A stretch of DNA of 12,066 nt, from IMG/VR virus record IMGVR_UViG_2718217787_000003; one strand, given 5' to 3'. How positions within the stretch are numbered: the stretch's first letter is position 1; the number at the start of each line of letters is the position of its first letter. A model generated the notes under the pieces. The model had not been told where the DNA came from and did no database searches. It saw only the letters and a list, made by a program, of their open reading frames with translations. Positions 1-12,066 of the stretch are shown here, one piece after another. This DNA is from a virus. Taxonomy: Duplodnaviria > Heunggongvirae > Uroviricota > Caudoviricetes. A program made the position numbers and the translations under genes.

Positions 1-57
1 TGTGTTGTCCTGCATAGCAATGCGCCGTAATACCTTACACCACGGCGCTGATGGTGA

Positions 58-363
58 TTACTCTGGTTCTTTGGTCTTGCGGCGCTGGAGTTCTTCACGT
101 GCGACAGTGACGAGCTGCCCGATCTCCTCGGCGGCTTTGATTCCGAGTTTTTCCACCTGCGCCAGTGCATCGAGCGAAGAAACCAGGGGATTTTCTCCAC
201 TTCCTTCTGCCTGGCGCCGGGCGATCTCACCGCGTACAGCCGTAACTATAAAATTCGCTTTAGTTTCCCCTGGCTGTAGGGATGCCTCAATGCCACTCAC
301 TACTTCATGTGGAAATCTGGCATTCAGTTGCTGTGACTTATTGTTAACAGAACTCCTGGACAT
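58..363 (-). CDS. Arc/Mnt-like ribbon-helix-helix DNA-binding protein (putative repressor), 101 aa
   Basis: The ORF track gives 58..543 (-), but the first in-frame ATG with a strong SD (GGGAGGTG, 6 nt upstream on the - strand) is at 363. The N-terminus QLNARFPHEVVSGIEASL...ANFIVTAVRGEIARR resembles the Arc/Mnt RHH signature (N-x-R-x-P-x-E-V ...). It is transcribed divergently from the rightward operon. Family assignment is by motif recognition only. Confidence 0.6.
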   Translation of the reverse strand: MSRSSVNNKSQQLNARFPHEVVSGIEASLQPGETKANFIVTAVRGEIARRQAEGSGENPLVSSLDALAQVEKLGIKAAEEIGQLVTVAREELQRRKTKEPE

Positions 364-568
364 GTTTGCACCTCCCATTAATAACGGGATGCAGTGTAAT
401 ACAAAAGTGAATACCAAAAAAGACTTGAAATGGTATTCACCTAAATGTAATGTGAATACCACAAGTGCTGATACATGCAATTCAGCAATTGAAACGACGA
501 AGCCCCGCACTGTTGGAGCAGTAACGGGGCTTCTAACCACCAACGATAACGAGAGTATCGAGGTAGCT
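364..568. promoter_or_regulatory. Divergent promoter/operator region between the RHH gene and the rightward operon
   Basis: GTGAATACC at 407-415 and 452-460, with the inverted copy GGTATTCAC at 432-440, giving two overlapping palindromic arrangements. TGTAAT also precedes both direct copies (395-400, 445-450). Candidate rightward promoter: TTGAAA (425-430), 17-nt spacer, TAATGT (448-453). Candidate leftward promoter (- strand): -35 TTGTAT (complement of 399-404), 16-nt spacer, -10 ATTAAT (377-382). A 9-bp inverted repeat GAAGCCCCG (499-507) / CGGGGCTTC (525-533) with a 17-nt spacer is also present. Promoter calls are consensus matches by eye. Confidence 0.4.
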
Positions 569-772
569 ATGAGAAATCATACCACACACCCGCAAGGGCG
601 GGACTCGCACAACCTGAATAAATACATCTGGCGTTTTATCGCCCTGAGCACTGCACAACCGCGCGTGATTACCATTGAGGCCACCAGCGAACAGGAAGCA
701 CGCCAGCAATCTCCGGCTGGCTGCGTGATGGTATTTGCCGCCCGTATTCGTCAGGGGGTGTGCCATGCTTAA
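569..772 (+). CDS. Small protein, 67 aa; hypothetical (tentatively Icd-like host cell division inhibitor family, from memory only)
   Basis: ATG at 569 with SD GAGG (560-563). This is the 3' part of track ORF 2..772, whose upstream portion is antisense to the RHH gene and the intergenic region. Stop TAA at 770-772 overlaps the next start (ATGCTTAA). Sequence MRNHTTHPQG...VITIEATSEQEARQ...VMVFAARIRQG. Confidence 0.5.
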   Translation: MRNHTTHPQGRDSHNLNKYIWRFIALSTAQPRVITIEATSEQEARQQSPAGCVMVFAARIRQGVCHA

Positions 773-950
773 AACCTTCCGTGTATTTGCCAGCGCTGTT
801 AACCCACTAGGCCACACAATTGGTATCGCTCAGAATGTGAAGGCTGTTAATGTTCAGACGGCTATTGCTGCGGTGAGAAGCGAATCATCAGAATATGGCT
901 TATCACAAGTCATTATTTCAGCAGTGTATGAATTAAAAGAGGTGCATTAA
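765..950 (+). CDS. Hypothetical small protein, 61 aa
   Basis: ATG at 765 overlaps the upstream stop, suggesting translational coupling, and is preceded by AGGGGG. Track ORF 735..950 trimmed to the first ATG. No recognisable motif. Confidence 0.45.
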   Translation: MLKTFRVFASAVNPLGHTIGIAQNVKAVNVQTAIAAVRSESSEYGLSQVIISAVYELKEVH

Positions 951-1141
951 TGAAGGAAATTACATTACACGAAGCCGCTGAACGTGCGCACCAGACAGAA
1001 ATTATTTGCCGCCTTCTTGAGGTATACCCTGATAAATTAAATGATGGTGATATATCCGCATTAGCTGGCCTTCTGGCAAAACTTTCTGGAAGTGTTGCGC
1101 TGTGGTTAATTGATGAGAGATTTAAACGCTATGAACAATAA
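950..1141 (+). CDS. Hypothetical small protein, 63 aa
   Basis: ATG at 950 overlaps the upstream stop (TAATG); SD AAAGAGGTG upstream. Predicted helical and acidic. Confidence 0.45.
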   Translation: MKEITLHEAAERAHQTEIICRLLEVYPDKLNDGDISALAGLLAKLSGSVALWLIDERFKRYEQ

Positions 1142-1373
1142 CAAACTGGCGACCAGTGAATTAAGAAGCCTTGCCAACAGCGCAATATCTTTAAACAACG
1201 CAGCGAACGAAGTAATGAACATGTGGCTTCAGTCGCTGGCGAATAATGAACGCGATGAATCAACCGCAAGATTAATATTAGCCGTTTCTGAATTACTGGA
1301 TAGTTCAACCAGCAAAATAGAGAGCATATCAGAGAAGATTAACGGCTTATCAGGTCACGCTATCGGAGAATAA
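1131..1373 (+). CDS. Hypothetical small protein, about 80 aa, N/S/L-rich
   Basis: Track ORF 1110..1373. Candidate starts are TTG 1110, ATG 1113 and ATG 1131; 1131 chosen because GAGAGA lies about 10 nt upstream. The start is uncertain. Overlaps the upstream ORF end. Confidence 0.4.
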   Translation: MNNNKLATSELRSLANSAISLNNAANEVMNMWLQSLANNERDESTARLILAVSELLDSSTSKIESISEKINGLSGHAIGE

Positions 1374-1378
1374 AAATA

Positions 1379-1678
1379 ATGAAACTTAAATATTCTGGCT
1401 TAACTGCCAGCGGCAAAACTCGCACTAAATTCATGTGCGGGGATATTTACCGCGATAAGTACGGCGGCACGGTAATGATTAAGGGCGTGGAGGAACGGCG
1501 CGTAACCTACCATCGTGAAGGCTACGAATATGATTGCGTGATGCCTGTTTATCAGTTCCGGCGTGATTTTTCTCTGGTACAGGCAGCGCCCCGCAGTAAA
1601 CCAACCAGCAGGGAGAAAGCACGCGCCAATATTCAGGAAATAAAAAAGATGCTTAACGTATTCAGGGGTAAAAAATGA
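1379..1678 (+). CDS. Hypothetical basic protein, 99 aa, immediately upstream of and coupled to the replication gene
   Basis: ATG at 1379 with GGAG about 10 nt upstream. Its TGA stop overlaps the primase ATG (ATGA at 1675-1678). Lys/Arg-rich C-terminus. Confidence 0.5.
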   Translation: MKLKYSGLTASGKTRTKFMCGDIYRDKYGGTVMIKGVEERRVTYHREGYEYDCVMPVYQFRRDFSLVQAAPRSKPTSREKARANIQEIKKMLNVFRGKK

Positions 1679-3807
1679 AACTGGCACCGAACGTAAAAAA
1701 ACAGCCACGCGGAATAAAACACAAAGACACAGAGGTGATTATTTTCGCGGGTAGTGATGCGTGGGCACATGCAAAACAGTGGCAGGAGCAGGACGGCCCC
1801 GCATCCGGCGATAATGTGCCTCCTGTGTGGCTTGGGGAGCAGCAGTTATCAGAACTGGATAAGCTGCAAATTGTGCCGGAAGGCAGAAAATCCGTGCGCA
1901 TATTCAGGGCCGGACATCTTGCACCAGTAATGATCAAGGCGATTGGTCAAAAGCTGGCGGCGGCTGGTGTACAGGATGCAAATTTTTATCCTGAGGGTAT
2001 GCACGGTCAGAAGGTGGAGAACTGGCGCGAATATCTGGCCCGTGAGCGGCAGAATCTTTCTGATGGTCTGGTTATTGAGTTTCCGGTAAAGAAAAAAGAT
2101 ACCGGAAGCCATAGCGATGACGAATTAAAGCCACGCGTTGAAAGTCGCGCCGATGGTGTTTTCTGGGTAACGCCCAAAGTGGATAAGCAGTCAGGCGAAA
2201 TTATCCGGCCTGAGACGTGGTTATGTTCTCCGCTTGAACTACTGGGAACGGGGACGATCGGTAAAGAGCATTACCGCGTGATGCGCTGGAAAAAAACCGC
2301 AAACCATGAAGTCATCACAATGGCGATCCCGTGTGGTGGTATCGGCGACCGTGACGGCTGGCGGTTACTTAAAGATCACGGGCTGAACGTGACAACCAAC
2401 GGCAAATACAGGGCAATCCTGGCGGACTGGATGCAGTTAAGCGGAAGCCATGAGGAATGGCAGTTAAGCACAACAACGGGCTGGCATTTTGGCGCGTACA
2501 TCATGCCGGACGGTTCGATCATTGGTGAATCTGAAAAACCGATCCTGTTTACCGGAAAAAGCGCCGCGATTAACGGTTATTCCGTGGCGGGCACGGCGGA
2601 TGGCTGGCGCGACAGCGTGGCGCGGCTGGCTGGCGGTAATGCCTCAATGATACTGGGTGTGGCAACGTCACTGGCAGCGCCTTTAATTGGCCTTGTGGGT
2701 GCTGACGGCTTCGGGGTGCATCTTTTCGAACAGTCATCGGCAGGTAAGACCACCACGCAGAACATCGCATCAAGTTTATGGGGAGAGCCGGACGCGCAGC
2801 GGCTGACCTGGTACGGCACGGCGTTAGGTATTGCCAATGAGGCCGAGGCCCATAATGACGGGCTTTTACCACTGGATGAGATAGGCCAGGCCGGAAATGC
2901 GCGGGAAGTGTCAACGTCTGCTTATACGCTGTTTAACGGTTCAGGGAAATTGCAGGGGGCGAAGGATGGCGGCAACAGGGAGATCAAACACTGGCGAACG
3001 GTGGCAATCAGCACCGGAGAAATGGACGTTGAGACATTCCTCAAAAGTGAGGGGATAAAAGTTAAGGCGGGGCAGCTTGTCCGACTGCTTAACGTTCCGA
3101 TGGAAAAAGCCACGAAATTTCACGAATACAGCAACGGTAAGGAACATGCTGACGCGTTAAAGGATGCCTGGACAGCAAATCACGGGGCGGCGGGTCGTGA
3201 GTGGGTTAAATGGCTGGCAGGCCACCAGCAGGAGGCAAAGGACACGGTAAGGGAATGCCGCGAACGGTGGCGCAACCTGATACCGGAGAGTTACGGCGAG
3301 CAGGTCCACCGCGTGGGTGAACGTTTCGCCATACTGGAGGCCGCGCTTGTGCTTTCCGGTCATGTAACTGGCTGGGTCGTGCAGGAATGCCGCGACGCGA
3401 TACAGCATAACTTTAATGCCTGGGTGAAGGAGTTCGGCACGGGTAACAGGGAATTTAAACAGATGGTTGAACAGGCTGAGGCGTTTTTGTCGTCGTTTGG
3501 GTTTAGCCGCTACCTTCCGTACCCCAATACAGATGAGCGTGATTTACCGATTAAAGAGCTTGCCGGATACAGAAAAGGGAGCATTCGCAACGAAGATGAC
3601 GAGATGCGCTATTACACGTTCCCGCACGTGTTTGAGAGTGAGATAGCGAAGGGATTTAATCCGGCGCATTTTGCGCGTGCCCTGGATGCTGCCGGAATGC
3701 TGGAGAAGGGAAGCGATCGCCGATACAAAAAAAAGGCGCTGGGCAAGATTGGGGGTAAGCAGCATGTTTTTTACGTGCTGATGTTCCAGCCTGATGATGA
3801 AGATTAA
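1675..3807 (+). CDS. Replication initiator: primase-associated (DUF927-like) region plus P-loop NTPase (Pri-Rep type of satellites/PICIs), 710 aa
   Basis: A 2.1-kb ORF with SD AGGGG 7 nt upstream of ATG 1675. Walker A motif GVHLFEQSSAGKTT at aa 347-360 (nt about 2713-2754). Its position immediately upstream of an iteron array matches the primase-then-ori layout of P4-like satellites and PICIs. Domain names are from motif recognition, not a search. Confidence 0.85.
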   Translation: MKLAPNVKKQPRGIKHKDTEVIIFAGSDAWAHAKQWQEQDGPASGDNVPPVWLGEQQLSELDKLQIVPEGRKSVRIFRAGHLAPVMIKAIGQKLAAAGVQDANFYPEGMHGQKVENWREYLARERQNLSDGLVIEFPVKKKDTGSHSDDELKPRVESRADGVFWVTPKVDKQSGEIIRPETWLCSPLELLGTGTIGKEHYRVMRWKKTANHEVITMAIPCGGIGDRDGWRLLKDHGLNVTTNGKYRAILADWMQLSGSHEEWQLSTTTGWHFGAYIMPDGSIIGESEKPILFTGKSAAINGYSVAGTADGWRDSVARLAGGNASMILGVATSLAAPLIGLVGADGFGVHLFEQSSAGKTTTQNIASSLWGEPDAQRLTWYGTALGIANEAEAHNDGLLPLDEIGQAGNAREVSTSAYTLFNGSGKLQGAKDGGNREIKHWRTVAISTGEMDVETFLKSEGIKVKAGQLVRLLNVPMEKATKFHEYSNGKEHADALKDAWTANHGAAGREWVKWLAGHQQEAKDTVRECRERWRNLIPESYGEQVHRVGERFAILEAALVLSGHVTGWVVQECRDAIQHNFNAWVKEFGTGNREFKQMVEQAEAFLSSFGFSRYLPYPNTDERDLPIKELAGYRKGSIRNEDDEMRYYTFPHVFESEIAKGFNPAHFARALDAAGMLEKGSDRRYKKKALGKIGGKQHVFYVLMFQPDDED

Positions 3808-3829
3808 TCCCCTGTGTGAGGAAAAAAAT

Positions 3830-4145
3830 TGCGGGTTATGCGGGTTATCCTGTGTATAAGTGTATTAAGTGTATGAATATAAAGGAAATCAATAACCCGC
3901 ACGTAACCCGCAAAAGGGCATTTATAACCCGCAAAAGCACGATTATAACCCGCAGGCGAATAACTGAAGTAACACCGGACAGTCATGCGTAACCCGCAGA
4001 AAAAACCCCGTTTGCGGGTTATTTTGAGCGTTTTGCGGGTTACGTGGTGAGCAAATAATAAACAGGGTGTTTTGCAACATGCTGATATAAAAGGGTAAAA
4101 AATGGTTAGCACGCTAAGATAACCCAATAACCCGCATAACCCGCA
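3830..4145. repeat. Iteron-type origin of replication
   Basis: Seven direct copies of TAACCCGCA (3893-3901, 3904-3912, 3925-3933, 3946-3954, 3990-3998, 4128-4136, 4137-4145) and four inverted copies TGCGGGTTA (3830-3838, 3839-3847, 4013-4021, 4034-4042), with a degenerate copy at 4120-4127. Three GTGTAT-containing repeats with roughly 9-10 bp spacing at 3852-3880. A (TA)n AT-rich tract lies just downstream at 4153-4170. No credible ORF on the + strand here. Confidence 0.8.
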
Positions 4146-4179
4146 CATGTTTCTATATATATATAAATTGAGGTGGCAA

Positions 4180-4431
4180 ATGACCAGAACACGCAGAGAC
4201 AGAACAGAGCCGAAATATAAAGCGTTAGATATAACAGAGCTGGCCTTAAAGGTGGCAATCAGAACGATAGACCGACACGTAGGGGAAGGATACGCGAAGG
4301 AACATCCCGACCTGATAAGCGCATTCATGACCACAGCAGCGGCAAACTTTGCCACGTTGACAGAACGGGAGATTGCCGAAGCGGAACAGGTAACAACCAT
4401 CAACGTTAAAACCGGAGAGTTGAAATCATGA
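4180..4431 (+). CDS. Hypothetical protein, 83 aa
   Basis: ATG at 4180 preceded by SD GAGGTGG (4170-4176); track ORF 4147..4431 trimmed. Stop overlaps the next start (ATGA at 4428-4431). Confidence 0.55.
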   Translation: MTRTRRDRTEPKYKALDITELALKVAIRTIDRHVGEGYAKEHPDLISAFMTTAAANFATLTEREIAEAEQVTTINVKTGELKS

Positions 4432-4733
4432 GCGAACCAAAATTTGGTGAAAAACTTTACAAGCACAACGGACGGATCACGATTCAGCAAATAAGCGCAG
4501 CTACACCAGGCTGGTGGGTTGAAACAGACGAAGGATCCTCACCCGTGGCATCATGGGCGCTTTGTGTGCTTAGTTACCCTGACCGCGATGTGTATCAGGA
4601 TATTCTGCCTGTGATATCCACTGACAAAGGCATGAAACCCGTAGACATCAAAAACATGGGTTTTCAGTGCGTAATGCTCACTGAAAAAATGATGGAAGAG
4701 ATGAAAAAGAATAACGCCGGATCGCTTCACTGA
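4428..4733 (+). CDS. Hypothetical protein, 101 aa
   Basis: ATG at 4428 overlaps the upstream stop. No recognisable motif (MSEPKFGEKLYKHNGRITIQQ...). Confidence 0.55.
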   Translation: MSEPKFGEKLYKHNGRITIQQISAATPGWWVETDEGSSPVASWALCVLSYPDRDVYQDILPVISTDKGMKPVDIKNMGFQCVMLTEKMMEEMKKNNAGSLH

Positions 4734-4742
4734 GGTGGCAAT

Positions 4743-5153
4743 ATGACAGCACAAATTGCAGCTTACGGGCGGCTGGTGGACGACCCGCAGGTAAAACAGA
4801 CCAGCAAGGGTACACCGATGACGCTGGCGCGTATGGCGGTATCGCTGCCATGCAGCCAGGCACAGGATGGACAGGCGACGTTATGGCTATCGGTCATCGC
4901 ATTTGGTAAGCAGGCCGACTTCCTGGCTAAACATCAAAAAGGCGACGTTGCCAGCGTATCCGGCACGATGCAGGTCAGCCAGTGGACCGGACAGAACGGG
5001 GAAACGCGGCAGGGTTATCAGGTTATTGCAGACAGCGTAATCAGTGCCCGTGCGGCACGTCCTGGTGGGAGCCGACGCAAGACCACAGGCACACAGGGTA
5101 ATCAGCCACCAGCGGGAGGCGATGACCCTTACGGTGATGATATTCCGTTCTGA
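4743..5153 (+). CDS. ssb: Single-stranded DNA-binding protein, compact, 136 aa
   Basis: SD GAGGTGG (4732-4738) before ATG 4743. OB-fold-like core (...WLSVIAFGKQADFLAKHQKGDVASVSGTMQVSQWTGQNGETRQGYQVIADSV...) followed by a Gly/Pro-rich linker and the canonical SSB acidic C-terminal tip DDIPF (E. coli SSB ends DDDIPF). Confidence 0.85.
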   Translation: MTAQIAAYGRLVDDPQVKQTSKGTPMTLARMAVSLPCSQAQDGQATLWLSVIAFGKQADFLAKHQKGDVASVSGTMQVSQWTGQNGETRQGYQVIADSVISARAARPGGSRRKTTGTQGNQPPAGGDDPYGDDIPF

Positions 5154-5165
5154 GGGGTGGGGACG

Positions 5166-5438
5166 ATGGTACATGACCGCATAGCGGAAGAACTGGAGGC
5201 GAAAGGCTTTTACCGGAGAGCGTCGGCGCGATGGGGTGAAGTCATGCAACTGGTGGAGACAGACAAGGAACGGCATCAGGTTACGATGCGACGGCTGGAA
5301 TGTTCCAGGAAGGCACAGAGGCCACCGGAGCCGCCGGATAATTACGGAGACCTGAAAAAGGCGGTCGATCGCACTTATGCCGAAATGGGTATGGATGGTG
5401 CTGGTGATGAAATATGGCGAAATTACCAGGACAGATAA
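5166..5438 (+). CDS. Possible PerC-family transcriptional regulator, 90 aa
   Basis: ATG at 5166 with SD GAGGGGTGGGGA upstream; the track ORF starts at GTG 5157. N-terminus MVHDRIAEELEAKGFYRRASARWGEVM resembles the PerC/Pch family signature as I remember it; family call is tentative. Followed by a terminator. Confidence 0.55.
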   Translation: MVHDRIAEELEAKGFYRRASARWGEVMQLVETDKERHQVTMRRLECSRKAQRPPEPPDNYGDLKKAVDRTYAEMGMDGAGDEIWRNYQDR

Positions 5439-5444
5439 TCACAC

Positions 5445-5468
5445 AGCCGGAGCAATCCGGCTTTTTGT
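5445..5468 (+). terminator. Rho-independent terminator after the PerC-like gene
   Basis: Stem AGCCGGA (5445-5451), loop GCAA, stem TCCGGCT (5456-5462), then TTTTGT (5463-5468). Confidence 0.6.
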
Positions 5469-5485
5469 CATGTTTTGTAAATTAT

Positions 5486-5635
5486 TTGTTCGTGGTTGTT
5501 CCACGTTGTTCGCTGACCGGATCGGCATATTTTACCCGAACTGAATCATGATTATTCTCGCCCGTGGTGCCAGGACGCTGGGGCCACTTTCCCGCCTGTT
5601 AATGTGCTCGCCAATATTCATTACCAGGCGGGAAA
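5486..5635. promoter_or_regulatory. Leader of the head operon with tandem decamers and an 11-bp inverted repeat
   Basis: Three tandem 10-bp units TTGTTCGTGG / TTGTTCCACG / TTGTTCGCTG (5486-5515), containing the palindrome CGTGG-TTGTT-CCACG (5491-5505). An 11-bp perfect inverted repeat TTTCCCGCCTG (5588-5598) / CAGGCGGGAAA (5625-5635) with a 26-nt spacer. No clear sigma-70 consensus identified. Confidence 0.3.
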
Positions 5636-5725
5636 ACGATCGGTGCGATTGCTGATTTCCTTATGAAAAACGGTTGAGTGTTTGCCGCGTCCTGGAGTTC
5701 CTTACTTAACTTCAGGACTTTTTTT

Positions 5726-6883
5726 ATGCCGAGAATAATCGAATTACGCCAGCAGAAAACCGCCATTAAAAATCAGATGCGCGACATGCTGGAGAACGCG
5801 GAAAAAGAAAACCGCAGCCTTAACGATGCTGAGGGCGCAAAATTTGACGAATTACGCGCTAAAGCTGAATCCCTCGATAAAGACATCTCCCGCCTTGAGG
5901 CCGTTGCTGACGAAGAGCGCAGTAAACCAGGCAAAAACAGCCAGACCACTGACCCCGCCGAACTACGTCACTACATTCTGACAGGTGAAACCCGCGCATT
6001 GAGTACAGGCGTTCCCGCTGATGGTGGTTATACCGTTATCCCCGAACTGAACACCGAAATCATGCGAATGCTGACGGATGAATCCACCATGCGCCGCATC
6101 TGTACCGTGAAGAAAATCAGCAGCAACGAGTTTAAGCAGCTTGTTTCCGCTGGCGGTGCGACCGTTAACCACGGTGAAGAGGGTAAGGCACGCGAACAGA
6201 CCAGCACCCCGCAGATTAACGAGGTGAGCATTAAGCTGTATCCGGTCTATGCGTACCCGCGCACCACGCAGGAAATCGTGGATTTTTCCGATGTGGACAT
6301 CCTTTCATGGCTGACGGGCGAGATTGGCGACACCTTCACGGAAACCGAAGAAAGCGATCTGGTTGTGGGCGACGGTGACAAAAAAGCAAAAGGTTTTTTA
6401 TCCGTACCCCGTGCAGAGAAGAACGACAAAGAGCGTGATTTTGGTACGTTGCAGGTAATTAAACCTTCCGAATCTCTGGCGTGGACATCTGCGGACCCGC
6501 TGATCGACCTGAAATTTGCATTACGTAAAAAATACCGCAAAAACGCGGTTTGGGTGGTTAACTCCACGACGGCGGCAAAACTCCAGAAGGTGAAGAACGC
6601 GAACGGTGATTACATCTGGCGCGACCGTTTACAGGCGGGTGATCCTGATACGTTGCTGGGCCTTCCGGTCGAATATCTGGAGTTTATGCCTGATAACGTT
6701 ATTGCCCTGGGTGACTTCAAACGCGGTTACTACATTGTTGATCACGAAACAGGTGTTCGCACCAGACCGGACAACCTCACAGAGCCGGGCTTTATCAAAA
6801 TTTTCACGCAGAAATATTTAGGCGGTGGCGTGGTGGATTCGAACGCTATAAAGATTCTGGAACTGCCGCAGGACGACGATTAA
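5726..6883 (+). CDS. Major capsid protein, HK97 fold, with N-terminal coiled-coil delta (scaffold-like) domain, 385 aa
   Basis: ATG at 5726 with AGGA 8 nt upstream; the track ORF begins at GTG 5678. The N-terminal 90 aa are coiled-coil-like (IELRQQKTAIKNQMRDMLENAEKENRSLNDAEGAKFDELRAKAESLDKDISRLEAV), followed by a body typical of HK97-family capsid proteins. A prohead protease gene follows directly. Confidence 0.9.
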   Translation: MPRIIELRQQKTAIKNQMRDMLENAEKENRSLNDAEGAKFDELRAKAESLDKDISRLEAVADEERSKPGKNSQTTDPAELRHYILTGETRALSTGVPADGGYTVIPELNTEIMRMLTDESTMRRICTVKKISSNEFKQLVSAGGATVNHGEEGKAREQTSTPQINEVSIKLYPVYAYPRTTQEIVDFSDVDILSWLTGEIGDTFTETEESDLVVGDGDKKAKGFLSVPRAEKNDKERDFGTLQVIKPSESLAWTSADPLIDLKFALRKKYRKNAVWVVNSTTAAKLQKVKNANGDYIWRDRLQAGDPDTLLGLPVEYLEFMPDNVIALGDFKRGYYIVDHETGVRTRPDNLTEPGFIKIFTQKYLGGGVVDSNAIKILELPQDDD

Positions 6884-6892
6884 CAGCACACC

Positions 6893-6922
6893 GAAGGGGC
6901 TAAAAAGCCCCTTCTCTGTTTT
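6893..6922 (+). terminator. Terminator or attenuator hairpin just after the capsid gene
   Basis: Stem GAAGGGGC (6893-6900), loop TAAAAA, stem GCCCCTTC (6907-6914), then TCTGTTTT (6915-6922). Confidence 0.55.
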
Positions 6923-6937
6923 ACAGGTGAAAAAATT

Positions 6938-7495
6938 ATGATGAGTATGGAAATCCGGTCATCGGAAATCACCACCAGCGGCAGCAACACGCTTACGGGC
7001 TACGTTGTTCGCTGGGATAACCTTTCAGAACTGCTATGGGGCGAATTTTACGAAAAATTCCAGCGGGGGGCGTTTACTGAATGGCTTGCGGTGGGTAATG
7101 ACGTTCGCGGCCTGTATGAGCATGACCACAGCATGTTACTGGGGCGCACCCGTTCCGGTACGCTGAGACTGGAAGAGGATGACACAGGGTTACGTTTTGA
7201 ACTGATCCCACCGGATACCAGCACAGGGCGGGACGTTATCGAACTGGTTAAACGTGGTGACATCTCGGGCATGAGCTTTGGCTTTCGTTCCCGTAAGGAT
7301 GTATGGGATACGACAGTCGATCCATGTGTGCGTACTGTACTGATAGCGGAACTGTACGAAATTACCGTGACATCCGTACCGGCTTACCCTGATTCCGGCG
7401 TGGAGCTGGCCCGCCGTTCCCTGTATGAGCAGCACCCTGAAAAAATGCCTCGTGCGGATAATCGCCGCTGGTGGGCGGATTTAGCGGGGGTGTGA
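6938..7495 (+). CDS. Prohead maturation protease, HK97 family, 185 aa
   Basis: SD AGGTGA (6925-6930) before ATG 6938. Sequence (…LTGYVVRWDNLSELLWGEFYEKFQRGAFTEWL…) and position between the capsid and portal genes fit HK97-type prohead proteases. Confidence 0.85.
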   Translation: MMSMEIRSSEITTSGSNTLTGYVVRWDNLSELLWGEFYEKFQRGAFTEWLAVGNDVRGLYEHDHSMLLGRTRSGTLRLEEDDTGLRFELIPPDTSTGRDVIELVKRGDISGMSFGFRSRKDVWDTTVDPCVRTVLIAELYEITVTSVPAYPDSGVELARRSLYEQHPEKMPRADNRRWWADLAGV

Positions 7496-7496
7496 T

Positions 7497-8708
7497 ATGT
7501 GGCCTTTCAGAAGAAAAAAAGAGCAGCGCAGCATGACGCTTGATGAGTTTATGGCGCTGGCTGGCACATCGAACACGGGGGCGGGTGAGTACGTATCATC
7601 GGGGACAGCGGAATCACTGCCCGCCGTCATGAACGCCGTCACGGTCATCTCTGAGGCGGTGGCTACCATGCCGTGTTACCTGTACCTGGTACGCAATGAG
7701 AAGGGGAAGGAGGCCCGAGAGTGGCTTGATTCTCATCCGGTCGATCACATCCTCAACGAGCGCCCGAACGCATGGCAAACCCCCTACCAGTTTAAGCGAA
7801 TGATGATCCGCCACTGCCTGTTAAACGGTAATGCTTATGCGGTGATTCGGTGGGGGCGTGATGGTTTTCCGGTGGCTTTACATCCTTACCCGCCGCAGTC
7901 GGTGAACGTGGAGCAGACAGGTGAGCATAACTGGCGCTACTGCATCACTGACGCCTACACCGGAAACACCCGCAACTATTTACCGTGGGAGGTTCTCCAC
8001 CTTCGTTACTCCACGGATGACGGTTTTATGGGGCGCTCACCTGTAACCATCTGCCGCGAATCGCTGGGGCTTGGGCTGGCCCAACAACGCCACGGCGCGA
8101 GCGTGATGCGTGATGGCATGATGGCGGCAGGGGTTATCACGTCAGGCGAGTGGCTGGACGGCGTGAAGGGTAAACAGGCATTAGCCGCACTGGAACGCTA
8201 CAAAGGGGCCAGAAACGCCGGAAAAACGCCCATCCTTGAAGGGGGTATGAGCTATCAGCAGCTGGGCATGAGTAATCAGGATGCTGAATGGCTGGCCTCC
8301 CGTCGCTTCACCATTGAAGACATCGCCCGAATGTTCAACGTCTCGCCGATTTTTTTGCAGGAATACAGCAACAGCACCTACAGCAATTTCAGCGAGGCAA
8401 GCCGCGCATTTCTCACCATGACGATGCGCCCGTGGCTGGCGAACTTTGAGCAGCAGATAAAAAACGCCCTGCTGGTGGCCTCGCCTGTACCTGGTATCCG
8501 GTATCAGGTGGAGTTTGACAGCGCGGACCTGTTACGGGCCACACCTGGCGAACGCTTTGCCACCTATGAACGCGGCATCAAATCCGGCGTTATGTGCCCG
8601 AACGAAGCCCGCGAACGTGAAGGGCTGTCCCCGCGTGATGGTGGTGATGAGTTCAGCCAGGCATGGAAACAGGAAGTAAAAATCAGCGAGGGAGAAAAAC
8701 CGGAATGA
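7497..8708 (+). CDS. Portal protein, HK97 family, 403 aa
   Basis: ATG at 7497, 1 nt after the protease stop, with SD GGGGGTG upstream. Size and sequence character fit HK97-type portals. An alternative start at ATG 7539 is possible. Confidence 0.85.
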   Translation: MWPFRRKKEQRSMTLDEFMALAGTSNTGAGEYVSSGTAESLPAVMNAVTVISEAVATMPCYLYLVRNEKGKEAREWLDSHPVDHILNERPNAWQTPYQFKRMMIRHCLLNGNAYAVIRWGRDGFPVALHPYPPQSVNVEQTGEHNWRYCITDAYTGNTRNYLPWEVLHLRYSTDDGFMGRSPVTICRESLGLGLAQQRHGASVMRDGMMAAGVITSGEWLDGVKGKQALAALERYKGARNAGKTPILEGGMSYQQLGMSNQDAEWLASRRFTIEDIARMFNVSPIFLQEYSNSTYSNFSEASRAFLTMTMRPWLANFEQQIKNALLVASPVPGIRYQVEFDSADLLRATPGERFATYERGIKSGVMCPNEAREREGLSPRDGGDEFSQAWKQEVKISEGEKPE

Positions 8709-9043
8709 ACATAGGGCGACTGCGTGACAGGATAACGATTCAGACCCTGAAACAGACCAGGGATATAACCGGCGAAATACTCGAAACGTGGGTGGACGGT
8801 CACACACTCTGGGCAAGCGTGAACATGATCAGCAGCAAGGAGGCCATTTCATCGGGTGCAGAACTGGCGACTGGAACGGTAAGGATATGGATACGCTACA
8901 GGAAGGACATCAACGCCACCAGCCGGATAAAGGTCAATACGGGGCCGCTGGCGGGGCGTGTACTGAATATCATCGGGCAGCCGCTGCCGGATGCCGCCAG
9001 GACACGCCTTGAAATTCTTTGTCGTGAGGGCGCGGAAAAATGA
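8705..9043 (+). CDS. Head closure / head-tail joining protein (SPP1 gp16-like), 112 aa
   Basis: ATG at 8705 overlaps the portal stop (ATGA); track ORF 8663..9043 trimmed to this ATG. MNIGRLRDRITIQ...RIWIRYRKDI...LEILCRE matches the head-tail joining family pattern as I recall it. Confidence 0.75.
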   Translation: MNIGRLRDRITIQTLKQTRDITGEILETWVDGHTLWASVNMISSKEAISSGAELATGTVRIWIRYRKDINATSRIKVNTGPLAGRVLNIIGQPLPDAARTRLEILCREGAEK

Positions 9044-9336
9044 CAGAAGAACTTATCACCCTGGAAGAAGTGAAACTCCATTGCCGCATCGATGGCGACG
9101 AGGAAGACCAGTTAATCAGCGGATACATCGCCGCATCGCTTGAGGCGTGCCAGATACACATAGGCAGGCGCTTTGATGACGGGCTGGAGTTCACGCCAGC
9201 CATAAAGATTGGCTGCATGATGTTTATCGCTCACCTGTATGAAAATCGCCAGATTGTCGCGGATAACGCAAAAACACGCGTACCCATGACGATTGGTGCA
9301 CTCTGGACGGCTTACCGTGATGTGGGGGTGTACTGA
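9040..9336 (+). CDS. gp6-like head-tail connector protein, 98 aa
   Basis: ATG at 9040 overlaps the upstream stop (ATGA). N-terminus LITLEEVKLHCRIDGDEEDQLISGYIAAS is typical of gp6-like connector proteins. Confidence 0.75.
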   Translation: MTEELITLEEVKLHCRIDGDEEDQLISGYIAASLEACQIHIGRRFDDGLEFTPAIKIGCMMFIAHLYENRQIVADNAKTRVPMTIGALWTAYRDVGVY

Positions 9337-9776
9337 TGCCGTGGCAACCATTAAGACGATGCACAGAACCAGGCTGTAACAGGCGCGTGAAGTCCGGCAA
9401 GTGTGAGGAGCACAGGCGGGCGGCATGGCGTGCAGAGGATGCCAGACGAGGACACCGCCGCGCGCGTGGGTACTCCAGACAGTGGGACAAATACCGCGCC
9501 ATGTATCTGAGTAAAAACCCGTTATGCGTGCGATGCCTTGAGAAGGGGATATATACGCCCGCCGTGGTGGTGGATCACATTATCCCGATTAATGGCGGTG
9601 ATGATGTTCTCTTCTGGCCCGAATGGAACCATCAGCCATTGTGCCAGGCGTGCCATAACCAGAAAACGAAATGGCTTGATCCGGCAACAAAAAGCAAGCG
9701 TGCCGCAGGTGGATTTCGTGAAGAGGAAGAACGGGCCGCTAACCGCAATAACTGGATGTATGACGCTGATGAATGA
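9336..9776 (+). CDS. HNH endonuclease (packaging-associated), 146 aa
   Basis: ATG at 9336 overlaps the connector stop (TGATG). Cys pairs (CxxC) and an HNH core DHIIPINGGDDVLFWPEWNHQPLCQACHNQKT. Sits directly upstream of the terminase genes, as in HK97-like cos phages. Confidence 0.9.
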   Translation: MPWQPLRRCTEPGCNRRVKSGKCEEHRRAAWRAEDARRGHRRARGYSRQWDKYRAMYLSKNPLCVRCLEKGIYTPAVVVDHIIPINGGDDVLFWPEWNHQPLCQACHNQKTKWLDPATKSKRAAGGFREEEERAANRNNWMYDADE

Positions 9777-9942
9777 GCGGGAACAAAACCGCCTTATCCG
9801 TGGACTTATAAGGCAGCGTGACGCATGGAAGACACAGGAAACAGGGCATAAAGATAAAGCGTCAGGACGCGCAGAACGCATCACAGCGAAGCGATTAACC
9901 GACCGTGACTGCGAGGTTATGGAATGTTTCCGCAATCGCTGA
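9760..9942 (+). CDS. Possible small basic ORF (60 aa) in the HNH-terS gap; doubtful
   Basis: Part of track ORF 9538..9942, most of which overlaps HNH out of frame. Only the part from ATG 9760 (or ATG 9769) is non-overlapping. No convincing SD. Confidence 0.2.
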   Translation: MTLMNEREQNRLIRGLIRQRDAWKTQETGHKDKASGRAERITAKRLTDRDCEVMECFRNR

Positions 9943-10064
9943 TGAGGCTGTATGACGGGGTGGGGGGCGTTTTCAGGACAAACCCGCCCCCGCCGGGCAC
10001 CGAACGCCTCCTCAAATTTTTATGCACGGGAATTTTTTGAAAAATAATCTGACGAAAAATAAAC
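9943..10064. other. Candidate packaging site (cos) region between HNH and terS
   Basis: Non-coding gap with a G-run/C-run imperfect inverted repeat, GGGGGCG (9963-9969) / CGCCCCC (9985-9991), followed by an AT-rich stretch (10015-10062). Location matches where cos lies in HNH-associated cos phages. No direct evidence of cleavage. Confidence 0.3.
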
Positions 10065-10421
10065 ATGGCAAGACCACCGAAAGCCCCCGCCTACCTTGAT
10101 GACATCGCCGTAAAGCAGTGGCGGGAAAAATCGCGCCAGCTTGCGGAACGGGGAGACCTCACCCCCGCCGACTGGAGTAATCTCGAACTGTATTGCGTCA
10201 ACTACTCGATATACAGGAAAGCCGTCGCAGACCTTGCGGCACGCGGGTTCAGCATTGTTAACAGTCAGGGCGGAGAGAGCAGAAACCCCGCATTAAGCGC
10301 GAAATCCGACGCTGAAAGAGTGATGATAAAAATGGCCTCCTTGCTTGGTTTTGACCCGATAAGCCGCCGTAAAAATCCACCGGAAACAGAAGAAGAGGAC
10401 GAGCTTGACCACCTGGAATAA
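10065..10421 (+). CDS. terS: Terminase small subunit, P27-family-like, 118 aa
   Basis: ATG at 10065. Size, charge pattern (acidic C-terminus EEEDELDHLE) and position directly upstream of terL. Sequence (MARPPKAPAYLDD...RNPALSA...MASLLGFDPISRRK) fits P27-type TerS as I recall it. Confidence 0.8.
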   Translation: MARPPKAPAYLDDIAVKQWREKSRQLAERGDLTPADWSNLELYCVNYSIYRKAVADLAARGFSIVNSQGGESRNPALSAKSDAERVMIKMASLLGFDPISRRKNPPETEEEDELDHLE

Positions 10422-12066
10422 GTACGCAGAAGACGTAAAAACGGGCAAAATTCCGGCCTGTAAACGGTTAAAACAGGCCGTTAAACGGTACTTTTCGGAC
10501 CTTAAAAGTCCCCTTTACACGTTCGATAGTGAGGTTGTGGAGCGGTTTATTGCCTTTTCAAGGGTGTGCCCGCACGTAAAAGGGCCGTTGCGTGGCAGAC
10601 CCATTGAGCTGGAGCCGTGGCAGCAGTTCGCCTTTGCGTGCATCCTGGGTTTTAAGGTTAAGGCCACCGGACGGCGCAAATACTCGAGCGCTTTTATCGA
10701 AGTACCGCGAAAAAATGCGAAATCCACGACCGCCGCGATTCTGGCTGACTGGTTTCTGATTATGGAGAACGGGCAGCAGGATATTTACACCGCAGCGGTG
10801 AGCCGTGACCAGGCACGGATCGTGTTTGATGATGCGCGTCAGATGTGCCTTTTATCCCGACCGTTACGCAGGCGGGTGAATATTCAGGCCCACAAGGTGA
10901 TACACCCGAAAACCAACAGCCTGTTAAAGCCGCTGGCAGCAAAAGCGGCAACCATCGAGGGGACAAACCCGAGTCTTGCCATTGTGGACGAATATCACCT
11001 GCACCCCGATAACGGCGTTTATTCCGCGCTTGAGCTGGGGATGGGTGCACGTCCCGAAGGGCTGTTATTTGCCATTACCACATCGGGAAGTAACGTCGTT
11101 TCAGCCTGTAAGCAGCACTATGATTATTGCTGCCAGATCCTGGACGGCGAAGAGGTCAACGAATCGCTTTTTGTGCTGATTTACGAGCTGGACGATGAAA
11201 ACGAGGTTGACGATCCGGCGATGTGGATAAAGGCGAATCCCAATATCGATGTTTCCGTTGATCGTGAAAAACTGGCCTCAACCATCCAGAAAGCGCGGGG
11301 TATTCCGTCGCAGTGGGTGGAGATGATGACAAAGCGGTTTAACATCTGGTGCCAGGGGGCCACCCCGTGGATGGGTAACGGGGCGTGGGCTGAGTGTGCC
11401 GGAACGTTCACGGAGGAGGATTTACACGGCCAGGAATGTTACGCGGGGCTTGATTTGTCATCCACAAGCGACATTTCCAGCGTGTGCTATGCCTTTCCGG
11501 TCGGCAAAAAAATTATGCTGCTTTCCCGTCACTATCTGCCGGAATTTCAGCTACAGAACCCCGCCAACAAGAACCGGGCCATTTATCGCCAGTGGGCTAA
11601 ATCGGGCTGGTTGCGGATAACGCCGGGCGACTGCATTGATTACGACCGGATCCGCGATGACATCATGGAGGACGCGGAAAAATTTGATATCAGGCTGGTG
11701 GGCTTTGATACGTGGAACGCCACGCATCTCAGGACGCAATTACAGGGGGCAGGGTTTGAGGTTGAGCCGTTCCCGCAAACCTATCTGAGATTCAGTCCGG
11801 CGGCGAAATCGTTCGAAGTTTTTGTTAACCGCAGGGTGATAGTCCATCGTGATGATCCGGTGTTGTCGTGGTCGATGAGTAACGTCGTGATGCAGAGTGA
11901 CGCGAACGCCAATATCAAGCCAAACAAGAAAAAATCACCGAACAAGATAGACCCGAGCGTGGCGGCACTGATGGCGTTTGGCACATTCCAGGCAGAGCAT
12001 GAAGATTTTGCTTTTGATATAAGCGACAGCCACCGCGAAAAACTGGAAGAATTTAACGGGGTGTGA
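10405..12066 (+). CDS. terL: Terminase large subunit, 553 aa
   Basis: A 1.66-kb ORF directly after terS. The first in-frame start is TTG at 10405 with SD GAAGAGGA (10391-10398); the next candidates are a GTG about 130 nt downstream and an ATG at codon 120. Overlaps terS by 17 nt. Size and sequence fit HK97-type large terminases (ATPase plus nuclease). Stop TGA at 12064-12066 is the window end. Confidence 0.88.
   Translation: MTTWNKYAEDVKTGKIPACKRLKQAVKRYFSDLKSPLYTFDSEVVERFIAFSRVCPHVKGPLRGRPIELEPWQQFAFACILGFKVKATGRRKYSSAFIEVPRKNAKSTTAAILADWFLIMENGQQDIYTAAVSRDQARIVFDDARQMCLLSRPLRRRVNIQAHKVIHPKTNSLLKPLAAKAATIEGTNPSLAIVDEYHLHPDNGVYSALELGMGARPEGLLFAITTSGSNVVSACKQHYDYCCQILDGEEVNESLFVLIYELDDENEVDDPAMWIKANPNIDVSVDREKLASTIQKARGIPSQWVEMMTKRFNIWCQGATPWMGNGAWAECAGTFTEEDLHGQECYAGLDLSSTSDISSVCYAFPVGKKIMLLSRHYLPEFQLQNPANKNRAIYRQWAKSGWLRITPGDCIDYDRIRDDIMEDAEKFDIRLVGFDTWNATHLRTQLQGAGFEVEPFPQTYLRFSPAAKSFEVFVNRRVIVHRDDPVLSWSMSNVVMQSDANANIKPNKKKSPNKIDPSVAALMAFGTFQAEHEDFAFDISDSHREKLEEFNGV

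Follow-up and report, generated by a model that had tools for sequence, protein, structure and literature searches.

In the immI region of phage P22, a small RHH repressor gene lies divergent from an operon, with the operator placed over the core promoter of that operon. P22 Mnt, which carries an additional C-terminal oligomerisation segment, represses Pant and stimulates Pmnt. In SaPIs and Gram-positive PICIs, a satellite-encoded regulator (Stl and Rpr, respectively) is found at the divergence point before the replication module; Stl is a helix-turn-helix protein. In the model Gram-negative satellites, no repressor had been recognised before, and induction requires the activator AlpA (PMC6092414; bioRxiv 10.1101/2022.09.08.507074). 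The occurrence of an activator in place of a repressor was called "a mystery" in the report on the prototype islands, which are induced through AlpA and in which no phenotype was ascribed to a ylcI-like gene (PMC6092414). In a preprint, the gene downstream of alpA is described as variable and of unknown function (10.1101/2025.02.11.637232).

The window, by which we mean the whole 12,066-base stretch of DNA analysed here, is a capsid-forming PICI from E. coli O157:H7, a variant of EcCIEDL933 (described in bioRxiv 10.1101/2022.09.08.507074). An O157:H7 chromosome matches it at 100% identity. According to the RefSeq annotation of this identical locus, the island is located between rcnR and thiM, has the order int-alpA-...-primase-capsid-portal-terminase and is devoid of tail and lysis genes. 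In addition to int, alpA and primase, it has its own capsid, protease, portal, connectors, HNH, TerS and TerL, as expected for a capsid-forming PICI. The int and alpA genes are on the plus strand, co-oriented with the replication genes and opposite to a small, previously uncharacterised gene at 58-363. This ylcI-like gene and its upstream region form a module that occupies exactly the position of the variable gene downstream of alpA (10.1101/2025.02.11.637232). The module is also present, unnoticed, in both model islands (EcCICFT073 and EcCIEDL933), under late-added locus tags. The first 568 bases of the window are matched in 1291 of 5426 complete E. coli genomes, often only through the conserved flanks of the module. 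The features of the locus are as follows.

58..363, minus strand: ylcI-like gene, 101 aa, YlcI/YnfO family
241..495: putative specificity cassette (mosaic block), holding the start of the ylcI-like coding sequence (residues ~1-40: strand, helix A) together with all four sites, the two promoters and the leader stem-loop at 462-491
370..375, minus strand: Shine-Dalgarno of the ylcI-like gene, GGAGGT, 6 nt before the ATG, read from the sequence
385..393, plus strand: site 1, degenerate half-site CGGGATGCA, 6/9 to TGGTATTCA, added by comparison with relatives
396..401, minus strand: candidate -10 of the leftward (ylcI) promoter, TATTAC, inferred
407..416, plus strand: site 2, GTGAATACCA
425..430, plus strand: -35 of the predicted rightward promoter P_R, TTGAAA, abutting the site at 431-440
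431..440, plus strand: site 3, TGGTATTCAC, inside the 17-nt spacer and abutting the -35
448..453, plus strand: -10 of P_R, TAATGT, overlapping the site at 452-461; predicted start near 460
452..461, plus strand: site 4, GTGAATACCA, lying over the 3' end of the -10 and across the predicted start
462..491, plus strand: first leader stem-loop, CAAGTGCTGA / TCAGCAATTG, varying in sequence by allele
499..533, plus strand: conserved stem-loop, GAAGCCCCG-C-ACTG-TTGGAG-CAGT-AA-CGGGGCTTC
569..772, plus strand: icd-like gene, first of the rightward operon (NCBIfam NF033153, E 1.4e-19)
576..584, minus strand: speculative extended -10 for an antisense RNA, TGGTATGAT, with a geometry matching P22 Psar/sar
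1379-1678, plus strand: DUF4222 gene (Pfam); small ORFs lie between it and the icd-like gene
1675-3807, plus strand: DUF927 primase (Pfam, RefSeq annotation)

The repeats reported in the preliminary description are located where it had placed them, but each is one base longer than noted, being a 10-mer with two copies in one orientation (sites 2 and 4) and the reverse complement between them (site 3). These three, all within 55 bp, are the only exact copies in the window. When the 364-568 region was shuffled with its dinucleotides preserved, 9 of 20,000 shuffles held any 10-mer at least three times on either strand. Among 2.9 million viral contigs, 10 contain the exact pattern TGGTATTCAC-N9-13-GTGAATACCA, and in 9 of the 10 it directly adjoins a 94-100% identical copy of the 58-363 gene. 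A search of 2.9 million viral contigs for possible helper-phage operator targets yielded none, apart from one chance-like match. Site 1 is degenerate in the window, and its position is that of a good site 1 in four relatives (L011, L022, L015 and L016). Along the four sites the orientation alternates, and neighbouring centres are separated by ~21-24 bp. The inverted repeats are real, and the fourth, degenerate site suggests two operators rather than the two overlapping palindromes, with a common arm, that were proposed earlier. As separate roles for the repeats, a plasmid-type partition site and replication iterons were both rejected: the island has no ParA-type gene, and its iterons (TAACCCGCA) are found at 3829-4148, downstream of the primase gene.

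The sites are part of a rigid layout common to EcCICFT073, an EcCIEDL933-type island and other related loci, about 25 in all: the ylcI start is followed by 61 nt, a -35 (TTGACn), a 17-nt spacer and a -10 (TAAnnT). No gaps occur in the alignment of 17 loci (from Escherichia, Enterobacter, Xenorhabdus, Photorhabdus, Phytobacter and metagenomes) between the ylcI start codon and the end of the -10, an interval that includes the -35 and the 17-nt spacer. TTGACA, TTGACG or TTGAAA is found in these loci at a near-invariant 61 nt from the ylcI start, and the repeats are at offsets of about 26, 47, 72 and 92. The -35 is near consensus in most relatives, and the consensus of their -10 is TAAnnT. In the window, P_R has a 17-nt spacer between TTGAAA and TAATGT and matches 8 of 12 consensus positions. 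A strict sigma-70 scan of 1-1000 called zero promoters, so P_R was assigned by positional conservation in relatives and not by score. An overlap of the repeats with the -35 and -10 elements of both promoters had been proposed. It holds for the rightward promoter, where the repeats abut the -35 and overlap the -10, but the leftward case is weak: there is a -10-like element (in relatives TATACT, TATATT or TATTGT at this position, between sites 1 and 2), and no -35 was recognised.

Among the related loci there are at least ten repeat types, and the type changes with the predicted DNA-reading strand of the protein. Each strand type has its own repeat in 3-4 copies. The pairing of KSQQ[LI]NAR with TGGTATTCAC recurs in three lineages, at protein identities of only 51-57% between them. 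The other pairs are as follows.

KSQSLTARI with TGTAAGnC
KSQLTTVRV with TGTGTTTCA
KSKQISIRI with TGTGATTCA
K/RSQxKNxR with GGTGTGTA
KSQALAARV with GTGCAACA
KSAKKNIRF with TGTGCGCACA
KSQTVAARV with GTGTTCAACAC
KSQALKARV with GTGGGCCACAC

Own-type 9-mer matches amounted to 2.34 per region for proteins of the same strand type, versus 0.12 for different types. Two locus pairs separate the module from its neighbours. L012 and L027 have the AlpA protein, the att site and a downstream small gene in common and differ in ylcI allele and repeat, and L001 and L003 differ in int and alpA and have identical ylcI and repeats. In these comparisons the repeat sequence tracks ylcI, and not alpA or int, which supports the view that the repeats behave as the cognate predicted operators of the 58-363 protein.

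The co-variation is embedded in a mosaic block. Identity to other alleles is 83-100% (L013) or 73-100% (L015) over 1-240, falls to 33-66% across 241-480, is 60-70% in the 481-510 bin and is again 73-100% from 511 onwards. The breakpoints of the megablast matches are at ~245-252 and ~491. The N-terminus of ylcI is the only allele-specific coding sequence in this block. Inheritance as one recombination block could partly explain the co-variation, because the strand-coding DNA and the repeats lie within ~200 bp. The reiteration of the repeats within each allele and the same pairing in three divergent lineages argue against this as a full explanation.

The 58-363 protein is a probable RHH DNA-binding protein, judged from sequence patterns and models. 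It matches the NCBIfam YlcI/YnfO family NF041551 (60.8 bits versus a cutoff of 30, E 9.6e-17, residues 9-50). The probable RHH domain (residues ~9-52) consists of the predicted strand KSQQLNARF, helix A (19-28), the turn G32-E33-T34 and helix B (35-54), and is followed by a long helix (59-98) and a basic tail. In the alignment, helix B and the GE[ST] turn are conserved, and the strand and helix A vary. P18 and E33 are invariant in 31 homologues, which corresponds to the G-x-[ST] turn and post-strand proline of the RHH type. Hhalign placed the strand on that of Arc (E 0.0039, probability 8.6%) and gave E 0.046 for Mnt. PSK_trans_fac (Pfam) scored 17.5 bits versus a threshold of 28.3 and was matched weakly by 20 of the 31 members, and the best, weak, structural matches of the N-domain are RHH domains of type II antitoxins. 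The RHH assignment made in the preliminary description is therefore backed by pattern, profile, predicted helices and turn, and weak structural matches, but no curated RHH family was matched above threshold, and the AF2 monomer, which has helices at 19-28 and 35-54, has low confidence at 8-17 and does not show the strand.

Other searches were negative within their scope. For the window protein there was no PF13132 (DUF3950) match at E<=1, and the 25-bit cutoff of this family was passed by the EDL933-type short allele (28.3) and a distant relative (28.4). An exhaustive N-domain search returned only 30 cluster representatives, none of which provides a link to a canonical RHH family in Pfam. Foldseek searches of PDB and BFVD gave nothing significant, and phmmer and profile searches of PDB sequences gave no RHH match. 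With CopG and with a small Arc-like neighbour protein, hhalign aligned the C-terminal segment alone. AF2 of a natural tandem-domain relative (P0135), used as a stand-in for the dimer, was unusable (pLDDT 57). Against 50,697 phage records, the protein had no tblastn match and the 364-780 region had one trivial blastn match; a scan of genome contigs gave only 8 loci. The C-terminal segment also had weak helix-hairpin-helix-like matches to DNA polymerase beta and Hef, which we keep as a lead only.

To the right of P_R, no Arc, Ant, KilAC or Bro domains were found in the ORFs of 569-1678. The early genes are separated from the capsid gene by terminator-like sites on the plus strand (5445-5462 and 5689-5718), so that only the unit from the icd-like gene to primase/SSB/PerC is plausibly under P_R; a single replication and packaging operon, as proposed earlier, is not supported.

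From these comparisons, the 58-363 protein most likely represses the icd-like/primase operon and regulates its own gene, in a manner that resembles Mnt/Arc at P22 immI. YlcI/YnfO dimers would recognise the 10-bp sites (TGGTATTCAC/GTGAATACCA) through strand residues ~11-17 (QQLNARF). The right-hand site pair brackets the -10 and abuts the -35 of the putative sigma-70 promoter TTGAAA-17-TAATGT, which would drive the icd-like gene, the small ORFs, DUF4222 and primase. Bound protein would exclude RNA polymerase, and the early/replication operon of the satellite would be kept off. On the left, the two sites flank the -10-like element of the putative ylcI promoter and would provide autoregulation. 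In the long form, a 42-residue C-terminal helical insert probably joins two dimers into a tetramer bridging a site pair; the dimer-of-dimers binding anticipated earlier fits the paired sites. Short alleles without the insert would use self-palindromic sites instead. Exchange of the strand-plus-operator block (~241-495) as a cassette would create many 'immunity' types. That the regulator faces the replication operon across its own operators, as first suggested, is upheld at the level of sequence by ten or more types that track the strand at fixed positions.

Derepression probably acts in concert with AlpA, the known activator. For instance, AlpA-driven transcription could cross the gene rightward, antisense to it, and continue into the operon. 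The interval from alpA to the 58-363 gene has no strong plus-strand terminator (a single weak candidate is at 13840-13864 of L001), and the terminator 3' of the gene is on the minus strand. Taken as a whole, an RHH repressor acting on its own sites over P_R, with cassette exchange, a tetramer and AlpA-linked release, is in our judgement a likely explanation of the locus.

The likeness to P22 immI extends beyond a small divergent gene for a probable RHH repressor, its predicted operator over the core promoter of the operon and a putative C-terminal oligomerisation segment. The strand motif Q-x-N-x-R-x-P is identical to Q9/N11/R13/P15 of Arc, and a similar GC-rich two-tier hairpin is found ~32-35 nt before the start of the next gene. 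In contrast, hhalign (probability 1-9%) detects no sequence homology outside the strand and helix A, the first gene is icd-like, as in P1 immI, rather than arc-like, ant is absent, and the element is a satellite and not a phage. The geometry differs as well: four 10-mers with centres 21-24 bp apart bracket the -10, whereas the half-sites in P22 are adjacent and one turn apart. P1 immI (c4 RNA-icd-ant) and P4 CI RNA immunity share with our locus an icd-like gene at the head of the controlled operon and a structured leader before it, but control here appears to be protein-based, and no Rfam family reached its gathering score, with no C4, CI or isrK RNA.

The leader contains two stem-loops. One at the position of the first (462-491) is found in most relatives. 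The second (499-533) is directly followed by the invariant tail TAACCAC (534-540). RNAalifold gave 9 pairs for it, with compensatory changes in 5, and the folding z of the leader is -4.3. A covariance model of this hairpin matched EcCICFT073 and other PICIs with E 1e-7 to 1e-13. We considered that it is the terminator of an antisense RNA of ~75 nt (~570 to ~493), starting at the candidate extended -10 within the 5' end of the icd-like gene and covering the icd-like ribosome-binding site, as sar does on ant in P22 immI. This would be a layer added to the repressor and not an alternative to it, and we regard it as doubtful. The arc-ant hairpin of P22 has the same outer (GAAGCCC/GGGCTTC) and inner (ACTG/CAGT) stems and is 32 nt before ant, compared with 35 nt before icd here; the reciprocal model matches P22 solely at this hairpin (11.2 bits), the minus-strand tail GTCGTTTCA is similar to the sar tail AACTTTA, and TGGTATGAT (584->576) occupies the Psar position. 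The compensatory changes also fit. However, the match to the sar terminator in Rfam (RF00262; 16.8 bits, E 0.43) is far below the family threshold of 43 bits and not significant, and it is limited to the hairpin, with the sar body unmatched. The U-tract is weak, and the -10-like motif overlaps conserved His-Thr codons, so that its conservation is no independent evidence. AAACGAC and TCTAACCAC, the conserved flanking sequences, have much higher scores on the plus strand, which agrees equally well with a leader-RNA element.

Other known systems are more distant. Like Stl and Rpr, the 58-363 regulator is satellite-encoded at the divergence point before the replication module, and its allelic diversity suggests element-specific control. 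A Stl-like master repressor, as originally envisaged, is nevertheless not supported: int and alpA are on the opposite strand, so that int is not co-oriented with the regulator, Stl belongs to a fold class other than the probable RHH here, and the model Gram-negative PICIs require AlpA for induction. TraM of F-like plasmids has an RHH N-domain with C-terminal tetramerisation helices and acts on spaced sbm sites, but it is a relaxosome accessory factor, without sequence similarity and with another site geometry. K-12 YlcI (DLP12) and YnfO (Qin), as well as DUF3950, have the N-terminal domain family (NF041551) in common with the window protein; the K-12 genes differ in their place next to cos/nohD, where lambdoid prophages have their right end, in their layout, and in having no 42-residue insert.

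Type II RHH antitoxins (ParD, TacA, MazE6/7, Rv0298, VapB/PSK_trans_fac) provide the best structural matches and weak profile matches to the N-domain, and their autoregulation through palindromic operators is what we propose here. They lead to a different reading, in which the protein binds the repeats and regulates only itself (and, elsewhere, downstream small genes) as an antitoxin-like or accessory-gene autoregulator, the operon being driven solely by AlpA from upstream. Such a reading would agree with the AlpA requirement for induction (PMC6092414), with the weak rightward promoter of the window and with the one or two small genes that follow ylcI on the same strand in several other islands. 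Yet no toxin family was detected in these small genes, the window has no partner gene downstream of the 58-363 gene, and the C-terminal segment has no detected similarity to a toxin-binding tail. In the 17 aligned loci, moreover, the two best-conserved sites adjoin the -35 and overlap the -10 of the rightward TTGACn-17-TAAnnT, the promoter of the opposing operon, and not of the leftward one. We consider self-regulation alone improbable.

The placement of the sites also bears on whether the protein could be an activator or dual regulator of P_R, for example from site 2 at ~-48. Site 2 is upstream of the -35, where activators act, the poor -10 is typical of activator-dependent promoters, and Mnt itself both represses and stimulates. 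Sites 3 and 4, on the other hand, are placed as is classic for a repressor, inside the core promoter and across the start, and the near-consensus -35 of most relatives also speaks against activation, to which we give little credence. Binding of the repeats by another factor (a helper-phage or host protein, or AlpA, a DNA-binding regulator encoded ~350 bp away), with the adjacent gene unrelated, is very improbable, since the repeats follow the ylcI allele while AlpA is constant (L012 versus L027), stay constant while AlpA and int change (L001 versus L003), and share their mosaic block with no allele-specific coding sequence other than the ylcI N-terminus.

Returning to the repressor, a broader and more tentative possibility is that YlcI-type RHH proteins are the missing immunity repressors of Gram-negative PICIs, EcCICFT073 and EcCIEDL933 included, forming at least ten heteroimmune classes by cassette swap and holding the replication operon off. 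At induction, either antisense read-through driven by AlpA or a helper-phage factor that targets their C-terminal domain might override them, and the icd-like gene may be subject to a second layer of control by an antisense RNA similar to P22 sar.

If the replication operon is repressed by the 58-363 protein, the model of how these satellites are induced changes. The variable region downstream of alpA would be explained as an immunity-type specificity cassette, and a function would be assigned to YlcI/YnfO, DUF3950 and PHROG 949 and 6522, a family of unknown function. The matched strand/site pairs would provide a ready set for studies of RHH recognition and for the design of orthogonal repressors.

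The first 1400 bases of the window match two E. coli O157 chromosomes at 100% identity, and in MB41-1 the window lies within an island between rcnR and thiM.

Gene content of the island, in order
First block: int, a hypothetical gene and an AlpA-type HTH gene
Next: the gene under study (ylcI-like, 58-363, minus strand), on the strand opposite to the int/alpA block
Then: icd-like gene, small ORFs, DUF4222, DUF927 primase, SSB and PerC
Last block: capsid, protease, portal, two connector genes, HNH, TerS and TerL

The same gene set is present in the capsid-forming PICI EcCIEDL933 (bioRxiv 10.1101/2022.09.08.507074). The region studied here is the sole difference between the window's island and the common O157 version. 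Just 3' of the primase gene, at 3829-4148, about 13 copies of TAACCCGCA occur in both orientations, an array of iterons that is almost certainly the island's replication origin.

ORF 58-363 has a ribosome-binding site (GGAGGT), and RefSeq assigns its product to the YlcI/YnfO family. The protein scores above the cutoff of NCBIfam NF041551 (60.8 bits, cutoff 30) and belongs to PHROGs 6522 and 949, neither of which has a known function; the sole Pfam match, sub-threshold and seen in 20 of 31 homologues, was to PSK_trans_fac. Mechanical ORF calls of 161 aa (58-543, minus strand, TTG start) and 256 aa (2-772, plus strand) overlap the real 101-aa gene, and the 173-aa database entry P0001 is apparently such an over-extended call. 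Alignment of the 31 homologues showed variable residues 9-35, followed by a conserved FIVTAxRGEIARRQ and a conserved C-terminal region, with P18 and E33 invariant.

The preliminary description had called this protein an RHH regulator. In favor of this, the domain has an RHH-like pattern (alternating strand QQLNARF, proline, helix, G-E-T turn, helix), and hhalign placed residues 8-30 on Arc 5-27, so that Q12, N14, R16 and P18 fall on the base-contacting positions Q9, N11, R13 and P15 of Arc. The AF2 model (pLDDT 75) has helices at 19-28, 35-54 and 59-98 and a low-confidence strand, as expected of a monomer model. On the other side, no curated RHH family threshold was reached, Foldseek found no match for the model, and a search among distant relatives gave no bridge to RHH families. 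Judged by sequence pattern and model, the N-terminus is likely an RHH domain. In one metagenomic relative (P0135, 122 aa) the N-terminal domain occurs twice in tandem within the same polypeptide, and this protein could serve structural work as a natural single-chain "dimer".

The repeats described between the two divergent genes are present and, at full length, are 10-mers: GTGAATACCA at 407-416 and 452-461, and TGGTATTCAC at 431-440, with no further exact copies elsewhere in the window. Among 20,000 dinucleotide shuffles of 364-568, only 9 contained any 10-mer three times. We compared loci from E. coli islands at several integration sites, the prototype EcCICFT073, other genera, contigs encoding chosen alleles, and viral contigs with the same operator. 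All share the gene order int, alpA, zero to two small minus-strand genes, ylcI (minus strand), then plus-strand icd-like gene, DUF4222 and primase/helicase. Other islands have one or two small same-strand genes after ylcI (L014 1875-2048, L003 3827-4000, L012 2283-2492, L025 10243-10416) and the window has none; one of these genes is Arc-like (PHROG 228, E 5e-7), and the C-terminal RKELQQRGIEPKG of its product is also present in some long YlcI alleles.

A gap-free alignment of 17 intergenic regions, anchored at the ylcI start codon, placed TTGACA, TTGACG or TTGAAA 61 nt past this start, followed by 17 nt and TAAnnT. The repeats have offsets of about 26 (+), 47 (-), 72 (+) and 92 (-); the third begins with the base that directly follows the -35 element, and the fourth overlaps the final bases of the -10 element and the predicted transcription start. 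Between repeats 1 and 2 lies a conserved (T)ATACA(C)AAAAA, whose minus-strand reading is TATACT, TATATT or TATTAC.

Candidate operators and promoter elements in the window
385-393, site 1 (degenerate): CGGGATGCA
401->396, minus strand, leftward -10-like element: TATTAC
407-416, site 2: GTGAATACCA
425-430, rightward -35 element: TTGAAA
431-440, site 3: TGGTATTCAC
448-453, rightward -10 element: TAATGT
452-461, site 4: GTGAATACCA

Of the proposed overlap with both promoters, the rightward half holds and the leftward half is weak.

The sequence of the repeats varies by allele, in step with the predicted recognition strand.

Predicted recognition strand, repeat, and where the pair was found
KSQQ[LI]NAR[FV]: TGGTATTCAC with small variants; window, L012, Phytobacter L011, metagenome L022 (proteins 51-57% identical)
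KSQSLTARI: TGTAAG(A/C)C; E. coli, Enterobacter
KSQLTTVRV: TGTGTTTCA; E. coli, Xenorhabdus, Photorhabdus (sites kept, spacer freely variable)
KSKQISIRI: TGTGATTCA; L016
KSQVKNVRI and RSQMKNIRF: GGTGTGTA; L005, L018
KSQALAARV: GTGCAACA / GTGAAAAC; L020
KSAKKNIRF (short form): TGTGCGCACA; EDL933-type island
KSQTVAARV (short form): GTGTTCAACAC; L026, L027
KSQALKARV (short form): GTGGGCCACAC; EcCICFT073

Regulatory regions contained on average 2.34 matches to the site-4 9-mer of a locus of the same strand type, versus 0.12 for a different type. The repeats track ylcI and not the neighboring genes: loci L012 and L027 differ in ylcI allele and repeat and have the same AlpA protein, integration site and downstream small gene, and loci L001 and L003 share ylcI and repeats and differ in int and alpA.

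Close linkage of the strand codons to the sites means that their co-variation across loci could in part be inheritance as a block. Identity profiles delimit a mosaic block at about 241-495, containing residues ~1-40, the sites and the promoters, with inter-allele identity of 33-66% versus 73-100% in both flanks. A cognate protein-site pair is nevertheless favored, since each allele has three to four copies of its motif at fixed positions, and since the same pairing recurs in three divergent lineages. The window's first ~55-97 bases are kept across many islands regardless of ylcI allele, and RefSeq lists a pseudogene ("Icd-like protein, missing C-terminus") antisense from alpA into the ylcI 3' end (L001 13726-14175, window 1-175); an older alpA-icd unit may have received the ylcI-operator block by insertion.

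Protein length and site architecture go together. In short alleles (59-65 aa), helix B runs straight into the basic tail RRKAKEQE, and the sites are self-palindromic. Long alleles (~101 aa, including that of the window) have a 42-residue insert between helix B and tail, and asymmetric sites in inverted pairs with centers 21-24 bp apart. AF2 predicts the insert, with high confidence, as one long straight helix. Contrary to this, weak matches of residues ~56-101 (window 58-240) to helix-hairpin-helix motifs of DNA polymerase beta and Hef, the invariant G74, and the likeness of the insert end TVAREELQRRK to the helix B end TAVRGEIARRQ suggest a helix-Gly-helix; the sequence also suggests an origin by internal duplication. 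By analogy with Mnt or TraM, we infer that the insert may mediate oligomerization, and that a tetramer would bridge the site pair.

In the proposed mechanism, cognate dimers on sites 3 and 4 would exclude RNA polymerase from the rightward promoter, and the icd-like-to-primase unit would consequently be silenced. Autoregulation would come from sites 1 and 2, of which site 1 is predicted to be weak in this allele. Control of the packaging genes from the same promoter is unsupported, because plus-strand terminator-like sites (5445-5462 and 5689-5718) precede the capsid gene, lying between it and the PerC-like gene. A third such hairpin follows the capsid gene (6893-6914, plus strand), and all three have T-runs, which suggests separate transcription units for the early genes and the packaging genes.

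On the other side of ylcI, a minus-strand terminator-like site about 300 nt past the gene and adjoining alpA (L001 13762->13743) would end the leftward transcript ahead of alpA. No strong plus-strand terminator was found between alpA and ylcI, only one weak candidate (L001 13840-13864), so alpA transcription could read through the gene in antisense and into the operon. Published work shows that induction requires AlpA (PMC6092414), and such read-through would, speculatively, reconcile a local repressor with this requirement. Immediately ahead of the alpA start codon (L001 13456-13490, ~520 bp left of the window) is a GC-rich hairpin with the loop GCAA and a trailing T7; with a terminator there, alpA expression might depend on read-through or antitermination.

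The RNA from the rightward promoter to the icd-like start (leader 462-568) is strongly structured (-37.6 kcal/mol, z = -4.3). Its two-tier stem-loop (499-533), with compensatory changes in 5 of 9 pairs, is conserved in the icd-like leader of all related islands and is followed by an invariant tail, TCTAACCAC (together 499-540). A model built from the stem-loop found EcCICFT073 and other islands with E-values of 1e-7 to 1e-13; the structured element as such is well supported. Scanned against Rfam, the short region weakly matched the terminator hairpin of P22 sar (16.8 bits, 43 needed; E 0.43). The P22 hairpin, between arc and ant, lies 32 nt before ant, and the window hairpin, which shares its outer and inner stems, occupies the equivalent place 35 nt before the icd-like start. 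A minus-strand TGGTATGAT (584->576) is at the place equivalent to Psar and overlaps conserved codons, and a sar-like antisense RNA is on the whole unlikely.

P22 immI, with Mnt and Arc at Pant, is the known system closest in logic. The island context is comparable to that of Stl/Rpr, but the present system differs from it in fold class, in gene orientation and in its dependence on AlpA, and the Stl-like master role assigned in the preliminary description finds no support.

Overall, the preliminary observation is confirmed and its interpretation is partly supported: the probable RHH regulator, its cognate operators and their overlap with the rightward promoter hold up. The searchable literature contains no description of a role for this gene, and mentions YlcI, YnfO and DUF3950 in gene lists only. 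PICI papers describe AlpA as activator, and either leave the global repressor unclear or treat the gene after alpA as variable and of unknown function. In CFT073, the locus tags of ylcI and the icd-like gene (C_RS30120 and C_RS30125) are late additions, and the annotation on which the original work relied probably lacked both genes. The proposed RHH repressor-operator switch is a concrete, testable candidate for the unrecognized repressor of Gram-negative PICIs, and also provides a natural series of matched strand and site specificities.

Follow-up and report, generated by a model that had tools for sequence, protein, structure and literature searches.

Five small genes ahead of the replication gene of a capsid-forming satellite of Escherichia coli O157:H7: an early cassette with an Icd-like protein and a possible role in host arrest

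Introduction

The left operon of satellite P4 carries small genes (kil, epsilon, orf106), one of them toxic to the host, ahead of the alpha primase. In P4-like prophages Icd-like genes occur between AlpA/Vis and the primase, and they were among the targets in the ECOR15 Abc1 screen (PMC13612085). PICIs and P4 have been argued to have evolved independently (Fillol-Salom 2018, PMC6092414). In PICIs AlpA is the known master activator of downstream genes (PMC6092414), and the ori is located downstream of pri-rep (Fillol-Salom 2018, PMC6092414). Capsid-forming PICIs are recognised by int, alpA, pri-rep and their own packaging and capsid genes, by the lack of tail or lysis genes and by a size of about 15 kb; for EcCIEDL933 only, induction and transfer were shown to depend on a helper, the transfer being in capsids of PICI size with phage tails (10.1101/2022.09.08.507074). 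The published PICI papers assign no functions to the small ORFs that are the subject of this work (10.1101/2022.09.08.507074; PMC6092414).

A second line of evidence comes from a preprint of Silas et al. (bioRxiv 10.1101/2023.04.06.535777) on a six-gene module of strain ECOR61 that reaches from an Icd-like gene through a DNA primase and leads to growth arrest or death upon expression of orf24, an early protein of podophage VEc3. Toxicity was relieved by transposon insertions in the first three genes, at QOYT01000045.1:8940-9132 (192 nt), 9131-9317 (186 nt) and 9309-9675 (366 nt, Icd-like), with polar effects of Tn5 being possible in these data. All six genes, primase included, were needed to rebuild the phenotype, and the effect in a laboratory strain was described as “muted” (10.1101/2023.04.06.535777).

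Identity and distribution of the island

Here, we analyse five small ORFs in a viral record (IMGVR_UViG_2718217787_000003; the window, i.e. the whole stretch of 12,066 nucleotides). The island carries int, AlpA (PF05930, E=3.4e-16), DUF927 replicase, SSB, PerC, capsid, protease, portal, connector, HNH, TerS and TerL genes, with no tail genes among those annotated, and the L001 island annotation spans 9409-24362, about 15 kb. This is the gene content of a capsid-forming PICI. Judged by this EcCIEDL933-type gene set, which bears out the satellite assignment of an earlier sequence-only reading, the window represents a capsid-forming PICI of the EcCIEDL933 type from E. coli O157:H7, and the five ORFs are the front of its early (replication) operon.

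Of 5426 complete E. coli genomes, 1920 (about a third) carry the cassette at least in part. Megablast against 50,697 phage genomes gave no match. Tblastn against the same number of phage records retrieved for ORF1 the cf-PICI-like vB_KppS-Ant only and for ORF5 weak DUF4222 relatives in Klebsiella and Stx phages only; neither protein showed similarity to P4 records of this collection.

Architecture of the cassette

The coordinates of the five ORFs and of the replication gene (Table 1) were taken directly from the letters of the window. ORF1 and ORF2 overlap by 8 nt (ATGCTTAA at 765-772), ORF2 and ORF3 by 1 nt (TAATG at 948-952) and ORF3 and ORF4 by 11 nt (1131-1141), and ORF5 is joined to the replication gene by ATGA at 1675-1678; ORF4 and ORF5 are separated by a gap of 5 nt, and no overlap had been claimed there before. 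Across eight independent islands the junctions overlap in 25 of 34 cases, the remaining gaps being ≤17 nt. Recognisable Shine-Dalgarno sequences precede ORF1, ORF3 and ORF5. Since none is recognisable for ORF2 (preceded by a non-canonical AGGGGG only), ORF4 and the replicase, translation is most likely handed on from gene to gene, beginning at ORF1 and ending at the DUF927 replicase. We infer translational coupling of the cassette from the geometry of its junctions. GC content is 0.40-0.44 across about 750-1500, compared with about 0.50-0.60 in most of the window. The sequence-only reading had given the same coordinates, sizes (61-99 aa) and overlaps, had noted the AT-richer stretch and had placed the ORFs between the switch, here a divergent regulator with its operator region, and the replication gene, all of which stands on direct reading, apart from ORF1 itself, which at a GC of 0.52 is not AT-rich.

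Table 1. Features of the early cassette and its surroundings (positions in the window)
Feature	Position	Strand	Product	Remarks
Divergent YlcI/YnfO-family gene	58-363	-	ribbon-helix-helix-like	NF041551 E=9e-17; phrog_6522 E=5e-45
Operator-like repeats	407-461			GTGAATACCA at 407-416 and 452-461; inverted TGGTATTCAC at 431-440
Weak sigma70-like promoter (by eye)	TTGAAA 425-430, TAATGT 448-453			17-nt spacer; overlapped by the operator-like repeats
GC-rich hairpin	499-545			ORF1 leader; arms 499-507 and 525-533, inner 4-bp stem
ORF1	569-772	+	67 aa, pI 10	Icd-like; own SD GAGGT, 4-nt spacing
ORF2	765-950	+	61 aa	near-orphan; start within the ORF1 stop region ATGCTTAA
ORF3	950-1141	+	63 aa, acidic, pI 5.2	helix-rich composition; TAATG-coupled; GAGGT SD
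ORF4	1131-1373	+	80 aa, acidic, pI 4.8	helix-rich composition; motif MWL..L..NE
ORF5	1379-1678	+	99 aa, pI 10, charge +12.6	DUF4222
Replication gene	1675-3807	+	DUF927 primase-helicase-type	sixth, coupled gene of the module
Putative origin	3829-4170			at least 11 iteron copies TGCGGGTTA/TAACCCGCA in both orientations

Comparative evidence shows all five ORFs to be genuine protein-coding genes. In NZ_CP039834.1 (E. coli O157:H7 chromosome), a record with 100% identity, the CDSs called by PGAP are precisely these five, and every ORF has a PHROG match (E 1e-30 to 1e-51). The ratio dN/dS is 0.10-0.45 across ORF1, ORF3, ORF4 and ORF5. In the comparison of ORF2 with its homolog from E. albertii pN/pS amounts to 0.43 in frame, as against 1.5 and 0.93 in the shifted frames, and the differences are distributed 19/22/41 over the three codon positions. 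The antisense ORFs 533-817, 1129-1308 and 1400-1708 were rejected as true genes, as they gave no Pfam match and a single weak PHROG match (E=2e-4). Rejected as well was a single large plus-strand gene in the frame 2-772, which is in frame with an upstream “Icd-like pseudogene” of PGAP: its translation opposite the YlcI/YnfO gene is Ser/Ala/Cys-rich junk, and the upstream openness differs among islands from 26 to 410 codons.

The switch and leader upstream of ORF1

The divergent YlcI/YnfO-family gene (PGAP CDS WP_001403025.1, 100 aa) presumably provides the repressor of the switch; among the E. coli islands that were fetched and checked, a small minus-strand RHH, YlcI/YnfO or HicB-like gene is found at the equivalent position. 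The candidate ORF1 promoter was located by eye, and a consensus promoter scan found none there. In the island alignment each variant has its own repeat sequence at the operator position, beside a TTGAC-type -35. From this layout we infer that transcription of the operon begins at a promoter with which operator repeats peculiar to each island overlap, facing a divergent ribbon-helix-helix gene; the operon would be switched on at satellite induction. The 247-aa “hypothetical protein” annotated downstream of alpA probably represents regulatory, non-coding DNA in which a small divergent regulator gene is hidden.

The leader of ORF1 contains a conserved hairpin that is followed by an invariant TCTAACCACCAACG at 532-545. 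Its RNA fold has a z of -4.2, its 13 pairs are 90% paired versus 28-52% when slid, and covariation (four pairs with double changes) reached a score found in 0 of 500 shuffles. In the variants L002 and L017 the hairpin was flagged as minus-strand terminator-like. An upstream immunity RNA of the P1 C4, P4 CI or isrK type was rejected, since an Rfam search of the window and five islands gave none at E≤0.1-1. Leftovers of this search were chance-level RsaJ and mir-499 and a sub-threshold SymR.

ORF1 and the Icd family

By profile comparison ORF1 is a true homolog of Icd from phage P1. It scores 69.8 bits (E=1.4e-19, cut-off 25) against NCBIfam NF033153 (Icd-like), and P1 Icd scores 52.6 bits (E=3.4e-14) against the same model; direct alignment of both proteins with hhalign gives a probability of 96% (E=2.4e-9) with 35% identity across 43 residues. 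BLAST alone did not detect this homology between ORF1 and P1 Icd. For ORF1 dN/dS is 0.12-0.40. The structure predicted with AF2 comprises a disordered N-terminus and a beta-beta-alpha-beta core (core pLDDT 82-86), and its search against BFVD gave nothing at E≤1e-3. An Icd-like identity for 569-772 had earlier been offered as a guess and proves correct.

ORF2, ORF3 and ORF4

ORF2 (phrog_3672, E=9e-46) is, on the evidence of its homologs, a near-orphan with an allele that is nearly invariant across E. coli islands. Its family has only 6 clusters among 1.84e9 representatives. The exact protein was found in 7191 index blocks, with 100% nucleotide identity in islands L002 and L011-15; the E. albertii homolog is 48% identical. 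Because ORF2 is absent from many islands and thus dispensable there, it is not a core life-cycle function. Its predicted beta-beta-alpha-beta arrangement is similar to that of ORF1, yet a cryptic Icd-like paralog was rejected at sequence level (hhalign probability 0.2%).

ORF3 and ORF4 are, as far as profile matches tell, recurrent acidic families. ORF3 (phrog_1478, E=4e-34; dN/dS 0.22) has homologs in Escherichia and Shigella only, with relatives of 53-80% identity in the CFT073 and RM14723 islands. ORF4 (phrog_5796, E=7e-51; dN/dS 0.10, calculated from few differences) has relatives of 28-34% identity at the same position in islands L003, L004, L005 and L008, its family being the recurrent last small gene ahead of DUF4222. 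That ORF3 and ORF4 are paralogs of each other was rejected (hhalign probability 5.9%). PDB sequence searches with ORF1 and ORF5 as single sequences and with ORF3, ORF4 and ORF5 profiles gave nothing below E of about 0.5.

ORF5, the replicase and the putative origin

ORF5 covers the full 53-position model of Pfam PF13973 (DUF4222) with 80.8 bits (gathering 27, E=5e-23). The earlier statement that none of the ORFs matches a nameable family was therefore too pessimistic, all five having a PHROG family in addition. The modelled ORF5 may consist of an SH3/Tudor-like beta core and a basic C-terminal helix; the fold search returned the generic SH3/Tudor class, from a low-confidence model. In an alignment scan with one genome per species DUF4222 of this kind was found in Shigella flexneri and E. 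albertii only, and at that stringency the 99-aa form is essentially restricted to Escherichia and Shigella.

The final codons of ORF5 (AGG GGT AAA AAA TGA) combine a Shine-Dalgarno-like AGGGG with the ATGA overlap with the replicase start. Among the islands checked this overlap is always present, whatever the replicase family (DUF927, P4-type primase, RepA helicase or D5_N/DUF5906), and relatives of DUF4222 adjoin replication genes, just upstream of them, in lambdoid and Klebsiella phages. The replicase itself matches PF06048 (E=1e-48) and phrog_1139 “DNA primase” (E=8e-191). The putative origin behind it includes a (TA)n AT-rich tract at 4150-4170.

Relation to the ECOR61 cell-death module

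The published ECOR61 lengths of 192, 186 and 366 nt equal those of ORF3, ORF2 and a GTG407-TAA772 reading of ORF1, and the overlaps of 1 and 8 nt are those of ORF2/ORF3 and ORF1/ORF2. ECOR61 thus shares with the window an Icd-like, a 186-nt and a 192-nt gene with 8- and 1-nt overlaps in six linked genes ending in a primase. Among the fetched islands a pair of 186- and 192-nt genes occurs only in modules with ORF2 and ORF3. The cassette therefore appears to be the same six-gene unit as ECOR61, as judged by lengths, overlaps and annotation, not by sequence; the exact 121-aa Icd-like form was not found on record. The Icd-like protein of ECOR61 was described as carrying a long extension at its N-terminus; here the same stretch crosses the operator repeats and the hairpin, and this extension is probably non-coding regulatory DNA.

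As ORF2 probably depends on translation of ORF1, the published result that Icd is the effector could equally reflect loss of ORF2/ORF3 expression. Deletion of ORF1 is expected to silence ORF2 by lost coupling. With genetic data published for a cassette that is very probably this one, the earlier label “unknown function” no longer applies in the strict sense, and the host-takeover role that had been listed among the possibilities agrees with the homology to Icd as well as with the cell-death module of ECOR61.

Possible functions of the cassette

We read the five ORFs, with a probability of about 50%, as a translationally coupled early cassette in which ORF1-3 serve host arrest or phage sensing and ORF4-5 are accessories of replication. 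ORF1 to ORF3 would form a host-arrest and phage-sensing unit in which the Icd-like ORF1 may act as a small protein-binding inhibitor and ORF2 and ORF3 as obligatory partners or sensors; ORF4 and ORF5 would assist or tune the replicase that is coupled to them. Besides the muted effect of ECOR61 in a laboratory strain, two observations speak against this reading. In PADLOC-DB v2 neither ORF1-5 nor the RHH protein or the replicase matched a defence model at E≤0.01, and PHROG labels the families of ORF1 “transcriptional repressor”, which points to a role other than host arrest.

The same label suits a possible, but in our opinion rather unlikely, alternative in which the five proteins are purely accessories of the satellite life cycle and the toxicity of ECOR61 is a by-product of runaway replication or over-expression and no evolved anti-phage function. 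ORF1 would then be a Cro-like regulator, or a mere leader cistron that opens the mRNA for later genes, ORF3 and ORF4 would act as modulators on replication factors of the host, and DUF4222 would serve the replicase as a cofactor or assist by binding to the origin. ORF1 indeed comes first opposite a divergent repressor-like gene, the classic position of Cro, and DUF4222 is the invariable partner of replicases described above. Uncontrolled replication of EcCICFT073 under AlpA over-expression lowers growth and viability of the host (PMC6092414), and the need for all six ECOR61 genes, primase included, fits as well. However, the suppressor insertions in ECOR61 hit only the first three small genes and none was reported in the primase, the largest target. 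The rebuilt system still required orf24 when driven from pBAD, which argues for post-transcriptional sensing over simple induction. Moreover, the predicted fold of ORF1 matches no known DNA-binding fold, and ORF2 is missing from many islands.

That the ORFs are directed at the helper, either as derepression sensors on helper infection or by interference with helper reproduction, seems improbable. Models for helper interference are epsilon in P4 and Ppi, Cpm and Rpp in other PICIs. The position of the cassette may be regarded as analogous to that of the small genes before the primase in the P4 left operon, its middle genes differ between islands as arms-race genes would, and ORF3 and ORF4 resemble many phage-protein inhibitors in being small and acidic. 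Yet capsid-forming PICIs build their own capsids and package with their own terminase, and in EcCIEDL933 mutations of packaging genes left helper transfer unaffected and induction was credited to AlpA (10.1101/2022.09.08.507074). Apart from the cf-PICI-like and DUF4222 relatives, tblastn of ORF1 and ORF5 gave no BLAST-level similarity to phage or P4 proteins. The only known trigger stems from a virulent SP6-like podophage, which is not a helper, and nothing was found in support of the derepression-sensor and helper-interference roles that the sequence-only reading had regarded as typical for this position.

Very improbable is a toxin–antitoxin-like addiction module that makes up all or part of the cassette and stabilises the island. 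The Icd-like protein would then be the toxin, and the antidote either one of the small proteins next to it or an antisense RNA that terminates at the leader hairpin. Over-produced P1 Icd is toxic according to its annotation, one island has a HicB-type antitoxin-like gene at the divergent position, and in two variants the hairpin resembles a minus-strand terminator. The match to SymR (an antisense antitoxin RNA), which in L004 spans the hairpin and the start of ORF1 on the minus strand, has been mentioned above, but its score is far under gathering (33 vs 61 bits), and a minus-strand promoter was looked for and none found. Furthermore, Pfam, NCBIfam and PADLOC gave no match to a known toxin–antitoxin family, and the genes share their transcript with the replication gene and do not form an autonomous pair.

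Finally, the notion that part of the ORFs are fortuitous reading frames of an AT-rich spacer, for which one could cite their shortness and the lack of Pfam or NCBIfam matches for ORF2-4, is effectively refuted by dN/dS (ORF1, ORF3, ORF4 and ORF5) and pN/pS (ORF2), with purifying selection on the annotated frames, lengths and junctions kept across species, strong PHROG matches and the PGAP calls.

Beyond the preferred reading as a cassette for host arrest or phage sensing and for replication, a broader and at present doubtful proposal is that the stretch from the Icd-like gene to DUF4222 in E. coli PICIs represents an unrecognised satellite-borne sensor–effector system that detects early proteins of virulent phages and arrests the host. 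Detection, e.g. of VEc3 orf24, would take place at the protein level. ORF2, as a young and nearly invariant allele spread over otherwise diverged islands, would be the specificity determinant. Arrest would be tied to satellite replication directly through translational coupling, and the leader hairpin together with a possible antisense RNA would provide a second layer by gating translation of the whole chain.

The cassette resides in the best-studied Gram-negative satellites, EcCICFT073 and EcCIEDL933, yet the PICI literature leaves its genes blank. The present analysis ties these early genes to a genetic result that was published as the ECOR61 “prophage” cell-death system. If this link is true, the early operon of PICIs has a second use as a device for abortive infection or host arrest in response to virulent phages that are not helpers, and a defence function is located in the satellite core and not merely in accessory hotspots. 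If it fails, these are ordinary, well-conserved early genes of a satellite.

Comparison with known systems

The authors of the ECOR61 study regarded their module as a prophage superinfection exclusion or PCD system. With mini-inhibitors of the T7 Gp2, RNAP epsilon and phi29 p56 type the likeness is at fold level only.

The immI operon of phage P1 (c4 - icd - ant1/2) shares the Icd core with ORF1. P1 icd, annotated as “inhibitor of cell division” and apparently needed for ant expression, is likewise a small first cistron directly behind the immunity control region, and its stop overlaps the next start (4 nt with ant1; here 8 nt). In contrast with P1, no C4-type antisense RNA is detectable here, the genes behind ORF1 are unrelated to Ant, and control appears to be protein-based (RHH) with operator repeats. 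The left operon of P4 has a similar layout of an immunity region, several small genes and then a primase, but its immunity is RNA-based.

Closest are EcCIEDL933 and EcCICFT073, which have the same order of Icd-like gene, small ORFs, DUF4222, replicase, SSB, PerC and packaging genes. The O157 island at pepT/roxA, of EcCIEDL933-type layout, is 100% identical in ORF2, 95% in ORF3, 98% in ORF4, 96% in ORF5 and 100% in the replicase. The CFT073 island shares ORF1 (98%), a relative of ORF3 (53%), DUF4222 (85%) and an ORF4-family gene at the same position. ORF1 is a mosaic allele of the CFT073 type with 56% identity to the EDL933 type. The present island differs further in its integration site, between the yehB/rcnR side and thiMD, in its 100-aa YlcI/YnfO regulator with operator repeats of its own and in an extra Icd-like pseudogene upstream.

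Gene content and operon anatomy of the cassette

The five small genes ahead of the replicase gene were all re-read in the window sequence at the places where the sequence-only reading had put them. The chained junctions it described are present as well: ORF1 and ORF2 overlap by 8 nt (ATGCTTAA), ORF2 and ORF3 by 1 nt (TAATG), ORF3 and ORF4 by 11 nt, and ORF5 and the replicase gene by 4 nt (ATGA); ORF4 and ORF5 are separated by a 5-nt gap. Its remark that this stretch is AT-richer applies to positions ~750-1500 (GC 0.40-0.44 versus 0.50-0.60 elsewhere) but not to ORF1 itself (0.52).

ORF1-ORF5 are real genes. PGAP annotates exactly these five CDSs in a ~15-kb island of the Escherichia coli O157:H7 MB41-1 chromosome, each of them matches a PHROG family (E 1e-30 to 1e-51), and comparison with diverged island copies gives dN/dS values of 0.12-0.40 for ORF1, 0.22 for ORF3, 0.10 for ORF4 (based on few differences) and 0.23-0.45 for ORF5. 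Since ORF2 is too invariant within E. coli for this calculation, its Escherichia albertii homolog was used instead, which is 48% identical, also 61 aa long and preceded by the same ATGCTTAA junction. For this pair the annotated frame gives a pN/pS of 0.43 and the shifted frames give 1.5 and 0.93, with 19, 22 and 41 differences at codon positions 1, 2 and 3. Antisense ORFs were considered as genes and rejected as being without credible support.

The cassette is a tightly overlapped chain of six genes, with an Icd homolog at its head and a DUF4222 protein at its end overlapping the replicase gene. A recognisable SD core is found at ORF1, ORF3 and ORF5 only. Among the eight islands compared 25 of 34 junctions overlap, and we regard this gene and operon anatomy as very well founded.

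Coordinates of the cassette, its upstream region and the downstream genes in the window
Feature	Position	Strand	Product or remark
Spacer	364-568		contains operator repeats and hairpin
GTGAATACCA repeats	407-461		direct at 407 and 452, inverted at 431
Hairpin	499-533		followed by TCTAACCACCAACG (to 545)
ORF1	569-772	+	67 aa
ORF2	765-950	+	61 aa
ORF3	950-1141	+	63 aa
ORF4	1131-1373	+	80 aa
ORF5	1379-1678	+	99 aa
Replicase gene	from 1675	+	710 aa, DUF927
Iteron/AT-rich region	3829-4170		likely replication origin
SSB	4743-5153
PerC-family regulator	5166-5438
Major capsid	5726-6883
HK97-type protease	6938-7495
Portal	7497-8708
Head closure	8705-9043
Connector	9040-9336
HNH	9336-9776
TerS	10065-10421
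TerL	10405-12066

The satellite carrying the cassette

The first 4 kb of the window are 100% identical to the MB41-1 chromosome, and no DNA-level match to the window was found in any phage genome. The island reads integrase, a 257-aa hypothetical protein, an AlpA regulator (PF05930, E=3e-16), an Icd-like pseudogene, a YlcI/YnfO gene on the minus strand, the five ORFs, the DUF927 replicase, two hypothetical proteins, SSB and PerC, followed by the packaging genes for major capsid, prohead protease, portal, head closure, connector, HNH, TerS and TerL; its annotation contains no tail or lysis genes. This is the architecture of a capsid-forming phage-inducible satellite (cf-PICI), the prototype of which is EcCIEDL933 (10.1101/2022.09.08.507074). 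The packaging module is complete in the window, its last base being the window end. Directly behind the replicase gene at least 11 iterons (TGCGGGTTA/TAACCCGCA) in both orientations and a (TA)n AT-rich tract form the likely replication origin of the island.

Compared with the EcCIEDL933-type island at pepT/roxA of O157 strains, the window proteins are 100% (ORF2), 95% (ORF3), 98% (ORF4), 96% (ORF5) and 100% (replicase) identical. The window is a mosaic in which ORF1 is of the CFT073 type and ORF2-ORF5 are of the EDL933 type; the breakpoint lies at ~731, inside the conserved 3' end of ORF1.

Comparative anatomy across islands

Of the 5426 complete E. coli genomes, 1920 contain some part of positions 569-1678 and 151 carry at least 80% of them. 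In the eight islands compared in detail the first gene is always Icd-like, and DUF4222 is the last small gene in all seven from E. coli. Its stop overlaps the ATG of the replicase gene (ATGA) whether the latter encodes a DUF927 protein, a P4-type primase, a RepA helicase or a D5_N/DUF5906 protein. The conserved ORF5 tail FRGKK is encoded by TTC AGG GGT AAA AAA TGA, codons that also supply an SD-like AGGGG for the replicase. Between these bookends one to four small genes are found; ORF3-type proteins recur, as do ORF4-type proteins directly before DUF4222 (28-34% identity), and ORF2 occurs in a subset of islands only.

ORF2 DNA is 97.8-100% identical between the window and the E. coli island records L002, L005, L011-L015 and L018, despite flanking genes that are 20-45% diverged at the protein level (ORF1 56% and ORF3 80% identity), and its next relative is the E. 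albertii homolog. This pattern suggests one young allele that was spread by recombination through E. coli PICIs.

LR881103.1 ('Escherichia phage vB_KppS-Ant', 16.5 kb) was deposited as a phage and is cf-PICI-like by layout: int and a regulator are followed by a 324-aa ORF with an Icd-like domain at its C-terminal end, two small ORFs, primase, capsid, portal, connectors and terminase. A 766-aa gene annotated as tape measure protein is present as well, and DUF4222 is absent. Relatives of DUF4222 also occur in lambdoid phages, where they follow cro/cII-like genes and precede replication gene O in the early-right operon. A 277-aa 'regulatory protein' of Stx2a phage Stx2_14744 (2915-3748) has the domain at its N-terminus, and a Klebsiella phage (L009, 3001-3141) has a DUF4222-matching frame without annotation.

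Identity of the encoded proteins

The earlier guess that 569-772 is Icd-like proved correct: ORF1 matches the NCBIfam Icd-like model (E=1.4e-19), which authentic P1 Icd also passes, and P1 Icd aligns with the ORF1 profile (probability 96%) along 43 residues, 35% of them identical. In the AlphaFold model of ORF1 the N-terminus is disordered and the core is beta-beta-alpha-beta (pLDDT 82-86); BFVD contained no significant match. ORF5 belongs to Pfam DUF4222 (E=5e-23), is strongly basic (net charge +12.6, pI 10) and is predicted (pLDDT 61, core 70-76) as a four-stranded SH3/Tudor/KOW-like meander with a basic C-terminal helix. ORF3 (pI 5.2) and ORF4 (pI 4.8) are acidic and of helix-rich composition, with no relatives in Pfam, NCBIfam or PDB. 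ORF2 is found in only six clusters among 1.84 billion representatives, its exact protein occurring in 7191 index blocks. For ORF1-ORF5 neither membrane segments were predicted nor PADLOC matches obtained.

Upstream switch and leader hairpin

A weak -35/-10 pair in the spacer is surrounded by the three GTGAATACCA copies. Other island variants carry their own distinct repeat at the same position beside a TTGAC-type -35, and each has its own divergent small gene (YlcI/YnfO, HicB-like or an unannotated RHH type). Judged from this pairing of variant repeats with variant regulators, it looks like an immunity-specificity region.

In EcCIEDL933-type islands the divergent regulator is hidden under a dubious 247-aa plus-strand annotation that is probably wrong. 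In L002, an island record of this type, this 'hypothetical protein' (3615-4358, +) downstream of alpA, which is the 'variable gene of unknown function' of He et al., translates into Cys/Ser/Arg-rich junk; opposite to it lies an unannotated 63-aa ribbon-helix-helix-like ORF (4058-4249, -) with a weak TraJ-like match (E=0.007). In the window a plus-strand frame (2-772; 11726-12175 in L001, the annotated island record) stays open for 349 codons from the Icd-like pseudogene across the YlcI/YnfO antisense into ORF1; it was probably left behind by module exchange, with chance playing a part.

Downstream of the repeats a conserved GC hairpin of 13 pairs is followed by the invariant TCTAACCACCAACG, which may bear a loose resemblance to an rrn-type boxA. 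The hairpin is 90% paired versus 28-52% in slid controls, its region has an RNA fold z of -4.2, and four pairs show compensatory double changes; the covariation score was reached by 0 of 500 shuffles in a sample of only about five sequence types. On the minus strand of two variants (EDL933-type and Shigella) the hairpin looks like an intrinsic terminator, and in L004, another island record, a sub-threshold SymR-like Rfam match covers it on that strand. A cis-antisense RNA that would hide the ribosome-binding site of ORF1 may end at this hairpin. No C4 or isrK RNA was detected by Rfam in the window and five islands; such matches were reported in some Gram-negative PICIs (Mageeney et al., PMC10111431). 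A plus-strand terminator-like hairpin, CACACAAACGGCCTTTGTGTG then GCGTTTTCTG, is located inside the EDL933-type Icd-like CDS (L002 4419-4439, L017 3171-3191) and is missing from the Icd allele of the window; it could act as an attenuator, or the WRF codons may produce it by coincidence.

Possible function and relation to known systems

AlpA is the helper-induced master activator of downstream PICI genes (PMC6092414), and most Enterobacter satellites are recorded as having Icd-like genes (PMC13612085). Published PICI papers contain no characterisation of ORF1-ORF5. We propose that upon island induction the cassette would be transcribed from the operator-controlled promoter; ribosomes would load at ORF1, with boosts at ORF3 and ORF5, and translation would be carried through to the replicase. 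ORF1-ORF3 would act as a host-arrest and phage-sensing unit and ORF4 and ORF5 would serve the replicase. The arrest and sensing function is tentative, with a probability of about 0.35-0.45.

It draws on E. coli ECOR61, which is killed by orf24 (Silas et al., 10.1101/2023.04.06.535777), a 69-aa early protein of the virulent podophage VEc3 whose gene directly precedes ocr. Killing was suppressed by Tn5 insertions in three neighboring genes: the Icd-like gene measures 366 nt, the next one 186 nt with an 8-nt overlap, and the third 192 nt with a 1-nt overlap with the second (10.1101/2023.04.06.535777). These are the exact lengths and overlaps of ORF2 and ORF3, and the reading GTG407-TAA772, which is in frame with ORF1, has exactly the 366 nt of the first gene (a 121-aa 'extended Icd-like' form). 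Among the fetched islands the 186/192 pair occurs in ORF2/ORF3 modules only. From gene lengths, overlaps and the specificity of this pair we infer that the ECOR61 system is the ORF1-replicase cassette. The 'long N-terminal extension' that Silas et al. noted in its Icd-like protein spans the operator repeats and the hairpin, and so is probably untranslated. A parallel screen in ECOR15 pointed to a P4-like prophage, with hits in its AlpA, Icd-like and primase genes and in a small gene (10.1101/2023.04.06.535777).

The main rival sees the ORFs as purely replication or regulatory accessories and toxicity as a side effect of runaway replication. We consider this rival somewhat less likely than the arrest and sensing reading. 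As to the effector within the proposed arrest and sensing unit, ORF2 has no SD of its own and starts inside the ORF1 stop, thus removal of ORF1 should silence ORF2, perhaps also ORF3, and loss of ORF1 would not pin the effector down.

Names or clusters already exist for the families concerned (Icd-like, DUF4222, PHROGs), the cassette belongs to well-known satellites, and the window copy is a mosaic member of them. The connection of the early operon of PICIs with the ECOR61 cell-death module may be new, as may the upstream regulatory anatomy.

Follow-up and report, generated by a model that had tools for sequence, protein, structure and literature searches.

A 12-kb window of Escherichia coli O157 DNA very probably represents the centre of an intact capsid-forming satellite related to EcCIEDL933

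A viral record of 12,066 nucleotides (hereafter the window) encodes a replication module together with phage-type head and packaging genes. Is it a fragment of an ordinary temperate phage, or does it belong to a satellite that builds its own capsids? A first-pass annotation had favoured the second reading, a capsid-forming phage-inducible chromosomal island (cf-PICI). In profile searches of the window, tail, baseplate, holin and endolysin families gave zero matches, as had been claimed, whereas all named genes passed the curated thresholds of Pfam, PHROGs and NCBIfam. The replication, head and packaging genes listed in the annotation were all confirmed at or very near the positions given there.

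Four E. coli O157 chromosomes carry the window sequence at 100% identity. Extending the window both ways, as had been proposed, revealed an island of 16,079 bp bounded by att cores, AGAAAT(G/A)CCCGTAT, at positions 9207 and 25286 of L001, the 36-kb locus that holds the island in its chromosome; in window coordinates, the island spans about -2793 to +13285. In this complete-chromosome context, host genes lie directly outside both att cores. From the left, the att core is directly followed by the integrase gene int (some 2.6 kb ahead of the first window base), by alpA and then by the window genes. At the right end, a single 93-aa ORF comes after terL; about 800 nt of non-coding DNA separate this ORF from the att core, with thiM next to it, about 1.3 kb past terL. 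The element had been thought to start at 1675; this was not the case, as window positions 1-1674 are also part of the island, which runs past both window ends. All 20-odd island ORFs are intact, there is only one annotated pseudogene remnant, which is short and Icd-like, and tail and lysis genes are absent from the att-bounded element in the four complete genomes. All 11 cfPICI core components defined in SatelliteFinder are present and occur in the Proteobacterial order, with capsid, protease, portal and connectors preceding hnh, terS and terL. The proposed satellite type was thus borne out by an att-bounded 16.08-kb island with integrase and AlpA and without tail or lysis genes. The element is a member of a known family and a close sibling of EcCIEDL933, which was characterised genetically and structurally in 2022-2025 (E. 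coli O157:H7 EDL933, roxA-phoQ locus, NZ_CP008957.1 about 1,680,200-1,695,500; capsid PDB 9GYI). We consider it very likely that the window covers the central 12 kb of an intact cf-PICI, 16,079 bp in size, that resides in E. coli O157 and is a mosaic sibling of EcCIEDL933.

The head, neck and packaging genes are encoded on the plus strand. First in order is an HK97-fold major capsid protein (5726..6883; PF05065, E=2e-61; TIGR01554) bearing an N-terminal delta domain and a cleavage motif, STGVPAD, from S93. It shares 381 of 385 residues with the EcCIEDL933 capsid protein and PDB 9GYI (E=4e-255; four differences), which forms T=4 capsids of 47.5 nm (He et al. 2025). The S78 prohead maturation serine protease (6938..7495; PF04586, E=4.4e-46; TIGR01543) shows 93.2% identity to that of EcCIEDL933, and the portal protein (7497..8708; PF04860, E=1e-90) is identical in 400 of 403 residues. 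Two neck proteins follow, the SPP1 gp16-like head closure protein Hc1 of the distal neck ring (8705..9043; PF05521, TIGR01563, phrog_25), which differs from its EcCIEDL933 counterpart by six substitutions (106/112 identical, 94.6%), and the gp6-like head-tail adaptor or connector Ad1 (9040..9336; PF05135, phrog_40, TIGR01560), which is identical to the EcCIEDL933 adaptor in 98 of 98 residues and is filed under the same accession, WP_000134113.1. The adjacent HNH endonuclease (9336..9776; PF01844; phrog_144, E=8e-45) matches in 145 of 146 residues; such endonucleases are packaging cofactors of HK97-type cos terminases. The head set had been described as complete, which held, but a 60-aa ORF between hnh and terS had been missed (9760..9942; phrog_3173; 59/60 identical to EcCIEDL933). 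As counted from the capsid gene as gene 1786, this ORF would be the counterpart of EcCIEDL933 gene 1792, mutation of which severely reduced transfer (Alqurainy et al. 2022). The P27-family small terminase subunit (10065..10421; PF05119, E=1.3e-23; TIGR01558; 117/118 identical) and TerL with its ATPase and nuclease domains (10405..12066; PF03354, PF20441; phrog_9, E=1.9e-181; 96.6% identity) complete the set; TerL is encoded in full, the window ending with its stop codon. The suggested comparison of capsid, portal and TerL with known cf-PICI proteins thus yielded identities of 96.6-99.3% to EcCIEDL933. At the DNA level, the packaging module was not shared by any genuine full-size phage in the 50,697 records searched, and the sole matches were weak and to satellite-sized records of 15-16.5 kb or short fragments.

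The replication module lies upstream. It encodes a primase-replicase initiator with a DUF927 domain (1675..3807, plus strand; PF06048, E=1.4e-48; phrog_1139 DNA primase, E=7.9e-191), which displays the GKT P-loop motif SSAGKTT and a C-terminal Cch-like HTH and shares 709 of 710 residues with EcCIEDL933 Rep. It is followed by the replication origin (3823..4170), in which iterons precede an AT-rich stretch (4147-4170). The iteron origin of the first-pass annotation was corroborated by the 9-mer TAACCCGCA, which occurs in 11 exact copies in both orientations, all inside 3830-4145, compared to 0.14 expected from shuffles (0/200 shuffles reached 11). The origin falls within the rep-ori block, which is 99.35% identical to EcCIEDL933. 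Downstream, all on the plus strand, are a conserved 83-aa ORF (4180..4431; phrog_1231; 97.6% identity to EcCIEDL933) and an extra 101-aa ORF (4428..4733; phrog_27268, E=1.3e-69), both with no assigned function, the latter with zero Pfam or PADLOC matches, as well as genes for SSB (4743..5153; PF00436, E=4.2e-17; 98.5% identity) and a PerC-family transcriptional activator (5166..5438; PF06069, 148 bits). The SSB gene had been placed directly before the head genes. Both are indeed present, but the PerC gene, a terminator-like hairpin 3' of it (5445-5462) and a 290-nt leader intervene.

The left region harbors small genes. At its start lies the 3' part of the Icd-like/hypothetical pseudogene remnant within the island regulatory region (1..175, plus strand), annotated in RefSeq as an incomplete CDS at L001 11726-12175; window positions -191 to 55 are 98.8% identical to EcCIEDL933. 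The only minus-strand gene encodes a YlcI/YnfO-family protein of 101 aa (58..363; RefSeq; phrog_6522, E=1.9e-45). On the plus strand follow an Icd-like (host cell division inhibitor-like) small protein (569..772; RefSeq), three small conserved ORFs of 61, 63 and 80 aa with no assigned function (765..1373; phrog_3672, phrog_1478, phrog_5796; 95-100% amino acid identity to EcCIEDL933) and a DUF4222 protein encoded upstream of and overlapping rep (1379..1678; PF13973, 80.8 bits; 96% identity).

The integration module lies upstream of the window and comprises a tyrosine integrase of the P4 type, including a P4-type arm-binding domain, and an AlpA-family regulator. The integration site is located inside the TPP riboswitch aptamer of thiM, which is split by the island. 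Of 5,426 complete E. coli genomes, 75 contain an identical junction, for which we found no published description. When the empty att site was reconstructed, it matched many O157:H7 genomes at 100%. Three TTGTTY boxes with 10-bp phasing precede the packaging operon (5486..5511, plus strand). The pattern TTGTTYN4TTGTTYN4TTGTTY is found at only three places in the 36-kb locus (0 expected) and is also present in both att-arm repeats. The triple is a candidate binding site of Int or AlpA.

A cos cleavage region is predicted in the intergenic region between the 60-aa ORF and terS (9957..9994), with G-rich and C-rich segments around TTTTCAGGAC. Cohesive cos ends have been described for cf-PICI DNA (He et al. 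2025). The linear record of the cf-PICI-like vB_KppS-Ant has GGGGTGGGGGAGGTTTTCAGGAC as its last letters, corresponding in alignment to window positions 9957-9979, and resumes 22 nt ahead of terS. This points to a cos position at about 9980, a prediction based on the ends of a single database record that were possibly set by convention.

How do other explanations compare with the cf-PICI reading? Every head and packaging gene falls into a family of HK97-type phages, and the window alone is silent on what comes after terL, as would be expected if an ordinary HK97-like temperate prophage had its tail and lysis genes just beyond the window. However, in the complete chromosome terL leads via the 93-aa ORF and the non-coding stretch to the att core and thiM, int directly follows the other att core, and the whole element measures 16 kb. 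With an intact empty site in hundreds of genomes in addition, chromosome context and att cores refute the ordinary prophage, to which we give practically no probability. A classical PICI or P4-like satellite, which would remodel and use helper capsid proteins, appears extremely unlikely: the island encodes a portal, an adaptor, a head closure protein and TerL itself, all of them forbidden components in the SatelliteFinder model of classical PICIs, searches for families like Sid, Psu, Delta or Rpp gave zero matches, and in published experiments helper capsid mutants left EcCIEDL933 transfer unaffected. In favour of such a satellite is the left half of the island, whose P4-type integrase, AlpA, DUF927 primase-replicase, SSB and PerC are common to classical E. 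coli PICIs.

The island might also be a decayed, immobile prophage remnant that kept its head genes by chance. EDL933-type islands of such size have long been annotated as cryptic prophages, and the excised attP form was absent from the public virome and metagenome collections searched. In contrast, the intact ORFs share 93-100% identity with those of an element of proven mobility, neither the att cores nor the two 70-bp arm repeats are damaged, and the single short pseudogene remnant is the only one annotated. Furthermore, the int-alpA module is used by other PICIs at thiM, a sign of recent modular recombination and not of decay. We therefore regard a decayed remnant as very unlikely.

As an intact cf-PICI, the island may proceed through the following cycle. 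A helper phage would switch on alpA, as shown for EcCIEDL933, upon which Int, probably together with AlpA, would excise the island at the att cores in the thiM riboswitch. Judged from the anatomy of the module, the primase-replicase would then bind the TAACCCGCA iterons beside its own gene and replicate the circle with the help of the island SSB. Portal, delta-domain capsid protein and S78 protease would assemble into small T=4 heads of about 47 nm, as established for a capsid protein with 99% identity to that of the island. HNH, TerS and TerL would cut at the predicted cos site and package one 16-kb genome per head. Finally, adaptor and head closure would seal the neck, and the tail-less heads would bind free helper siphovirus tails to become infectious. 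Such tail capture was shown for EcCIEDL933 with HK106-type tails.

Among known systems, satellite P4 shares with the island the arm-binding domain of its integrase, an AlpA-family regulator and a primase-helicase replicon, and like the island it depends on a helper for virion parts. P4 lacks genes for capsid, portal and terminase and uses Sid to reshape P2 capsids; profile searches of the island detected none of the P4 hijacking genes. The temperate siphophages HK97 and HK106 possess the same families of capsid (delta domain and HK97 fold), S78 protease, portal, gp6-like adaptor and gp16-like head closure and an HNH-dependent cos terminase. However, HK97-type phages are about 40 kb in size, form T=7 heads and carry their own tail, lysis and lysogeny genes, all of which the island lacks, with T=4 heads predicted by homology. 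More similar in architecture is vB_KppS-Ant (LR881103.1), a 16,548-bp 'Escherichia phage' record from an induced prophage that is listed under phages instead of satellites. It shares terS-terL, int, regulator, primase, capsid, protease, portal, neck, HNH and small ORF, about 70% DNA identity from capsid to HNH and a conserved GGGGTGGGGG..TTTTCAGGAC motif at its right terminus; it is far more divergent than EcCIEDL933, has a different type of primase and carries a large cargo gene of 765 aa downstream of terL.

The left part of the island has its counterpart in a classical 13.8-kb PICI at thiM in TUM1881 (NZ_CP128979.1), with 99% protein and 96.9% DNA identity in the integrase, the same att core, 70-bp arm repeats and riboswitch site, a 90% identical alpA region and 87% DNA identity over part of the DUF927 Rep. 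This PICI also has SSB, PerC and the terminal 93-aa ORF, but carries ProQ/FinO and DUF1441 genes instead of those for capsid, protease, portal, neck, HNH and TerL. Gene order and size class, in turn, are those of EcCIEDL933, as are the iterons, the three TTGTTY boxes ahead of the capsid gene and the kind of ~54-nt repeats at the right end; DNA identity in the packaging block amounts to 95.9%. The two islands differ in their att site (thiM riboswitch versus roxA/phoQ intergenic region), in the integrase (67.5% identity), in AlpA (51%) and in an unrelated small gene beside int. At the sequence level, the int/AlpA module is swapped relative to EcCIEDL933 and common to classical PICIs; therefore, the inducing helper and excision behaviour could differ. 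Window positions 55-731 are replaced and have no homology to EcCIEDL933, introducing the minus-strand YlcI/YnfO gene and another Icd-like variant (50.7% identity to the EcCIEDL933 protein). The 101-aa ORF at 4428-4733 occurs only in the thiM island, whereas a 74-aa ORF between perC and the capsid gene occurs only in EcCIEDL933, and the right-end non-coding regions are largely unlike each other. For EcCIEDL933, published experiments have established alpA dependence, the requirement for all packaging genes, tail dependence and T=4 capsids. The first-pass annotation had assigned tail choice to head closure and connector, in agreement with published gene swaps between cf-PICIs, in which exchange of adaptor and connector altered tail specificity (He et al. 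2025, bioRxiv 10.1101/2025.02.11.637232). The six head closure substitutions and the about 7% divergence of the protease could alter tail choice or maturation in the thiM island.

Six-frame ORF listing and profile searches against Pfam, PHROGs and NCBIfam revealed a single long array of plus-strand genes in the window. The array includes a DUF4222 protein (1379-1678), a DUF927 primase-replicase (Rep; 1675-3807; PF06048, E=1.4e-48; phrog_1139 'DNA primase', E=8e-191) with the GKT P-loop motif SSAGKTT, two small ORFs (4180-4431 and 4428-4733), an SSB (4743-5153) and a PerC-family regulator (5166-5438; 148 bits). Downstream, likewise on the plus strand, lie the genes for an HK97-family major capsid protein (5726-6883; PF05065, TIGR01554), an S78 prohead protease (6938-7495; PF04586, TIGR01543), a portal (7497-8708; PF04860, TIGR01537), an SPP1-gp16-like head closure protein (8705-9043; PF05521, phrog_25), a gp6-like adaptor (9040-9336; PF05135, phrog_40), an HNH endonuclease (9336-9776; PF01844), a P27-family TerS (10065-10421; PF05119) and a complete TerL (10405-12066; PF03354 with PF20441). 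The Pfam matches to PF05065, PF04586 and PF04860 are all well over the gathering scores. The non-coding DNA 3' of rep harbors 11 copies of the iteron TAACCCGCA in both orientations, all at 3830-4145, where 0.14 copies were expected and none of 200 shuffles reached 11; an AT-rich run follows the array.

Profile matches and iterons thus confirm the primase/P-loop initiator, iteron origin, SSB and HK97-type head and packaging set which the first-pass annotation had read from the sequence alone. The head genes that it named are all present, and a 60-aa ORF between hnh and terS (9760-9942, plus strand) has to be added to its list. The head genes do not directly follow the SSB gene, as had been proposed, because the PerC gene, a terminator-like hairpin (5445-5462) and a 290-nt leader intervene; nor does the element start at 1675, as window 1-1674 is part of it as well. 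No window ORF matched a tail, baseplate, holin or endolysin family in the Pfam and PHROG profile searches, and a PADLOC scan of the unannotated ORFs gave no match to defense systems. The LEE pathogenicity island is regulated by PerC/Pch proteins in EPEC and EHEC. According to a 2025 ISME J paper (PMC11773190), a PICI affects LEE expression; the PerC-family activator of the island might have a side effect on virulence regulation.

The E. coli O157 strains 10671, MB41-1 and Al Ain have the whole window at 100% identity in their chromosomes and F8092B has it at 97.9%, and copies with at least 80% coverage occur in 107 of 5,426 complete E. coli genomes. The surroundings are described here for MB41-1 (locus L001, whose coordinates equal those of the window plus 12000). 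A tyrosine integrase with a P4-type arm-binding domain (L001 9409-10629; PF00589 and PF13356, Arm-DNA-bind_3) is encoded 1.4-2.6 kb upstream of the window at the island's left end, together with an AlpA-family regulator (L001 11491-11715; PF05930 Phage_AlpA, 59.3 bits at a cut-off of 21; phrog_2790) and, beside these two genes, a 257-aa ORF without assigned function. On the other side, thiM-thiD come after terL, separated from it by one 93-aa ORF and a non-coding stretch of about 800 nt. When both junctions were aligned with the rcnR-thiM intergenic region of K-12, the crossover fell in a 14-bp att core, AGAAATGCCCGTAT at L001 9207-9220 and AGAAATACCCGTAT at 25286-25299, between which the island measures 16,079 bp, extending in window coordinates from about -2793 to +13285. 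The reconstructed empty site is found uninterrupted and at 100% identity in many O157:H7 genomes. For the excised form, the joint in attP and in the restored attB is predicted to read GGAATTAGTAAGAAAT(G/A)CCCGTATTTTCTCATT; the attP junction had no exact match in IMG/VR or the JGI metagenomes. Perfect 70-bp direct repeats (L001 9306-9375 and 25153-25222) were considered as att sites and rejected: the K-12 alignment puts the crossover farther out, which leaves the repeats within the island, at distances of 86 nt from the attL and 63 nt from the attR core. As to the flanking chromosome, about 2.1 kb between rcnR and the thiM riboswitch in the O157 background (L001 7007-9170), with an outer membrane protein gene, a hypothetical gene and an HTH-like gene, are missing from K-12. 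K-12 homology resumes only at CAACCAAACGAC, hence the DNA upstream of the thiM leader is unlike that of K-12.

We conclude that the element is very probably a capsid-forming PICI (cf-PICI) and a very close sibling of the prototype EcCIEDL933. Reports on cf-PICIs date from 2022-2023 and those on the structure of their capsid and on tail piracy from 2025; SatelliteFinder places the family in about 13% of Enterobacteriaceae genomes. All 11 core components of the SatelliteFinder cfPICI model are present, while its forbidden tail and holin components are absent. The features listed by He et al. 2025 (bioRxiv 10.1101/2025.02.11.637232) are also found, i.e. a length of 10-18 kb, an integrase, replication and regulation modules, an eight-gene packaging module and no lysis or tail module. 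The replication module is the island's own (the DUF927/phrog_1139 protein followed by the 11 iterons), as are capsid, prohead protease, portal, adaptor, head closure protein, HNH, TerS and TerL. The gene order, morphogenesis genes and then hnh-terS-terL, is the Proteobacterial one according to Alqurainy et al. 2022.

The HK97-type head genes would also suit a complete HK97-like temperate prophage, the outcome for which the first-pass annotation would have given up its cf-PICI reading. However, extension beyond the window revealed no tail or lysis gene anywhere between the att cores, and no lysogeny-control module either; instead, it yielded the integrase upstream, the 14-bp cores at both ends and an intact empty site. 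A classical PICI of the EcCICFT073 type would have no portal, adaptor, connector or TerL gene and would depend on helper capsids; the island carries portal, adaptor, head closure and TerL genes, all of them forbidden in the SatelliteFinder PICI model. The P4-type arm-binding domain of the integrase might call to mind a P4-like satellite, and Pfam and PHROG searches matched none of the island ORFs to a hijacking family of the Sid, Psu, Delta or epsilon type. Among 50,697 phage records, none closely resembles the packaging module; six share 65-70% DNA identity with parts of it, and the best of these partial matches are records of 15-16.5 kb, vB_KppS-Ant (16.5 kb; LR881103.1) and Pasteurella phage Pmp8 (15.3 kb). 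Both show a cf-PICI architecture though filed as phages.

The 15-kb island between roxA and phoQ in EDL933, with the same protein accessions as in ATCC 35150, is EcCIEDL933 (Alqurainy et al. 2022, bioRxiv 10.1101/2022.09.08.507074). DNA identity to it is 99.35% over window 731-4431 (small ORFs, rep, ori), 93.9% over 4732-5466 (SSB, PerC) and 95.9% over 5440-12374 (whole packaging operon). At the protein level, identity amounts to 709/710 residues for Rep, 381/385 for the capsid protein, 400/403 for the portal, 106/112 for the head closure protein, 98/98 for the adaptor, 145/146 for HNH, 59/60 for the 60-aa ORF and 117/118 for TerS, and to 93.2% and 96.6% for protease and TerL. The capsid protein matches PDB 9GYI (E=4e-255) with four differences, V60I, N71S, H82N and A155T. 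Since it differs from EcCIEDL933 by the same four changes, the sequence in 9GYI is that of EcCIEDL933. With the mature protein starting at S93 of the STGVPAD cleavage motif taken from He et al. 2025, A155T is the sole difference within it. After 9GYI, the solved structures nearest to the protein are not HK97 itself but the capsids of the gene transfer agent from Rhodobacter capsulatus (6TB9 and 6TBA; E about 1e-46).

From this near-identity, formation of own small capsids, packaging of its own DNA only and dependence on helper tails and alpA would be expected for the island, and the steps demonstrated for EcCIEDL933 would carry over. There, a helper phage activates alpA, which is needed for induction and transfer (Alqurainy et al. 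2022); Rep of the present island may act on the adjacent iterons. Each packaging gene of EcCIEDL933 is needed for transfer, not for replication, with gene 1792, whose mutation severely reduces transfer, partly required. Counting from the capsid gene as gene 1786, we infer that the 60-aa ORF at 9760-9942 is the counterpart of gene 1792. Capsid and terminase mutants of the helper have no effect on EcCIEDL933, whereas helper tail mutants abolish its transfer. Its head is a 47.5-nm T=4 shell made from the island capsid protein alone, with the N-terminal domain proteolysed, and DNA-filled heads are released without tails and pick up free ones afterwards (He et al. 2025). The 16.08-kb genome should fit such a head, being only about 0.6 kb above the 15.5 kb held by that of EcCIEDL933. 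Packaged cf-PICI DNA has cohesive cos ends (He et al. 2025). In the island, cos would lie in the 122-nt gap between the 60-aa ORF and terS, with termini predicted near window 9979/9980: at its right terminus, the linear record of vB_KppS-Ant has GGGGTGGGGGAGGTTTTCAGGAC, a motif conserved in the window, where it aligns with 9957-9979, and the record begins again 22 nt ahead of terS. The match is suggestive only, since rotation by convention occurs in some database records. G-rich and C-rich segments flank TTTTCAGGAC in the region 9957-9994.

That the neck proteins set the choice of helper tails, as the first-pass annotation had supposed, has already been shown experimentally for cf-PICIs: adaptor and connector genes decide which tails fit, and EcCIEDL933 takes HK106 but not HK022 tails (He et al. 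2025). Given an identical adaptor and a head closure protein with six substitutions (D20A, I21M, V30E, T56I, N78S and A97V), usage of HK106-type tails, possibly modulated, may be expected for the island. These six substitutions beside an unchanged adaptor provide a ready-made variant for mapping tail specificity.

The integration site lies within an RNA element. The att core AGAAAT(G/A)CCCGTAT falls inside the aptamer of the thiM TPP riboswitch, with AGAAATACCCGTAT spanning J3-2 and P2. The intact K-12 thiM leader scores 71.2 bits against RF00059; both junctions of the occupied locus are below the gathering score of 54.3 bits, with 36.9 bits at the attR junction beside thiM, where P3 is missing and the conserved UGAGA is changed to UAAGA, and 20.0 bits at attL (L001 25265-25347 and 9171-9299, window about +13265 and -2829). 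Correspondingly, an Rfam scan at the gathering threshold detected no TPP aptamer in the occupied locus, and a RefSeq 'riboswitch' annotation underlies matches to the empty site and is absent under those to the occupied site. The attR junction, at which the thiM leader adjoins the end of the island, occurs in 75 of 5,426 complete E. coli genomes (about 1.4%). As the sole mismatch between the cores is a G at attL and an A at attR, strand exchange probably occurs in the AGAAAT part. In minimum-free-energy folds, native and hybrid leaders share a long helix with which most of the Shine-Dalgarno sequence stays unpaired; translation of thiMD should therefore be constitutively 'on' in this model if the hybrid leader is transcribed. 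A consensus scan of the right end of the island gave no outward sigma-70-like promoter for thiM. In two scans of species-representative genomes for riboswitch targeting beyond E. coli, the integrase relatives recovered reach at most 68% identity, and none lies beside a TPP element. A limited literature search gave no paper on thiM or a riboswitch as att site for PICIs or integrases. An integration site in a riboswitch aptamer thus appears to be previously undescribed, though the island itself may have been listed before.

Both 70-bp repeats contain three TTGTTY boxes at 10-bp phasing and two TGTGGTCAG boxes. A third phased triple is located at window 5486-5511, just past the PerC terminator and some 215 nt ahead of the capsid ATG; these are the only three matches in 36 kb, against 0 expected. 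In EcCIEDL933, too, a TTGTTY triple precedes the capsid gene, and both att arms have paired boxes. A further terminator-like hairpin (5689-5718; 11 pairs and a T-run) stops 8 nt short of the capsid start codon and includes the likely Shine-Dalgarno sequence, suggesting antitermination or translational control of the packaging operon; it is conserved in EcCIEDL933. The triples in the att arms and before the capsid gene, together with the leader hairpin, suggest that one DNA-binding protein may link excision to control of the late operon via the TTGTTY boxes. Pseudomonas AlpA is an antiterminator. Candidate binders would be the arm-binding domain of Int, or AlpA acting like P2 Cox or like its Pseudomonas namesake.

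The non-coding right end of the island holds four units of about 54 nt, each consisting of CTAACCCnTTGAT, then TTTCGrAAAC, then a small hairpin (L001 24611-24922, window 12611-12922). With an nhmmer profile, the unit was found only at the right ends of the four PICIs examined, cf-PICI and classical: besides L001, EcCIEDL933 (L005 34766-35183), the TUM1881 island at thiM (L004 29850-29898) and the MB41-1 island at roxA/phoQ (L008 11140-11190). Its hairpin shows compensatory changes in 5 of 11 predicted pairs. Rfam matched nothing to the unit; over the island and its non-coding right end, only the broken TPP element and one chance snoRNA match were returned.

One reading of these data, which we hold tentatively and consider rather less probable than not, is that this int lineage uses the thiM aptamer core as attB, that insertion uncouples thiMD from TPP, and that a TTGTTY-mediated link may exist in addition. 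Insertion would split the aptamer, leaving the thiM promoter and the 5' aptamer half reading towards int, and thiMD with the 3' half and the expression platform in the predicted 'on' fold. If true, carriage of the satellite would uncouple expression of thiamine salvage and HMP-P kinase from TPP control, int transcription might be tied to the thiM promoter, and a mobile element would, unusually, have rewired a metabolite-sensing RNA.

The same thiM site is occupied in TUM1881 (NZ_CP128979.1) by a classical PICI without capsid genes that has a near-identical integrase (99% protein and 96.9% DNA identity), and the 93-aa ORF 3' of terL is common to classical PICIs. Since integrase and 93-aa ORF are shared in this way, the island is, judged by its sequence, a mosaic of a classical-PICI-type int/alpA module and the replication and packaging modules of EcCIEDL933. 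This fits published findings on gene flow, by which PICI and cfPICI share regulators and primases with each other, but not capsid or TerS genes. A second, near-identical cf-PICI in MB41-1 was rejected: its roxA/phoQ locus holds a classical PICI (L008 10720-22000; NZ_CP039834.1 3,208,720-3,220,000), not EcCIEDL933. This PICI carries an EcCIEDL933-type integrase and AlpA, a RepA helicase, lambda E/D-like capsid and decoration genes and a TerS-like gene. With one PICI at roxA/phoQ and a cf-PICI at thiM, MB41-1 is among the uncommon genomes that have both. The joining of the EcCIEDL933 replication and packaging half to an int/alpA half otherwise seen on classical PICIs is a natural module swap. 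It supports the view, already published, of an exchange of left halves between the two satellite families, and could show whether helper induction and the choice of tails are each decided by the left or by the right half.

Compared with EcCIEDL933, the island has a different module at its left end, where integrase and AlpA are only 67.5% and 51% identical to their counterparts and an unrelated gene lies beside int. EcCIEDL933 has no counterpart of window 55-731, which encodes a YlcI/YnfO-family protein on the minus strand and a divergent Icd-like protein, and the 101-aa ORF at 4428-4733 (phrog_27268) is extra; neither segment gave a Pfam function or a PADLOC defense match. Conversely, the 74-aa ORF between perC and the capsid gene of EcCIEDL933 is absent from the island. 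The main finding adds very little that is new, since in all that matters the island nearly equals the prototype; the insertion into the thiM riboswitch is the chief point of interest, and the natural swap of the int/alpA module is another.

Follow-up and report, generated by a model that had tools for sequence, protein, structure and literature searches.

A two-unit iteron array directly downstream of a DUF927 initiator gene as the probable replication origin of a capsid-forming phage-inducible chromosomal island from Escherichia coli O157:H7

The segment extending from position 3808 to position 4170 of the DNA analysed here (a stretch of 12,066 nucleotides, hereafter the window) very probably serves a capsid-forming phage-inducible chromosomal island (cf-PICI) as its replication origin, which would be bound by the DUF927 initiator encoded by the adjacent gene. 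The original prediction, made from the letters of the window, had proposed an origin recognized by this initiator, and the comparison with other islands lends strong support to the proposal, owing to the relationship of the initiator to SaPI Rep and Cch, the layout of the array shared by relatives with other repeats, the tracking of the repeat by the C-terminus of the initiator, the conservation of the repeats and the occurrence of unstable AT-rich DNA. The anatomy of the array, its conservation and the co-variation of the iteron with the initiator C-terminus are direct observations on the sequences compared. In the literature, no binding or replication experiment on the pair formed by TAACCCGCA and a DUF927 initiator was found.

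The window belongs to a cf-PICI of E. coli O157:H7. In strain MB41-1, whose sequence is 100% identical, the island measures about 15 kb, possesses a tyrosine integrase and is inserted between the rcn genes and thiM. Its genes follow one another in the order int, AlpA-like HTH protein, Icd-like protein, DUF4222, DUF927 initiator, the array and two small ORFs, and then SSB, PerC, HK97-type capsid, prohead protease, portal, head closure/connectors, HNH, TerS and TerL. Such an organization fits the definition of the cf-PICIs, i.e., islands of about 10-16 kb with int, alpA, rep and their own genes from the capsid to TerL, and devoid of tail genes. The cf-PICI prototype, EcCIEDL933, replicates after induction by a helper (bioRxiv 10.1101/2022.09.08.507074), and its locus is the Sakai prophage Sp7 according to the supplement of PMC6092414. 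This locus lies between roxA and phoQ, is named "prophage Sp7" in the Sakai annotation, and harbors the same initiator-array module as the window, apart from a single substitution and a (TA)n tract shorter by one unit. Since the organization and the origin are those of EcCIEDL933/Sp7 and the insertion site is another one, the window can be considered as a sibling island. In the cf-PICI papers found in the literature, helper-induced replication is shown and the origin and its iterons are left undescribed, so that the segment discussed here would provide the location of the origin for the EcCIEDL933-type satellites. A text search of the literature for the iteron sequence TAACCCGCA returned unrelated papers only.

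The array is built from the 9-mer TAACCCGCA, of which an exact scan of the 12,066 bases detected 11 perfect copies, all confined to 3830-4145, seven of them in the forward orientation (starts at 3893, 3904, 3925, 3946, 3990, 4128 and 4137) and four inverted (starts at 3830, 3839, 4013 and 4034), i.e., the very count announced by the original prediction. No extra site was found at one mismatch or less in the whole window, and a search tolerating two mismatches yielded no additional site within the array. Nucleotides 4119-4127 read as a decayed twelfth iteron, TAACCCAAT, in place of which one relative possesses TAACCCGCT. None of 200 dinucleotide-preserving shuffles gave 11 sites (mean 2.98, maximum 9). 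From start to start, the successive iterons are spaced by 9, 54, 11, 21, 21, 44, 23, 21, 94 and 9 bp. The array covers 316 bp and its first iteron lies 22 bp past the TAA stop codon (3805-3807) of the ORF 1675-3807, in agreement with the stretch of about 315 bp predicted directly downstream of the initiator gene. The following features were recognized between this stop codon and position 4170.

3812..3829, no strand assigned: short conserved motif distinct from the iterons, CTGTGTGAGG and then an A-run, located past the initiator stop codon and ahead of the first iteron
3830..3847, minus strand: left outer tandem iteron pair, inverted, with a 9-bp period (exact matches; kept in nearly all relatives)
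3848..3892, no strand assigned: AT-rich gap 1, GC 0.27, candidate melting region (composition and nearest-neighbour stability)
3893..3954, plus strand: four direct iterons spaced by 11, 21 and 21 bp (same spacing in relatives with other iterons)
3990..3998, plus strand: fifth direct iteron, preceded by a 35-bp spacer of ordinary composition, GC 0.51 (exact match)
4013..4042, minus strand: inner inverted iteron pair with a 21-bp spacing (exact matches)
4043..4127, no strand assigned: AT-rich gap 2, GC 0.38, ending in the decayed iteron (composition and stability)
4128..4145, plus strand: right outer tandem iteron pair, direct, with a 9-bp period (exact matches)
4146..4170, no strand assigned: T-rich tract and (TA)6, candidate unwinding element and/or -10 region for the gene starting at 4180

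These features are organized in two similar units, each consisting of an AT-rich gap bordered by inverted copies to its left and by direct copies to its right. The first unit associates the inverted iterons at 3830 and 3839, the gap of GC 0.27 and the direct iterons of 3893-3954, and the second one the inverted iterons at 4013 and 4034, the gap of GC 0.38 and the direct iterons at 4128 and 4137. The inner inverted pair also forms, with the direct iteron 3990-3998, a large inverted repeat (inverted repeats I1 and I7), the hairpin of which would reach -29.5 kcal/mol if transcribed. A terminator reading of the inverted iterons at 3990 and 4013 was rejected, the T-run located 3' of them being not conserved among relatives.

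With respect to the AT-rich DNA, the GTGTAT-type and (TA)n repeats mentioned in the original prediction are readily located, as three GTGTAT in gap 1 (3852, 3860 and 3869) and as (TA)6 at 4154-4165. The accompanying idea that AT-rich tracts flank the array holds for the (TA)n tract, which occurs at its edge, but the other tracts are mostly situated inside, between oppositely oriented copies. According to nearest-neighbour calculations, the lowest stability of any 20-mer in the window is reached at 4150-4169 (-16.3 kcal/mol versus a mean of -27.5, sd 2.6), 3863-3882 in gap 1 being the third least stable and 4084-4103 in gap 2 the seventh; this 340-bp region contributes three of the ten 20-mers of lowest stability in the window. 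In relatives, the GC content of gap 1 ranges from 0.10 to 0.32, and the GTGTAT repeats are not conserved across the family, AT-richness alone being the conserved feature of that gap. In the relatives displayed, whatever their iteron class, the last iteron pair is succeeded by a tract resembling TTTTGTTTATATATA, and the length of (TA)n differs among strains. Because a promoter for the gene starting at 4180 could sit at (TA)n, the conservation of this tract need not reflect unwinding. Gap 1 also contains one perfect DnaA box, TTATACACA, at 3851-3859 on the minus strand. DnaA boxes are not enriched across the arrays of the family, and scans for IHF sites and GATC gave no signal and no family-wide enrichment.

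On the right side, the region is delimited by a gene and overlapped by an ORF of opposite orientation.

4180..4431, plus strand: gene after the origin, 83 aa, located outside the origin and marking its right boundary (RefSeq CDS; PHROG 1231, E 2.9e-51)
3804..4490, minus strand: spurious ORF, not a gene (no family match, unannotated, frame broken in relatives)

The start of the gene at 4180 is preceded by a GAGGTGG ribosome-binding site and agrees with RefSeq. The existence of a minus-strand ORF of 228 codons might suggest that the region is coding, or that the cluster of repeats simply results from chance or low complexity, but the probability of such a reading is practically negligible: the repeats are non-random, the ORF matches nothing in Pfam or PHROG and is absent from the RefSeq annotation, and its frame is interrupted in relatives sharing 83-98% identity, where the longest stop-free run covers 119-181 of 229 codons. 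An Rfam search of the window gave no match either. The ORF had been regarded from the beginning as an artefact of the repeats; it is indeed spurious, but the explanation has to be changed, since some 60% of its length is simply antisense to the gene 4180-4431.

To appreciate the distribution of such arrays, one genome per species was scanned with an alignment of the initiator relatives, which led to the identification of 80 loci, mostly from Enterobacterales, with 44-74% identity. In 70 of these 80 loci, the 600 bp past the initiator stop codon contain 4-13 copies of an 8-mer; among the other 10 loci, three are truncated there and two more possess three copies. The repeat differs from clade to clade and some 15 distinct iteron sequences occur in the family, the most frequent being TGAACCAAC (33 loci) and TGAGACAAC (10 loci), together with TAACCCGT, TGAACCGAC, TAACCCAC, TGGGACAA, TGGGATAA, TGGTACAAC, TGACCCGAC, TGACACAC and others. 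The layout is conserved, with orientations --+++++--++ and spacings of 9; 11, 21, 21; 23, 21; and 9 bp. It begins 21-31 bp past the stop codon, in most or nearly all relatives, with an inverted tandem pair of 9-bp period, continues with an AT-rich gap of 45-65 bp and direct copies at 11, 21 and 21 bp, then with a spacer of ordinary composition, one more direct copy and an inverted pair (23 and 21 bp), and ends with another AT-rich gap, two or three direct copies in tandem with a 9-bp period and the TTTTGTTTATATATA-like T-rich/TATATA tract. This long canonical form is shared by the window and about 37 loci, and a short form restricted to the left unit is frequent as well. The iteron is invariably identical in the two units, and therefore both co-vary with the initiator.

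At a closer evolutionary distance, a version of the module that is 83% identical (L002) has kept all 11 copies in place, the changes being located in the spacers. Within the class of islands possessing TAACCCGCA, the comparison relied on IMG/VR sequences, namely 27 different left units and 59 different right ones, with the iterons used as search bait excluded. Conservation in the left units amounts to 94% at iteron positions versus 78% elsewhere (Mann-Whitney p 7e-4), and in the right units to 78% versus 48% (Mann-Whitney p 7e-6).

The close proximity of the array to the next gene raises the question of transcriptional control. Instead of marking the start of replication, the repeats might mainly serve as operators, recognized by the initiator or by a different regulator of the island, for a promoter located at (TA)n and driving the gene at 4180, SSB, PerC and the capsid genes, all the more since the last iteron pair and TATATA lie 10-50 bp ahead of the ribosome-binding site and start codon of the gene at 4180, the tract beside the last iterons is conserved in relatives, and iteron-binding initiators often autoregulate, as is known from iteron plasmids. 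However, a promoter scan of 3600-4500 found no consensus sigma-70 promoter, the right unit and TATATA are kept at the ends of islands where no gene follows, and the short-form arrays, which lack the T-rich/TATATA tract, are still located between rep and the next gene. In addition, a two-sided layout of iterons and AT-rich DNA next to a helicase-initiator is what defines the SaPI/PICI origins (PMC9371898, PMC6092414). A predominantly regulatory array thus appears unlikely, and a regulatory role added to origin function is possible.

The protein expected to bind the origin is encoded just upstream of the array.

1675..3807, plus strand: initiator gene, 710-aa DUF927 helicase-initiator of the Pri-Rep type (Pfam DUF927, E 1.4e-48)
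3580..3804, plus strand: putative iteron-recognition domain, codons 636-710, winged-helix-like (co-variation with iteron class)

Three regions are predicted in this initiator, a swappable N-terminal domain (residues ~1-160), a core with ATPase/helicase character and, at the C-terminus, a region for specificity. The protein matches PHROG 1139 "DNA primase" (E 8e-191), and its profile, when compared with the PDB, aligns through the core with the staphylococcal "Pathogenicity island protein" 8tch (E 1.4e-15) and with the SCCmec helicase Cch (5dgk, E 3.8e-5). The Walker A residues GKT 357-359 and the Walker B residues D401/E402 are invariant in the initiator alignment A1. On the basis of these similarities, the initiator, as a relative of SaPI Rep and Cch, is predicted to be a self-loading helicase. 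No similarity to the P4 alpha protein was detectable (BLASTP E 0.45), and a Rep_3-type domain is absent from the initiator in the Pfam search.

The assignment of a winged-helix fold to the C-terminus of the initiator is weak. This C-terminus aligns with Pfam HTH_56, the HTH domain of Cch, with 24.5 bits for a cut-off of 26.2, and only 7 of 66 relatives show a match to this family. A profile of 66 C-terminal domains compared with the PDB gave no match even at E 10, and only 32 matches, mostly fragments, were obtained when the last 151 aa were searched against proteins. The AlphaFold2 models of the full initiator (alignment of 13 rows, pLDDT 49) and of its last 151 residues (58 rows, pLDDT 48) are unusable, and therefore no claim on the C-terminus is based on its fold; Foldseek ranked Cch first for the low-confidence full-length model, with a TM of 0.17-0.23.

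More information on the C-terminus comes from its relationship to the iteron class. Among 67 aligned relatives, whether two initiators have the same iteron class can be predicted from their identity over residues 636-710 with an AUC of 0.956, versus 0.773 when the core (residues 190-600) is used and 0.637 with residues 150-189, values to be read qualitatively since related sequences were counted as independent and the AUCs overstate that independence. Seventeen of the 30 alignment columns that best separate the iteron classes fall at residues 636-699, and, for matched core identity, residues 601-710 are 0.12-0.26 more identical in pairs with the same iteron. Recombinant pairs constitute a stronger argument for specificity than the AUC values. 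The initiator of the E. albertii locus L069 is 93% identical to that of the window over the core and 31% over the C-terminus, and its iterons are TGGGACAAG; similarly, the initiator of locus L095 shares 97% of its core and 69% of its C-terminus with those of L113-L115, the iterons being TGAACCAAC and TGAGACAAC, respectively. The related iterons TAACCCGCA, TAACCCGT and TAACCCAC accompany visibly related C-termini. Residues 636-710 are thus putatively those that set the iteron specificity.

The same data bear on the identity of the binding protein, which could in principle be another protein of the island, such as DUF4222 or the AlpA-like regulator, or a host protein. A protein common to all these islands would explain more easily the orphan right units discussed below, which reside in islands devoid of the DUF927 core; DUF4222 does occur in both kinds of island, and gap 1 contains the DnaA box mentioned above. 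Yet a DUF4222 homologue precedes rep in only 12 of the 67 array-bearing members and is absent from the other 55, its identity in those 12 fails to predict the iteron class (AUC 0.51), and the lack of enrichment of DnaA boxes concerns the whole family. The iteron class follows the C-terminus of the initiator, and the N-terminal ~160 aa of the initiator vary between 37% and 75% identity among the islands having TAACCCGCA iterons. Binding by a protein other than the DUF927 initiator is accordingly judged very unlikely.

The DUF927 initiator and its array can be placed among the known types of origins. The SaPI replication origins are reportedly described by Ubeda et al. 2007. The Rep protein of SaPIs is a self-loading helicase whose C-terminal winged-helix domain recognizes the iterons, which are located immediately downstream of rep on both sides of a central AT-rich region, with at least two opposed iterons on each side (PMC9371898). 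The origins of E. coli PICIs are organized as in SaPIs, and a pri-ori segment of EcCICFT073 replicates a plasmid experimentally (PMC6092414). The window resembles these origins in the position of its array, immediately 3' of the initiator gene, in the number of short iterons (11 exact copies and one decayed copy, for 6-12 in SaPI/PICI origins) and in the arrangement of at least two opposed iterons on either side of an AT-rich region, which occurs twice. It also shares with them an initiator that is itself a predicted helicase, a C-terminus that would set the iteron specificity, and an island presumably induced by a helper phage. In contrast, the iterons of the window are 9-10 bp long, whereas those of SaPIs comprise 5-6 bp (PMC9371898), the single central AT-rich region is replaced by two tandem iteron/AT-rich units and a terminal T-rich/(TA)n tract, and the initiator belongs to an enterobacterial DUF927 clade. 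Judging from these resemblances, the origin of the window would be a new example of the SaPI/PICI type, in which EcCICFT073 represents the validated E. coli PICI origin.

EcCICFT073 itself displays the same gene order as the window, with DUF4222, the initiator, the array, a small ORF, SSB and PerC, and its array likewise comprises a tandem pair of 9-bp period separated by an AT-rich gap from copies of the opposite orientation. Its initiator and that of the window are related over their N-terminal ~160 aa, but the core is unlike, the protein consisting of 584 aa annotated as "DNA primase family" and not DUF927, and the iteron is CTGTCTACC. No TAACCCGCA site occurs in the 49 kb encompassing EcCICFT073.

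The satellite P4, for which the data on ori and crr were taken from the GenBank annotation of P4, shares with the window system the use of a single multifunctional protein, alpha, acting as primase, helicase and origin-binding protein. Its iterons are short as well (8 bp), occur in both orientations and form tandem pairs at 9-10-bp spacing, and its crr is located directly 3' of the alpha gene, 4.7 kb away from ori, a disposition mirroring that of the split relatives of the window island. Set against the iterons of P4-like and PICI origins, a comparison already suggested with the original prediction, TAACCCGCA differs from both TGTTCACC of P4 and CTGTCTACC of EcCICFT073; in addition, the P4 clusters, both of them needed in cis, lie apart whereas the units of the window are adjacent. 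Because the initiator and the iteron both differ, the origin of the window is not of the P4 type, and P4 is an analogue of the window system, not a relative.

The iteron plasmids, e.g., F, R6K, pPS10 and P1, with initiators of the Rep_3/RepA kind, possess initiator sites beside an AT-rich unwinding region and a specificity domain of the winged-helix type. Their iterons are direct repeats of 17-22 bp, and their initiators are not helicases and need the host DnaA and DnaB-DnaC. The window resembles them by its repeated sites adjoining an AT-rich region, and differs by its 9-mers in both orientations, the absence of a Rep_3-type domain and unconserved DnaA boxes.

Taking into account these comparisons, a scheme can be proposed in which binding, melting, the site of initiation and the need for both units are inferred. 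Induction of the island by a helper phage would lead to the synthesis of the DUF927 initiator, a presumed self-loading helicase of the SaPI-Rep/Cch kind, the C-terminal domain of which would bind the 9-10-bp iterons (a)TAACCCGCA, arranged as two similar units around AT-rich gaps. Initiators bound on both sides might then melt the AT-rich gap, or the (TA)n tract of the right edge, and would assemble as hexameric helicases on the melted DNA, after which a host polymerase would copy the excised circle. These findings leave the thinking on how such origins work unchanged. They offer a map for experiments, on which the iterons, a pair of candidate melting sites and a segment that may set specificity (residues 636-710) are placed, and some 15 natural initiator/iteron pairs within one fixed layout, which represent a valuable material on how self-loading helicases read DNA and could be used for the design of compatible or incompatible satellites or vectors.

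Depending on the E. coli island, the two units occur in three arrangements. They are fused, as in the window, or split, in which case the left unit follows rep and the right one lies 85-900 bp past terL at the far end of the island, 8-9 kb apart from each other, or the right unit occurs alone at the far end of islands equipped with an unrelated initiator and its own iterons (BH100, L043 and L048). The location of many right units shortly after terL could evoke a cos or pac packaging site, corresponding to the array or its right half and read by the small terminase of the island, and the right unit does travel with a terL 92-93% identical to that of the window. This reading is nevertheless rejected as extremely improbable, because, across the family, the right unit always shares the iteron of the left unit and both change together with the initiator. 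In the window, moreover, the right unit is located 6 kb from terS/terL. In HK97-like HNH/TerS/TerL systems, cos normally lies just upstream of terS, and the corresponding gap in the window, 9943-10064, itself contains a very AT-rich stretch.

With the array considered as an origin, the split arrangement leads to a more daring and rather doubtful proposal, according to which the origin would consist of two separable, self-contained initiator-binding units, the right one having moved, in many E. coli islands, by ~8-9 kb to the far end and persisting there with intact TAACCCGCA even after a swap of the replication module for an unrelated initiator. Its occurrence in islands with unrelated initiators indicates that the right unit can persist without a cognate initiator in cis. 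In BH100, the initiator is a 584-aa protein of the "DNA primase family" followed directly by an array of CTGTCTACC, and nothing in the genome matches the array apart from the orphan right unit. In L043, the initiator is P4-alpha-like, with a helicase and C-terminus 49% identical to P4 alpha, and the array directly after it is made of CTGTTCACC, which contains the P4 type-1 repeat TGTTCACC. The orphan right units may have been left behind by an exchange of modules, or may serve as distal cis elements or be used in trans. If functional, they could act as distal cis elements similar to the crr of P4 or, alternatively, as a "landing pad" allowing the DUF927 initiator of a co-resident island to replicate, or to interfere with, a foreign satellite; the latter reading, if true, would imply cross-replication or incompatibility between phage satellites.

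A last observation concerns the non-iteron motif located between the stop codon and the first iteron of the window. A sequence of the form CA(C/T)(A/G)TG(T/C)GAGG followed by an A-run, recognized by eye and unquantified, occurs at the equivalent spot in relatives with other iterons.

The N-terminal domain of the DUF927 helicase-initiator of this capsid-forming island (residues 1 to about 160; window 1675-2160) is a swappable module. It shares 75-88% identity with the N-termini of initiators of the 'DNA primase family' and of P4-alpha-like initiators, the cores of which are unrelated to its own, and some DUF927 initiators accompanied by the iterons of the window possess an N-terminus only 37-43% identical to that of the primase-type initiator encoded by the BH100 island. 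A Pfam search with the domain (residues 1 to about 160) gave no match. The domain is the sole part of the protein to be confidently modelled, with a pLDDT of about 85.

The P4-alpha-like type is represented by L043, an IMG/VR island whose initiator is 49% identical to the alpha protein of satellite phage P4 over the helicase and the C-terminus. Directly 3' of its gene occurs an array of CTGTTCACC/GGTGAACAG repeats (8850-9090, minus strand), in which the type-1 repeat of P4 is contained.

In many E. coli islands, L043 included, the right-hand unit of the iteron array is present alone near the right end, 85-900 bp 3' of terL. It consists of three copies of TGCGGGTTA, an AT-rich gap, TAACCCGCT followed by two copies of TAACCCGCA, and a TATATA tract.

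Lone right-hand units in E. coli islands
L006, 19938-20092: lone right-hand unit
L004, 2982-3136: lone right-hand unit
L005, 2983-3127: lone right-hand unit
L043, 374-529, minus strand: lone right-hand unit
L023, L026, L030, L032, L033, L046, L054 and L061: further islands with a lone right-hand unit

Some of the islands bearing such a unit encode an unrelated initiator with iterons of its own. The lone unit may be a relic, a distal element resembling crr (the iteron cluster located directly 3' of alpha in P4), or a site used in trans.

Within the array of the window, TTATACACA at 3851-3859 (minus strand) perfectly matches the DnaA box and overlaps the first GTGTAT repeat of AT-rich gap 1. Three relatives (L130, L137 and L138) exhibit a DnaA box with at most one mismatch at the same offset; across the initiator family, DnaA boxes are not enriched. 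Between the initiator stop codon and the first iteron, a short motif, CTGTGTGAGG, is associated with an A-run (3812-3829); judged by eye, the motif reappears in a CA(C/T)(A/G)TG(T/C)GAGG-like form at the corresponding position in relatives whose iterons are quite unlike those of the window.

At the other end of the array, the (TA)n tract (window 4154-4165; 8077-8088 in L149, Sakai Sp7) differs in length among otherwise near-identical O157:H7 islands, with six versus five units and matches of 601 bp versus 599 bp. This variation resembles slippage of a microsatellite, and the tract is where the DNA of the region is least stable. An O157:H7 strain can harbour a pair of sibling capsid-forming islands that have the same replication module and occupy different insertion sites, namely roxA/phoQ for L149 (the EcCIEDL933 locus) versus rcn/thiM for the window; in strain MB41-1, a wider query matched at two places.

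Outside the replication module, the gap immediately 5' of terS contains the very AT-rich AATTTTTTGAAAAATAATCT (window 10031-10050), which ranks fourth among the least stable 20-mers. In an HNH/TerS/TerL packaging module, a cos site would be expected at this position.

Follow-up and report, generated by a model that had tools for sequence, protein, structure and literature searches.

A compact single-stranded DNA-binding protein encoded by a capsid-forming PICI of E. coli O157:H7

[quoted passage not shown] The question is raised by ssb, an ATG-to-TGA open reading frame (ORF) at positions 4743..5153 (+) of the 12,066-nucleotide stretch of DNA that we analyzed (the window), which encodes 136 amino acids plus a stop codon and equals RefSeq WP_000126693.1, "single-stranded DNA-binding protein." A Shine-Dalgarno sequence, GAGGTGG (4732..4738, +), lies 4 nt 5' of the ATG and overlaps the stop codon of the upstream ORF, and the C-terminal sequence of the product is ...GGDDPYGDDIPF. 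The identity proposed in a preliminary description of this locus is borne out by profile searches, which place the protein in the SSB family and in no unrelated one. Pfam PF00436 (SSB) matches with 62.5 bits (gathering score, 26; E, 4e-17) over residues 5-99 and hence independently of the tail; it is the only Pfam family to match at E up to 0.01. The NCBIfam model TIGR00621 is matched with 57.7 bits (cut-off, 53.95), and PHROG 44, "single strand DNA binding protein," with 141 bits over residues 1-136, so that all three profiles are passed above their cut-offs. A sequence search of solved structures with the same protein matched 26 SSBs. An antisense ORF at 4887-5276 (-), 129 aa in length, was considered as an alternative reading and rejected, since profile support falls on the plus frame and 12 of the 16 nucleotide differences from the corresponding gene of the satellite EcCIEDL933 are at third positions of that frame. 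The ORF is a genuine bacterial-type OB-fold SSB.

The predicted structure agrees with this assignment. An AlphaFold2 model, built with 17 family members as input, folds residues 1-103 (4743..5051, +) into an OB-fold ssDNA-binding domain with a pLDDT of 75-93, with strands at residues 2-11, 16-19, 25-36, 44-54, 69-82, and 88-101 and a helix at 55-62. Together with Foldseek, the model describes a five-stranded OB barrel with a helix between strands 3 and 4. The top 50 Foldseek hits in the PDB were all bacterial SSBs, at a probability of 1.00 and with target-normalised TM scores of up to 0.77, and these structural neighbours are SSBs of the homotetramer type. Membership in the T7 gp2.5/Enc34-type SSBs was also considered and does not apply, given that PF00436 is the sole Pfam match and that the structural neighbours are of the homotetramer type. 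Of the four aromatic stacking residues of E. coli SSB (EcSSB), three are retained: W54, F60, and W88 correspond in alignment A1 to W48, F54, and W81 of the island protein, all three of which are invariant in the family, whereas the position of W40 is taken by C37. Likewise, the tetramer-interface residue H55 of EcSSB is replaced by L49. The island SSB presumably binds ssDNA and forms tetramers, but because the equivalents of W40 and H55 are not conserved, its DNA-wrapping mode and tetramer stability may differ from those of EcSSB.

The OB domain is followed by a 33-aa disordered tail, with pLDDT values below 50 across residues 104-136. Its first part, the linker (5052..5123, +; aa 104-127, ARPGGSRRKTTGTQGNQPPAGG), is indel-variable among relatives, and the length forms found in the family (136, 140, 141, 146, and 149 aa) differ in this segment only. 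The second part is an acidic C-terminal tip (5124..5150, +; aa 128-136, DPYGDDIPF), so that the protein has a linker and an acidic tip ending in Pro-Phe, with DDPYGDDIPF at its C terminus. The claim that the DDIPF tail has been retained is correct, as the last five residues are identical to those of EcSSB. Within the family, alignments A1 and A2 show no variation at P135 and F136 and a single valine at I134, which is thus nearly invariant. The description of the tip as host type holds for its acidic character and its IPF end, but DDIPF itself is less fixed: among the 120 closest cluster representatives the tip is DDIPF in 75, DNIPF in 25, and DGIPF in 4, the last being also the tip of the prototype EcCIEDL933 SSB, and Klebsiella relatives with 70-72% identity in the OB domain (L005-L007, around 8001-8444) end in YDDDF, not IPF. 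This variation across the family weakens the idea that the host tip has to be mimicked exactly.

How does the protein relate to the SSB of its host? The E. coli chromosomal SSB (P0AGE0; PDB 1eqq and 1eyg) has the same fold and the same succession of OB domain, disordered linker, and acidic tip, and shares with the island SSB the DDIPF end as well as W54, F60, and W88. Our reference for it is 178 aa long and identical in sequence to PDB 1eqq_A; the island protein is indeed about 40 aa shorter, as first described, at 136 versus 178 aa (difference, 42). The OB domain, at 103 aa in the model versus ~112 aa in EcSSB, accounts for about 9 of the 42 missing residues, owing to the loss of 4 N-terminal residues and a 3-residue loop (alignment A1), and the tail, at 33 versus ~65 aa, accounts for about 32. 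The two tails also differ in character, the island SSB having a basic RRK patch and EcSSB having Gly/Gln/Pro-rich repeats instead. Alignment with the host SSB thus gave a mixed outcome, in that the tip and three aromatics match but identity over the OB fold is only 26%. The idea that the protein is a trimmed host SSB was rejected, as this level of identity indicates a separate lineage. Orthology to host-type or plasmid-type SSBs was likewise rejected by the NCBIfam cut-offs: the enterobacterial chromosomal SSB model NF006533 scores 28.2 bits (cut-off, 260) and the F-type plasmid SSB model NF010292 scores 25.0 bits (cut-off, 265).

A search of 1.84 billion representative proteins returned 7,463 relatives with E values of 1e-3 or less, 328 of which had values of 1e-10 or less. 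Among the best 150 relatives, 127 are near full length (110-210 aa); their median length is 136 aa, and Phe is the last residue in 75 of the 127, for the most part in the form acidic-x-[IL]PF. A compact protein with an acidic PF tip is thus the norm in this clade, and the small size that had been highlighted is not a distinguishing feature of the protein but that of a separate lineage.

Among other mobile elements, the F-type plasmids (NF010292/PRK13732) and phage P1 also encode SSBs with a host-like acidic tip, and F and P1 SSBs are able to replace E. coli SSB. In contrast to the island protein, with its low score on the plasmid model, these are close paralogues of the host SSB. The genetic context differs as well: plasmid ssb genes lie in the leading region, which enters the recipient as ssDNA, whereas the island ssb lies beside a theta-type iteron origin in a satellite that is delivered as dsDNA. 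The best matches in the phage collection are the short SSBs of temperate Gram-positive phages (PHROG 44; Staphylococcus, Listeria, and gut phages), which are similar in size and have the PF00436 OB fold in common with the island SSB but are only 29-35% identical to it, over the OB domain alone. Since no protein in the phage collection exceeds 35% identity, recent borrowing from a sequenced phage was rejected.

The claim that the gene belongs to a mobile element is upheld by its location. At 100% identity, the window matches the chromosomes of E. coli O157:H7 MB41-1 and two other O157 strains, and its gene content identifies the element integrated there as a capsid-forming phage-inducible chromosomal island (cf-PICI) of ~15 kb. 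The left part of the island comprises an integrase, an HTH regulator, Icd-like genes, small ORFs, a DUF4222 gene, and a DUF927 replicase gene; two small ORFs, the SSB gene, and a gene for a PerC-family regulator follow in the middle; and the right part encodes an HK97-type capsid, prohead protease, portal, head closure, and connector proteins, an HNH protein, TerS, TerL, and a small ORF, with Pfam calls in the window for capsid, S78 protease, portal, HNH, and Terminase_4. Genes for tails or lysis are missing from the annotated island, which runs from int to TerL plus the small ORF. This gene content has the cf-PICI layout, with int, an AlpA-type HTH gene, and pri-rep on the left and capsid to TerL on the right within ~15 kb, as described for the prototype EcCIEDL933 (10.1101/2022.09.08.507074). 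Sixteen of the 17 window proteins have counterparts in EDL933 that are 90-100% identical and conserved in order. The EcCIEDL933 SSB (WP_000126692.1) is the same gene in the same position (rep, ori, small ORF, ssb, perC, capsid operon) and of the same length; the two genes are 96% identical at the DNA level, and the proteins differ at only two residues, both in the tail, namely, S109N and the one that turns the tip into DGIPF. The islands differ in their sites, that of EcCIEDL933 being between roxA and phoQ whereas the window island lies among rcn genes, upstream of thiM, with rcn genes flanking it on one side and thiM on the other; they differ also in an extra 101-aa ORF between orf83 and ssb that is present in the window island but not in EcCIEDL933. 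The integrase of the window island is different from that of EcCIEDL933 with its roxA-phoQ site. In MB41-1 (L001), two places match ssb itself and three match a wider 1.4-kb block. Considering these multiple matches together with the distinct site and integrase, this strain probably carries two or more related satellites.

The immediate surroundings of ssb form the replication module of the satellite. Upstream lies the gene for the Pri-Rep replicase (1675..3807, +), a protein of 710 aa with a DUF927 helicase-type domain that is the replication initiator of the satellite; it matches Pfam DUF927 with 166 bits and PHROG 1139, "DNA primase," with 637 bits and, with all 710 residues aligned, is 100% identical (rounded) to the EcCIEDL933 protein. 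The interval behind it (3830..4165) is a probable replication origin. The 9-mer TAACCCGCA occurs there 11 times without mismatch, in both orientations, between 3830 and 4145; an AT-rich spacer is at 4043-4127, and a (TA)6 run is at 4154-4165. All 11 matches of TAACCCGCA fall within this interval, as opposed to an expectation of 0.14 from 200 shuffles, not one of which gave as many as 11. The 7+4 copies recur in EcCIEDL933, whose replicase is the same, and examined PICIs with other replicases have zero copies of these iterons. In Gram-negative PICIs, ori is found immediately 3' of rep and consists of two iteron sets flanking an AT-rich region (PMC6092414), and the iteron layout in the window agrees with that description. 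Judging from these sequence features, the iteron region at 3830-4165 is probably the replication origin of the island.

Between the putative origin and ssb are two genes to which no function is assigned. The first gene of the ssb operon, orf83 (4180..4431, +), encodes 83 aa, or 94 aa if translation starts at 4147. It matches PHROG 1231 with 172 bits, the match beginning at residue 12 of the long form, and RefSeq places the start at 4180. A ribosome-binding motif, GAGGTGGCAA, is found at 4170-4179 and again at 4732-4741, before the ATG of orf83 at 4180 and before that of ssb, respectively, and this shared motif supports 4180, not 4147, as the start of orf83. In all E. coli PICIs examined, orf83 precedes ssb. 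The second gene, orf101 (4428..4733, +), encodes 101 aa, overlaps the upstream ORF by 4 nt, and matches PHROG 27268 with 232 bits; no Pfam, NCBIfam, or PADLOC match was found for its product, and the gene is absent from EcCIEDL933 (L002), where orf83 overlaps ssb directly. Directly after ssb comes a gene for a PerC-family regulator (5157..5438, +; RefSeq start, 5166), with a Pfam PerC score of 148 bits and a weak, sub-threshold match to the ANR anti-virulence regulator model. PerC homologues are known PICI cargo; the EcCIMP1 homologue represses LEE1, while those of EcCIEDL933 and EcCICFT073 are reported to be without effect on it (PMC11773190). Activation of the late operon and virulence cross-talk are candidate roles for the gene beside ssb. 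The four genes orf83, orf101, ssb, and perC are tightly packed, with overlaps or gaps of 3-9 nt, and the block is closed by a terminator-like hairpin plus T-run (5445..5470, +), a seven-pair stem with 5 GC pairs (stem-loop at 5445-5462) followed by TTTTT. A scan of 3700-5800 found no sigma-70-like promoter, so that co-expression of ssb with rep is deduced only from the arrangement of the genes and the distances between them. Nor did any part of the window match an Rfam family at gathering score, and the P4-like CI/seqA RNAs reported in some PICIs were not detected.

A comparable arrangement exists in staphylococci. In SCCmec elements, an SSB gene lies beside the gene for the Cch (DUF927/MCM-like) helicase, and the SCCmec SSB has been described as structurally unusual. 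The likeness, as a chromosomal island that pairs a replicative helicase of the DUF927 family with its own SSB, is one of gene arrangement, and the replicase of the window matches the NCBIfam model of the SCCmec Cch helicase below its cut-off. The island SSB is found with a non-DUF927 primase too, so the pairing is not a specific one.

Taken together, we consider it likely that the island SSB is an auxiliary replication factor that coats ssDNA at the origin and contacts, via its tip, the partners of the host SSB. Following induction of the island by a helper phage, the DUF927 Pri-Rep would bind the TAACCCGCA iterons that directly precede the ssb operon and would unwind the adjacent AT-rich DNA. 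The island SSB, produced from the same rightward transcription unit, would then coat the exposed single strands, while its disordered ...DDIPF tail would probably contact proteins that normally bind the tail of host SSB, such as Pol III chi, DnaG primase, PriA, exonuclease I, and others, and in this way the host replisome would come to copy the island. An extra SSB would probably be useful when the island, the helper phage, and an SOS-damaged chromosome compete for the host SSB pool. Recruitment of host proteins via the tail is a reasonable supposition by analogy, as the logic of tip and partners is taken from the established biology of EcSSB, of which the competition of DnaG and chi for the SSB C terminus is an example (PMC3632105). 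The contacts between tail and host proteins, the timing of expression, and the benefit to the island are all inferred.

Is the gene maintained for a function at all? Conceivably, ssb might be a decaying passenger from a phage ancestor with no current function, given that it is absent from one cf-PICI lineage and that truncated, "partial" copies occur among the database clusters. The pattern of substitutions tells otherwise. Across seven loci, OB-domain dN/dS was 0.00-0.20 for all informative pairs, in lineages that include saturated synonymous sites, and relative to EcCIEDL933 the OB domain has zero non-synonymous changes at a dS of 0.16, which indicates that it is under strong purifying selection. 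The low ratios, at 0-0.2 across lineages with saturated synonymous sites, speak against decay, as do the ORF, found undisrupted (≥80% coverage) in 717 complete E. coli genomes, the conserved Shine-Dalgarno sequence and tight operon, the invariant terminal PF, and the nearly invariant Ile before it. This pattern of selection effectively refutes the notion of a passenger, to which we attach hardly any credence.

A gene under selection need not be essential, and the distribution of ssb suggests that it is not. We base this part on a collection of E. coli genomes and on the search of 1.84 billion representatives; a single-protein scan of genome contigs gave five loci (three from Klebsiella and two distant), too few for a taxonomic survey. 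DNA homologous to ssb is present in 1,052 of 5,426 complete E. coli genomes (~19%), at up to six places per genome. The cf-PICI portal of the window type is found in 533 of the complete genomes, fewer than have ssb, because the SSB family occurs also in classical and helper-embedded PICIs. In the classical Gram-negative PICIs and the helper-embedded PICI, ssb follows a primase gene and a small ORF each time. Furthermore, WP_000126693.1 or its EcCIEDL933 form is encoded in cf-PICIs with a different replicase, a "DNA primase family protein." Co-evolution of the SSB with the DUF927 replicase was rejected accordingly, as the identical SSB occurs with a different primase family whereas the iterons track the replicase. 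Finally, a sister cf-PICI lineage with a portal ~78% identical to that of the window (L013, E. coli MS 69-1) is without ssb and perC, and a cloned rep-ori segment of EcCICFT073 alone replicates in E. coli (PMC6092414). The SSB is thus auxiliary, not essential or replicase specific, in view of the two replicase types, the ssb-less sister cf-PICI, and replication from rep-ori alone; the last two points also mean that its benefit may be small or conditional.

Several of these loci show features of their own. In L013, positions 2852-4450, in place of ssb and perC, contain a small forward ORF and two reverse hypothetical genes of 510 and 765 bp, and the two reverse genes are candidates for accessory or defence cargo. 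The PICI with a member of the SSB family in E. coli strain 104 (L004, 4279-16621) lies inside the major capsid gene of a lambda-like prophage, which is thereby in two fragments, and carries HEPN and DUF262 genes as well. Such a "helper-embedded PICI" arrangement has been described (PMC10111431). In a classical PICI (L003), the stretch at 8654-9073 corresponds to 1675-2100 of the window: the first ~140 residues of the DUF927 replicase are 71% identical to the N terminus of the "DNA primase family" replicase of L003, which is otherwise different, and this points to shuffling of domains among PICI replicases. The Klebsiella relatives of the SSB (L005-L007) follow a 942-aa Zn-ribbon-Toprim-DUF927 primase-helicase; in L005 a portal fragment comes after the SSB relative, suggesting a degraded or different kind of island. 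In addition, three records filed as E. coli plasmids of 32-187 kb (CP088587.1, CP061267.1, and NZ_CP031350.1) contain SSBs that are 98-100% identical over 121 aligned residues; these records may be satellites in an episomal or excised state, plasmids with an integrated satellite, or contigs that were mis-assigned.

The dispensability of ssb raises the possibility that the protein acts mainly on the helper phage or the host and not on island replication. Carrying a host-like tip on a foreign OB core, it might titrate host proteins that interact with SSB or coat the ssDNA of the helper phage, and so interfere with or assist helper replication and SOS signalling. That the basic replicon can do without ssb, as the cloned rep-ori segment (PMC6092414) and the ssb-less sister cf-PICI illustrate, and that ssb is not tied to one replicase type would both fit such an activity; interference functions are a known part of the PICI repertoire, and for one E. 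coli PICI an assisting effect on helper replication is reported (PMC11773190). In every inspected E. coli locus that has ssb, on the other hand, the gene adjoins rep and ori, which is the usual place for replication genes and therefore counts against a primary action on helper or host. In addition, no interference phenotype has been mapped to ssb, and PMC11773190 makes no mention of an SSB. We consider this explanation unlikely and favour an auxiliary function in replication of the island itself.

It had also been suggested that the protein might be a trigger or target in phage defence. Conceivably, the SSB could take part in an arms race, either as a decoy against defences that sense SSB or ssDNA or as a trigger that causes incompatibility. 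Retron-Eco8, AbpAB, Hna, DARNA, and DRT10 of E. coli have been reported to be activated by phage SSBs, and the SSB that triggers DRT10 carries an FDDDIPF tip. Retron-Eco8, the best studied of the systems that sense SSB, is triggered, though, by a T7 gp2.5-type SSB independently of the C-tail and not by host-type SSB (PMC13402713), and the island SSB is of the host-type PF00436 class. PADLOC, run on the SSB together with nine further proteins of the island, yielded no relevant match, only a negligible HNH hit; ssb is located in the replication block and not in one of the usual accessory slots; and its OB domain is under strongly purifying, not diversifying, selection. A role in defence or counter-defence is therefore speculation, and we give it only a very slight chance compared with an auxiliary role in replication.

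A broader variant, to which we assign a small probability, is that the satellite SSB is more than an extra SSB and acts as a conditional factor in the conflict between phage, satellite, and host. For instance, it could keep the island replicating when a helper phage or a defence system disables or senses the SSB of host or phage. Alternatively, it could itself be sensed by AbpAB, Hna, DARNA, DRT10, or retrons and so determine the host range of the PICI. The patchy presence of ssb, in ~19% of genomes, at up to six copies, and with a sister lineage that lacks it, would fit a conditional role of this type.

In conclusion, the description of this locus as an element-encoded SSB gene is correct but already known in kind and annotation. 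Not only the RefSeq entry of the exact protein but also the source names of most related clusters read single-stranded DNA-binding protein, and a published survey places SSB, along with Primase and DUF5906, among the replication genes of PICIs that are found together with mapped origins (PMC10111431). As a discovery the finding thus carries little weight, concerning a named protein in a described satellite family with SSB listed among PICI replication genes. At the same time, the terms "ssb" and "single-strand" are absent from the text of two cf-PICI papers, the SatelliteFinder survey, and the original Gram-negative PICI paper (PMC6092414), and no functional study was found in the literature. 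What remains is the question, apparently never asked, of why many enterobacterial PICIs carry an SSB when rep-ori suffices. A clear phenotype of ssb, if there is one, would add a detail to the replication biology of satellites and might link satellites to the defences that sense SSB.

Follow-up and report, generated by a model that had tools for sequence, protein, structure and literature searches.

The gap ahead of the major capsid gene in the stretch of DNA analyzed here (12,066 nucleotides; ‘the window’) is probably where a capsid-forming PICI (cf-PICI) controls its packaging operon, with capsid output set largely after transcription initiation, by way of the leader RNA. An earlier note on this DNA had also taken the gap for a regulatory region; its repeats and inverted repeat are indeed conserved elements, and we read them as functional. 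In the scheme that we favor, a terminator would close the early genes, and a box and three hexamers beyond it would drive a start at A5521 from a promoter that would already fire in uninduced cells. The 205-nt 5′ untranslated region (UTR) would then fold into P0 (with the first capsid codons), P1 (with a GACG loop), P2 and P3. P3 would bury the ribosome-binding site and, in the window’s clade, would gain terminator form from a run of seven T residues (T7); P3 would open if its 5′ arm paired instead with the P1 apex; and leader-dependent attenuation, translational masking, or both, would set capsid output. Neither PerC, encoded just upstream, nor a helper-phage activator appears to switch the capsid promoter on. 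We document the anatomy of this region, its conservation, the covariation of its base pairs and the start used in EcCIEDL933, the prototype cf-PICI.

The window matches, at 100% identity, an island in the chromosome of E. coli O157:H7 strain MB41-1 that adjoins thiM. Its genes run in the order integrase, AlpA-family regulator, Icd-like, DUF4222, DUF927 primase, two small ORFs, SSB and PerC, and then HK97-type capsid, prohead protease, portal, head closure, connector, HNH, P27-type TerS and TerL. The AlpA-family gene (Pfam PF05930) lies just beyond the edge of the window. The features by which cf-PICIs are recognized are present—int, alpA, a replication module, a full head and packaging set and, in the island’s gene content, no tail or lysis genes—and the size, ∼15 kb as measured in locus L001, falls within the 10–18 kb that such elements span. 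The element is thus an EcCIEDL933-like cf-PICI. EcCIEDL933 itself shares this gene order, and its leader and the window’s are ∼97% identical. It differs in carrying a 74-aa ORF (phrog_1957) between perC and the control region, which the window is without, and in being integrated beside phoQ. In the EcCIEDL933 family alpA is needed for induction and transfer (10.1101/2022.09.08.507074; 10.1101/2025.02.11.637232). Tail-less capsids are reported to be made without any helper phage, and the other prophages of EDL933 are reported not to induce the island (10.1101/2025.02.11.637232). The word ‘promoter’ is absent from these two preprints, and a word search of them found no description of the leader.

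Related loci were collected from one genome scan, two IMG/VR scans and E. coli genomes, and 87 of them have enough upstream sequence for comparison; the set is a part of the IMG/VR matches, more than 500 of which lie outside it. The common layout described below occurs ahead of the capsid gene in 78 of the 87, with a long leader in 69 and a short one in nine. The nine short-leader elements keep the box and the hexamers and have no P1–P3; some elements thus do without the leader. Across relatives the control region stays with the capsid module rather than with the replication modules, which vary. Searches of genuine phage genomes for the box and repeats gave nothing beyond chance matches; the matches in phage databases, considered as possible true phages, all proved to be satellite-derived records with cf-PICI-like sequence. 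At the other end of the capsid gene, nearly all related elements have a GC-rich hairpin, which might be an internal terminator or a 3′ stabilizer. A link between long leaders and a post-capsid terminator was apparent under a strict terminator rule, and disappeared because the hairpin is near-universal. The features of the window are collected in Table 1.

Table 1. Features of the capsid control region and its surroundings in the window
Feature	Position	Strand	Remarks
perC-family gene, probably accessory	5166..5438	+	Pfam PF06069, E 9.4e-44
Predicted intrinsic terminator of upstream (early) genes	5445..5467	+	Stem 5445–5462, then TTTTT
BoxA, TTTTGTAAATTATT	5473..5486	+	14 bp, nearly invariant; centered −41.5 from mapped start
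Three phased decamers	5486..5515	+	TTGTTC hexamers R1 5486–5491, R2 5496–5501, R3 5506–5511
Capsid-operon transcription start	5521	+	Homology transfer from EcCIEDL933, leader ∼97% identical
Promoter-like TTTACC-N16-TATTCT	5531..5558	+	Inside transcript (+11..+38); TATTCT at +33..+38
P0, 5′ strand, GAUUAUUCUCG	5550..5560	+	Predicted to pair with capsid codons 2–5 (5730–5740); 11 nt, 100% complementary
P1 hairpin	5564..5587	+	Invariant GACG loop
P2 hairpin	5588..5635	+	Base is the inverted repeat of the earlier note; 9/11 basal pairs with compensatory changes
Alternative pairing segment, GCGUCCUGG	5686..5694	+	Overlaps P3 5′ arm; complementary to P1 apex 5571–5579, CCAGGACGC
P3 hairpin (5689–5718) and T7	5689..5725	+	Abuts ATG; intrinsic-terminator form; −16.0 kcal/mol, z −5.8
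Major capsid gene, HK97-type, first of packaging operon	5726..6883	+	Pfam PF05065, E 1.7e-61; RefSeq annotation; ATG at 5726
GC hairpin with T-rich tail, 3′ of capsid gene	6893..6921	+	Candidate internal terminator or 3′ stabilizer

The protein encoded immediately upstream of the control region scores 148 bits against PF06069 (cut-off 22.6) over profile positions 1–89 of 90, and RefSeq annotates it as a PerC family regulator. The PerC likeness that the earlier note had seen at the N-terminus is genuine, then, and extends over the whole protein. The role proposed for it, activator of the head operon, is at odds with its distribution. Of 80 related elements that share the box, repeats and leader, 15 have PerC and 65 do not; and PerC occurs in a PICI (L004) whose different capsid module is without box, repeats or leader. 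Across the 80 elements PerC and the control region do not co-occur as a cognate regulator and its target should, and on both counts PerC is not the partner of the capsid promoter. Its site is a variable accessory slot, occupied in other relatives by a ProQ/FinO gene. We take perC, whose product is of the Pch virulence-regulator family of EHEC, to be accessory cargo, not conserved together with the control region, that probably stands outside the satellite’s own circuitry.

Between perC and the box lies the clean terminator that the earlier note had described, a stem followed directly by five T residues (−13.2 kcal/mol; z −3.9). It is one of three places where a GC-rich hairpin runs directly into a T run, the predicted form of an intrinsic terminator, the others being P3 and the hairpin beyond the capsid gene (5689–5725 and 6893–6921). 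In EDL933-type relatives the 74-aa ORF between perC and the control region is flanked by two copies of one terminator. Alignment of the window with these relatives reveals a deletion of ∼350 bp between the duplicated terminators, by which the ORF was lost and one hybrid terminator was kept; the window’s terminator is, on this comparison, probably a recombination product of the two copies. The ORF was considered as an obligatory regulator of the capsid operon and set aside: of 84 elements whose sequence extends >900 bp ahead of the capsid gene, 47 have it, and the window has lost it.

Transcription starts have been mapped in EDL933 by Cappable-seq (PMC10469882), with presence in all three replicates required for a start to be called in a given condition. 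For the capsid gene, EDL933_RS08700, one start is among those listed, at 1687918 on the + strand of NZ_CP008957.1, and it was called in seven of eight uninduced conditions (PMC10469882). The capsid ATG of EDL933 is at 1688124, which gives a 5′ UTR of 206 nt. The start is the A that lies between CTGACAGG and TCGG, and it corresponds to A5521 of the window; by homology, the window’s capsid operon probably starts there, with a 5′ UTR of ∼205 nt. As a check on coordinates, the alpA starts in the PMC10469882 table lie 6–8 nt downstream of ACAAT-type −10 elements. The mapped start changes how the repeats are to be read. The earlier note had placed them in the untranslated leader; A5521 lies 10 nt downstream of the third decamer, and the decamers are thus elements of the core promoter rather than of the leader.

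The start bears, too, on the earlier proposal that the head operon needs a helper-phage late activator, and that capsid production is coupled in this way to helper infection. Neither is easily squared with a capsid start used in seven of eight uninduced conditions, nor the second with the reported formation of cf-PICI capsids without a helper. Constitutive strong transcription without any activator had been named as an outcome that would count against the proposal; as far as initiation goes, the EDL933 start is such an outcome.

The earlier note had seen no convincing σ70 promoter, and our scan agrees, returning none at threshold between 4700 and 6200. We looked for TTGACA-like and TATAAT-like hexamers, the latter with A at −11 and T at −7, 16–18 bp apart and 5–9 nt before +1. 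At the mapped start of the window the −35 hexamer is TTGTTC (3/6), and TTCGCT, at −12 to −7, is without an A at −11, as is TTCACT in EDL933; the absence of this A makes the promoter non-canonical. What occupies the stretch instead is a box and three repeats. The box, of consensus TTTGTAAAT(T/A)(A/T)T, is nearly invariant ahead of the capsid gene in ∼80 related elements, and is identical or near-identical in elements of E. coli, Citrobacter, Erwinia, Rosenbergiella and IMG/VR. It lies at a fixed distance from P1, 88–90 nt in the 69 long-leader loci, and is present once per element; a second copy elsewhere in the element was looked for, and there is none. The three tandem TTGTTC decamers at helical-turn spacing described by the earlier note are confirmed, starting exactly 10 bp apart at 5486, 5496 and 5506. 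This triple pattern occurs once in the window versus 0.01 times expected from shuffles. Relative to A5521, the hexamers lie at −35 to −30, −25 to −20 and −15 to −10. The hexamers of the 78 loci fall into two classes, TGTTC in 34 (the window included) and GTAC/TTTAC/ATTAC in 44 (the nine short-leader elements among them). We interpret the stretch from −48 to −10 as a probable non-canonical promoter composed of a box and three hexamers on the same face of the helix, at −35, −25 and −15.

A more familiar arrangement, TTTACC (5531)-N16-TATTCT (5558), lies a little further on, and was considered as the capsid promoter, the repeats then being activator sites upstream of it; the EDL933 start puts this arrangement inside the transcript, and no start near the equivalent position is among the EDL933 Cappable-seq starts listed. 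The motif is kept in TGTTC-type elements as TTTAC(A/T)-N16-TAT(C/G/T)TT, its spacer variable in sequence and constant in length, with TTAAAT in two loci. It may be a second promoter, a σ70 pause element or an element that acts at the RNA level.

We infer that a putative protein binds the box and hexamers, and AlpA is a candidate. Among elements with sufficient upstream sequence, nearly all encode an AlpA-like small HTH protein, and in the two AlpA-less elements examined an HTH_17 protein occupies the alpA position. The PICI AlpA is 74 aa long, and its residues 12–62 alone match the AlpA domain; its relatives are 62–94 aa. As a specific reader of the hexamers AlpA was rejected, since AlpA clades (70% identity) occur with both hexamer classes; this and the HTH_17 substitutes leave it a candidate only. 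Familiar sites were also sought. The packaging operon of SaPIs, operon I, is LexA-controlled; a LexA box, CTGT-N8-ACAG with at most one mismatch, has no match between 5440 and 5725. By eye, no fitting σ54 element or site for IHF, CRP, FNR, DnaA, TyrR or P2-Ogr-type proteins was seen. A 15-mer, GTAAATTATTTGTTC, is a loose fit, by eye, to a Fis site.

Downstream of the start, the leader folds. The inverted repeat that the earlier note had placed at 5588–5598 and 5625–5635 is real, and longer than described: its arms run from 5588 to 5604 and from 5619 to 5635 (17 nt, 94% complementary), and the hairpin has a folding energy of −23.5 kcal/mol (z −6.3). Prediction of the leader’s RNA structure, a check that the earlier note had suggested, gave z-scores of −4.5 to −5.7 for single sequences, with the same three hairpins in each. 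Neither P1, nor P3 with its T7 and the Shine–Dalgarno AGGA (5714–5717) in its 3′ arm, nor the complement of P0 in the capsid gene had figured in that note. P1 and P2 are separated by 0–3 nt. P3 occurs at the same place in other clades without the T run, which is confined to the window’s clade.

Comparison across the elements supports these hairpins. In P1, compensatory changes occur in six of 10 pairs, 95.7% of alignment cells are paired and the loop is invariant in 54 distinct sequences. The basal stem of P2 exists in 24 distinct versions, all of them complementary and several with G–U pairs; these would be mismatches on the other strand, and so the pairing molecule is + strand RNA. A covariance model built on the hand-checked structure found exactly one match per element, 71 in total and all on the + strand, and none in more distant capsid loci or in the PICI with another capsid module. 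In the alignment made with this model, 87.4% of cells are paired, and the covariation score is 0.356, versus 0.182 in shuffles (none of 500 reach it) and at most 0.087 with slid partners. RNAalifold on a plain MAFFT alignment recovers P1 alone, and the covariance-model alignment is needed for the remainder. Searches of Rfam 15 with the leaders of the window and of loci L005, L009, L010 and L011 gave no match at E up to 1. The leader therefore appears to be a conserved, folded RNA without an Rfam family, present in dozens of related satellites.

Two further pairings would tie the leader together. One, P0, closes the minimum-energy fold of 5521–5760 (z −5.2), and joins the leader to the start of the coding region. 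A second candidate pairing in the same area, 5522–5529 with 5725–5732, includes the AUG. The related locus L009 has the same P0 topology, and the AUG of the short-leader elements lies within a 14-bp helix. P0 of the largest clade is of low complexity, U-rich versus A-rich, which makes it weak evidence there. In these modeled folds the leader would bury both the ribosome-binding site and the start codon.

The other pairing sets the apex of P1 against the 5′ arm of P3, as a duplex of −17.1 kcal/mol. The GACG of the P1 loop and the CGUC of the P3 arm do not vary among the 54 distinct sequences, and the flanking bases vary in concert: the partners are AGACGUGA and UCACGUCU in the main clade, CCAGGACGC and GCGUCCUGG in the window’s, and GACGGGA and UCCCGUC in a third. 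In this alternative, 86.9% of cells pair, compared with 22–55% for slid partners, and both members of four pairs have changed, in about two independent clade changes. Folds that use the pairing lie above the optimum by 3–4 kcal/mol (L005 and L009) and by 11.6 kcal/mol in the window. P1, the P1 apex–P3 duplex and P3 would be three mutually exclusive pairings, and in this they resemble an attenuator. We infer that the structure of the leader regulates expression, and that the P1/P3 alternative may act as a switch.

Leaders that mask a start site or attenuate are familiar from the trp-type attenuators, with their 1:2/2:3/3:4 pairings, and from the mom/Com translational operator of phage Mu. Like attenuators, the leader has four segments with exclusive pairings, and its last hairpin hides the ribosome-binding site and has, in the window’s clade, a terminator tail. 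Unlike the trp-type and Com systems, it has no conserved leader peptide and no ligand or protein assigned to it; a large, insulated P2 separates segments 2 and 3, and an extra helix closes into the coding region. The put RNA of HK022 (PMC9378689) is similar in having two adjacent stem-loops near the start of a long, terminator-containing operon. It differs in that put starts at +3 and P1 at +44. Kinship with put was looked for and rejected, the best score of the leader covariance model against the early region of HK022 being 4.6 bits (E 1.8). The promoter has its own parallel. In the cII-dependent promoters of λ, PRE, PI and PaQ, TTGC-N6-TTGC direct repeats straddle a poor −35. The window similarly has tetranucleotide repeats of 10-bp period over a poor core promoter, TTGT-N6-TTGT-N6-TTGT from −35 to −12. 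Unlike the cII promoters, it has three repeats and an upstream box and reaches the −10, it fires uninduced (in EDL933) and there is a second hexamer class in relatives; and Pfam and PHROG scans of the element’s small proteins found none that is cII-like.

How capsid synthesis is controlled could be explained in other ways, of which the most conventional is that of the earlier note: the operon has no promoter of its own, and PerC or a late activator from the helper acts on the decamers, so that capsids are made only upon helper infection. The poor hexamers at the mapped start, and the want of a consensus σ70 promoter, would suit this, as would the position of perC immediately upstream and the annotation of PerC-family proteins as transcriptional activators. 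We nevertheless consider it very unlikely, given that PerC is missing from most elements with the same control region and present beside an unrelated capsid module with no box, that the capsid start is active in uninduced EDL933, that helper-free tail-less capsids have been reported (10.1101/2025.02.11.637232), and that true phage genomes have no more than chance matches to box and repeats. More remote still, to the point of being hardly credible, is that the region acts as DNA, as a replication origin with iterons or as cos/pac, rather than as a promoter and RNA leader. Inverted repeats do occur in origins and in cos sites, and phased direct repeats resemble iterons. The start mapped within the region, the G–U pairs in several P2 stems and the association of the region with the capsid module, not the varying replication modules, all point the other way. 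So does the linear record of vB_KppS-Ant, a related element that is virion-derived. The record opens 22 nt ahead of terS and closes past HNH; if its ends are physical ends, cos lies between HNH and terS, and on that assumption the region is not at the ends.

Two other explanations keep the promoter and the leader and give the leader a different task. One is antitermination of the type known for Q and for the AlpA of Pseudomonas: AlpA, bound to the hexamers, would load onto RNA polymerase paused at TATTCT, and the polymerase would then read through the P3 and post-capsid terminators. In the lambdoid PR′ promoter the pause element lies within about +25, and known σ-dependent pause elements in general lie much closer to +1 than +33. 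The parallel with PalpB of Pseudomonas aeruginosa and with λ PR′ (PMC7969949, PMC9371919) is one of parts: a regulatory binding element in the core promoter, an early −10-like sequence downstream and, shortly before the first gene, an intrinsic terminator. The PICI, too, encodes an AlpA-named regulator. The window has candidate counterparts (repeats from −35 to −10, TATTCT at +33 to +38, P3 with T7 and the terminator at 6893), and alpA is required for induction and transfer of cf-PICIs. Yet we think this unlikely. The pause-like element of PalpB is at −1 to +5 and the window’s at +33, beyond the range of known examples; P3 has its T run in one clade; and the clades of AlpA cut across the two hexamer classes. 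Moreover, Pseudomonas AlpA is an eight-helix protein whose Q-like body forms the ring in the RNA exit channel, and the 74-aa PICI AlpA, like its relatives, is an AlpA/HTH_17 domain only, and has no such ring-forming body. The second is that the leader is simply a stabilizing, expression-boosting 5′ UTR for an abundant protein, protecting the message from RNases together with the post-capsid hairpin, and no switch at all. It would account for the stable hairpins at the 5′ end and for the GC hairpin past the stop codon in nearly all elements, and short-leader relatives do manage without P1–P3. This, too, we regard as improbable. Simple boosting is contrary to a buried ribosome-binding site and start codon, and would not call for an invariant GACG loop, an invariant CGUC in P3 and flanks that co-vary; and P1 begins 44 nt from the 5′ end, so that it is not a terminal protective hairpin. 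A control region whose leader sets capsid output after initiation remains the reading that we prefer.

A stronger form of that reading, which we hold to be doubtful, makes the leader an RNA switch found only in capsid-forming satellites, in which GACG and CGUC would swap partners on a satellite or host factor and so gate both termination and translation of the capsid gene. Its trigger might be, for example, feedback from capsid assembly or a polymerase modified by AlpA. If true, the switch would set the number of helper-free, tail-less capsids per cell and, together with a phased-repeat promoter in place of the normal −35 and −10, would constitute a logic undescribed for any phage satellite. 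cf-PICIs are under active study because they make DNA-filled, tail-less capsids of their own and spread across species by means of borrowed tails. In the cf-PICI literature examined, we found no description of how capsid production is controlled. The region described here offers a handle on that control: a mapped start, a putative box-and-repeat promoter and an uncatalogued leader RNA, supported by covariation, that would mask the start site.

Immediately 5' of the box, the almost invariant 14-bp element that lies upstream of the capsid gene, EcCIEDL933 and about half of the related elements carry a 74-aa ORF of unknown function (phrog_1957). This ORF is gone from the element in the window through a deletion between two copies of one terminator, and the same deletion is found in several other E. 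coli elements. The perC slot is occupied in other E. coli cf-PICIs by a gene of the RNA-binding ProQ/FinO family, which in elements of this kind (e.g. L005) is located directly 5' of the structured capsid leader.

Elsewhere in the window, the 340 bp 3' of the primase gene contain no convincing ORF on the + strand, and are a candidate location of the replication origin. A long ORF-like stretch spans the Icd-like region; its family, present in 48 of the 50 complete elements, is among the upstream families with the widest distribution. The RefSeq annotation of this stretch consists of Icd-like fragments and, on the other strand, a YlcI/YnfO gene. Within terS, the Cappable-seq table for EDL933 lists a start, detected in two of eight conditions and assigned to terL (PMC10469882), that possibly represents an internal promoter for the terminase genes.

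A cf-PICI-like segment also occupies the final ~8 kb of the 106.5-kb record of Klebsiella phage P12620-1. It comprises a large ORF (similar in size to the PICI primase), the leader (119.8 bits with R1, our covariance model of the capsid leader RNA), and genes for capsid, protease and portal. A co-packaged satellite may have been joined to the phage genome here during sequence assembly.

Coordinates of the features discussed, each in its own sequence
Feature	Window	Other sequence	Source
Region of the phrog_1957 ORF (deleted in the window)	5439-5470	L002 1837-2240; L182 6983-7375	
ProQ/FinO-family gene in perC slot		L005 5196-5726	
Region 3' of primase gene	3807-4147		
ORF-like stretch across Icd-like region	2-772		
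Start inside terS	~10191	NZ_CP008957.1 1692589	EDL933 Cappable-seq table
cf-PICI-like segment, phage P12620-1		PQ569648.1 (L100) 97824-106503	
GC-rich hairpin 3' of capsid stop codon	6893-6921	Equivalent position elsewhere	
Terminator-like hairpin and T tract		L009 3965-3995 (example)	

In nearly all related elements a GC-rich hairpin, variable in sequence and often with a weak T run, immediately follows the capsid stop codon. In elements whose hexamers are of the GTAC/TTTAC/ATTAC class (e.g. L009, a related locus), a terminator-like hairpin and T tract separate the third hexamer from the leader. If transcription in this class starts at the equivalent position, the start would be inside the loop of this hairpin; transcripts from upstream would then be terminated there, and the 5' arm would be missing from those for the capsid.

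Follow-up and report, generated by a model that had tools for sequence, protein, structure and literature searches.

The closest described systems are phage-inducible chromosomal islands of the capsid-forming type (cf-PICIs), with EcCIEDL933 of E. coli O157:H7 EDL933 as the prototype (Alqurainy et al., bioRxiv 10.1101/2022.09.08.507074; He et al., bioRxiv 10.1101/2025.02.11.637232). Experiments with EcCIEDL933 demonstrated that it is induced by a helper, forms small T=4 capsids, packages exclusively itself and is transferred on stolen tails; mutation of its hypothetical gene 1792 severely reduced transfer. Other published proteobacterial members are KpCIDSM30104 and EcCIGN02175. The layout of these elements has been described (bioRxiv 10.1101/2022.09.08.507074; 10.1101/2025.02.11.637232): the morphogenetic genes lead and hnh-terS-terL come after (bioRxiv 10.1101/2022.09.08.507074), in an element of ~10-18 kb bounded by att repeats (bioRxiv 10.1101/2025.02.11.637232). 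A cf-PICI is also expected to carry an integrase, AlpA regulation and primase replication, to be without lysis genes and to be without a complete tail module. The adaptor and connector proteins are reported in the cf-PICI papers to determine tail specificity and, through it, host range; the 'adaptor' of those papers is called Hc1 here, and their 'connector' is Ad1.

We analyzed a stretch of 12,066 nucleotides (the window) and saw that its region 5726-12066 is very probably the capsid-and-packaging operon of a cf-PICI; this is the best explanation overall. The layout is the already published signature of proteobacterial cf-PICIs, and the window is a near-identical variant of EcCIEDL933. The whole window is enclosed in a 15.85-kb satellite in an E. 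coli O157 chromosome, integrated at the rcnR side/thiM and bracketed by 70-bp perfect direct repeats lying 15,847 bp apart in NZ_CP039834.1. The island encodes an integrase, AlpA, a DUF927 primase, SSB and PerC; the tyrosine integrase and Phage_AlpA genes lie directly left of the window, while the primase, SSB and iterons are within it. No island ORF matched a tail or holin family in Pfam and PHROG searches, and the flanking genes are chromosomal; the island is thus without lysis genes and without a complete tail module. The features of the window are as follows.

1675-3807, + strand: DUF927 primase/replicase of the satellite (Pfam DUF927 1.4e-48; PHROG DNA primase 8e-191)
3823-4152, unstranded: iteron cluster TAACCCGCA / TGCGGGTTA, both orientations, in the low-GC gap 3' of the primase gene
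5166-5438, + strand: PerC-family transcriptional activator gene, directly upstream of the packaging operon (Pfam PerC 1e-43; RefSeq annotation)
5445-5718, + strand: leader of the packaging operon, with terminator-like hairpins at 5445-5462 and 5689-5718 and a 17-nt inverted repeat at 5588-5635
5726-6883, + strand: major capsid protein (HK97 fold), gene one of the operon (Pfam Phage_capsid 2e-61; PHROG 10 1e-89)
6893-6914, + strand: intrinsic-terminator-like hairpin with T-tract directly 3' of the capsid gene (9-bp stem, 6 GC pairs)
6938-7495, + strand: prohead serine protease, S78 (Pfam Peptidase_S78 4e-46; PHROG 80 9e-66)
7497-8708, + strand: portal protein (Pfam Phage_portal 1e-90; PHROG 12 5e-116)
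8705-9043, + strand: head-closure/stopper protein Hc1, HK97 gp7 and SPP1 gp16 family (Pfam Phage_HCP, PF05521, 3e-24; PHROG 25)
9040-9336, + strand: head-tail adaptor Ad1, HK97 gp6 and SPP1 gp15 family (Pfam Phage_connect_1, PF05135, 8e-12; PHROG 40)
9336-9776, + strand: HNH endonuclease, packaging cofactor of HK97-type terminases (Pfam HNH 2e-8; PHROG 144 8e-45)
9760-9942, + strand: conserved 60-aa ORF with no assigned function (RefSeq CDS; phrog_3173 4e-36)
9957-10047, unstranded: highly conserved block without coding sequence between HNH and terS, near-invariant in 75 distinct intergenic sequences
10065-10421, + strand: small terminase TerS, P27/Terminase_4 family (Pfam Terminase_4 1e-23; PHROG 83 4e-39)
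10405-12066, + strand: large terminase TerL (Pfam TerL_ATPase and TerL_nuclease; PHROG 9 2e-181)

All eight packaging genes (capsid, protease, portal, Hc1, Ad1, HNH, TerS and TerL) are on the + strand and are strongly assigned by both Pfam and PHROG, which is the full cf-PICI component set; RefSeq names their products simply phage proteins. The capsid start at 5726 agrees with RefSeq, and if the alternative GTG at 5678 were the start, the hairpin at 5689-5718 would fall within the ORF. The terL gene has a TTG start at 10405, as also called by RefSeq, and its stop codon ends on the final base of the window. The ORF at 9760-9942 is, by gene count, probably the counterpart of gene 1792. Upstream of the operon, the primase gene is part of a PICI-type replication module, and the iteron cluster, with direct (D1, D3, D5, D6) and inverted (I1-I4, I6, I7, I9, I10) repeat families, is the probable replication origin.

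Protein identities to an EcCIEDL933-type element of strain WS4202 are 99% for the major capsid protein, 96% for protease, 99% for portal, 95% for Hc1, 100% for Ad1, 99% for HNH, 99% for TerS and 96% for TerL. WS4202 (CIP 106327) is probably a derivative of EDL933, in keeping with the matching element size.

A sequence-only reading of the locus had proposed that the head genes run in reverse order in comparison with HK97-like phages, and that head closure precedes the gp6-like connector. The first point was borne out by the Pfam and PHROG assignments together with our locus surveys, the second by Pfam and PHROG; the adaptor pair is not to be read in the opposite sense, since the PHROG matches are Hc1 for 8705-9043 (4e-35) and Ad1 for 9040-9336 (8e-36). 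'Inverted' order does not mean a DNA inversion: the strand of every gene is unchanged. The junctions read as that reading had them, with ATGA at 8705 (portal stop/Hc1 start) and at 9040 (Hc1 stop/Ad1 start), TGATG at 9334 (Ad1 stop/HNH start), and a 17-nt terS/terL overlap at the TTG start. A mis-assembled or chimeric contig could in principle produce an odd order; nothing counted in favor of this, and it is refuted, its likelihood being negligible, because the window is identical over its full length in three independent complete E. coli genomes (at least 80% of it is held by 107 genomes). With the order also kept among relatives, the view of a fixed operon layout instead of assembly noise stands.

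Conservation of the order goes far past what chance would give. Among 80 portal-anchored relatives, all eight genes were detected at 58 loci, each with exactly this order, and the truncated loci are compatible with it. An Hc1-anchored sample contained 37 loci with the cf-PICI order, 41 with the phage order and no intermediates. Every complete cf-PICI relative surveyed reads capsid-protease-portal-Hc1-Ad1-HNH-TerS-TerL, as does 5726-12066. The phage-type loci (80 of the HK97 clade, 7 diverse annotated phages, 41 Hc1-anchored and 4 prophages flanking relatives) read TerS-TerL-portal-protease-capsid-Ad1-Hc1 in 132 cases out of 132; the window's order, which might have been common in ordinary HK97-like phages, is shown by 0 of the 132. 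Nor does the region have the HK97-like temperate arrangement, in which the canonical order leads on to genes for tail completion, the tail terminator, the major tail protein and the tape measure.

One could suppose that the region is a decayed HK97-like prophage which lost its tail and lysis genes, its order being an accident of rearrangement; all eight proteins do belong to HK97-type families, and the RefSeq labels are those of phage proteins. Against this, the ORFs are all intact and tightly coupled; the order and the roughly 15-kb size recur in >100 contigs from Enterobacteriaceae and Pasteurellaceae; the left arm (AlpA, DUF927 primase) is of PICI type; and in the near-identical prototype satellite transfer requires every gene, as published. 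Identity of the portal to any phage counterpart does not exceed 36%, against 62-81% to those of satellite-sized records, values which place the packaging module far from phages. We consider the decayed prophage very improbable and effectively refuted by the intact coupled ORFs, the recurrence, the left arm and the portal divergence.

That terminase comes last, as had also been claimed, is correct on the att-linearized map and does not hold relative to the probable cos site, where terS/terL would be first and HNH last. The block at 9957-10047 is better conserved than the flanking ORF in the 75 distinct intergenic sequences; its layout of G-run, CCCC and T-run resembles the HK97 cos flank; and LR881103.1, a record derived from virions, has its linear ends here. 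These ends may not be exact cos termini, as they leave ~72 bp of the window's HNH-terS gap unmatched. We regard the block as a probable candidate for cos. With cos between HNH and terS, packaged DNA should open with terS/terL and close with HNH, like that of HK97, and the rearrangement relative to cos would be limited to the five head and neck genes.

The neck genes deserve separate consideration. The Ad1 family profile matches HK97 gp6 (3JVO), the RcGTA adaptor and Neck 1, whereas the Hc1 profile matches SPP1 gp16, the RcGTA stopper and Neck 2; PDB 2KZ4 is a 96%-identical allele of the window's Hc1. The product of 9040-9336 belongs by sequence profile to Ad1, a family that sits directly on the portal in solved virions, and that of 8705-9043 belongs by the same measure to Hc1, the second ring, below the adaptor. 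The gene order portal-Hc1-Ad1 is therefore opposite to the assembly order portal-Ad1-Hc1 expected from solved relatives, and it was absent from every one of the 132 phage-type loci sampled.

The window's Hc1 is 48-55% identical to Hc1 of HK97-like phages (48-53% for HK97, HK106 and prophage Hc1), but only 37% and 24% identical to Hc1 of two other cf-PICI-like elements; the other module proteins share 22-41% identity with those of HK97/HK106, with no detectable match for TerS. The best 30 phage-database matches for Hc1 were true phages, whereas the top Ad1 matches were satellites. Hc1 proteins of cf-PICIs fall into at least nine clusters, equally near to phage Hc1 and to one another. These identities suggest that Hc1 has a history separate from the rest of the module, as a phage-like cassette; its role in tail specificity, as published, agrees with this. 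Hc1 would be the tail-facing layer, a cassette open to exchange, fitted to the tail of the helper and not co-inherited with the module; part of the discordance could come from convergence or faster evolution instead of exchange.

Could Hc1 have been inserted secondarily, as a helper-phage cassette, between portal and Ad1 genes that were originally adjacent? In 17 relatives without Hc1 the portal gene directly overlaps or abuts Ad1, and the identity profile of Hc1 is phage-like, at odds with its neighbors. However, the distant Pasteurella element Pmp8 is already portal-Hc1-Ad1, which makes this an old arrangement; elements without Hc1 sit nested within the Hc1-bearing set (TerL 92% identical to the window's), so loss is favored; and replacement inside an existing slot accounts for the data equally well. 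We hold secondary insertion to be unlikely.

Most of the Hc1-less relatives are located within a prophage terL gene.

One could speculate further that the post-portal slot is a hot-swappable tail-docking cassette, where Hc1 is replaced by helper-derived or helper-matched versions, and that Hc1-less lineages residing in the terL of an HK97-like prophage borrow that prophage's Hc1 and tail, holding its terminase gene split until excision. Repeated swapping would account both for the discord between Hc1 and the module and for its place before Ad1. We offer this tentatively, as something possible and not as the expected outcome; if confirmed, the Hc1-less relatives would be satellites physically controlling the helper's packaging gene.

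The capsid gene is flanked by terminator-like hairpins. The 5689-5718 leader hairpin, terminator-like by sequence, ends 8 nt before the capsid ATG. A hairpin with T-tail after the capsid gene was flagged by a crude test in 61 of 76 relatives, and by eye all but one of those missed also bear a hairpin and T-tract, although the stem sequence varies from lineage to lineage. As in the window, a terminator-like element follows the capsid gene of HK97 (annotated as a putative terminator after gene 5). Retention of the structure with stems differing by lineage suggests selection on expression polarity: with a 240-copy capsid gene placed first and a terminator-like hairpin behind it, expression would simply step down towards the genes for portal, neck and terminase, which are needed in low copy. 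The capsid-first, terminase-last order may, on the other hand, be a frozen accident of module capture from a phage, functionless and locked by overlaps. Firmicute cf-PICIs, independent in origin, use other orders, including HNH-TerS-TerL first, so the order is not required for the lifestyle, and overlapping junctions make later shuffling of the operon costly. The structural retention of the hairpin in nearly all relatives speaks against this explanation, and one Firmicute group likewise opens its operon with portal, protease and capsid; we see the frozen accident as a real contender, albeit one with less than an even chance.

For the cf-PICI operon we propose the following cycle, which is experimental for EcCIEDL933 and expected here from near-identity. 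A helper phage would induce the island; with its capsid protein, protease and portal the island would make small T=4 capsids of the HK97 fold for itself; packaging by HNH, TerS and TerL would be restricted to island DNA; and the two neck proteins would attach the filled head to the stolen tails of an HK97-like helper, e.g. HK106. Induction and helper range could differ from those of EcCIEDL933, because the integrase, the att site and about 8% of the sequence differ.

As an element, the window is one more allele of a well-studied satellite, differing in integrase and att site, and adds little new; reading the sequence alone was enough to recognize the cf-PICI signature. The comparison sharpens that signature in three respects: seen from the probable cos, rearrangement appears confined to the five head and neck genes; the portal, Hc1 and Ad1 genes run against the assembly order, as in none of the phage loci sampled; and Hc1 appears to evolve as a separate phage-like cassette, in line with its published role.

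In gene content and order EcCIEDL933 is like the window from the Icd-like gene through TerL, and Ad1 of the EcCIEDL933-type element is identical to the window's (common RefSeq accession WP_000134113.1); the most diverged module protein is Hc1 (6 of 112 residues). The prototype is ~15.2-15.5 kb long versus 15.85 kb for the present island, and in the EcCIEDL933-type strain a different integrase serves the roxA/phoQ site. At its left end the window has one more gene, of the YlcI/YnfO family, and its Icd-like gene is split; a 101-aa gene at 4428-4733 is also extra, whereas the EDL933-type island has an additional gene between perC and the capsid gene.

Two records named as phages, LR881103.1 ('phage vB_KppS-Ant') and OR544139.1 ('Pasteurella phage Pmp8'), have the window's eight-gene order on one strand, with portal and TerL 62-82% identical to the window's, but Hc1 only 37% and 24% identical, respectively. 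A full-length tape-measure-like gene follows TerL in vB_KppS-Ant; in Pmp8 the capsid gene is preceded by a tail-terminator gene, and a tail-completion gene comes behind TerL.

HK97 and HK106 share with the window the same eight protein families and the HNH-cos-TerS-TerL adjacency, and their Hc1 is 48-49% identical to the window's; unlike the island, they are ordered TerS-TerL-portal-protease-capsid-Ad1-Hc1-Tc-Tt-tail and carry tail, lysis and lysogeny modules. Classical Gram-negative PICIs (EcCICFT073, EcCIED1a) have the int-alpA-primase left arm, as in the island, but they have no portal, no neck proteins and no TerL, and they build no capsids themselves, remodeling those of the helper; the SatelliteFinder PICI model treats portal, head-tail connector/adaptor and TerL as 'forbidden' components, whereas portal, Hc1, Ad1 and TerL are all present in the window. 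The Firmicute cf-PICIs, in two groups (Alqurainy et al.), have independent origins and other gene orders, one group opening with HNH-TerS-TerL (bioRxiv 10.1101/2022.09.08.507074), yet they have the same minimal components and the same tail-stealing lifestyle.

The stretch 5726-12066 is a single string of co-directional genes on the plus strand, as called from the window's six-frame ORF listing with Pfam and PHROGs:

5726-6883, plus strand, major capsid protein (PF05065, 2e-61)
6938-7495, plus strand, S78 prohead protease (Pfam, 4e-46)
7497-8708, plus strand, portal (Pfam, 1e-90)
8705-9043, plus strand, head closure protein (Phage_HCP), here Hc1 (Pfam, 3e-24; phrog_25, 4e-35)
9040-9336, plus strand, gp6-like connector/adaptor, here Ad1 (Pfam, 8e-12; phrog_40, 8e-36)
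9336-9776, plus strand, HNH endonuclease
9760-9942, 60-aa ORF in the 289-nt gap between HNH and terS
10065-10421, plus strand, small terminase, TerS (Terminase_4)
10405-12066, plus strand, large terminase, TerL (TTG start)

The overlaps claimed in the sequence-only reading were all seen when the junctions were read: ATGA at 8705 and 9040, TGATG at 9334, and 17 nt between terS and terL; the last needs the TTG start of terL, which is also the choice of RefSeq. Two other starts were dropped, both in agreement with RefSeq: 8663 for Hc1, in favor of 8705 with its ATGA coupling, and GTG at 5678 for the capsid gene, in favor of ATG at 5726, as a hairpin at 5689-5718, which stops 8 nt short of this ATG, argues against the upstream start. 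A promoter scan of 5100-12066 gave no score over the shuffle expectation; Rfam detected no RNA families and ARAGORN no tRNAs in the window.

The Pfam and PHROG gene string, together with surveys of related loci, bears out the claim that the head genes are reversed relative to HK97-like phages. Among 80 portal-anchored relatives from IMG/VR (portal identity 78-100%), all eight genes were detected in 58, always in exactly the window's order; truncated contigs fit the same order, and 17 of the 80 loci lacked Hc1 only. The Pasteurella 'phage' Pmp8 (15.3 kb) and 'phage' vB_KppS-Ant (16.5 kb) share it as well. A scan of viral contigs with the window's portal gave only the clade of phage-inducible chromosomal islands of the capsid-forming kind (cf-PICIs); the phage comparison set came from a scan starting with HK97 and from annotated phages. 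All 80 loci anchored on the HK97 portal read HNH-TerS-TerL-portal-protease-capsid-Ad1-Hc1-Tc-Tt-MTP (tail-completion, tail-terminator and major tail genes at the end). The annotated phages with portals nearest the window's (30-34% identity; hosts Klebsiella, Burkholderia, Shigella, Streptococcus, Caulobacter and Pseudomonas, plus one gut phage) had the canonical order in 7/7 cases. Anchoring on Hc1, with a sample built from four closer Hc1 sequences, split 78 loci into 37 with portal-Hc1-Ad1-HNH and no tail genes and 41 with capsid-Ad1-Hc1-Tc-Tt-MTP, with zero intermediates. The satellite order was thus found in 0 of 132 phage-type loci (four prophages flanking relatives included), all of which were canonical.

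The window's portal has at most 36% identity to the best phage portal, versus 62-81% to four satellite-derived records. A DNA-level search of the phage collection returned six records, four short or satellite-sized (1.6-16.5 kb), one of 10.7 kb and one of 106 kb whose end holds the module; none of these DNA-level matches was a true phage. Three complete E. coli genomes contain the full-length window at 100% identity, and 80% or more of it is found in 107 genomes. An assembly artefact is excluded by the identity across complete genomes, and this identity, together with the order conserved in relatives, confirms that the layout is fixed.

The order of the adaptor pair, Hc1 before Ad1, was also upheld, as profile searches with Pfam and PHROGs do not assign the two genes in reverse. 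When PDB was searched with family profiles of both genes (HK97 gp6 itself being included in the Ad1 profile), the Ad1 family grouped with HK97 gp6 (3JVO), the adaptor of RcGTA and a 'Neck 1' protein, while the Hc1 family grouped with SPP1 gp16 (head completion/stopper), the RcGTA stopper and a 'Neck 2' protein; by these profiles, 8705-9043 and 9040-9336 belong to two distinct families. A PDB search with the single Ad1 sequence matched only a designed repeat protein, judged spurious, and the family profile was needed instead. The protein at 8705-9043 has a 96%-identical allele in PDB, entry 2KZ4, which was solved by NMR and bears the title 'putative head-tail adaptor'; an experimental structure of a cf-PICI Hc1 is thus already available under a generic name. 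In SPP1, RcGTA and similar structures the neck is stacked as portal, then adaptor, then stopper. By analogy with these solved relatives, the gene order portal-Hc1-Ad1 runs counter to the stacking.

The claim that the terminase comes last holds for the integrated map; relative to the candidate cos site it does not, as terS and terL would be first and HNH last. The vB_KppS-Ant record (LR881103.1), from an induced particle preparation, is linear, starting 22 nt before terS and ending just past a small ORF that follows HNH; its ends align to the window's HNH-terS gap, with ∼72 bp unaccounted for. Within this gap, the non-coding block 9957-10047 (∼90 bp), with GGGGTGGGGGG ... CCCGCCCCC and a T-rich stretch, hardly varies among 75 distinct sequences and exceeds the adjacent coding sequence in conservation; in its arrangement of G-run, CCCC and T-run it is similar to the flank of HK97 cos. 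We infer from these patterns that the block is a candidate cos. Packaged DNA would then run terS, terL, ..., capsid, protease, portal, Hc1, Ad1, HNH, sharing with HK97 the terminase at the beginning and HNH at the end. The true difference is that the five head and neck genes, which HK97 has downstream of terL, are here upstream of HNH, with two blocks reversed in order, portal-protease-capsid to capsid-protease-portal and Ad1-Hc1 to Hc1-Ad1. A single DNA inversion as the source of this order was rejected: every gene is on an unchanged strand, so the rearrangement is not a DNA inversion.

Hc1 appears out of step with its neighbors. Its identity to Hc1 of HK97, HK106 and a prophage is 48-53% (48-55% for HK97-like phages overall), as against 37 and 24% for the Hc1 proteins from two other elements of cf-PICI type; the other module proteins show 22-41% to HK97/HK106 and 42-83% to the two elements (no TerS match to HK97/HK106 was detectable). 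In the phage collection, the best 30 Hc1 matches were true enterobacterial phages while the best Ad1 matches were satellites; Ad1, portal and TerL of the window are closest to other cf-PICIs. Beyond its own cluster of at least 95% identity, phages hold 41 of the 44 Hc1 homologues that rank next, and cf-PICI Hc1 proteins form at least nine clusters at 70% identity, as near to phage Hc1 as to one another. These comparisons point to a separate evolutionary history of Hc1. Swaps of adaptor and connector genes alter which phage tails the capsids accept, and between islands 'adaptors' are 35-50% and 'connectors' 61-83% identical (bioRxiv 10.1101/2025.02.11.637232). These ranges match Hc1 and Ad1 here, so the published 'adaptor' is Hc1 and the 'connector' Ad1; the order Hc1 before Ad1 is thus already implied by the publications, while a limited literature search ('cf-PICI' with 'head closure') found no text remarking on it. 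The data fit a role of Hc1 as the ring that faces the tail and is matched to that of the helper, in agreement with the published tail-specificity experiments.

In the 17 relatives without Hc1 there is no gene between portal and Ad1; 15 of them form one lineage, in which the portal stop overlaps the Ad1 start. The left flank of this lineage carries HNH, TerS and, from a phage TerL, ∼310 N-terminal residues (∼6-311; 12 contigs, L175, L176, L178 and L181-L189). On the right, all four loci long enough (L044, L056, L065 and L084, junction at about 14.2-21 kb) carry TerL residues ∼307-541 followed by portal-protease-capsid-Ad1, and three of these loci additionally showed Hc1-Tc-Tt-MTP; the tail genes resemble those of HK97. 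With parts of terL on both flanks, the satellite resides inside terL of an HK97-like prophage, and, judging from these flanks, the host prophage encodes the missing Hc1. A literature search of limited scope found no report of satellites integrated at terL; the authors of SatelliteFinder mention a preprint on satellites within prophages. At one left junction (L183:7511-9934, minus strand) the split prophage terL frame runs without a stop through ∼60 junction codons into the satellite integrase, making an 807-aa ORF. This fusion frame could be due to chance or could tie expression of the integrase to the late operon of the helper; junction contigs of this type are nearly identical, so conservation of the joined frame is uninformative. 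A second Hc1-less pair, L025 and L063, has TerL 81-82% identical to the window's and an 18-nt portal-Ad1 gap (portal end 11212, Ad1 start 11230); as the pair is separate from the 15-member lineage, loss of Hc1 may be repeated. That Hc1 was instead inserted secondarily between portal and Ad1 we consider possible but rather unlikely, with replacement or loss the likelier course: portal-Hc1-Ad1 is already present in the distant element from Pasteurella, and TerL of Hc1-less elements is 92% identical to the window's.

Some cf-PICI-like elements carry tail-interface genes at unexpected positions, blurring the 'no tail genes' rule. In vB_KppS-Ant a full-length tape-measure-like gene directly follows TerL (L003:2036-4333 in LR881103.1; phrog_2854, 2e-176); in Pmp8 (OR544139.1) a tail-terminator gene precedes the capsid gene and a tail-completion gene follows TerL (L005:1-408 and 6620-7078). 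GenBank 'phage' records that are or contain cf-PICI packaging modules are LR881103.1, OR544139.1, OR544138.1, PQ569648.1 (102-106 kb), OR850982.1 and OR845787.1. The 106-kb record of Klebsiella phage P12620-1, with the module at its very end, may be a chimeric assembly.

A terminator-like stem-loop with a T-tract lies directly 3′ of the capsid gene (6893-6914). A crude test for a hairpin plus T-tail was positive in 61 of 76 relatives; on visual inspection, nearly all others have one too. The stem sequences vary among lineages (e.g. GGGGCT/AGCCCC, GGAGGC/GCCTCC and, in Pasteurella, GGGGGCT/AGCCC). HK97 likewise has an annotated putative terminator after gene 5. A capsid gene placed first and followed by an attenuator would be a simple route to ∼240 capsid subunits per 12 of portal and neck, with terminase in no more than catalytic amounts. 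One could argue that the order is a frozen accident rather than selected, and the other orders in Firmicute cf-PICIs do speak against its being a necessity; the conserved post-capsid hairpin points to some selection, and we regard the accident as possible but somewhat doubtful. The perC-capsid interval holds two terminator-like hairpins (5445-5462 and 5689-5718) and a 17-nt inverted repeat (5588-5635); the hairpins suggest that the operon is reached through read-through or antitermination.

In NZ_CP039834.1 the window is part of a 15,847-bp segment that has perfect direct repeats of 70 bp at its ends and is flanked by the rcnR side and thiM. In this segment, genes for a tyrosine integrase and an AlpA regulator are found directly left of the window; the island also has Icd-like genes and encodes a protein with DUF4222, a primase with DUF927, SSB and an activator of the PerC family, and it further holds the eight genes for head and packaging, with one small gene after them. 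No island ORF matched tail, holin or lysin families. The low-GC gap after the primase gene (3823-4152) has more than 10 copies of TAACCCGCA / TGCGGGTTA in both orientations; this TAACCCGCA iteron array is probably the replication origin. In the Hc1-less relative L056 the TAACCCGCA / TGCGGGTTA cluster is located after TerL instead (14290-14470). At the window's left end RefSeq has a truncated Icd-like pseudogene, a YlcI/YnfO-family gene (58-363, minus strand) and a second short Icd-like gene (569-772); the 256-aa mechanical ORF 2-772 has no Pfam match.

As far as sequence can tell, the island has every feature in the definition of cf-PICIs (bioRxiv 10.1101/2025.02.11.637232 and the SatelliteFinder model). 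In the prototype, EcCIEDL933, mutation of each module gene abolished transfer (bioRxiv 10.1101/2022.09.08.507074). A decayed prophage is excluded by these genetics, by intact and coupled ORFs, by the recurring 15-kb size and by the PICI-type left arm. As shown for the prototype, and expected here from near-identity, the island would be induced by a helper phage; the protease would cleave the capsid protein, giving T=4 heads on the island portal; HNH, TerS and TerL would cut and package island DNA only; and the two neck proteins would join tails of an HK97-like helper such as HK106. Leads possibly worth pursuit are only the cassette behavior of Hc1 and the terL-resident lineage lacking it.

Strain WS4202 is 'derived from CIP 106327', which we take to be EDL933. 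The one matching element in this strain has another integrase and is located between roxA and phoQ; identities to the window are 99% for capsid, 96% for protease, 99% for portal, 95% for Hc1, 100% for Ad1, 99% for HNH, 99% for TerS and 96% for TerL. This makes the window a close variant of EcCIEDL933, with a different attachment site and with a left end (1-772) unlike that of the EDL933-type island. The layout is a published hallmark of proteobacterial cf-PICIs, and the window, a near-copy of the prototype, represents an arrangement already known.

Follow-up and report, generated by a model that had tools for sequence, protein, structure and literature searches.

Probable cos site of the phiP27/SfV type between the HNH and terS genes of a capsid-forming PICI of Escherichia coli O157

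The window analysed here is the whole 12,066-nt stretch of IMG/VR record IMGVR_UViG_2718217787_000003, and it is a capsid-forming PICI (cf-PICI) of E. coli O157. Both the Pfam assignments and the RefSeq context placed it in this class. E. coli O157:H7 strain MB41-1 is 100% identical to the window over 9300-10500, and in its RefSeq context the element extends over about 15.5 kb from int through terL and one additional small ORF, and adjoins thiM. No tail or lysis genes were found in the MB41-1 copy of the element from int to terL, and this extent matches the published cf-PICI definition. In the HNH-terS region, the DNA of the element is 72% identical to the EDL933 copy, and 329 E. coli genomes match that region at 95-99% identity. 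The TerL encoded by the window shares 81% identity with the TerL of vB_KppS-Ant, which is a cf-PICI from K. pneumoniae DSM 30104. The genes are listed below in window coordinates, with the Pfam or PHROG family that supports the more detailed assignments.

1675-3807: DUF927 primase (Pfam)
5678-6883 (RefSeq start 5726): major capsid protein (Pfam)
6938-7495: prohead protease (Pfam)
7497-8708: portal protein (Pfam)
8663-9043: head completion protein (Pfam)
9040-9336: connector protein (Pfam)
9336-9776, plus strand: HNH endonuclease, a packaging accessory nuclease (PF01844; phrog_144; 38% identical to phiP27 L34, an HNH protein)
9769-9942 (RefSeq start 9760), plus strand: small conserved ORF of 57 aa in the interval between HNH and cos (phrog_3173, E=3.7e-36, no assigned function)
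10065-10421, plus strand: terS, small terminase of the P27 family (PF05119; phrog_83; 31% identical to phiP27 L35)
10405-12066, plus strand: terL, large terminase with ATPase and nuclease (PF03354, PF20441; 30% identical to phiP27 L36)

All packaging genes within the window are intact. The 57-aa ORF retains a C-terminal ECFRNR end in many Enterobacteriaceae and is missing or replaced in Xenorhabdus, Aeromonas, Pasteurella, and one Citrobacter locus (L008). Two stem-loops, each followed by a T-run, lie at 5445-5725 in front of the capsid gene with its RefSeq start at 5726. One (5445-5462) follows a PerC-family gene, and the other (5689-5718) has an 11-pair stem directly before the capsid start codon; the latter stem could gate expression of the packaging operon.

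Between the stop codon of the 57-aa ORF and the terS start at 10065 there is no annotated gene, so the 122-bp gap at 9943-10064 proposed in the first-pass annotation is real. The G-run GGGGTGGGGGGCG (9957-9969), the C-run CCCGCCCCCGCC (9983-9994), and an A/T-rich 3' half that it had pointed out are all present. We divide the gap core into the following blocks, all on the plus strand.

9957-9982, plus strand: upstream block of the probable cos site, consisting of the G-run GGGGTGGGGGG and TTTTCAGGACAAA; GGGTGGGGG is nearly invariant across 33 loci of different genera
9983-9995, plus strand: spacer of fixed length and variable sequence that holds the C-run; per-base identity 0.2-0.5, with the sequence differing by lineage
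9996-10000, plus strand: GGCAC, left flank of the predicted cut; GG(C/A)AC is conserved in cf-PICIs, with GGGAC in phiP27 and CGGAC in SfV
10001-10010, plus strand: predicted 10-nt cohesive end CGAACGCCTC; collinear base by base with phiP27 CGCCCGCCCC and SfI TGCCCGCCCC
10011-10022, plus strand: right flank CTCAAATTTTTA, the most invariant run; per-base identity 0.8-0.99, common to phiP27, where it reads GTCAAATTTTTA
10023-10047, plus strand: cf-PICI-specific downstream block TGCACGGGAATTTTTTGAAAAATAA; conserved in all cf-PICI loci and different in phiP27 and SfV

Each of the core motifs has one copy in the 12-kb window by motif scan, with ~3.5 kb of the element lying beyond the window. The right flank CTCAAATTTTTA and the TCAAATTTTTA string fit the IHF core consensus TCAANNNNTTR.

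We then took the sequence in front of terS from 33 genomes representing different species, 80 IMG/VR loci, and two Pasteurella records. Nearly all copies align without gaps from GGGTGGGGG to GAAAATAA. Among the 33 loci, mean pairwise identity reaches its maximum of 0.84 at 9996-10040, a value equal to or above that of every window of HNH, terS, and the aligned part of terL. Across the same loci, which span Escherichia to Pasteurella and Aeromonas, the roughly 90 bp at 9957-10047 are the most conserved DNA of the HNH-terS-terL region, and mean pairwise identity in the neighboring 57-aa ORF falls to 0.07-0.34. The gap blocks persist in Pasteurella, Aeromonas, and Xenorhabdus, even in the copies where the 57-aa ORF is missing.

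The pattern of this conservation is not that of a gene. Codon-phase identity in the gap core is 0.71-0.77 in all three phases, and in HNH, terS, and terL third positions stand at 0.41-0.51 versus 0.66-0.88 for first and second positions. The conserved core has no codon periodicity and is therefore a cis-acting site. A 49-aa ORF on the minus strand (9917-10066) does exist, and its frame is open in most relatives, but conservation in it shows no 3-nt periodicity (0.71/0.77/0.74), the frame is broken in the Pasteurella copies, the predicted product is of low complexity, and runs of 12 invariant bases are not expected from coding constraint. We ruled this ORF out as coding on the lack of periodicity, and the idea that a small minus-strand protein accounts for the conservation is hardly credible. 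At 9957-10047 there is thus a non-coding cis element under strong constraint, with one copy in the window.

A cis element directly upstream of terS could be mainly a control region for transcription or translation of terS and terL, holding a promoter, an operator, or a leader. The stretch 10048-10064 must contain the ribosome-binding region, an A/T-rich block beside a gene start is typical of regulatory DNA, and packaging and control functions could coexist in the same gap. However, conservation is strongest 45-65 nt upstream of the start codon and weakest over the final ~20 nt ahead of the terS ATG. We found no sigma-70-like promoter and no terminator on the plus strand of the gap, a search of Rfam returned no match for the gap at E<=1, and the core shares homology with a phage site annotated as cos, as described below. 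Control of terS and terL as the main role of the gap is thus quite unlikely.

The Pasteurella records are those of Pasteurella phages Pmp7 and Pmp8 (OR544138/OR544139; loci L120 and L121), at 10.7 kb and 15.3 kb. Their TerL is 69% identical to that of the window, and they carry the same cos blocks, including AATCAAATTTTTA. This string is a full match to the IHF consensus. Pmp7 and Pmp8 look like cf-PICI-type elements of Pasteurellaceae.

The inverted repeat at 9963-9991, formed by the G-run and the C-run, had been proposed, together with the AT-rich segment after it, as a plausible cleavage-site and terminase-binding arrangement. The data do not confirm the repeat as more than chance, and it is not the key feature of the gap. 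The repeat is a 7-bp complement only, pairing GGGGGCG (9963-9969) with CGCCCCC (9985-9991), and falls under the 8-nt reporting limit of our repeat scan. Folded as single-stranded DNA, the gap is no more stable than its shuffles (z=-0.01), and the 3' arm sits in the variable spacer. The 12-nt C-run itself hinges on one base, position 9987, which is C in the window and a few relatives and A in most close E. coli copies (CCCGACCCCGCC). Copies from other genera have unrelated sequence of equal length in place of the C-run arm.

These observations bear on whether the G-run/C-run repeat acts as a hairpin or cruciform, either as a structure-specific cleavage site or as a terminator. The 7-bp complement is perfect and the G-run is also able to pair with 10003-10011, but the 3' arm is broken in most close relatives, and, on inspection of 68 distinct sequences, the G-run and either C-rich segment did not vary together in a consistently compensatory way. 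Fold, Rfam, and terminator scans gave no indication of a structured RNA or an intrinsic terminator in the gap. Given the fold z and the non-conserved 3' arm, we ruled out the hairpin reading, and a functional hairpin here is very unlikely. A small spacer hairpin seen by eye in some lineages (CCTC..GAGG, CCGG..CCGG) was also rejected, as other lineages, such as the one with CCCGACCCCGCCCAG, lack it.

The nature of the cis element is indicated by homology to mapped and annotated phage cos sites. We searched 50,697 phage records with an EDL933-type gap using blastn, and beyond cf-PICI-derived records the only match was phiP27 (26/28), where the match falls on a feature annotated "cos-site." A profile HMM built from 68 distinct cf-PICI gaps was then run against the whole 42.6-kb phiP27 genome with nhmmer. 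There was a single significant match, at 21788-21840 (27.4 bits, E=1.5e-7), centred on the annotated cos-site. In the record of phiP27, an Stx2e phage (AJ298298.1), this misc_feature at 21806-21815 is a 10-nt cos-site, CGCCCGCCCC, located between L34 and L35. Most cf-PICIs have the identical 10-mer at the aligned position, followed, as in phiP27, by TCAAATTTTTA, and the G-run lies 46 nt upstream of the 10-mer in cf-PICIs, phiP27, and SfV alike.

The genes around the two sites correspond as well. In phiP27, L34, L35, and L36 encode HNH, Terminase_4, and TerL proteins, giving the same order of HNH, cos, P27-family terS, and terL as in the window. PF01844, PF05119, and PF03354/PF20441 are found in the proteins of both, which are homologous at 30-38% identity. 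The two differ downstream of the right flank, with CCCGCGAAATTAAAAATTT in phiP27 versus GCACGG..ATTTTTTGAAAA in cf-PICIs, and phiP27 is a complete myovirus, whereas the element in the window is a tail-less satellite.

Direct evidence for ends of this type comes from Shigella phage SfI, whose termini were sequenced from particle DNA and showed a near-identical 10-nt cos, 5'-TGCCCGCCCC-3' (PMC3636060). The packaging genes of SfI resemble those of SfV and phiP27, and the SfV record has the SfI string at the corresponding place in the alignment. The cos sites of SfI, SfV, SfII, and SfIV are collinear with the cf-PICI site, with equal G-run spacing and the same HNH-cos-terS order. The right flank of these Shigella phages, ATCGTTTTTTTA, is more diverged from the cf-PICI site, and the SfV junction alone gives a weak match to the cf-PICI profile (E=1.3).

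We conclude that the gap core at about 9957-10047 is, in all likelihood, the HNH-associated cos site of the cf-PICI and of the phiP27/SfV type. The first-pass annotation had placed a candidate cos site in the HNH-terS gap, and homology to the phiP27 site, the mapped 10-nt cos of SfI, breaks in particle-derived records, and reported cohesive ends all agree with this placement. Its cleavage-site anatomy stands as far as the gap is concerned and shifts within it: the predicted cut lies at about 10001-10010 instead of in the 9963-9991 repeat. The cos site is thus very probably located to about ten bases, with a predicted nicking core that consists of GGCAC, the 10-mer, and CTCAAATTTTTA.

The 10-mer of the window, CGAACGCCTC, differs from CGCCCGCCCC, the form of the cf-PICI consensus and of phiP27, at 3/10 positions. 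Because of these differences, the cleavage competence of the window 10-mer is an assumption. One alternative is that the site is a cos by descent that has become inactive here, the 10-mer having drifted and the island no longer packaging itself. The three substitutions relative to phiP27 and most cf-PICIs would fit such decay, and decayed copies do exist, as in a Shigella flexneri locus that has lost its cos and the 5' end of terS. Against this, the packaging genes of the window are all intact, the flanking invariant blocks are untouched, and the same or a near-identical 10-mer variant recurs in close E. coli relatives from IMG/VR. The 10-mer also varies in other lineages, and the region is kept in the 329 E. 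coli genomes that match it at 95-99%. An inactive cos in the window is therefore unlikely.

Among cf-PICI lineages, the 10-mer appears as CGCCCGCCCC, CACCCGCCCC, CGACCGCCTC, CGAACGCCTC, CGCCTGCCCC, and others, between invariant flanks, and the ends of different lineages are therefore expected to be non-complementary. The decayed Shigella flexneri copy (SFBU1023, CP182556.1; locus L004) has a deletion equivalent to window positions ~9986-10088. It starts just past GACAAACCCG in the spacer and reaches CCCCGCCTACC within terS, and its two ends apparently lie at short CCCCGCC repeats. The deletion removes the cos core and the first 7 codons of terS, so this is a decayed and presumably non-packageable cf-PICI.

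We also considered records derived from particles. DNA of cf-PICIs has been reported to have cohesive ends, and packaged Klebsiella cf-PICI DNA concatemerises through them (He et al., bioRxiv 10.1101/2025.02.11.637232). Our literature search for a mapped cf-PICI cos or mapped cf-PICI termini found none. The genome assembly of vB_KppS-Ant comes from a Nextera XT library made with particle DNA (PMC8006926). Its linear record (LR881103.1) opens 22 nt upstream of terS and closes 37 nt beyond the small ORF. A nearly identical copy on a chromosome (L005) has 69 nt that the record lacks, and the missing stretch extends from 21 nt before the 10-mer to 38 nt past it. We would expect a transposase library to drop a few tens of bases at each true end, and a circular or permuted molecule would not be expected to lose them. 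In the record of Klebsiella phage P12620-1 (PQ569648.1), the gap is absent too, since the cf-PICI part extends from the start codon of terS to a point just past the small ORF. The missing ends of these two assemblies are circumstantial evidence that points to the gap. Among IMG/VR and JGI metagenome contigs, we found none ending at the predicted cut. One candidate, a locus starting at CAAATTTTTAC (L247), was set aside because its start is the boundary of a stored sequence chunk and not a contig end.

Both Klebsiella records are of further note for their contents. PQ569648.1 is deposited as a 106.5-kb "complete genome," in which the cf-PICI forms the last ~16 kb (90.6-106.5 kb; loci L003 and L119). 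The assembly is apparently chimeric, combining a phage with a satellite that was purified along with it, because the cf-PICI joins unrelated sequence exactly at the terS start codon. In the vB_KppS-Ant paper, the subject is called a filamentous phage with ssDNA and is described as an induced prophage (PMC8006926). LR881103.1 encodes capsid, portal, HNH, terS, and terL, making it the cf-PICI of K. pneumoniae DSM 30104, and it carries the annotation "tail length tape measure protein" at 2036-4333.

The breaks in these records also bear on whether the true cos lies elsewhere, for example in the intergenic region at 5470-5725, with the gap as a relic. The stretch 5463-5725 is another long one that has no annotated gene, and it has predicted hairpins. 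However, no copy of the cos motif was found at 5470-5725 or at other window positions, the stem-loops and T-runs of 5463-5725 look like terminators in front of the capsid operon, and the particle-derived records break at the HNH-terS gap instead. A cos outside the gap is highly improbable, and the HNH-terS gap is retained as its place.

A functional parallel is phage HK97, where cos likewise lies between the HNH and terS genes. Cutting at the HK97 cos leaves 3' overhangs of 10 nt and is stimulated by gp74, an HNH protein, and the HK97 TerS binds 15 bp at +15 to +29, CTAACCCGATTTTTT, where a G:C pair at +21 and an A-tract are required (PMC11331095, PMC9410871). The layout is similar to that of the cf-PICI site: a G-run lies upstream, the end is C-rich, and a GC element with a T-tract ~15-29 nt past the cut makes up the TerS site. 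Counted from the predicted cut after 10010, GCACGGGAATTTTTT of the window lies at +14 to +28, and by analogy would mirror the mapped TerS site of HK97. The block at 10023-10047 is a candidate binding site for the small terminase. VarioGold, another TerL relative, also has 10-nt 3' ends (PMC9658991). Since both HK97 and VarioGold have ends of this polarity, the predicted 10-nt overhang at 10001-10010 would likewise protrude at its 3' end.

We treat these HK97 parallels, namely the TerS site spacing and the 3' polarity, as analogies. Pairwise alignment of the gap to the HK97 cos gave z=-0.5 with the window sequence, z=-0.4 with the Klebsiella copy, and z=3.1 with the EDL933-type copy, and the cf-PICI profile searched against the whole HK97 genome had no match at the cos junction. 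Homology to the HK97 cos was rejected on the window's z and the lack of a profile match, and HK97 was kept as a functional analogy. The TerS of the window has no similarity to HK97 gp1 by BLASTP (E=2.4), and gp1 has no Terminase_4 match.

This comparison extends to helper phages. HK106 and HK446 are known helpers of EcCIEDL933, and both have terS-terL sequences 100% identical to those of HK97 and cos regions 95-97% identical. As judged by sequence, the satellite cos is distinct from the HK97-type cos of these helpers, because there is no profile match, the alignment is non-significant, and the TerS proteins are unrelated in sequence. This distinction fits the mutually exclusive, self-selective packaging that has been reported. 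A satellite cos of the phiP27/SfV type, set against a helper cos of the HK97 type, would explain why the packaging of the two does not cross. The proposal that the cos is specific to the element, made when the gap was first annotated, needs to be narrowed: the site is unlike the helper cos, but its cleavage core is common to phiP27/SfV-type phages. Only the downstream flank is private to cf-PICIs when compared with phiP27 and SfV.

In classical cos-packaged satellites, a single cos directs unit-length packaging (bioRxiv 10.1101/2022.09.08.507074). P4, the cos SaPIs, and the E. coli PICIs with Rpp carry the cos of their helper or redirect its terminase, whereas cf-PICIs encode their own HNH, TerS, and TerL and have a cos unlike that of their helpers. 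In the phage lambda cos (cosQ-cosN-cosB), the nicking site lies between an upstream element and the side that binds terminase, and the Nu1/A terminase produces 12-nt 5' overhangs with no HNH protein. The lambda cos shares this functional logic with the cf-PICI site, and at the Pfam level a sequence relation is neither seen nor expected.

From these comparisons, we propose how the site may work. After induction and replication, the P27-family TerS would bind the GC-rich/T-tract block at about 10023-10047 and position TerL. TerL and the HNH protein would then make staggered nicks around CGAACGCCTC (10001-10010), producing 10-nt cohesive ends that are probably 3'-protruding. Packaging would proceed rightwards from terS through the circularised element and stop at the next cos. 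The G-run block at 9957-9982 would then be at the incoming right end of the packaged genome, where it may act in termination or in positioning the nuclease. In this scheme, the exact nick positions, the overhang polarity, the TerS-binding block, and the role of the G-run are all inferred.

The site type is what a specialist would expect for such an element, and the understanding of cos packaging is unchanged by it. The cos motif is usable as a marker for cf-PICIs and for mis-filed "phage" records. It is already known that cf-PICIs package only themselves, through their own HNH, TerS, and TerL. The literature that we searched had not located the DNA signal for this self-packaging, which is placed here on a 90-bp segment. 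Together with the predicted 10-nt end and the candidate TerS block, this segment is a directly testable fragment.

More tentatively, the cf-PICI cos may be a composite, in which a nicking core common to phiP27/SfV-type myoviruses (GGmAC, the C-rich 10-mer, and TCAAATTTTTA) is joined to a private cf-PICI TerS-binding block; we regard this as possible, though somewhat less probable than its converse. The downstream block is almost unchanged from Escherichia to Pasteurella and Aeromonas. If the cos is composite in this way, the terminase of any cf-PICI could package the DNA of all others, the signal would be pan-genus, and the site would be invisible to the HK97-type terminases of tail-donating helpers. 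Lineages with an altered 10-mer, such as that of the window, would then form separate end-compatibility groups.
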